Position numbers and translations under genes: made by a program. From Hormiphora californensis (lineage: Eukaryota; Animalia; Ctenophora): a DNA stretch of 64,000 bases. Every line of letters starts with the position of its first letter. Within the stretch, counting starts at the first letter, position 1. Below the pieces are notes generated by a model. The model made no database searches, was not told the origin of the DNA, and worked only from the letters and a program-made list of their open reading frames with translations. The stretch is from contig CM035355.1 in NCBI GenBank assembly GCA_020137815.1, positions 5,890,001 through 5,954,000 of the forward strand, in the 5' to 3' direction. Positions 1 to 64,000 of the stretch are shown one piece after another.

Positions 1-45
1 GTGGGGAAGGGCAAGCCACATCTCCTTTTAAGTGATAAAACGGTA

Positions 46-520
46 TCAGAACTCACCAATGGCATTGGATTGTTGTGGAGGGGACATGTTAACAAACTGG
101 TGTCGTATTCCACCCGCGTTACTCCCCTTTTGTTGTTCAGGCTTGGGTGGCAACACTCCTGGGAATTGGGATGAGAGATCAACAACTTTTGAGAAGACTG
201 AATGTTCAAAGATTTGAGAGACAGTTTTCCCGCGAGGGTTGAACTGTTCGTACTGTCTCCGCGATTTCAACAAAAGAAACATGGGACGAACTGAACTCCA
301 GGGAGCATGCGAGGTTTCCAAACAAATGTCAGCAGGATATAACACTGTTATCCTACTGACATTTGTAGTTAACTGTTATCATAGCAGTAATACTCACTTT
401 GAGAATTGCGAGGATTACTGTTGGCTGCAGATACCGTTCTCATTGAAACAATATCAAGACTCTGGCGCCGTCCCATTAACTGGATATCACGGGAGCGGTT
501 CCTTTCGAAAAACTCCTGGT
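46..520 (-). CDS. possible 3' exons of an unidentified gene
   Basis: Open frame ERNRSRDIQLMGRRQSLDIV..NPRNSQ ends at a GTGAGT donor (~397); AG acceptor at ~357 continues in frame into ORF 46..345; no family recognised. Confidence 0.3.
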
Positions 521-562
521 TTTGGATTAGGGTGGGTAAAAGAATGGAACATTAGAATAGTT

Positions 563-880
563 GAATCAATAAGTTGACCAATCGGCTGTTTTTGAGTCGC
601 ATAGTTTTGATACAATGAAATAGTGTTTATTTAGGACTGTAGACGACTCGGAGATTTATTTCAGGAAAGATAATACGGGACGGTTTCGACGTTTAACGTC
701 ATCATCAGCTCAAATTAATTTGTTTAAAGTAGTGTTGAAAAGTTTCAAACTTTTCAACACTACTTTAAACAAATTAATTTGAGCTGATGATGACGTTAAA
801 CGTCGAAACCGTCCCGTATTATCTTTCCTGAAATAAATCTCCGAGTCGTCTACAGTCCTAAATAAACACTATTTCATTGT
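563..880. mobile_element. SL/hammerhead-core palindromic insertion (Penelope-like non-autonomous retro-insertion)
   Basis: Perfect 136-bp inverted arms 610-745/747-882 around C746; 12-bp direct repeat ATTAGAATAGTT at 551-562 and 881-892; SL-like 741-783 followed by CTGATGA-T-GACG-TTAAA-CGTC-GAAA. Confidence 0.7.
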
Positions 881-1303
881 ATTAGAATAGTTAGGAGCCA
901 GGTTTAGTGATGGAGCGAATCCCACACTTGGGCAAATCGAGTGGATTATTAGGACCGAAACTAGAATTAGAACTAGGATAATTTTGCTACTTAATAATCA
1001 GAATTAATATTACCTTTCTCCTCTTCCCTTCCTCGCTGTCTTTCATCCTATTCCTTGCTCCTCCCATCCAATTCATGGCTTCAATTATTATAACACCAGG
1101 GTTAAAACTATAAACTTGATTAATAGTGGGTTTGTTCTTATCAAATTTATGTGTCCGTTCTCAGTTCTGACGTTTATCACACATATATCACAGTCTAACG
1201 AATTAACCACCTGTACAGTATTGTTTGAATATTTAAAAGAAAGAGAGAGTCTGGGCGAGCCTCCAGAGATTTCGACTATTCCAGTCATATTATATGTCAC
1301 AAA

Positions 1304-2071
1304 ATGTTCACTATTCTTCTTTTTGTTTCAAGTCTAACAGCTGTTACTGCCAATGTTCAACAATTCGAATGGGAGCCCTGGGGCAAGACAGACTGCAGTT
1401 TCGAACTGGATCTCATCAACAGTCTTAACACAGTGAGTCAGGAGCAGAAGGAAAACTACCGAACAACTCTGACTGAGATTCGACAAAGTAACAAGTTTAC
1501 ATTTGCCAACAGTACACAACTTCTTCGTTACCCAAAATCTGGATTCCTCTTCGAGGTGTTCTGGATACGAACAGAGAAGGGCAGGTTTGATCTACTTGAG
1601 ACCTGTGAGAGGTTTATCAATAGTCTACCCAAGCACGATCCGGATCTTTACTGCCTTACAAATAAGTCGGAGGACGATGTGCTGAGTGTGTGCATGATGC
1701 CCAGCCGGAACTGGCGAGATGATTGTGAGGAATTCTCTTTCAAGAATATTTACAAGGAAGGAGAAGGGAGTAAGGCACTGGAAAATCTGGCTAGGGCCAA
1801 GATAAGAAATGGCTTTAAGGAAGGAACGTGGATTGGTAAAATGATGCACATTTTCAGGATGCAGAAACTCCGTAACAAATGGTGGTATTTTCAAACATGT
1901 TCCGGTATAGGCAGCACCGACCGAATGTTCTCCAAATGTACTAATTTCTCAAAAAATGTCACCAGAAACTTCAAAACGGGGAAGCAGCTCCATGGCCATC
2001 GGAGGATAGGGTGTGCAGTGGAAAACAACAGGGATTTTCCAGTTACAGTTTTCTTCTGTATTTCTGATTAA
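1304..2071 (+). CDS. intronless secreted protein of unknown function, 255 aa
   Basis: ATG start, signal-peptide-like MFTILLFVSSLTAVTA, several Cys; C-terminal IGCAV..VFFC weakly recalls CAP/SCP domains. Confidence 0.6.
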   Translation: MFTILLFVSSLTAVTANVQQFEWEPWGKTDCSFELDLINSLNTVSQEQKENYRTTLTEIRQSNKFTFANSTQLLRYPKSGFLFEVFWIRTEKGRFDLLETCERFINSLPKHDPDLYCLTNKSEDDVLSVCMMPSRNWRDDCEEFSFKNIYKEGEGSKALENLARAKIRNGFKEGTWIGKMMHIFRMQKLRNKWWYFQTCSGIGSTDRMFSKCTNFSKNVTRNFKTGKQLHGHRRIGCAVENNRDFPVTVFFCISD

Positions 2072-2693
2072 CTATTTGAAATTTGATTGATGTACTTTAT
2101 GTTAACAATAAACAACTGACGAGTGACGTCTGACTGGTGTGCGGCATGTATCTCCAGTTTCTGAACTCTGAGGAGTTAGAATTACTAGTAAAACTGGGGC
2201 GATCGTACCGATCGCAAATCGAGGGATCTATCTTTTTTCTCTGCCTCACTCTCTCTATGATGCTATATGCTATGTGATGTGATCCCTCTCTCTTTTTTCT
2301 CTCTCTTTCTCTCCCTCATCATTTGTATACACGCTTAGACTCCGTAGAATACTAGAATACTACAATCTAAAATCTTCGGGTGACATCTGGTTTGGTCTCG
2401 TCGGGCAAGGGCATCCATACCTCATCGTCTGTTCACTTGGAGGTACCGGCTAGCGTTCTCTATACTCCTTACCTCGCAAGCCATTCCCTTCTCTTCACAG
2501 CTTCAGCTGTTCTCTTCTTCTCTGTCATGTTCTCTCTTTTGCCGCCTCCTACTCTTTCTTAATGGTGGGCTTTTGCTGGGTCAACCCCGGCCATCCTTTT
2601 CAGGGCTCGTATTTCATCTTACTAGATCATCTCCAAATTAAGGATATGTCTCCAGTGCACGGGAGAGTGGGAGACGGACTTGGAAAACGTTAA

Positions 2694-2869
2694 AATCTGG
2701 GTGCCTTTCATTGCTAACAATTCGAAGTTTTAGTGTGCGTGACGGGTTAGGGCTAGGGCTATCCGTTAGGGTCTGGTTAGGATTTGGTTTGGAGTTATCG
2801 GTTAGGGCTATCGATTCTCTAACAGATACCGTTTAGTTTACTCAAATTGGCCATGTGGTTGCGTGGCTA
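2694..2869. mobile_element. left part of a ~250-bp MITE interrupted by LINE (right part 7076-7156)
   Basis: Joined halves match the intact copy at 7304-7552; TIR AATCTGGGTGCCTT/AAGGCACCCAGATT; break at GGCTA|TAGCCG. Confidence 0.75.
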
Positions 2870-3010
2870 AACATTCATAAACATTCATAAATAAATTAAG
2901 CATTGTACACAAAGTTTCAGCTCAAAAAGAGCTAACACTCAGACACCAAAGGGAGTCGGGTTTTAATGGGCAGCCAAACAACATAGAAAAGCAAAACACC
3001 CCTGAATGAT

Positions 3011-5968
3011 TTACTCTCTGAAAACACTCGGATCGTTTCTCCAATCCAACAGGGAGTTACTGTGCTGAACACTATACCCACGAACCGGTGGCTGGTCAGG
3101 GATGGTGGACAGATATTTACCGAGCGACTGCTTTAGCTCGAGTAGGGAAGCTGAAGATCTCACTACCCGAGGCACTGCATTCCACAACTGAGCTCCTTTT
3201 ACGCCGAATGATGAGTCATAGGGGCCAGAGATGGATTTTTGGGCCAAGTAGTTATACCGAGGAATTACCGCTCTGGTGCCAAGGCGTGGGTGCTCTGTAA
3301 ACAAGAGACTCGTACTGTTTGGTACTACCTTATGCAGGACCTTCCAGACGTGGATAATTATATATCGTTCTCGGCGCCGTTGAAGGGACAGGATTTTGAG
3401 GTGATGGAGTCTGTCCCAGTAATTCATGCCCGAACAACTCGCGATCCTGCGGGTGAATTGTCTCTGTGCCTCCTCAACCAGTGCAATATCTGACTTTTTG
3501 ACAGGGTTCCATAGGGGACAACAGTATTCAACCTGGGGTCTGACGATGGATTTGAGTAGGGTTAGCATGGTGTCATCCGATCTATCCCGAAACACACTAA
3601 GTGCCCAGCCACTCATCCGACGAGCCTTTGTCGTGATGCTGTCGATATGCTCCGACCATGCACAGTTTGTTGAAACAAGGACTCCTAGGTCTTTGACGGA
3701 TTCGCTGGGTGATATCGTTTCGCCTCCAGGCCCACTGTAGGAGTAGTTTTCATTGGAGAATGGCAGCTCTCTTAACAGTTGGGTGGATCGAAGAGTATAG
3801 TTCATAACTTCAAATTTGTCCTGGTGTAGAGACATGTTGTTCTCTGTCGCCCAACGTGCAAACACAGCTAGACTTTTCTGGAGATCCTCTCTATCATCCA
3901 ATGACTTGATTGCCTTCCACAGCTTGGAATCGTCTGCGAAGGTGAGGACTGTGCCAGAAAGAAGTGTCTCTATGTCTATCATATAGACTAAAAACAACAA
4001 GGGACCAATAACTGTACCCTGTGGGACACCACTGATGACCATTTCCTCCCGAGACTGAGCACCATCTACCATCACTGTTTGTACTCTTTCTGAAAGGAAG
4101 TTGTTGATCCAACGGTGTAGCTGTCCCCGAATACCGTATTTTTCCAATTTTGCCATCAAGACCTTGACATCGACTTTGTCAAAAGCCTTCTCCATGTCTA
4201 AATACACAACATCCACTTCGTGTCCGTTATTCAGTTCTCTCATGACATTATCGTAGTGGTTTAAGAGTTGAGTCAAGCAGCTTCTGTTCCTCCGGAAACC
4301 ATGCTGGCCATCGTTGAAGAGCCCATTTCCCTCCAGATGATCGACAACTTTGTTTCTTACAACTCTCTCAAATGTTTTAATCATGTGGGAGGTGAGTGCG
4401 ACAGGCCGATAATTTTTAGCCTCCATTTTGGATCCTTTCTTAAACACGGGTGTTATATATTGGCGTTTAAGGCATGTTGGTACGACACCCTCATGGAAAG
4501 AACAATCCCAAAGTAACCATAAGGGGTATGCCAACTGTTTCCGGCACTTGGACAGTATAACCGCTGGTATGTCCCCTGGTGGGGCTCCAGCGTAAGGATC
4601 TAACTCAGCCAATGCATCCTCAATACAGCCGGGAGTGAAATCAAGATTGTCCAGTGTGATGGTCGTAGAAGGAATATCCTTAGTAGCCTCCTCGGCCGAA
4701 CATTTAGCAGGATCGCTGAATACCCCCACATACTGTGACTGAAGAATGTTTGATTTCTCCAGAGGATCATCGGTCACCGTGCCATCAGGTCTTAGGAGTG
4801 GGGCCACACTAGACTTGATTTTCCGATGCTTGTTCACAAATGACCAGAAAAACCGTGGATTACATTTGATAGTGTCAATAGCCTTTCTCTCTCTTCCTTC
4901 CAGAAGCCCAAGGAGGTGAACCTTTATCCTATCACCAGTCTTCTCAATTTTACGGTTAAGCTTATCAATCAGTGACTGGTAGGAACATCTCTCCCTAGCA
5001 AGTTTTAACCGGGAGTTCAACTTTTTCTGTCTCCTTTTCAATCGTTTCAGATAGGGATCCCTCTTCTTTAAATTGCTGAAAACCTTCCGTTTACAATGTT
5101 TTTCGAACACGCCTAGAACAATCTCTGTAATACATTGGACATAGGCGTGGCCGCCATCTTCCATGTCATATGGAGCTAAGTGTTCGTCCCAGTTGATAGC
5201 GTCTAGCTCCTCACGTGCCCCGGTGAAGTCAGCATTGTGGTAATCAAGTGCCTTGAACCCTCTAGCAGCTCGTTTGCAGTCTGACTTAGCCTGTTTCAGC
5301 CCAACTCCCAGAATGCAAGAAACGAGAGCGTGGTCAGACATTTGGGTCGCCGTTACATCCATGTCGAGGACATAATCCACTCTATTCGTAAGAACAATGT
5401 CCAAGATACTCCTACCTCTCGTGGGCTCCGTCACTAGTTGTGTAAGAAAATTTTTCTCAGCAAATTCAACCAGGGAGTTACTCTGGTCGGTTGGAAGGTT
5501 TGACCAGTTTACATGGGGCATATTGAAGTCACCTAGCACAAAAACCTCAGGAGGACAATCACCGGAGGAATGGCGTTGAATAAACTCCTCCAGGATTCCG
5601 ATAACTTGGAGTGGGTTTGATGTGGGGGCCCTGTAAACTGTTGCAATAACGAAGTTTGAGTTAGGAATGTAGACTGCAACGACACTATTACAGTTATCTG
5701 AGAAAGCAACCTGATCAGAGGGGGACAAGGATGAATGAAGATATAGGGCACAGCCACCCCCCACCCTGCCGTCCCGATCACTGCGTATAATAGAATAACC
5801 GGGGATACCCACCTGGGCATCTGAAAATTCAGCCCGCCACCAAGTTTCAGTAATGGCTACGGCCATGGCAGGAATATCAGAGTTACAAATAGTGTCTTTA
5901 AGATTCTCCAGCTTGTACCTTGTTTCGCTACTTGCACTCGGGTTTAGACTGCGAGCATTTAGCAGCAT
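3011..5968 (-). CDS. LINE-A ORF2: AP endonuclease + reverse transcriptase (frame open upstream to ~6283)
   Basis: ITETW, GDFN, SDH (APE); YRPVALTS, QHGFR, GVPQG, FADD (RT); SLQRRRER C-terminal motif. Confidence 0.95.
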   Translation of the reverse strand: MLLNARSLNPSASSETRYKLENLKDTICNSDIPAMAVAITETWWRAEFSDAQVGIPGYSIIRSDRDGRVGGGCALYLHSSLSPSDQVAFSDNCNSVVAVYIPNSNFVIATVYRAPTSNPLQVIGILEEFIQRHSSGDCPPEVFVLGDFNMPHVNWSNLPTDQSNSLVEFAEKNFLTQLVTEPTRGRSILDIVLTNRVDYVLDMDVTATQMSDHALVSCILGVGLKQAKSDCKRAARGFKALDYHNADFTGAREELDAINWDEHLAPYDMEDGGHAYVQCITEIVLGVFEKHCKRKVFSNLKKRDPYLKRLKRRQKKLNSRLKLARERCSYQSLIDKLNRKIEKTGDRIKVHLLGLLEGRERKAIDTIKCNPRFFWSFVNKHRKIKSSVAPLLRPDGTVTDDPLEKSNILQSQYVGVFSDPAKCSAEEATKDIPSTTITLDNLDFTPGCIEDALAELDPYAGAPPGDIPAVILSKCRKQLAYPLWLLWDCSFHEGVVPTCLKRQYITPVFKKGSKMEAKNYRPVALTSHMIKTFERVVRNKVVDHLEGNGLFNDGQHGFRRNRSCLTQLLNHYDNVMRELNNGHEVDVVYLDMEKAFDKVDVKVLMAKLEKYGIRGQLHRWINNFLSERVQTVMVDGAQSREEMVISGVPQGTVIGPLLFLVYMIDIETLLSGTVLTFADDSKLWKAIKSLDDREDLQKSLAVFARWATENNMSLHQDKFEVMNYTLRSTQLLRELPFSNENYSYSGPGGETISPSESVKDLGVLVSTNCAWSEHIDSITTKARRMSGWALSVFRDRSDDTMLTLLKSIVRPQVEYCCPLWNPVKKSDIALVEEAQRQFTRRIASCSGMNYWDRLHHLKILSLQRRRERYIIIHVWKVLHKVVPNSTSLLFTEHPRLGTRAVIPRYNYLAQKSISGPYDSSFGVKGAQLWNAVPRVVRSSASLLELKQSLGKYLSTIPDQPPVRGYSVQHSNSLLDWRNDPSVFRE

Positions 5969-6009
5969 AAGTTTGGAAAGGTTGCTGGGAACTGAGGGTT
6001 TCTCGGAAG

Positions 6010-7075
6010 CTAATACGACCGTCTCCCCCTCTGCTGATGAGGGCTGAAGGTGTAACCTGTTCCTGCCGGCAGTTGAGCCGGTTGGGTGTGTTGGGAGTAT
6101 AACTGGTCTGGAAGTAGAACTGGTTCTGGCTCTGGACGGTTCCTCATCTCTGTTCTCACTATCCCGGCTATTGAGTCCCTCAGCCGGTCGAGGACTGCCT
6201 CTAAAAAAGCAGCATCTGGTCCAGGTCTCTGATTCTGAGACTGGGACCAGTGGACTCCACTCGATACCCTCGCCCTACTGGGTTCACTTGACCAAGGTCC
6301 TGCATCAGGTGCTTGGTTTTGACCTGTGGTTCGTGATTGGGCTGAAGGGATTCTTTCACGGCGGTTCCTCTCATTTCCAGTCCCACGTGATGTTCCTTCT
6401 CCAGGCCTAGTCCTCAGGGTGTCCCTCAAGTGATGTTTGGTACAGCTCAGTTTATAACACTGGTGCCGTAACTCTGAATTCTTACACAGTGGAGGGTGGA
6501 AAAAGTTACATTCAGTGTTCTGGCATCCAACGCTCCTCATAGATCCATAGTTGCAAAACTTTTTGCACAGTGTAGGGTGAGATTTGGGACAAGATCTGCC
6601 ACTAACTAGCTTCGTCCCATCTCTCCCGTGTCTGCACCTCCTTTGCAAATAAAACCTACACACTTCGGTTCCTGGAACACCCCTCTCTCCCTGTTCCGGT
6701 GGGTCCGGTAGGTCCTCTCGCTCCTCTGCAGTTCTACTGATGTGCCTTCCCAGGATCTGCTCTCGGTTTGAACTACGTCTGGTCGAGTTATGACTAGGAT
6801 CTGGCCCACCGTCAGGTAGATGGCTAGTAAACCTTTCCAGAGTTTGTTTACCGAGGCAAGGGGAGCACACCCAAATTCGGCTTTTGATAGCAGTGCTGCT
6901 GGCCTCTTCTCGTATCTTTGCACAGTTGTGCAGACCGCCACCACAGATGAAGCACCGAGCAGGGGGATTTTCATTTCTCTTCACGGAATACTTTTCGGTA
7001 CACTCGCTGCATGTTTGGGGACCAAATCCCTCTATCCGCATGATGATCCAGTCAGCCAGGGTTGTTACTGAATGG
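6010..7075 (-). CDS. LINE-A ORF1, N-terminus truncated (ORF-track N-terminus derives from flanking MITE)
   Basis: CSEC..CFICGGGLHNC..WVCSPC PHD-like motif and three CCCH-like fingers; aligns by eye with ORF 39566..40879 from YHSVTTLADW onward. Confidence 0.85.
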
Positions 7076-7303
7076 TATAGCCGTTTGAAAAAAGTCGGTC
7101 TAAGTGTACTCTTCTGGTAGCGTGCACCTGTAAACAGGCTGCAAGGCACCCAGATTATTTGGCAAACGTTGCTGGCCCCGATAGCGCAGGATAAGGCAGC
7201 GCTTTTCAACCAAATTATAGGGATCCCTAATAAAGTTGTGATTTGTCACAAAACATGTGGTTCCCGTGGCGCGGGCGGTGCGGCTTTAAAACGGAAAACG
7301 TTA

Positions 7304-7552
7304 AAATCTGGGTGCCTTTCATTGCTAACAATTCGTAGTTTTAGCGTGCGCGACGGGTTAGGGCTATCCGTTAGGATCTGGTTAGGGCTTGGCTTGGGGT
7401 TATCGGTTAGGGCTATCGATTCTCTATCAGTTACCGTTTAGTTTACTCAAATTGGCCAGGTGGTTGCGTGGCTATAGCCGTTTGAAAAAAGTCGGTCTAA
7501 GTGTACTCTTTTGGTAGCACGCACCTGTAAACAGGCTGCAAGGCACCCAGAT
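7304..7552. mobile_element. intact copy of the ~250-bp MITE
   Basis: TIR AATCTGGGTGCCTT...AAGGCACCCAGATT; near-identical to 2694-2869 + 7076-7156. Confidence 0.7.
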
Positions 7553-7637
7553 TATAATCATCATCATCATCAATATACACTTATTATCCCGCTTTTTAGC
7601 ACATATTACAAACGAATAAAGGATACTGGATAGTTAA

Positions 7638-8581
7638 GGGTACACCTGGCGTTTTTCATCATCGAGTGCCCAGGATAACGACTTCACCAGGGTTTAGGTC
7701 ATACAAAATGGACCTCAAATATGCAATTTCAGCCCTGAAGTCGAATTCATATTTTTGCTACAGCCCATTTTCAAAGTGGCGTTTTCTCAAATTTTTTCGC
7801 AATTTTTGACCCCAGGACCACACTTTTTGAGATAGGAACATAAAATTCTGGGGATTTGAAGAGAATATGAAGGTAAATAAGCCTAAAGAAGGATTTTTGA
7901 AATGGAGCTCATTTATGGCCTTGAGAACGGTTTACTTTTTTACGTCTTTGACACGCTGTCTGAGAATGTTCCCATGCTTCATTAGGGATGAAAATTTGGT
8001 GAAAGTTGCTCCTAACGATTGTCTATGTGGCCCAAAAATTTTGGAACTTTCCCGCCAAAAGTGTTACCTGCAGAGCCGAAATGGTAAGCCTAGTTTTCTG
8101 GCAGAAAATGCCCTTTTCCTTGCAAGACTTTTTGCACATTTTTTGCGATAGAGGCATGAAATTCGGGGAATTTGAAGACAATAGCAAGGTAAATAAGCCC
8201 AAAGAAGGATTTTTGAAACGGACTTCATTTGTGGCCTTGAGAACGGTCTACTTTCTCCTATCTTTAACGCCCTCTCCAGGAGGCATCCATGGTAAGTTAA
8301 GGTTAAAAATTGGTGAAAAGATGCTTCAAACGATTGTTTATTGGGTCCCAGAATTTTAACACCAACCCACCAAAGATGTTGTGTACAGAGCCAAAACTGT
8401 ACACCTAATTGATGCAGATGTGACGAAACGCTATTTGGTCACGTCAAAACACATTTTCAGAGGTAGAAGCATGAAATGATGGTAATTTGAAGAGTATATA
8501 AAGGTATTTTGGACGAGATGAGTGAATTTTGAAATTGACCTCATCTCTGACCATATTCCATGAGAAGGGTCTCCGGTTCGA
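7638..8581 (+). repeat. left TIR (944 bp) with ~317-bp internal imperfect repeats
   Basis: Reverse complement of 12676-13619 with constant coordinate sum 21257; mirrored ORF-track translations are identical. Confidence 0.95.
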
Positions 8582-8750
8582 CACTTTCAAATTTGATTGA
8601 TAGCAAATGAAACTTGTATTTCATTGCAAAAAATAGATTGGTGAAATGTCAACAACCGTATGCACTCACACTACTCATATTATGAAGCACTATCACGAGT
8701 TCAGAGAATAAATATTCTAGAGTTCACCACATAATAAATTGAAAACTATC

Positions 8751-11700
8751 CTAAACATGGGCTGTGTACAACTTCCGTTTCTCTAAACAGGATTTCAATT
8801 GTCTGGCTGTCGCCCCAAGCCCCTTCAACCACTCAGCTGCTTCATCCGGGGTGAACTGCAAGTATTGATCACAAGTGATGAGTGTTTCCATTTTCGCTGC
8901 AAGAGCGGGTGTCACAAGGTCAGCTTTGAGGAGAGGATTCTTCTTCCGTGCTCGCAATGACTCAAAACTTTCAGTCTTGGAAGTAAAACTTTTTATCGCC
9001 AACTTACGGTCTCTAACTATACATGCAAGCGCCTCACTGTCCCCCAACGCGTCATGAAGATTATGGCTACTACCACCCAAAGCATTAGCAAGTGACCCAC
9101 GCACACCTAAGACATTCATTAGATCACCTAAGAAGAGGTTCTTCCTCATTTTGTCCAATACCGGTCCATCGAGCAAACAACTGTGATGAAGCAGGACATG
9201 ATTATCGAAGGCATTGTTGTTGTAGCCGACCAACAAAGCCTGACCGTTGCATCCTGTGAATATCCATTCTATAAACTCGGCTAAGGCTAGCCGTAATGGT
9301 AATGTAGAGAGCTTTTCCAGCTGGTGTGGCCAACGCCTCACCAATTCATTGTTCACTAAATATAGGTTGTTTACGGCACTGGCGTCTGGCGGAATTGGCG
9401 CTGTAGGTGTAACATATTGTGTGAAGGTTCTTGTTATCTGGTAGGTGTCCATGTTCAGCTCCACTGCTCCAATCTGAAGGTGCAAATTGTTCAATCAGGC
9501 TGTTCATGAGCGCTCCGAATGCTAACATGAAATAATATTTTAGTATAAGTCGGAAAACTGTCTCATATACTGACCTGCAATATGTCTGATGTCCTGAACA
9601 GTCCTCCAGTCTCAAAGTCGAACAAAAATAACCGTTTCCCCCGTATAATTTGTGGGGCATCCAGCTGAATCATGGCAGTGGTACTCAGTCCCACTCCCCG
9701 ATCATACTCCGCCATTTTATGTAGGTCAGAGTAGATTTTGCTCTCTCTCTGTTTTTTAGCCTTCCTTACATGTTTCTCACGGGCACTAGAAGAGGAACCA
9801 GACGGGGTCTTCCGTTTACCTAGAATTTTCACAGAGATTATAAGTGGTAACTAATGATTTGATGACATGACTTTATTCGGATGTGTATTTTTTACCAAGT
9901 CTAGCTAATGCTTCATCAGGAAGTTGAGGGAGGTGTAATTTCTCGTGATATTTTCTAACTGTCCATTGAATCCCGTCATTTCTAGTAGCCACTCCCAAGT
10001 TCACTCGTGGATTTAGGTTTGTTGAGTAAGTGTTATGTTTATGCCCGGTTCGCTTGGCTATATCTTTATGCACGCTCTCCACCTAGTGGAACAGTTGATA
10101 GTTGAATAGTTGAATAGTTGATCACTGTCAAGATAAATCAATGAAATCATTCATATCCATCTATTCTAACCTGGCTTGTTGATTTCATGTCGGTAAGTGT
10201 AGGAGTGATGAGAGCATAATCACTGAGTAAAGATTTCAATTTGTCCAACTTCTCCGATCTGATGTGACTGAACCAAGATTTTTTCTCGCCACCAGTACAT
10301 TCAGCTGTGCATCCAGTATGATCCCCTACCGCATGTGCCACGAGAGCCTAGCATTGAGTACCATTGTTATGATATTGAATACTAGCGGGTTTGTGTGAGA
10401 GAGAATAAGAGAGAAAAATTATAGACAGGGAAAGTTACCACTCTAACACTGGGGATCACAGATCGGTGATGAAACTGTATTGATATCAGTTTTAGTTGGT
10501 TGCAGTACACGTACCTTGAAGTATTGAGACATCCACTCGTCGTCTTTCTTGAATTCGAATGCATCGCTAACTTTCTTCATAAAATAGTCACGTGCGCCGG
10601 ACGTTGACTTACCCCAAATGCCCATAATTCTCCCCTTCAAATTCTTTTTCGTGTGGTTCTTGTCCTTATTGATCCTGATATTTGGAAGGACTTCCTGCAA
10701 CAGAGAGATAGAGGGATAGAGGGATAGAGGGATAGAGGAGAGAATCCTTATAGAGATGGAGCGATAGAGAAACCTGAAACCCACCCAGGGGTGAAACCCA
10801 CCCAGGGACCACTAGAATAGTACTTCCTAATACCTCAACTCCCGATTCAAAGACCTATTTACACTTATTATACCTTGATGGCCCTAGTGGTATTTCCATC
10901 ATTATCCACTACTATGTCACCAATTTCGGTTATCTGGCTCAACTCGCTTAGACATTCTTTCATTCCTACAGCCTCCATACTTTTTGCTGTACCAGAATAG
11001 TTTTTGGCACACTCCCCCGAATGTCCTTTGCCAAACATGTTGCACCTGACAAAAATTATGCTCCGTTATCTACCGCTACGAAAGAAAGAGGCAAGTTATC
11101 TATATGACTACAATGACGTAGATTTGAGACATGGAGTTACCAACGGCAAATATGTACCTGGTACATTCCCTGTTGAATACACAGTGTGTGAGGATCTTGT
11201 TTGACTTCTCTCCTAGAACCATCACGTTTCCTGATAAATTAGTGTCAGTCATTGTAAAGCTCCCACTTGCATGAATGACGAATGTAACAAATTGTTGTCA
11301 TATTTATTATTTTACCTGAAGTGGCATTATTATTAGCACGTGTGTGCCATGCCCCGTCTGCTTTGAGAGATATCCCGGCTTGTCGACCTTTTTCATCTAA
11401 TGATTTCCTCATTTCTTCTTTCACTGCCTTCCTTTCTGATTCCGCAGCTACAGCAGCAGCCGCAATGTTCTTCTGAGTTGGATCCTGCGAGTGGTAGTCG
11501 GGGGGCAGCAGACCATTTGACAGGAACATGTTCTTGGAACTCTCGACATTGGTACCAATTGCGTCGAGGGAGGCGCAGTACCTCTTTATTGTATCTGACG
11601 TATTCTCTACCGATGGTTGTGTGGTTGATTTATTGCAGTTGATACAACGTGCTGATACCATGCCCCAAAGATGTTTGACGGTTATTTTTTCAACATCTGT

Positions 11701-12336
11701 GAACTTGAACCCAATGTCACAGTAACTGCATTTGAAGCGAGAGAAGAATCTGGTGTCAATGATGAATATTCCGTCAGGAAAGTGAGAAGGGGGTGCAAGT
11801 GGTAAGGAGGAGGGAACATCTTCAGCAACTTCATCCAGATCCATTGGTTCCTCTGAGCAAGGCGAAACATCTGCATCAGCTGAAAAACATGCTGCACCAA
11901 CATTTGTATCTGACTGTTGTATATCATTATCAGGCACAGCAAGTTCGTCAATGTCATTGGTTGATGATGACTGTTCCGGATCAGTTTCATCGTCTATTGC
12001 GTTGTACTCGGTCCTGAAACGAATCACATCTTCTTCTGCCCTCACAAACGCATCGTGTGCGCAAAAGTCATATTTTCTGCGACATGCCCGCCTGTCGCTA
12101 CATTTCCAAAGTTTCACCTCTACGTTGGAACAGATTTCAGTCATGGTTGTGACGTCATCGTACTGGGGTCCCGCTAAAGCTGACAACCATATCAGCTCCG
12201 CGTAATCTTCTCGATTACACCTCTGCCTACCACCATAAGACACTGCAATCCCACAACGACAACAATGCCACTCTGCTAATCTCATTTCTAATTCATTCAA
12301 GAAAAGCTCTGCTTCTACTTGAGGTGTCAGTGCCAT
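8751..12336 (-). CDS. 8-exon DDE transposase fused to C-terminal DEDDh exonuclease, ~925 aa
   Basis: GT-AG exons 12336-11316, 11230-11158, 11045-10874, 10694-10515, 10347-10171, 10082-9896, 9819-9575, 9473-8751 join in frame; ADGAWHTR, CAKNYSGTAKSME, VDNDG, DKNHTKK, SQVESVH; FDFETGG, FDNH, HDALGD. Confidence 0.88.
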
Positions 12337-12675
12337 ATTCTGAGAAATCTAGTGTTTTTAATTGAAAATTTGGGCATAGCTTCCGCGGGGGACATACCCC
12401 CCACTTTATTTTTTTCAGACTTTATGTTGTTGCTCACCTGTATGCCTAGAGTACATTAGATCCATAGATCATTGTACGCTACACATACATAACAAAAACG
12501 GTGAATATGCAACTGGTTTTTTATCACGTCATACCTGTAGATAAGACATATTATGATACCAACATTGCATATTATACCAAAGCTATATACGACAAGCAAA
12601 TTCTATACTGAAACTAATAAAAAATGTGCAATTGGTTTTTATACACAGCTTCACCGCTGTTTTTTAATTCCTTAT

Positions 12676-13619
12676 TCGAACCGGAGACCCTTCTCATGGA
12701 ATATGGTCAGAGATGAGGTCAATTTCAAAATTCACTCATCTCGTCCAAAATACCTTTATATACTCTTCAAATTACCATCATTTCATGCTTCTACCTCTGA
12801 AAATGTGTTTTGACGTGACCAAATAGCGTTTCGTCACATCTGCATCAATTAGGTGTACAGTTTTGGCTCTGTACACAACATCTTTGGTGGGTTGGTGTTA
12901 AAATTCTGGGACCCAATAAACAATCGTTTGAAGCATCTTTTCACCAATTTTTAACCTTAACTTACCATGGATGCCTCCTGGAGAGGGCGTTAAAGATAGG
13001 AGAAAGTAGACCGTTCTCAAGGCCACAAATGAAGTCCGTTTCAAAAATCCTTCTTTGGGCTTATTTACCTTGCTATTGTCTTCAAATTCCCCGAATTTCA
13101 TGCCTCTATCGCAAAAAATGTGCAAAAAGTCTTGCAAGGAAAAGGGCATTTTCTGCCAGAAAACTAGGCTTACCATTTCGGCTCTGCAGGTAACACTTTT
13201 GGCGGGAAAGTTCCAAAATTTTTGGGCCACATAGACAATCGTTAGGAGCAACTTTCACCAAATTTTCATCCCTAATGAAGCATGGGAACATTCTCAGACA
13301 GCGTGTCAAAGACGTAAAAAAGTAAACCGTTCTCAAGGCCATAAATGAGCTCCATTTCAAAAATCCTTCTTTAGGCTTATTTACCTTCATATTCTCTTCA
13401 AATCCCCAGAATTTTATGTTCCTATCTCAAAAAGTGTGGTCCTGGGGTCAAAAATTGCGAAAAAATTTGAGAAAACGCCACTTTGAAAATGGGCTGTAGC
13501 AAAAATATGAATTCGACTTCAGGGCTGAAATTGCATATTTGAGGTCCATTTTGTATGACCTAAACCCTGGTGAAGTCGTTATCCTGGGCACTCGATGATG
13601 AAAAACGCCAGGTGTACCC
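12676..13619 (-). repeat. right TIR (944 bp)
   Basis: Inverted copy of 7638-8581. Confidence 0.95.
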
Positions 13620-15009
13620 TTAAGAACTTTCTAAAGCGGTTTCCTTAAATCGAGATTGAGTTAATAGTCTAGCACTGTAGATAAGAGTTCGTATTACACA
13701 CTATTTTCCTCTAGCATATCCCATCGGCACTCACACAATATTCAAATCAGGTACCCTCAACCACCTCATTGATCATTCCCACGAATTATGTAGTGTTTGT
13801 CAGGATACCTCTTGGCCATTTGTTTCAGCTGATCTGGCCCGGGGATAAGGCAGCGCTTTTCAAGCAAGTTTCAAGTTGGCTGCTTGGCAAACGTTGGATA
13901 AGGCAGCCTGCCTGGCTCCCGGGATAAGGCAGCTCTTTTCAAGTTGGCTGCAAGTGGAAAAATTTTTAAAAAAACCCGAAAAAAAAGTGAACCTGAGTTA
14001 AGTTTGAAAAATCGAGTTGGCTGCAAGTCGTGTTTTACAAGGTAGTAACGCGCAGAAAAACTTAGAATAAGCTGCCAATTAACGCGCGCACGCGCAACTT
14101 TTTGATACCAAATTTATTTCAAAATTCAACGCAAAAAACGTTGGAACTTCGAAATCGAAAATCACGTTTCGTTCGCCAAATTTTTTACCTGTGCGACGGC
14201 TTCGACTCCACCCCTTCGAGGGCCTCGGGATTCACTCGCACGAACAATTGTTGTGCTTTCGGTTATCCATTACATCCTCCTTAGACCTTAGCCAATCCTT
14301 CTTCCATCTCAAACCACCCGCAAGGGCAAAAAAGGACCCATTTATAAGGCTGTTTGTAGTATGGAAGATTATGCTATCTTTGTTGGCAAATTATTGTCAC
14401 TCAGAAACGGCTTTTTTTGTATCTGCAGTTATGTAAAAACACTCAAAACTTTTAAAAAGTTTTTATTTATTTTTTCCTGAACGCTGATTGCCGTCCACCG
14501 AACCATTTCTTTCGCTCCCCCGTCTCCGAACCCGTTATTTACTTCGGAATTCGGTTATTTGAAATATGTACTATGGTATCCCAATTAAACCAAGTCCGCA
14601 AGGGTGTTATTGACAATTGATAAAAGCTGTTTCCGGTAATGTGCACTGTAGAATAACCCACTTCACCGGGAAGTTACAAATGAACGTCTATCCAGTAACC
14701 GGTAACGGTTTTTTGTCCATCGAATCTTTTTCATCTAATGTCTACGTGGTTGTACGAAGCTGTTGTTAAAAACCTGTGTCGCTCTTCTCCTGTCATTTGT
14801 TTATTCCCTAAACAATACCTCACTGCGTTACAATAAATAACAACAGTATTATGCATATTTAACTCGCCTTTTGAGCTACATAATGGTATTGTTGATAAGC
14901 TTAAACAGCGTCTCTACATTATTCCTCCTCCTTTCCCTCTGTGCAATAACAGTTTCCCAACGTATATCAACTAAATTATATTCCTCTTCCATGTAGCATA
15001 TAAAGCATA

Positions 15010-16477
15010 ATGGGTGAGACGGTTAAAATAACGATTTGTCCCTTATCCGGCCATGCCTTTGAGCTCACAGTTCAACTTGATTCCCGGGTTGACTCTTTTA
15101 AACAGAAGGTAGCTGACAGGCTACGGACTGACACCGACAACATACGGATATTGTTGAAAGACAGGTAAGATGTCAATAACAATCTGTCTCTGTATTCTCT
15201 CTCTTGAGCTGCCGTTATCTGTTATTATTTAATCCACTTTCAATTGTATATATTGCTTGGTAACACACATCATAATAAATTTATTCCACCAACTTCTATT
15301 GGTGACCTAATCATCATCTCTTTTAGGGAATTGAGGTTTGGTAGTTTGCGAGAGAATCAGGTTGCACGAGGTAGCTCTATTTCAGTGTTACCGGTAATGC
15401 GGGCTGGTCTAGTTGGTTATGTCACCACTAAGTCGAGTGTGCTGTTAAAAAGTATCCCTGACGAGGTTCTCGAGAATGCAGAGGTATGTGTGGATTACGA
15501 CACATGTTACGAAAGAAAACACGTCAGCTTTTGGGGGCATTGTCACCATAGTTCTAGGAATTTAGTTAACTGAACATCGAGAATATATCACGATATTTTT
15601 TACTCGATTACAAAATGAAAACAACATTCCCCGGCCCCCACTCTCTAACACTCTGCCCCACCCTTCTCCAGATAAAAGCTCAGATAAGGGACGGTGACCA
15701 GGCAACGATAACTCTTCACATTGAAGACATGGTGATTGTGTTCAAACTCCAACTGATAGCAACCGAACCTGATGCTGCCGAACCTCCCACCACATCAAGT
15801 AGTACCTCTGGAACATCAACTGCCGGATCCTCGACTACAACAACACCCTCCTCGTCCTCTCATTCTGCTTCCTCCTCCTCCTCGGCGTCCTCCTCTAGCT
15901 CCTCCGTCCTCCTCCTGAGTCGTCAGATTTCCACCGGAAGTTTGTGCAGTATATCAGGAAGGGAACGAGTAATCAGCAGTCGGTGGTGTCCAAGGGGAAG
16001 TCTGATATCCCTCTGAGCGCGGAACTGAAGAAGTTTTTGAAGGACATGGTGATTAAGAAACTCAAATCCGAGATGGGAATGGGAAAGTCTGATTCGGAAT
16101 CTTCTCCCCTGCCCTCATCGCTCTCAAAACGCCGGAGTACCGCCCTGGACGGTTACCGGAGTGTAGCTAAACGAGCGAAGATCCAGTGCCAGTTCCAACC
16201 AGATGCCAAGCTGTCAAACGACTGTGAGAGGGAAAACAAGATCATGAAGAGCAAGATCGCGGGCCTGAAAGAGGAAATGAGGAGGGTGAGACTACAAAAG
16301 AAGAGTCGCCGAGCGGCCCTCCCCTGTGGATGGACCAACTCTTCCAAACTCCTCGATGCAGCTAACGCCACCACTACTTGCCAGACGACGTGTGACTCCG
16401 TGCAGCTTGCGGTTCACAGTGTCCCGGGGCCCTCTAATAACAGCTACGCGGGGATGAAGAAGGGTTTCCTGCTGTGA
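15010..16477 (+). CDS. MIDN: midnolin-like protein (Ubl + Catch1-like strands + C-terminal basic helix); unresolved frameshift or intron near 15900-15940
   Basis: Exons 15010-15164, 15327-15483, 15672-; MGETVKITIC..ILLKDRELRFGSLRENQVARGSSISVLPVMRAGL (Ubl), ATITLHIEDMVIVFKLQL, ENKIMKSKIAGLKEEMRRVRLQKKSRR resemble recalled midnolin motifs. Confidence 0.72.
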
Positions 16478-17289
16478 GGCATCCCCGCCCTGAGAAGGGA
16501 ACACTCCGAGAACGTGATCTGAATACCAAGCCCCTGCTCAAGGAGATAACGATAGGGAGCTGAAACGAAAGACATTGTTTTGTACATACCTGCCAGTTGA
16601 TGAGCTCACAAGAGGAGCACGCCCGAGACGAAACGAGAAGAAAATGTCTAGATGTGTGAGAGAAAATTAGGGGTTAAAATGGAATGGGAGAGGGAAATGA
16701 GTTCTTTTTTAGAGCTCGTGTGAAACCTTCGTGTAAAATTGAATCGTAGATGAAATATAGGAACCGGGTAAAATACACTAGCGAAAAATAGGTGTTAACT
16801 GTTACACGCTGCATTGTGTGAGTTTTGAAATCCTAACGTTTTTAGAAGAAAGAAGAAAATATGAAAGGGAGAGAGAAAGATAGAGAGCAAAAGGAATTGA
16901 GGGAGAGAGAGATGAGTTCTTTGCAATTTGTACATACAGCAATAGTGGTGTACCTTGGAATCATTCGTACCGGAAGTGTAGAGCTATTCAGGCCATTAAA
17001 TCATTCTTTGCTTGATCGATTAGTCTCTTATGAGGGCCAAGTTGCTTGCTCAATTGATTCCTTAAGAGGACCTATTGAGCAATGAGCAAAGATGATCTGA
17101 TGACTTGATCTAACTCCCATCCACAAGTTGGGCTACCGTTCGAATATAATATATATTTACTAGACACAAATCGTCCCATTTTAACGTGCGAGAGACGCCT
17201 AATATATACACATTGCTTGAGGGCTGAACACATACATAATCCATAGATGAAAATATATATAATTATATATAATTCTTCTTCTGTCTGGC

Positions 17290-18135
17290 TCTGTTTTAGA
17301 GAACGTCACGTGCCCGTGTGTGTGTGTGTGTGATTGTGTGTGTGTGTCCTTGTGATATAGAATACCGCTTGGGTGTGTTTGTTTGTTTGTTTGTGGCGTG
17401 TGTGTTTGTGTAATTTTGACATGTTTCGAGAGAGAGAGCGAGTAAGAGAGAGTGAGAAAGAGAGAGTGAAAGTTACACGTGTATATCTCCACTTACCGTT
17501 TGATGTACTCTGTAAAGGTAAATTAACTAATCCGTTAAAAAAATACACCCGTTTTAATTCTCTGAATCATGTTAGTATCTCTTTTTTTTAAAGATCTGGA
17601 TAGAATATTTATCACATCATCACCCCCTCCTTCATCTGCTGTGTATCAGTATTACTAATCCTCCCTCTGTATCTTTTGTAGGTTCTATGTTGAATAATGG
17701 AACGTCTCACGGCCCGGATTACTTGATGAGAACACAACAGAAAGAGAGAGAGCTGAGAGAGAGAGAGAGAGATAGAGAGGGAGACCCTACTCTATCTGCT
17801 TTTGTGATTTCACAGTACGTTTGGGCGTGGTACTTTCTCCTTTCCCATCTCTCGGCCTAACGTGGAAACTTCGTTTCCTAATTATTCGAGATATATGCCC
17901 AGCTAGGCTAACATGCAATGTCATTCCTCACTCACCAATATATTTCCCTTCATTATGAGCAGGATGAACTGAACATGTCTCATCGTATCTTCCTCTGCCC
18001 TCTCCTTCCTCTGCTCTGTCTTTCCTTCCTCTGCCTTTTCCTTCACTTCACACCGGTGTTTCCCTCTCCTCTTTCTCTCTGTGTGTGTCTCTCTTCCTCT
18101 CTCTCTTTCCTCTCCTCTTTCCTCTCCTCTCTCTC

Positions 18136-18222
<87 letters not shown>

Positions 18223-18994
18223 CTCTCTCTTTCCTCTCCTCTTACCTTCTCCGTCGTCGTGATTAAGCAATTATGCTATCTCCAATCAGCGGGAACCACA
18301 CACACAGTACACACACGGCAGACAGTCTCGAGAGAGAGAGCTGGACAGAGAAAGAGAGAGAAGATAAATGAAAAAGACAGAGAGAAATAAGAGATACCGA
18401 AGCTTCTCTCCGTCTCAATTCTGTGCGTGTGCGCCTAATTAGACCCAATAACAGGCGTGCAAATTTACCACCAGACTGACGTACAAACGCACGGACACAC
18501 GGACAGACAAACAAAGAAAATTTGCCTCGAGAGATAAAAGGGAGAGAATTTAGAGTAAGGGAGAGAGAGAGAGAAAAAGAGATAGAGAGATGGAGAGAGA
18601 GAGAGAAAATGCAGAGACAACATTCTGTTGTTGTTCCAGGAGTGACTGAATTACTGAGTTCCAGTGTTATACGGAGTGGTGACGTAACGCCATACAAATG
18701 TACACAACTCCTCACCCAATACAACAACTCTGCATGTTGAGAGAGTGTGTCGTAAGCGAATTACTGTGTCTCATTCTTCTCCGTATCAGTCTTATCCATC
18801 TTTCTTTCTCCGTCTCATTCTTCTCCTTCTTTCTCCCTCTCAGTCTTGTCCATCTTTCTTTCTCCCTTCTCAATCAAGGTTACACCCTCGTAGTCTATCT
18901 TTCTTCGCTCTCTCTTTCTCTTCTTCCCTTCTCCTTCGCTTTGTCGCTCCGTGCTAACACAGTTAGCACATCGCACTATAGCATGCTTGAACAT

Positions 18995-19093
<99 letters not shown>

Positions 19094-20128
19094 TCTCTAT
19101 CTCTCCTTTCTTTACTTTTCTTTGTCTGTTCCTTTGATTCGCTCTATGTGTTTGTTTATCCATCTATTCTATCCTCCTCTTTGATGCAAAAGCTAATTTC
19201 AGATTCGAGAACGGAGAAAGAGAAGAAAAGAAAAGGAGAAAAAGAGAGAAAAACAAACGACGAAGCCAAAAACCGAGAAAAACCACCAAAAACAACACCG
19301 AACAAAAAGAAAAAAACCAAGGCAACACAAGAAAACACAACGAAAGAAAAAAAAACAGGGAAAAAAAAGGGGGGGGGGGAAAAAAAGGAAAAAAGGGGGG
19401 GGGGCAAAAGAGTCTCTCTTCTCTCTCACATGTAGGTTTGCCAGCGTGTTCCCAAAGGTAAAATCCGTGTACCGGTTGGTATTAGTATACACAAAGGGAT
19501 GGGCTTGTGCGAGGCACACATACCGCGAGTAACGATACGTCATCTCTTTCTTTATCTAATAGACAGAAGGATACAATTTATAGACCGAGGGGGAGGTTTT
19601 GTGCAAACACCGGTAGTGTTGCAGTGGGGGGAGGACTAAAATAAGTTAGTTTGTAAATAGCCCCTGCTGTTATACACGCCCCCCCCCCCCCCCCACGGCC
19701 CCCTGGTACCCACATGAAATTTAGGGATGATAATGATGATGTTGGTGGTGGGCGTGATAGAGGTAGAAAGAGAGAGAGAGGGAGGGAGAGAAAGATAGAG
19801 TGAGAGAGAAAGAAAGAGAGAGCTCCATCTGTTGTTGAGGTGGTCTCCTGATTGAACTGGTGGTACAGGTGGTGGTTGAGAGGAGTTGAGCTCTCTTTCT
19901 CTACCTCTCTACCTCTCGACTCTCTCTCTATCTTGATACTCACTGCGTGTAAATGACTATGCGAGACCACCGTGGCAGCAGCATCCTCATTACGCTTTGT
20001 CTCTCCCGGTGGCTTCTCTCTTCCTATCTTTGTCTCTTTCTTCTATCTTTCTTCTATCTCTCTCTTTAGCTCTCTCATGTCATTCTCTTTATTCCTTTCT
20101 CATTCCCTCTCCCTCAACAAACACTACA

Positions 20129-20181
<53 letters not shown>

Positions 20182-20182
20182 T

Positions 20183-20249
<67 letters not shown>

Positions 20250-21854
20250 ATCTCTCTCTACCTCTATCTCTGTGCCTCACCGCCAGCTGTGTGCTCTCAC
20301 TTACACCCAGATGCCATGTTGACTCTCTCTTTTTGACCTTATTAGGTAAAATTGGGCTCTGGCCCCCATCCAGAGAGCATCTCACCGAGCTCCAGTTGAG
20401 CAATGTCTATGCAGTAAGTGTCTACTTAGGTTATATTAGGCTGGGAGGAAGGATTTCAAGGAATTGGGATTTTGTGGTTGAGATTGTGTGGGCCGTAGCT
20501 GGGAGGTTGAATTATCGAGGAATTGGGAGGGTGTGAGGGAGGGTAGATTGGTTGCCAGTTAGTACGTCGGCTGGGTGCGGCATCATCTCACAATGACGTA
20601 GCTGCTATATATTCCCCACTTCTTCCGCCCTTCCAGCTCACCATCCTGCCTCACCTTTCTCTCTCTCTATCACCGTGTTTAGCCATCCACACACTCTCTC
20701 TCTATCTCTCTGAGAGGGAAGAAGGGATGTGCGAGAGAGACTCCCATCATCCCTCTCTTGTTTAACTTCTCACCGTCTCTCACCTTTGTGCTGGTCCTCA
20801 CGGTAATTCAATCTTCCTACTCTCACTTTCTCTCTCGCTCTCTCTCGCTCTCTCTCTCGCTCGCTTTCTCTCTCTCTCCCTCTCTCTCTCTCTCTTCTCT
20901 CTCTATCCCTAGTCTCTTTCTATCTCTCCGGAATATGTAGGTCTGTCTGTTTGTCACGTGCCAAGACATCGTGATACCCCCTCACTAGCTCACTCCTCAC
21001 TCACGGCTCTCGCTCACGGCTCGCCCCCGGCCTTTCTTTGTACACCCATCTCTTTCCCTCCCGATCTGATGTGATATCTTCTCATCTCTTACCCTTCTGG
21101 CTCATTATCCCCCTCCATCCATCTCTATCCGATTTCCAGTTTCCAACGTTATTCCACCGGCCGTACAGTAGTGTCAGCAGAGTTAAACGCAATCATACTA
21201 TGATAAACACATGAACGGTATGTAACGGATATATTTGTGAAATTCTCACATTGTGCTGTTAGATAATAGTTATCAAAATAGCAACCGTAACGTTACACTG
21301 TTAGAAACGGACGAGTTAGAAATTATTATAATATATCGGACACCCAAACACATAACAATTGAAAGAACCACGTACATGAACTTCCCTGAATCACGTACAC
21401 AAACTACCCTGAGTCACATACAAAGTAAAAGGAACTCCTTATTTTGACAAGGAAAAGAGCTACAGAAACCTCCATCTTATAGTTTTTATCTCTCATAAGT
21501 TTTACAGTTTACACAGCATTCTTCGAAGTATGATCTGCACTGCATCTAAGGGAAACATCGTTAATGATATGAGTAGATTAGTCTGTCAGTTCGTTTGTCC
21601 GTCCTATATAATATTGTCTGCATCTCGGTCCGTGTGTAACTGAGCCAATCTTTTGTCGTGACCTCTCTCATTCTCTATCTCTCTCTCTCTCTCTTAATTC
21701 GTCTCTCTATCTCTTTCTTTATTCGTCTCTCCCTTCCTCTATATTCATGGCTCAGTAATAGCTCGCCACGACTGACCGCTATCTCTAATATAGTACAGAG
21801 AGATCTATTTAGAGAGCCATGGACACAACCTCTCTCTCCCTCTCTTTCTCTCTA

Positions 21855-21907
<53 letters not shown>

Positions 21908-22026
21908 TCTCTCTCCATCTCGCTTGCGCTTCCTGCTCCATCCGTGCGTTCGTGTGTGGCGCGTTCGCACACTTATCCAAGAATAGGCATGTCAATTAGG
22001 ACAGTGCAGAGAGAGAGAGAGAGAGA

Positions 22027-22100
<74 letters not shown>

Positions 22101-22528
22101 CGGTGTACATGTCAGGTTAGCACTATGTCGAACGACGGACACACAAACACACAGTCATTTTCTCTTGTGTCAAAGAAGCCGCAGACACACATCATTTGCC
22201 TTCAACAATATTTTCTCCCGAGTCCTGTCATTCCTTCCTCCTATCTTCTTCTCCTATCATACTATCTTCTCCTATCTTCTTCTCCTATCCTTATTATCGT
22301 GCCTTGGTCTATACTCTCATTCCCCCTTCTCACATAATCATGTCATTTCTTGCCTGAACCATATCTCACCACTCACCAGTCGTAAATTATCTTTTTCTTC
22401 TTAAGATGCTTCTTTCAAAAAGAGTTTTGATGACAAAAAAGCGGTGCTAGTCGTGAAATAAATGCCCCCGTGTGAGATGACATGGTGCAAAACAAACAGC
22501 TCATAGAACGCTGTTTTTAGCACTGTGA

Positions 22529-22600
<72 letters not shown>

Positions 22601-23074
22601 CACACACAAACAAGACCACAGGTTAATGCATTTTTAACAAGGCAAGCAGGCGAGAGAGAAAGTTAGAGCGAGACAACGTGGTGGTACGGTGGTGAATGTA
22701 ATTTTAGAAATCACGTCACGCGTAGCAAGAAGAATCATCCAAGTGTAAATCGAATAATATCCTTGGTCCTACGTCTCATTCCTCCCTTCTCTGGAACAAG
22801 TCTCTTACCATCACTCCCCTCTCTCTCGCTATCTCTCCCTTCTCTAGAACCTCTGTCTCTCTCTTTCTGGCTTGCTAACATCTATCTTTAGATTCCTCTC
22901 TTTATCTCTCTATCTTTCTATCTTCCTCTCTCTTTCTTCACCAGCTCATCGTCCCAGAATATATAATCCCGTGCCCGGCGTCCCCCTTGCAGGAAGGTAG
23001 GTCATAGAGAGAAAGAACACACAGAAATCAGGGGGAGAAGAGATAGTGGAATGTAAATACAGTTTCTCTCACTC

Positions 23075-23110
<36 letters not shown>

Positions 23111-25395
23111 GTGAAGTGAAGGGAGTTTATTGAATTTCAAGGTCGAGAGAGGAGCTGTAAACACGCACACACACCAACATTATCTTAGAGAGACCTGGTG
23201 AGGTGAACGCTATGTTTGGAGCGGTCGCCTGATGTTAAATTTTATGCTCTAATTCTGGTCGCGGTGAGGGAGGAACGAGCAATTGTAAGTCGCCGTTCAG
23301 TTGAAGATAATGATGGATGTCTCACTCTATCTATCTATTTATCTATCTCCATCCCTCCCCCCTCTCTCCCATCTCTCTATCCTTCTCTCTCCACTCGATC
23401 GCGATAAGCCGGTGTATTGTTGGGCATTACAAGTTATGTTATTGCTAGCTGTGCTGTCTGTAGCACAGGGAGACACAGCTACACAGACACCACATACTGC
23501 GTGTCACGTGACTTTCTGCTGGGTCAACTTTCTCTATCTCTCTCTTTCTTGACGCCGCACCCGGGGGTTTCCGCTTCCCCCCCCCAGACCGCCTCTCCCC
23601 TCGCCCCCAGCCCACCCACATTTACCAGGCAGGTGAATCCACCACGTGATACCCACACACACATGTACACCTTTACACGCGCCTGGGGTAAGCCTCTCTT
23701 TTGCCTCCTTTCTCTATCTCTTCGGCCACGATCGCCCGGGGCCAAAAATTTTCTGATTGTTCCTTTCCCCTCTTCCCCCTACTTTCCTTTATGCTCTACT
23801 CTTTTTTCAGCCCCCTTTTTTTCCACAACTTGTACAGGAGTGTCCCTTTGGGGGGGTGTGATTATATTCCCGATGAGTAAAAAAATTAAATTTTAAGATC
23901 CCCGGGTTAAACCACGTTTTAAAGGGTAGAGGAGCTGCAAGGCCCCCTATTTTAATGATGTGACTAAGACACGTAACCCACACACAACCTAAAGAAGTAG
24001 AGAGGTATGTCCTTAATATTATTTTAGCTAATATTTTAAATCTCATACAACTTTTATTTGACCCACTCGTAATTGGAAAAAGTTGGGGAAAAAATCCTCC
24101 AAAAAGGGGGGACCAGGACCACGGGAGGCAGAAAAGGGGGTTGGGGGAGGAAAAAGGAAAAGGTGGGGAGGGAGGCGGGGGGAAAGAAGAAGAGGGAGGG
24201 GAGGAGAAAAAGCGAACGAAGGGTAGTAATTATACCTAAAGAGAATAGTAGCTTCTTAATATTTGATAGTAACGTAAGGATTTAAAAAAGGTGTAATTTA
24301 ATAGAGAGGAAAGATGAAAGACGGAGAACTAAGGAGAGGGGGAAAAGGAAAAAAGTTCAAAAAGGGGGGGAAAAGGGGGGGGGGGGGGAAAAAAAAAAAA
24401 AAAAAAAGGGGGGGTTTTTTTTCCCTTTTGGGGGTTTTTTTTTTAAATTTTTCCGAAGTTTAGGTTAAAATTTATTTTTTTTAAGGGGGGGGGGAAAGGT
24501 TAAAACTAAAAAAAAGGGGGGGGGGGGGGGGGGGGAAAAAAAAAAGGGGGGGGGAAAAAAGAATAAAGGCCAATTATTAAATGCAAAAAAAAATAGTAAA
24601 AAGTTTTAAAATTTGGGAACTAAAAAGGGGTTTTTAAAAAAGCCCGTAACCCCTTATAAAGACTTAAAGAAGTATTTTATTTTAAGGAGAAAAATTTGTT
24701 AAATTTTAATTCCTATTTTTTTTCCTGACTAAAATTGGGAGTCTTTTCCCAGATAACATTCAGATTGTTACATATCGAATTGTCGTTTTTTTAACTTTTT
24801 TAGTTGATTTAAGTTAAAGGGGTTTTTATAGATGGGGTGAGGAGAACATAAAGAGAGATAGGGGGATTTTAAAGGTTTTAAGGAAAATAAAAAAGTTTTA
24901 AGAGGGGGGGAGGTGATAAATTTAGGAGATAGGAGGAGGGGTGATGGGTCACATAAAAAGCTAGAAATGATGGGGGATGAAAGGATGGGGGGGAGGGGGG
25001 TCAATAAAAAAAAAGATGGGGGGGGGGGATGAAAGGATGGGGGAGGGGTCACATAAAGTAGGATGAGAGGATCATGATGTGTCACCTCACTAGAAACATA
25101 TGTTACTCCTTGTACATCCACGCGACACAATACATCACGAGATCATGACTGGCAGCAACACTGACAAAGATAGAGAACAAACTGACAAACAAAGATAGAG
25201 AGATATAGAACAAACTGACAAAGATAGAAAATTGAGTGCTGACAACACCAATAAGTGTGTGTGTGTTCGTGTGTCAGCAGCCCCCCCCCCCCCCCCCCCC
25301 CCCCCCCCGCAGTGGGGTGTCATTGGTGGTAACTAGTACACATACAACATGATGAGTGGCTAAGTGAGGGCAAACAATCGCTAACTACCCTAATA

Positions 25396-25493
<98 letters not shown>

Positions 25494-25500
25494 TCTCTCT
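17290..25500. repeat. (CT)n/(GA)n/(GT)n microsatellite-rich non-coding region
   Basis: Many dinucleotide runs, e.g. 18130-18220, 19000-19090, 20160-20250, 21860-21910, 22010-22100, 22530-22600, 25400-25490. Confidence 0.9.
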
Positions 25501-26496
25501 CAGCCTCATCTAATAACCAGACACAGACAAATCAACTCACGTACTGCAATACTCGACACCGTGATCTCTCTCTCCGTGCGTCACACCCCCTAACCACCTC
25601 TATGGAATCGTGATAGAAAACTAAACAACATCGTCACCCCTGCGTAGGAGGGAATACAAAGTAGAGAGAATCTTACAAGAAATAGAGAGAATGAGTCATG
25701 ACTAAACTCGGTCATCTATCCACTCCCAAAGCTAGCAAGCGAGCTACACTCGAGAGGGAGATTAGATCATATGCTATCCCTTTGTTTGATCAACATCTTT
25801 CTCCCTCTCTCTCTCTCAGTCTTCTTTTCTCTCTCACTCTCTCCCTCTCTCTATGTGTGAACACCCCTCATTACCATTTTACACTGGCTCCTTCCACCAC
25901 TGCTGCTACTAAGTGTGTGTGTGTGTGCTCGATTGGCCCACTCAGTTCGCCAGCCGGGGACGGCCATTTGTGCAATGTCCGCAACACGACTAGCAAAATC
26001 CCCTCCCCGAGGCTTACCAAGTATATTGTGTTAGCGGCGCGCACCGCAGCACTCGCGCGCCGCCCTGACGACCCAGAGCCGTTATCCATCATGCCATGTT
26101 GGCCGTTACCCCTCACTTCATGCCTTCATTAGCCAGGGTCATTATCCCTCTCTCGTCCAAATCTGGACAGAATGGGCTTGCTCAATGTCTGTTATACCAA
26201 TTAGTCTGCCAACTCTCAGTTCAGAGGTCATGGACCAGATCTTGCAGTCCTTTGTCTTGATCTCCTATCTTACTCACTTATCTCGTCTTATCCACTTATC
26301 TCCTATCTCAATTTTCTCTCCTGGTTCCAATCTCCTTCCCTGGTCTTGATGGTAATGAACTATCTACTTTATACTTACTTCTGCAGCTCATAGCTAACTG
26401 TGGCTACTGTAATACCCCATTTCATTTCATGTTTTTAACTGGTTTCTACCACAACCAACACCTAACCGTCCCACTCTGTTTTTAGCTTTGTCAGTA

Positions 26497-27287
26497 ATGT
26501 TAGGTCTAGAGTTCAAGGTACCGGAGATGGATTTTGAGGGACAGAAGATGGCTGAAATACTGCAATATGTGATTCTGGGTGTTTTTGGGGTAAGTTAACA
26601 CATTGACATTCCCCTAACATGTGTTTACAGTACCAAACATTCCCCCAACTACAGCTCTTCTCTCGATGATTTGTATGCTATATTTTGTTACACTTTTGTA
26701 TTTTGTTACGATGTAACTTACATTTCCCCTCAGATTGCTGGTTTTATCTGGGGTTATCTGTGTGAGTCATTTGAGCAAACATTCTACGTTGTGTCTGTCG
26801 GGTCCCTCGTTGCTTCTTTGGTAAGTAAACTATCGTATTTAGTATCGATACATCATCAGAAAGATTTCGCTGTGTTCTAGAGTTAAAATAAGACCAAGCT
26901 GTCACCATATTTTTGATTTATCTTGAACAGTTTGTGCAGAGAGAGAGAGGGCCCCTCTCAGAGGGTTAAAGACAGAGGGAGAGAGAGAGAGAGAGAGAAT
27001 CAATCAGAGATTTCTCATCACATCTGACACCTTTTTTTAACTCTTTGGTCACGCAAAGTATATCTCACGCTCATTTTGATTTAGAGGAACAGAGACCCGG
27101 GGTATATCTACACTGTAGATATCTAACTCCCTTCCCCGGGGTATCTAACAATATCTAACTCCCTTCTCCCCTTTCTCAGGTTGTATTACCACCCTGGCCT
27201 GCATTCCGAAAGAACCCCCTTCCATTCCACCACTCGGAAGCACCCGTTAAACCAAAGAAAGTGATCCAGAAAAAGAAGAAGAATTAG
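26497..27287 (+). CDS. SPCS1: signal peptidase complex subunit 1 (SPC12)
   Basis: Exons 26497-26589, 26734-26820, 27180-27287: MDFEGQKMAE..IAGFIWGY..QTFY..VVLPPWPAFRKNPL. Confidence 0.92.
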
Positions 27288-27397
27288 AGACTGTTGGGTT
27301 TTTGTTATTTTAACTGATTTCATTTTAATTGTATCACATTTCAACCATTTAATTGGGTTAAACACAGAAAATATTGCTGTTGTGAAACTTAATGAAC

Positions 27398-27608
27398 TAA
27401 CGCTGGCCCACGTCACTCTTCCATGTCCTGTCTGGCGCCGCCGACCCGATCTGTGTCAACACTGAGAATCAAAACGGGGTCTAGTGCTGCCAGACAGTGC
27501 AAATGGGGTGGGGGGGGGGGGGTGACGTAACACTTTGTAACATATTGTGCACGTAACATGTTACAAAGTGTTACGTAACCCCCCCCCCCCCAATGTGGGC
27601 CAGCGTTA
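27398..27608. mobile_element. small composite MITE
   Basis: TIR TAACGCTGGCCCAC/GTGGGCCAGCGTTA enclosing a G-run/C-run palindrome GTAACACTTTGTAACAT..ATGTTACAAAGTGTTAC. Confidence 0.5.
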
Positions 27609-29381
27609 AAGTATCTCGATGGTGGATGGTGGTATTGTTACCCGGTAACGGCTGTAGGTTGGGCTAAGGAATCGGAATTAGGGACCGCAGGGGCGTGCCA
27701 TATGTCCCGGCTGTCATTTCAAGGGTCCCTCTTTCAGCTCAGCAAATTCCAGGGATTAGAGTGGTCCTTTCGAATGCTAGTAGCAGCCCTCCACCCGGCA
27801 ACAGTAGTTATAACATGAGCCAATGCTCAATTGATGAAATTGCTCGGAATGCATGTGACTTGAGATGAAGCACGTGTTGATGAAAATGATGTCACAATTA
27901 CATCATGGTGTCGATTATTTCCACATTTAGTAATCTGAGACATTTGTCGCCGGGACTTGTGTCAATTATTATTATGTCTAGTCGGGTACTAAAAATACAC
28001 CATGATCTGATCAATGAGTTATAGGATTAGTGTGAGATTATTCAAAATTGAGCGATAATTGAAGTTATCTTGGTAAGATTGAAGTAGGGTTGAAGTTATT
28101 TGGTAGGGTTTTAGGATCAGGGATTAGTTATTATTATTACACATTAATATAAAAACATTTAGCCCAGATCTCCTTCTTTATCACATGATAGTTTTAAAAT
28201 TCAGCGAAATTGAAAGTACATCATGGTATGAAGGGGGGGGGGGGGGTGACACGTAACACTTTGTAACACTTTCACGCACTGCTCTTATGATATAGAATTG
28301 AGCTGTCTGCTGTCAGGTGGTGCCGACCCAATATCAGATCGGATCTGAGTCGACCGCAAAACACATATGTCATGATATCGGCAGCAGGCATTGGTATTGG
28401 AGTTGACATGACATACAATTACACGTACAGAAATAGAAATGAAACTCGAGTGATTCAACGATAGAAAACTAGAAACTTATTTACACGAACAGATTGCACA
28501 TGCATGCTCTTGGAGAAATAAATTACACGCGCATTCACTCTAACACAAAACCCGGTGCTAAATCTGTGACGGTAACAGGGGTAACCCCCGCCGGTAACAA
28601 CAATAGCTAACTATGGTAACAGTTGCTGCGGAACGGGAAACCAATAAATATTGCTCTTCAATCAATCAGTTACGATTTCTCTCTATGTTTCTCTGACAAT
28701 CTAATACATTATTCTCGTCTCTCTGTTCCTCTCCACGTCTCTCAGGACTCAGACTGTCAGTCAATGCTCTGACCGCTTTTCTCGCACTTTAGAAAGAATG
28801 TTTAGGTCAAGAGAGTCTCTGATTGGTAACAAAGATTGGTATGTCAAACAAAACATGCTAAAGGAACCTTTTCAAGTCGGCAATGTGAAACACAAACAAT
28901 GCCAAAGATATATCTCTGAAACTCTCTCACTCTCAGTCTGCACCTAACAAAAAGTCATAAACATATTATCAGCGTGTGTTCGTTTTTGTACAAAACTCCA
29001 GCTTCCCCTATCTTATGTACAGAAATAATTTCACAAGTAAACGTTTCATTTACACCACATTTCTCTCTCTCTCTCTCTCTAGTCTCTCTCTGGATTTATG
29101 TTAGGAGAAAAATAAATGGAGGTCAGCAAAAATAGTAAGAGAAATATAGTGTCTTGAAAGATGATAAATTATTTTCTGAACTTGGTGACGTGATATATCA
29201 ACTAGCAACGGTTGCTACGTATTACAACGGTTGCTACGTATTACAATGGTTGCTATGGAAAATCAAACATCAGCGTCCCTGCTAAAACACACGCAGCCCC
29301 CACAAGAAGTGTCTCTGCATCCTGCCTCTACTACAAGCTAGGTAGTCGTTATCATCTGATCGGTGTACTTCGGGTGCTATC

Positions 29382-34857
<5,476 letters not shown>

Positions 34858-35544
34858 GGTAACACACTACTAACACAGGAGGGGGAGTGAGATAGACATC
34901 AATATAGAGCTGGTATTGGGCTGGTCTGTATCGAGTGTCGTTCTGTCAGGAGTCAACATTGTTTGGGGGATGGGCTCCAATCGATATTAATTAGTTTCTG
35001 TCAACAAGATAACCTACTGAGATGTAACCTGTTACAAAATATTTAATGCTAACAAGAATTGTTGCATTATGTATTCATAATGCTGTGTTTCCCTGCCCTA
35101 CCGTTTCACATGTCAGTGACATTGTCACTGCCAACAGGATCAAGGCTTGGTCATAATGTAATGTGAGATGCATACGATCTAGCTGTCAGTATACTTCTCA
35201 CATAGCTTATCGAGTTAGCTAACTCCCAATCACATGACACTTGCTAACCAGCTTTTGACATTCCAACTTAACTACTTATCTAACATCTCACACTCGACTC
35301 GAAAGATGAAAATGTGTATGTAACACGCGAAACGCGCGGCAGAGCATTTCATGTTTTGTTGAGTGGCGCGCGCACACACGTCCATCAAACTGTGCCAATG
35401 AGGTGTTTGATGAAGGAGTAGCTCGTCACTGTGCGCGCGGCTCTAGTTGCTACACCGTTGCCCTCGCAACGAAAGTGTGACCAAAAAATGTCCCTCTACC
35501 GATTAGTTAGTATACCAAAATGTTAGGGGATTGGGGTAGGGCTT

Positions 35545-36420
35545 AAAGAAAACGACGAGGTGTCAGGTGTAAAGGCCTTTCGGCTAAAATGCCATCTTCA
35601 GTACATCCTACAACATAGAGAGTTAATACAACAGGTCACAAAACACTGCCACACACACACAGACCACCAAGAGAATAAAAAACAAAATCAACAAAAGGAC
35701 CCTGCTAAAAACGACGCGGTTACCGTACCACTGCAATACGGTTTAGCCCATTAACTCTGGTCCCAAACGATTCAATAAAAAATTCCTCAAACCTATCTAA
35801 CTCCATGGCCGACACCCGTTTTACTATCCCAATCCTAAAAGAGGAAATACTAAAATTGTCTTTGTCTCTATGTTTGAGGAAACAGTGGTATGAAAGGGCA
35901 CTTTGTTCGAACGCGAGTTGGTCAGTTTTAAACTTGGAGCGGTGGCCGTTCATCCTTATATGTAATGCCGAGTGGGTTTGCCCAAAGTAGGATTCCCCAC
36001 AAATTACACAATTAGCCACATAGATGACCCCTGATGACTTGCACGTCAATCTTAAGTCCAATTTCAAACAAGAGCCGTTAACTACTACTGTCTGAGGGTT
36101 TTCGAATAAGATGGGACAGGTCTTACAGCCTTTTCCATTACACCGTTGATTTTGTGGGGTGATTGTAGGCTGTGACTCACTCAGGCTCAACTTCCTGTTC
36201 CGAACCACCTCATTACCGATAGCAGCTCCCTTCTTCAAGGCCATTATCACCCTAGTAGGATAACCAGTAACCAAATCAATGCTCCCCTGACAATCCCTTA
36301 TCAGCGCTCTTAGATCCTCTACCTCCGCATAATATTTGACACTGTATACCAGCGTCACACCGTTTTCCGGTTCCCTCCTATTTACCTCCTCAATCCCCAT
36401 AGCCCGCCGCTTAGCCAAAA
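35545..36420 (-). mobile_element. Penelope-like retroelement 3' fragment (Neptune-like), GIY-YIG ORF 35720-36418
   Basis: RCNGKGCKTC knuckle, GVIYVANCVICGESYFGQT..RMNGHRS, SALSYH, terminal GLN; boundaries approximate. Confidence 0.88.
35566..35608 (-). ncRNA. minimal type I hammerhead ribozyme of Penelope-like element
   Basis: Minus strand GGAUGUA-CUGAAGA-U-GGC-AUUUUA-GCC-GAA-AGGCCU-U-UACACC; palindromic stem III; ~110 nt downstream of GIY-YIG stop. Confidence 0.8.
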
Positions 36421-37001
36421 TGTCGTTTTCGAATTCTAACCCTGCTATGCCTTTTTACAAAGTAAAAAGGCATCCGGGTGAATGCCTTCGGCATTCACCC
36501 GGGCAGGGAAAAAATATGCTAAAAACATATTGTGCAGTACTACAGTTGGTGAGGGTTCGGAATATAGCAAAAAAAACATAGGGAATGTAACCATGATAAC
36601 AATGAATGCAGTAAATGAATTATAAAATCGAAAAAACATCAAGACGACTTCTACCTCTCTCTGATGTCGGTGGCGGCTCACGTGAAGAGAACACGTTGTT
36701 TACCGAAAGAGAACGAACAGCTGTGCAGTAGTTTGTGTGTGAAAGCTGGCATGTACTTTGTGAGCGTGAAAGAGAGAGAGAGAGAGAGAGGGAGACGAGA
36801 GGCCCAGGAGGGTGACGACGATGAGCAGGAGCCATAAGTACGAGGCCGAGGGAGGAGAGAGTGAGAGGAGAGAACGAGCTGAGAGCAGAGAGATGAGAGA
36901 AATGAGAGAGAGAGACGAGAGAGAGAGAGAGAGAGATGAGAGCAGACTGAGAGAGAGAGAGATGAGAGGGAGAGAGAGGAAGATGGACGGAGAGAGAGAG
37001 G

Positions 37002-37053
<52 letters not shown>

Positions 37054-37503
37054 CATGTGAGCAAAGTAAGCTCCTTAGCTCCTCCAGTAGAACCATAAAC
37101 CAGCATGAAGGAAAACAGAATCGAATGGAAGCTTTAAACCAGTTCTACCAGATACAGCCGAAACAAATGAAGAGTTTCATCTACAGTGTTCACACAAGAG
37201 GACGTTGGAAACAATAAAACAGTGTTGGTTGGTTGGTTGGTTGGTGATACTAAGCCGACGTTCTACCAAGCTCTTTGAGCGGTGTGACGCGGTGACTCCC
37301 AAACTGATCTGCAGTGTTCACACAACGACACAACGAGGACGTTGGAAACAATAAAACCACTATTACCGGGAGTTATAGCACGTGCGAGAGAAGGGAGAGA
37401 AGGCGGGTGTGAGAGAGAAATAGGGGGCACGTTGTTTTATTATTCGTATCATTACATGGTAGTAGCGGTAGAACTAAACCAAGGTGACACAACTTTCACG
37501 TGG

Positions 37504-37536
<33 letters not shown>

Positions 37537-38032
37537 AGACAAGCTAAGTAACACACTAAATGGGAAATTAAAGCTAGCCGAACTAAAAATTATTATATAT
37601 GAGTTGCAACTACTGTACTATTGTCTGAAAGTAGCACTTAGTAGGTTCAGTCTGTACTGTCTGCAGAAGTATGTACACGAAGTTGAGCGTGTGTATTGTG
37701 TAAGCGAACAAATTTTCTCACACTTCACTATCTCATACAAACATCGTTAAAATATGACTCAACTGCGATAAGATGTTTCATTTTAGACGATATGAGATGG
37801 TGTGATATTGGAGAAGCCAATAACTTTTTAAGAGAGTGTCTGTACTCTGTCTTATCCGATGTCAGTTGTTTTCTAGTTTTGTCATGTTTGTGATAATCAC
37901 AAGGGCACAAGAGATTGAAACTAGAATTGGGTGTATAACTTAAAAAAGGAAGAGAGAGAAATACACAAATCACACCTATATCAACTTCCCAAACTAGTAT
38001 AACAGTTCTCATTTTACAGTTTCTTTATTGTT

Positions 38033-38424
38033 TCATACGGAACTTTGGAGCAAAGACTCATCCATCGTTCGAAGTGCCTCTAATATCTCACCACTGGTAA
38101 AGTTACTCAAGTCCTGACTCTTCTCACGGCCATGGGAGAACCTGGAGAAAATGAGAGATTCAGTCATTGCGGCAATAATACTCATTTGAATGACCTCTTT
38201 ATCAGTTGTTGATATTTGTTTGGAACATTGAAATATTACCTGGTATACAGAACGGGTTTCACGTCGCTGCATTCCCGCACTAGAATGGGCAGGGACGGAT
38301 TCTCCGTCTTTAAAGGGACGTAGTGCGAAGCAACGAACTCCCTCACGCCACTGCTGGTCGCTGATCGCTGACAAAGAATGAGGCGAACCTCCCGAACTGC
38401 GGCAGACAACCTCAGACCAGACAT
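38033..38424 (-). CDS. NDUFA2: NADH:ubiquinone oxidoreductase subunit A2 (CI-B8)
   Basis: Exons 38424-38240 and 38141-38033: [39 protein letters not shown]. Confidence 0.93.
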
Positions 38425-38715
38425 ACTTGCTAGAGGAAGAAAGAGGTTTGGGTTCTGTGAACTACTAGCGCACCAGGTGGTATTGCGTGTTCAGTATTGA
38501 CAAGTGGTCCATCCAGCTGACGGCTCCACGCCTGTCCTGAGTCCCAGGACAATATCACACACATAATTAACGAAGCTAGACTGTGTACTGTGCGTAGAGA
38601 TCAAAGTTTTCGGGTGAAAGCAGGGTAAACACCATTTAGTCGGGTCTAAAAGTGGGAAAAAGGAGCGATTTTGTCACAAAATCGAAGCCGCGAAAATAAA
38701 GTTTTGAAAACTTTA

Positions 38716-39164
38716 TAGGGATCCCTAATAAAGTTGTGACTTGTCACTATAGTCTTGCGGAGGCGCGGTTGTGACTTGTCACCGCGTGTGTGCGTACCAA
38801 AACGCACGTGGTTCCCACTGCGCGTAGCTGCGGCGCGGCGTAAACCATGCGGTGACAAGTTACAATCGCGCATTTTGAAGCCGCGCCGCCACGGGAACCA
38901 CATGTTTGGTGACAAGTCACAACTTTATTAAAGTCGGATTTTTTGAAACTGTCACCCCCCTGAAATAACAAAATTTGCCATATCTCAGGTTCCTGATAAG
39001 ATAGAGACTTGAAATTTGGAGGTTCGGAAGAACTTAGCAAGATCTTTTTAACCTCCAAATTTCAAGTCTCTATCTCGTCAGGAACCTGATTTATGGTCAT
39101 TTACGAAATTTGAAAATACCCAGGGGGGTGACAGTTTCAAAAAATCCGACTTTAGGGATCCCTA
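38716..39164. mobile_element. MITE (TAGGGATCCCTAATAAAGTTGTGAC TIR) with a second TA-flanked palindromic MITE (38931-39152) inserted in its right TIR
   Basis: Right TIR split at TA; partial copies of outer element at 7218 and 43997; relative of the inner element at 59388-59562. Confidence 0.75.
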
Positions 39165-39565
39165 TGTTTATGAATCAGCGATTTTTTTAAAACAAGTTGG
39201 CGCGGCCGCGGACAATGCAATTTTTTGCGCGTTCCATTTTGCGCTTGACTTGGCATCGAAAACAATTTATTTTTCCGCCCAGTTCAATTTTTTTAAATTT
39301 CTTAACACTGCACGTTAATCTAATCTAATTTATTAATCTTATTGAAAAGCGCTGCCTTATCCCGCGCTGCGAGGGGCCAGCAACGTTTGCCAATTAATCT
39401 TATATGTACTGATTACCTTGATTTTTATTCCGTTTTAATTGGACCGGCAACCCCGGCTTTAACACTGCACGTGTAAAAAAGTGAAAGTGTGTAAAAAACT
39501 TTTCAACACTACTTTAAACAAATTAATTTGAGGCGGCACCCTCCCTCAAATTTCCCGTGTAGACA

Positions 39566-40879
39566 ATGTCAAACACCAAAGAAGAGGAGAACATCGATAG
39601 TTCAATCAAGAGGAACACCCTTGACGAGCTTAAGAACAGCGCTGATCCATCGGCTAAGCGAGTTCTCGACACCTTCTCCGTTGACGGTACTGTATGGGAC
39701 AACTACCACAACTTCATGAAGTTCCCCAAAGACCCACTTGAAAGTTGTGCCACCTTCCTTGGCTTAACGGTTAGGTCAGGGGGCGATAAACAGTACAAAA
39801 ACTTGGACAATGTAGCTCACCGGTGCGTATTAATGATCGAGTCACTCTTCCCCTCCACGTGTACTGAATGCAAGAGCCAGTATCAGGTAGAATTTCGATC
39901 CAGTCCACCGCTCTACTGTTGGTTGTGTAACCGAGGTTCCCATGATTGCGAGAAAATGGTCACCTGTGCGAAGGCACTACAGGACCTACCTGATGGAAAA
40001 CTCCTGTCTGGTATGACATGGCTTTGCCACTCTTGCGTTGTGACTACTGACCTTTCCCTGTGGTCTAAAGTCCCTGTTAAAGCTCCTCCCAAGAAGAAGA
40101 AACAACATGCCAATTCCGCTGAAATCCATACTCCTGACATCTCGACATCTGGGGGTCCCAAGCTGGATGAGGAAAACAACAATGATCCCATAAAGACCAC
40201 TCCGTGCATGCATCTTGCTAATGGTAGGTGTTTACATGGAATGAGTGGGAACAAGGAAATTGCAGGCAAGAAATGCCCTTACTTTCACCGAAAGATTTGC
40301 AGAAAGTACAAGGTGAATGGGCTGCACCCTAAATACGGCTGTAAGAAAGGAAAGGATTGTCCTAAGCTCCACCCTAAAATATGCGAGGGTTCCCGTCGGA
40401 AACGCAAGGAGAGGGTATGCACCACTGAAAATTGCCCGCATCTTCACTTGAAGGGAACACGGAGACATCTTAACTTTGAAACAAAGGAAAAGCCTGAGAG
40501 ACCCGATACAAGGAAGAAAAAGGATTCGGAACTCCCATTGAGTGGCTCCCCCATACGTCCTGCATCACAGGAAAAACCTGAACTGGTACAGTCGGGTTTC
40601 TTGACTCAATTCTTGAAGGAAGTCAGATCAAGTCGAGAAGCATCCCTTCGCCAAGCAGACAGGATGGACGAAATACTGAGTCAGCTGACCGGAACCCAGG
40701 AAGACTCAATCGTACTTCCGGTACAGCAAAGCCAGCATTATGTTCTGCCACCATGGAACGCGTCCCAAAAGCACACCCTGGCCCAAAACGTTATCCCAGC
40801 GGGAATGCAGATGACTCAGGGTATGTACAACAGAAACCGATACGCATCGAGTCAAACCTTTCCAGGATCCTCGTACTAA
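39566..40879 (+). CDS. LINE-B ORF1 (PHD-like + CCCH zinc fingers), 437 aa
   Basis: CTEC..CWLCNRGSHDC..WLCHSC; three CCCH-like fingers; homologous to LINE-A ORF1. Confidence 0.88.
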   Translation: MSNTKEEENIDSSIKRNTLDELKNSADPSAKRVLDTFSVDGTVWDNYHNFMKFPKDPLESCATFLGLTVRSGGDKQYKNLDNVAHRCVLMIESLFPSTCTECKSQYQVEFRSSPPLYCWLCNRGSHDCEKMVTCAKALQDLPDGKLLSGMTWLCHSCVVTTDLSLWSKVPVKAPPKKKKQHANSAEIHTPDISTSGGPKLDEENNNDPIKTTPCMHLANGRCLHGMSGNKEIAGKKCPYFHRKICRKYKVNGLHPKYGCKKGKDCPKLHPKICEGSRRKRKERVCTTENCPHLHLKGTRRHLNFETKEKPERPDTRKKKDSELPLSGSPIRPASQEKPELVQSGFLTQFLKEVRSSREASLRQADRMDEILSQLTGTQEDSIVLPVQQSQHYVLPPWNASQKHTLAQNVIPAGMQMTQGMYNRNRYASSQTFPGSSY

Positions 40880-43800
40880 ATGGTCGAGGAATCTCGCCAG
40901 CGGTCTACGGTGGAACTTGTTGGAAGTTACCTTACATCGAGGAAATCATCGTGGGCTCCGACAGCACTGGTCCTCCAACAATAGCAATCTCCATAACAGA
41001 AACCTGGTTGAAAAGCTACGTGCAGGATTCTGAGATTTCAATAGCTGGATTTAGTCTTTTCCGTTCAGATAGACCCGAAAGACGGGGAGGCGGTTGTGCC
41101 CTGTACATTAAGGATGAAGTGACAATCACCAAAACCTTCACCATAAGCGACAGGCAGCATAGCCTGGTTTTGGCCTACAGTGAACCAAAACATATCTTGT
41201 TTGCCTGTTTGTACCGCCCACCAGACTCCGAGGACACTGCGTTTCATTCCCTTATGGACACATTGCAGGAAAAAATTGCTGAATTTACAAATGGTAATCG
41301 GACACCGGATATTTTCATTACTGGAGATTTCAACCTGCCCCTAATGAATTGGGATAGCTGTTCTGTCCCTACAAGTCCACCATGTAAAGCTTACCAGCGA
41401 TTAATGGACTTTATAAACGATAACTTCGCAACACAGGTTGTCGACCAGCCCACTAGGGGGCACAATATACTGGATCTGGTATTGACAAACTCCCCTGAAA
41501 GTGTAGCTAACGTTTTAACAGAAGATGTCCCTAAACTATCTGATCACAAGGTAGTTGACTGTATCTTAACATTCAACCCCATCCCAGAAGACCCGCCCAA
41601 GACTCATCAGTGGGATCACATGGAGTTCAGAGGAATCAACGTCCACAAAGGAGATCTTGAACAAATTCGGGTGGACCTCCAATCAGTTGACTGGACAACA
41701 TTATTGCAAATCTGTGAAGATGATGGTGACTACGAAGGGGGAGCTGTTTTAAGGAGCTCATCATAATGACAGTTTTGCAGATAGCGATTATTAAACACTG
41801 TCCTAGGAAGCAGAACCGAGGAAAAACTCGAAAAAGTCGCCTTGAACCGCCTGAAGCGGCGAAAAAGGAAACTCAGGACGAGGATCTCTGCAATTCAAGC
41901 AACAACCCCAGGTTCAATTTCGCTAAACAAGATACAGGCCGAACTTCTATCCCTGGACAAGATCATCAAGAGCGCCTGGTGGAAAAAACGCGAAGAGGAG
42001 GAACGGAAGGCTATTGACACCATTAAAGTCAACCCTCGGTACTTTTACTCCTACGCAAAGCGGTTCCTAAAGTCTGTTTCTTCCATTGCCCCTCTAAAAG
42101 AAACGATGGATCCCTCACTGATGACGATCAGGAGAAAGCAGAGCTTCTACAGTCACAGTACTGTGGAGTATTCAGCGACCCTAATGGGGGTGACTTGGAG
42201 AAAAGTCTGTACTGGCTGGACAACGTTGATGCCCCCGTCTTGGAGAACTTCACCTTTTCTTCTGAAGACATCAAAAATGCCCTCTCTGAGCTCGATCCCA
42301 ACTCAGCTGCCCCGGATGGTGATATTCCGGCCAAACTTCTTGTAACATGCAAGCAAGAACTGTCCAAACCTCTCTACTTGCTTTGGGAGCGGTCACTTAG
42401 GAATGAAACTGTACCCATGAGCTTGAAACTCCAGTACATTTCACCTATATTCAAAAAAGGAGATAAAACCAATGCTGCTAACTATCGTCCAGTATCCTTG
42501 ACGTCAAACCTGTTAAAGACCTTTGAAAGAGTAGTTCGCAACCATCTGGTGGACCATCTAGAGAGTAACAACCTCATCCCAGGAAATCAGCATGGGTTCA
42601 GAAAGAACCGAAGTTGTCTCACACAGCTCTCTAGAACATTACGACCACATCATGAGAGAACTCAACAGTGGAAACGAGGTTGACGTAGTCTACTTGGACT
42701 ATTCCAAAGCTTTCGACAAGGTCAACCACTCTATTTTGATTGCCAAACTCGAAAAACTTGGAATAAGAGGAACCCTGCTCAACTGGATAAAGGACTTCCT
42801 TTCTGGTAGGCTTCAAACAGTTACTGTCAATGGAGCCAAATCATCCTTCAGGAAAGTACTTAGTGGAGTCCCTCAAGGGACAGTACTAGGCCCAATTCTG
42901 TTTATCATCTATGTTGCTGACCTCCATCTACAAGTCCACGACTCGAGAACATCTACTTTTGCTGATGATACAAAGCTCTCCAAGGCGATCAGTTCCGGGT
43001 CAGGAACACAATCAGAAAGCGAGCTACAGGAAGACCTTGACAGAGTTGTTGAATGGTCCATTACTAACAGTATGGTACTCCATGAGGACAAGTTCGAAGT
43101 CCTGCACTACTCTCTATACATTCCAGATACACTAAGTAACCTCCCAACAGTCGTCCAACATCGCTGCTATTTAACTCCTAGAGGAAACTTTATCAGTTCT
43201 GGGCATCAAGTTCGTGATCTAGGAATCATCATGTCTGACGACGGGTCTTGGACTCAGCATATCGACAGGATCGCCTCCGATGCAAGGAAAATTGCAGGAT
43301 GGGCACTCCGAACATTTCAGGATAGGTCTATTACCACTATGATGACACTCTACAAGTCCCTCATCCGGTGTAAACTGGAGTATTGCTCACCCCTATGGAA
43401 CCCCAGAAAAATTTCTGACATTCAGTCACTGGAAAGCGTGCAAAGAAAATTTACACGTCGGGTGGATAATATGAAGCAGTACAGCTATTGGGACCGCCTG
43501 AAAAAGCTGAACCTTATGTCTCTGCAACGAAGAAGAGAGAGATACACCATCATTCACATGTGGAAAATGTATAACGAAGTTGCACCCAACAGTACCAACA
43601 CACGATTCTACATGAATGATAGGACAGGAGTTAAAGCTGAAGTACCATCTCTATTCAGCGGTGCCAGAGGGACAGTAAAAACTAAGTTCTTCGACTCCTT
43701 CGCTGTTTAAAGCGGCGAGGCTATGGAATACATTGCCTAAGAAGGTTAACACAGCAGATGACCTGGATCAGTTCAAGATTCTGCTGGGACGATGGCTCGA

Positions 43801-43900
43801 CCAGTTCCCGGACTGTCCGCCCGTGACTGGGTATCCTACTCAGAACACTAATTCAATCCTGGATTGGGTGCTGGAAGTGAGAGCCGAGAGGGGGATGTGT
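40594..43900 (+). pseudogene. LINE-B ORF2 APE + RT, broken by ~5 frameshifts (decay or assembly error)
   Basis: Consecutive ORF pieces 40753, 41766, 41842, 42195, 42592 with ITETW, GDFN, SDH, YRPVSLTS, GVPQG, FADD, SLQRRRER. Confidence 0.88.
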
Positions 43901-44088
43901 TAAAGGACACTGACACCTTGTGTTTTTCATTGAAGTTATTTATGAAGTTATGAAGTTTAAAAATGAAAGCGAAGCAACAACGAACTGGCTGCACATAGGG
44001 ATCCCTAATAAAGTTGTGACTTGTCACTGTAGTCTTGCGGAAGAGCGGTTGTGACTTGTTACCGCGTGGTGTGCGTACCAAAACGCAC

Positions 44089-44330
44089 AGCCACCTCCTC
44101 TGGGCCGACGATTTGGTTATGCTTGCCAAGACCCAGCCGCCGCCCAGAAGCAGCTGGATACGCTCCTTAGGTACTGTGAAGATTCTTCACTGAAGAATGG
44201 GGGCTATAAGTGAACCCTACCAAGACCAAAGCCATGATCTTCAACAATGAGTTCCACCACGGTCCTCTTCCGAACATTAAACTTGGGGCCGCAGCCCTGG
44301 ACTCCACAAACGAGGAGGGCAATATCGACA
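44089..44330 (+). pseudogene. decayed non-LTR RT fragment
   Basis: HLLWADDLVMLAKT..QKQLDTLLRYC..VNPTKTKAMIFN across frameshifts. Confidence 0.7.
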
Positions 44331-44413
44331 GTGTCAGTTTATTGTAAACAGATTTGATAATAAAACAATTTAGATCCCATTTAGATTAGATTCAGAATGA
44401 CATAAACTGCAAC

Positions 44414-61991
<17,578 letters not shown>

Positions 61992-62354
61992 GTATCTCAG
62001 GAGTGAGGCACATTGAAGGAGGGAGTCAGATGCACTACCTGACTTCTTCAATGAATGAGTGAAACGGGGTGAGTATCTGTTTACACTATCTAAGCATGTT
62101 GTTGGGAGTAGAGACACCTGGGAGTAGAGACACCTGTGATTACAGAGAGTATGTTCTTACTTTGAAATATATAGGCCCATAAAATAATCACCAGCTGGCA
62201 GCTGCATGATGACATGTCTAAAATCAGAGCTCACAAAATTACATAATCATTGTCCTTTCACCATTAGATATGTAATGGAGCATTCAGCTATGAATATTGT
62301 CCAAGTCAAGCACCATCTTTTCAACAAAAAAGAAAGGACAAATAATCTGATTTT

Positions 62355-63431
62355 CTAAGAGTTGCTGGTGGAAGCAGATACACTACTAGTCCCTGTGATA
62401 ACCCCGGCAGCTGCATTGGAAACCAGTGCCCGAACATAACACGCAAACCTCCTATTGGTAACGGTATACAGGATTGGATTCCCGACCACTGCGAACCACA
62501 GGAATACCGCCGCTGTGAGGTTCAGCTCACCACCGATAGTAACTCTCCCTGGCAGAGCTACCCCGACCACATAGACACCAATATAGGGCGCCCAACTTAG
62601 GGCAAAGAGACCACATATTGATGTTGTGGTGATCAGGGCCTTTGACCCTGATATTCCTCCACTGCGCTGCTGATTGGCTCCCCCACTCCGCTGCTGATTG
62701 GTTCCCCTACTGCGCTGATGATTGGCTCCCCAACTGCGCTGCTGATTGGCTCCCCCACTGCGCTGATGATTGGCTCCCCCACTCCGCTGATGATTGGTTC
62801 CCCCACTCCAATTGGGTGTTGTATGCCGGAGGGCAAGAATTAGGATGAATACGTTGAGTGTGGTGATAAGGCACAGTGGAATTACTACCACGATTGCTAT
62901 AAGAATTCCAACCAAGAGTGCGTTGTCAGGGGTAACGATGAGAGAGCACCAACCAACAAGTGGGTAGAACCCAACCTCCATACCATGGCACAGGATAGAC
63001 ACCACAGGAAGAACAGGACTTGCCACCCATACACATATTACGACTACTTTCGCAGTCCAGGCTGATTGAACTCGAAGGGGTGATAGGAGGACTCTAAGAC
63101 GGTGGCATGCGATTGAGATCACAGTGAGAATATTAACTGTGGTTGTTATGTATCCTGACCACAGCTGAAAATCACAAAACACCGAACCAAATATCCACCG
63201 ACCAGCAGTGTAGGTGATGAAAGTGGGTAGAATTATCAGGGAAGTGTTTAGGAAGTCTGCAAAGGCAAGGTTTTGAAGGAATATCAGGGAGACATGGTCC
63301 AGTTTTATGGAGTCGTAGCGGAGAGAGGAGTATAGTACCAGGCCGTTTCCTAACAAGCCAGTGGTGAAACAGATTAGTCCAAATGGTATCAGGAAGATTC
63401 GCTGAGTTATGGAGAGGGAGACTTCATCCAT
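62355..63431 (-). CDS. intronless class A GPCR nested antisense in an ATR intron
   Basis: LLGN (TM1), NLAFAD (TM2), WIFG..C, ACHR at DRY, SWAPY (TM6), NPILY (TM7). Confidence 0.92.
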   Translation of the reverse strand: MDEVSLSITQRIFLIPFGLICFTTGLLGNGLVLYSSLRYDSIKLDHVSLIFLQNLAFADFLNTSLIILPTFITYTAGRWIFGSVFCDFQLWSGYITTTVNILTVISIACHRLRVLLSPLRVQSAWTAKVVVICVWVASPVLPVVSILCHGMEVGFYPLVGWCSLIVTPDNALLVGILIAIVVVIPLCLITTLNVFILILALRHTTPNWSGGTNHQRSGGANHQRSGGANQQRSWGANHQRSRGTNQQRSGGANQQRSGGISGSKALITTTSICGLFALSWAPYIGVYVVGVALPGRVTIGGELNLTAAVFLWFAVVGNPILYTVTNRRFACYVRALVSNAAAGVITGTSSVSASTSNS

Positions 63432-64000
63432 AACTACGAGAATTGAACTGGATTACGGTTGGAGTACTTGTTAAAATCGGCTGTTCGACATTGGTTACGT
63501 CATAGCCGTTGCGACGCTGTCTACGATATCAGGACAACTAAGACGTGTGGGAAAAACAATCAATGTCAGCGTCTTAGACGCCGTAGGCAACGCTTTATGC
63601 AGGCGGCCAATGTGACGAGGCACCACTGAGGAAAAGAAGTTAGAAAAGTAACAACTTCATGCCAGAATTTGCAGTTTAAATTATATTGCAGATGCGAAAA
63701 ACCTAAGGTTAGAAATTTCCTAATAGAAAATAGAAGAGTGGCCTGAGCAGAATCGACCATACAGCAAGAGAGAAAAGGGGAAGGATCATTATAGGCAGGA
63801 GCCAGGCAGGTGTTATTAGATATTATTAGAGAATAATATACTAATAATAGAGAGAGCTCCTTAGAGAATAATATACTGATAATAGAGAGAGAGCTCCTTG
63901 AGCCTACTCATTCTTCAGTTTGTATAATATTCTTCATAATAAAGGCTCTTTTCTCCTTCAATTATAATCCCAGATCTTTTTCCACTCTGAATCTCACGCC

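Follow-up and report, generated by a model that had tools for sequence, protein, structure and literature searches.

A clade of APE-type non-LTR retrotransposons, two members of which lie in the window (the whole 64,000-nucleotide stretch of DNA analysed here), probably employs programmed -1 frameshifting at a slippery heptamer within ORF1 to yield an ORF1-ORF2 fusion. This view comes from comparative sequence analysis: in all ten loci compared, a canonical X_XXY_YYZ heptamer stands in the ORF1 phase and ORF2 overlaps ORF1 in the -1 frame, which gives strong comparative support to the proposal of such a fusion made in the first-pass annotation for the family of one of these elements, LINE-A. 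Because the slippery heptamer is conserved where the long overlap begins, a ribosomal -1 fusion is the likely source of the copying enzyme; the slip site itself is real, conserved and most likely functional. LINE-A is composed of the following features:

2868..7077, minus strand: LINE-A, a 5′-truncated APE-RT non-LTR retrotransposon lying in a local repeat copy (flank match).
6010..7077, minus strand: ORF1, with the first ~75 codons missing and its stop at 6012-6010 (read from the sequence).
6275..6277, minus strand: stop that opens the -1 (ORF2) frame, 66 nt 5′ of the heptamer (read from the sequence).
6202..6208, minus strand: slippery heptamer U_UUU_UUA in the ORF1 phase, ORF1 reading GCT TTT TTA at 6210-6202.
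5978..6201, minus strand: linker of ~75 codons in the -1 frame, S/T/P/N-rich and predicted to be disordered, lying under the helix and tail encoded by ORF1, with both frames coding as far as 6010.
5966..5968, minus strand: ATG, a rival start, residue 80 of the predicted strand 77-83, the first endonuclease strand.
3011..6274, minus strand: ORF2 frame, 1087 codons from stop to stop (ORF list and Pfam).
~5941-5321 and ~4438-3737, minus strand: APE endonuclease and reverse transcriptase, respectively (Pfam PF14529, PF03372, PF00078).
2868..3010, minus strand: 3′ UTR, ending with two copies of a ~10-nt tandem unit (read from the sequence).

An ORF2 with APE and RT domains, no LTRs, a simple-repeat tail at the 3′ end and a 5′ truncation mark LINE-A as an APE-type non-LTR element; no target-site duplication was seen at LINE-A. 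Its flanks (7076-7158 and 2682-2869), put together, correspond to a repeat copy that lies intact at ~7293-7555, each flank matching one half of it. This host repeat is short and very abundant, with a contig depth far above that of the LINE, and pieces related to it also adjoin the second LINE of the window (38713-39400 and 43995-44027). The 5′ truncation falls close to 7077: the nearest ORF1 relative is ~75 residues longer at the N-terminus, and contigs from other LINE-A copies continue into the missing start of ORF1. Having lost its 5′ end, this particular copy probably just preserves the signal passively. The family is present in contigs under organism labels A and B (contigs aligned to 5600-7200), and the stretch 6164-6208 is free of substitutions among the 40 contig rows listed, beside which there are 104 more. 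The one RNA-labelled run aligned here does not span the junction. In the overlap, at 6077-6132, one contig omits 54 nt, a multiple of three that leaves both frames intact.

The ORF1 protein is organized, in order, as a PHD-like Cys/His domain, three CCCH-like fingers, a basic linker, an x-Phe-Leu motif, an amphipathic helix and a Q/P-rich tail, where the names PHD-like and CCCH-like are a reading of the invariant Cys/His spacing. Pfam detects in LINE-A ORF1 a weak FYVE_2 match alone (E 0.014), and a protein atlas offers zf-CCCH as a lead for the ORF1 family (10-24% of members, score <0.9). No Pfam match to RRM, CCHC, transposase-22 or esterase, which characterize the ORF1 types I-IV of the CR1 group, was obtained for the 5′-truncated ORF1. 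As for ORF2, its top match among solved structures in a profile comparison is L1 ORF2p (E 4e-69).

The heptamer reported in the first-pass annotation does lie in phase with ORF1 at 6208-6202, and the 5-nt spacer described after it is present at 6201-6197. The same seven letters constitute the HIV-1 gag-pol slip site, as the first-pass annotation stated and as the accessible text of PMC5009743 confirms. No other canonical heptamer lies in phase within the ORF1 portion of LINE-A, and ORF2 contains two in 986 codons. A -1 stop had likewise been placed ahead of the heptamer; it exists, at a distance of 66 nt instead of ~75. From there, as anticipated, the -1 frame remains open past the ORF1 stop into APE-RT, 1087 codons down to 3011, with Pfam matches to APE and RVT_1.

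LINE-B, the second LINE of the window, spans 39566-43950 and presents the same arrangement with a different heptamer:

39566..40879, plus strand: LINE-B ORF1, full length, of the same family and 25% identical to that of LINE-A.
40594..40600, plus strand: heptamer G_GGU_UUC, in phase, 12 nt past the -1 stop (read from the sequence).
40582..43900, plus strand: LINE-B ORF2, in the -1 frame with a 298-nt overlap, later broken by frame changes (read from the sequence).

G_GGU_UUC is the sole in-phase canonical heptamer of LINE-B ORF1. It is located one codon upstream of the aligned Phe-Leu, whose codons are freed (TTC TTG). The Ser/Thr-Gly-Phe-Leu motif of this ORF1 also occurs in three other ORF1 proteins (P0057, P0077 and P0091), which suggests that these and LINE-B may form a subfamily with the slip site shifted by one codon.

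Elsewhere in the window, the segments 7831-8438 and 12819-13426 are identical and inverted, with the same ORF translations on opposite strands, and they flank ORFs 8751-9494 and 11245-12348; the whole is probably a DNA transposon whose terminal inverted repeats are long. Two single-exon ORFs of ~350 codons, at 33304-34350 (plus strand) and 62355-63452 (minus strand), give from their sequence the impression of seven-transmembrane receptors.

The comparison at the DNA level comprises LINE-A, LINE-B and eight metagenome loci (L001-L006, L013 and L023), the latter being those with this ORF1 among the best 80 of 326 relatives retrieved by an endonuclease scan of 11 of 64 metagenome parts; none of the loci retrieved stands near enough to LINE-A for a covariation analysis. 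Two further loci (L018 and L076) were left out, since their weak ORF1-profile match covers only the PHD-like part and they fall outside the clade. The ten loci form one clade in a quick endonuclease tree (SH-aLRT 99), with endonuclease identities of 32-60%. Loss of the heptamer or of the overlap from the family had been named beforehand as an argument against frameshifting; both are kept throughout, with overlaps of 202-544 nt and the preceding -1 stop 6-66 nt from the heptamer. Specifically, nine loci have the exact T TTT TTA and the remaining one has G_GGU_UUC, and the T TTT TTA codons are found at none of 43 other x-Phe-Leu sites. After the heptamer, the -1 frame contains no stops against 1.4-7.5 expected per locus; in the control frames, 3-10 stops occur in the +1 frame and 2-16 in the -1 frame upstream of the site. 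Given the amino acids and the pooled codon usage, T TTT TTA in nine of ten loci has p ~1e-15, and the joint probability of the open frame is ~1e-17, both figures treating the loci as independent and being weakened by shared descent. The ORF1 proteins of L006 (2-2750) and P0190 reach 916-942 aa through repeated N-terminal/PHD-like modules, and the slip site of L006 is unchanged. Scans of viral contigs and prokaryote genomes returned no relatives.

A related signal emerges at the protein level. The ORF1 profile matched 2879 clusters at E <=0.001, and 120 near full-length ORF1 proteins, taken from the best matches, were aligned. Amid an otherwise variable region, the Phe is kept in 113 of 120 and the following Leu in 108. 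Moreover, the residue preceding the Phe is in none of the 113 cases one without a U-ending codon (E, K, Q, M or W), as compared with 20-37 such residues at each of seven positions upstream and 60 of 152 before other Phe-Leu pairs. Phe-Leu is also the start of a conserved amphipathic helix, and part of its conservation may therefore reflect protein constraint (N-cap); helix capping could add to the protein-level signal, so that the DNA-level comparison is needed. Taken to its extreme, the helix would mean that Phe-Leu is kept only for the function of the ORF1 protein and that heptamer and overlap are by-products. However, neither the synonymous codon choice (nine of ten loci against none of 43 other sites) nor the open -1 frame can arise from protein constraint, and for this reason the by-product reading is largely refuted and keeps a very small probability.

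The codon choice also bears on an explanation at the RNA level, namely that the motif is a 3′ splice acceptor (a U-run plus AG) and that splicing fuses an exon from further upstream in ORF1 with the ORF2 frame. The U_UUU_UUA sites are readable in this way because a G follows all nine of them, and an acceptor would equally predict an ORF2 frame open from that point. Nevertheless, an acceptor would permit CTA or TTC, yet TTA (p ~2e-4) and TTT (p ~5e-4) are found in nine of nine sites. In addition, the residue after Phe-Leu cannot begin with G in 32 of 107 ORF1 relatives, LINE-B possesses no AG and has a different slippery heptamer instead, and in other clades A_AAA_AAC or G_GAA_AAC occupies the same place. 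The upstream pyrimidine tract is inconsistent too (10-70% pyrimidine), and other AGs lie within 20 nt in eight of the ten loci. All this makes splicing quite unlikely. As to the six-T run present in nine of ten loci, RNA polymerase II could slip on it and add a base, some transcripts thereby having ORF1 and ORF2 in frame. Six Ts are, however, short for polymerase slippage, LINE-B is without the T run, and the run keeps the one phase that slippage on the ribosome would require. Edited RNAs would moreover be copied back as in-frame elements, and no in-frame fused ORF1-ORF2 protein was found among the ten loci or among proteins of 1022-2915 aa (a weak search). Polymerase slippage is accordingly given hardly any probability.

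In place of a fusion, ribosomes that terminate on ORF1 could reinitiate at its stop or close by (from AUG 5968 in LINE-A) to translate ORF2, the heptamer then being a relic or a minor route. Such an arrangement has some points in its favor: the AUG of LINE-A is 42 nt past the ORF1 stop, LINE-B has an AUG in strong context at 40753, within its overlap, and in six of ten loci the ORF1 stop falls on the Leu-Asn codons of the endonuclease, so that reinitiation without an AUG could serve as an additional route. Furthermore, reinitiation has been proposed for L1. Translation of L1 ORF2 is said to begin independently of its AUG in the available portions of PMC5009743 and PMC1965478. On the other hand, reinitiation leaves unexplained the invariant heptamer codons and the 62-174 codons of open -1 frame upstream. 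Initiation at ATG 5968, the outcome that the first-pass annotation had set against its own proposal, is disfavored, as this ATG is not conserved and is inside the predicted strand beta-1. Specifically, an AlphaFold model built on a 43-row alignment puts it in strand 77-83 (pLDDT about 90), with the first ~60 linker residues disordered; the single-sequence fold was unusable (pLDDT 34), and phmmer against PDB gave no match. The profile alignment with L1 ORF2p begins 9 residues ahead of the endonuclease Asn. Between the heptamer and this Asn, Met is absent in four of ten loci; in LINE-A and L013 the sole Met is at -3 or -1 from the Asn, within strand beta-1, and the remaining four have it further up, from -14 to -47, at unshared places. 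One Met is located just 5′ of the heptamer in L001. In other words, an AUG for ORF2 conserved across the clade is absent. In the four nearest ORF2 proteins (74-80% identical), the annotated start lies within the endonuclease; this hints that they have no AUG there, although such calls depend on the gene caller. On balance, reinitiation as the source of ORF2 is unlikely.

Returning to frameshifting, the RNA around the slip site of LINE-A contains two predicted structures:

6164..6196, minus strand: predicted H-type pseudoknot after a 5-nt spacer, with S1 at 6196-6190/6181-6174 (one bulge) and S2 at 6187-6182/6169-6164 (base-pairing prediction).
6216..6250, minus strand: predicted hairpin ending 7 nt 5′ of the slip site, a possible attenuator (z -3.3 and -4.0).

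The stems proposed in the first-pass annotation are present as a base-pairing possibility, S2 ending at 6164, one base past the 6165 given there. Its broader description, a canonical cassette with a pseudoknot, holds at most for the LINE-A subfamily: a pseudoknot stands above background in LINE-A and L004 only, of the ten loci, and no consensus fold was found over them. In an H-type scan scored by rules made for this analysis, the LINE-A pseudoknot is the best of 1384 windows of the element, the three top windows being the same structure, and an unrelated structure near 5783 scores nearly equal to it. Of 2000 synonymous shuffles, 4 attained its score. The relatives P0001-P0006 (49-87% identical) keep the same residues under S2, which fits pairing and is not proof of it. 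The nested fold of 6120-6215 is ordinary (z 0.04), Rfam gave no match in 5900-6400, and loop 3 measures 3-4 nt, a shortness that raises steric doubt for a pseudoknot. Taken together, the chances that the predicted pseudoknot acts as stimulator in LINE-A are about even. In the other loci, hairpins at p<0.05 occur only in L001, L005 and L013 (combined p 0.013), and L002, L003, L006, L023 and LINE-B display no notable structure. A hairpin of the 6216-6250 type was not seen in most other loci, and no shared strong helix pairing the 3′ end behind the slip site was detected in the five loci with a 3′ end (LINE-A, LINE-B, L002, L006 and L023). The stimulator appears to turn over within the clade.

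The mechanism that we propose would operate as follows. Most ribosomes would complete ORF1, producing the protein with fingers, helix and Q/P tail, and a minority would slip back one base at Phe-Leu by tandem tRNA slippage. The resulting fusion would begin with the N-terminal, PHD-like and CCCH-like domains of ORF1 and continue through 60-190 residues of disordered linker into APE and RT, and would be devoid of the ORF1 helix and Q/P tail. A rare slip would thereby set a high ORF1:RT ratio, as in Gag/Gag-Pol. Since the element has no protease, the fusion would stay whole.

Similar arrangements recur in other groups of APE-type LINEs. Among 72 further loci of the metagenome set, 34 are without a long abutting ORF1; of the 38 with one, 31 have ORF2 overlapping in -1, three in +1 and four after an in-frame stop. 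Within the 31 loci in -1, 21 have no upstream Met and 16 a strict heptamer. G_GAA_AAC is found in phase in 15 loci and A_AAA_AAC in eight, within the -1 overlap and mostly without an AUG; two heptamer groups can be named (L011, L015, L016, L022, L030, L033 and others; L018, L035, L040, L047, L066 and L077), and most G_GAA_AAC loci form one related group in a quick tree. In the four in-frame cases, ORF1 and ORF2 share the frame with one stop between them, TGA in L008, L014 and L057 and TAA in L009. After the three TGA stand CTA, CTT and CTG, contexts that presumably resemble those of read-through, although in L008 and L014 a Met comes shortly afterwards. The accessible part of PMC5009743 includes G_GA among the first triplets that are tolerated.

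How LINEs translate ORF2 is a long-standing question. With one seven-letter site kept over a very large clade (2879 ORF1 clusters, 120 proteins examined), the question becomes testable with reporters. We lean slightly towards a wider conclusion, that -1 frameshifting is a standard and ancient route to RT in much of the APE-type LINE assemblage, beyond Dictyostelium, and that in this clade it would rely on an HIV-type site just before the ORF1 helix, generating a Gag-Pol-like protein that stays uncleaved and supplies the enzyme with PHD-like/CCCH-like fingers of its own, with stimulators freely exchanged. If this is true, annotation changes, as ORF2 starts are now called inside the endonuclease; the enzyme would carry the ORF1 fingers as a fusion protein, and the list of natural -1 sites in eukaryotes would gain many entries whose stimulators vary.

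Among known elements, the named database matches are bird RT proteins (27-33%), which we take to be CR1; in a quick endonuclease tree of unnamed rows and bird proteins, the LINE-A clade is instead separate and long-stemmed. With the CR1 group (CR1, L2, Crack, Daphne, Kiri and Rex1) it shares the APE-RT ORF2, the short tandem 3′ tail and the PHD-like ORF1 domain. The ORF1 types described in the available text of PMC4120745 are without CCCH-like fingers, and that text mentions neither 'CCCH' nor frameshifting; likewise, the accessible portion of PMC13343379 is silent on frameshifting, overlaps and start codons, and that of PMC5006619 contains nothing relevant. A slippery heptamer was not found described in the literature for this clade or for other animal LINEs, and Repbase entries could hold such notes.

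Different solutions have been reported for ORF2 and related frames. In SART1, stop-start coupling is used. Mammalian L1 and Candida Zorro3 face the same bicistronic ORF1/ORF2 problem, but their ORFs do not overlap; in the sections available of PMC5009743 and PMC1965478, L1 initiates ORF2 unconventionally and Zorro3 needs its ATG. The reviews, in their accessible parts, offer initiation-type answers for L1 ORF2 and leave TART unknown. Drosophila HeT-A, whose gag is said to need a frameshift (PMC5009743, in the text available), has no RT, unlike the clade. For Paramecium non-LTR elements, recoding of ORF2 has been suggested from consensus sequences (PMC5405496, accessible portion), by +1 frameshift, reinitiation or read-through as opposed to -1. 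The -1 frameshift in LINEs has a stated precedent in Dictyostelium, where the APE-type non-LTR elements TRE5-A and TRE3-A require it for ORF2 according to a figure legend of PMC5911963; host and ORF1 are different there, and the present comparison follows a specific heptamer through a whole clade.

The closest parallel is with HIV-1 gag-pol, whose U_UUU_UUA is identical in the passage available of PMC5009743. Further likenesses are the structural ORF placed first, the RT ORF in -1 without its own start and a predicted mixture of Leu and Phe at the shift. In contrast to HIV-1, the clade consists of non-LTR elements without a protease. Finally, the HIV stimulator is a stem-loop, whereas in the clade a pseudoknot is predicted for one subfamily and hairpins of various kinds for others.
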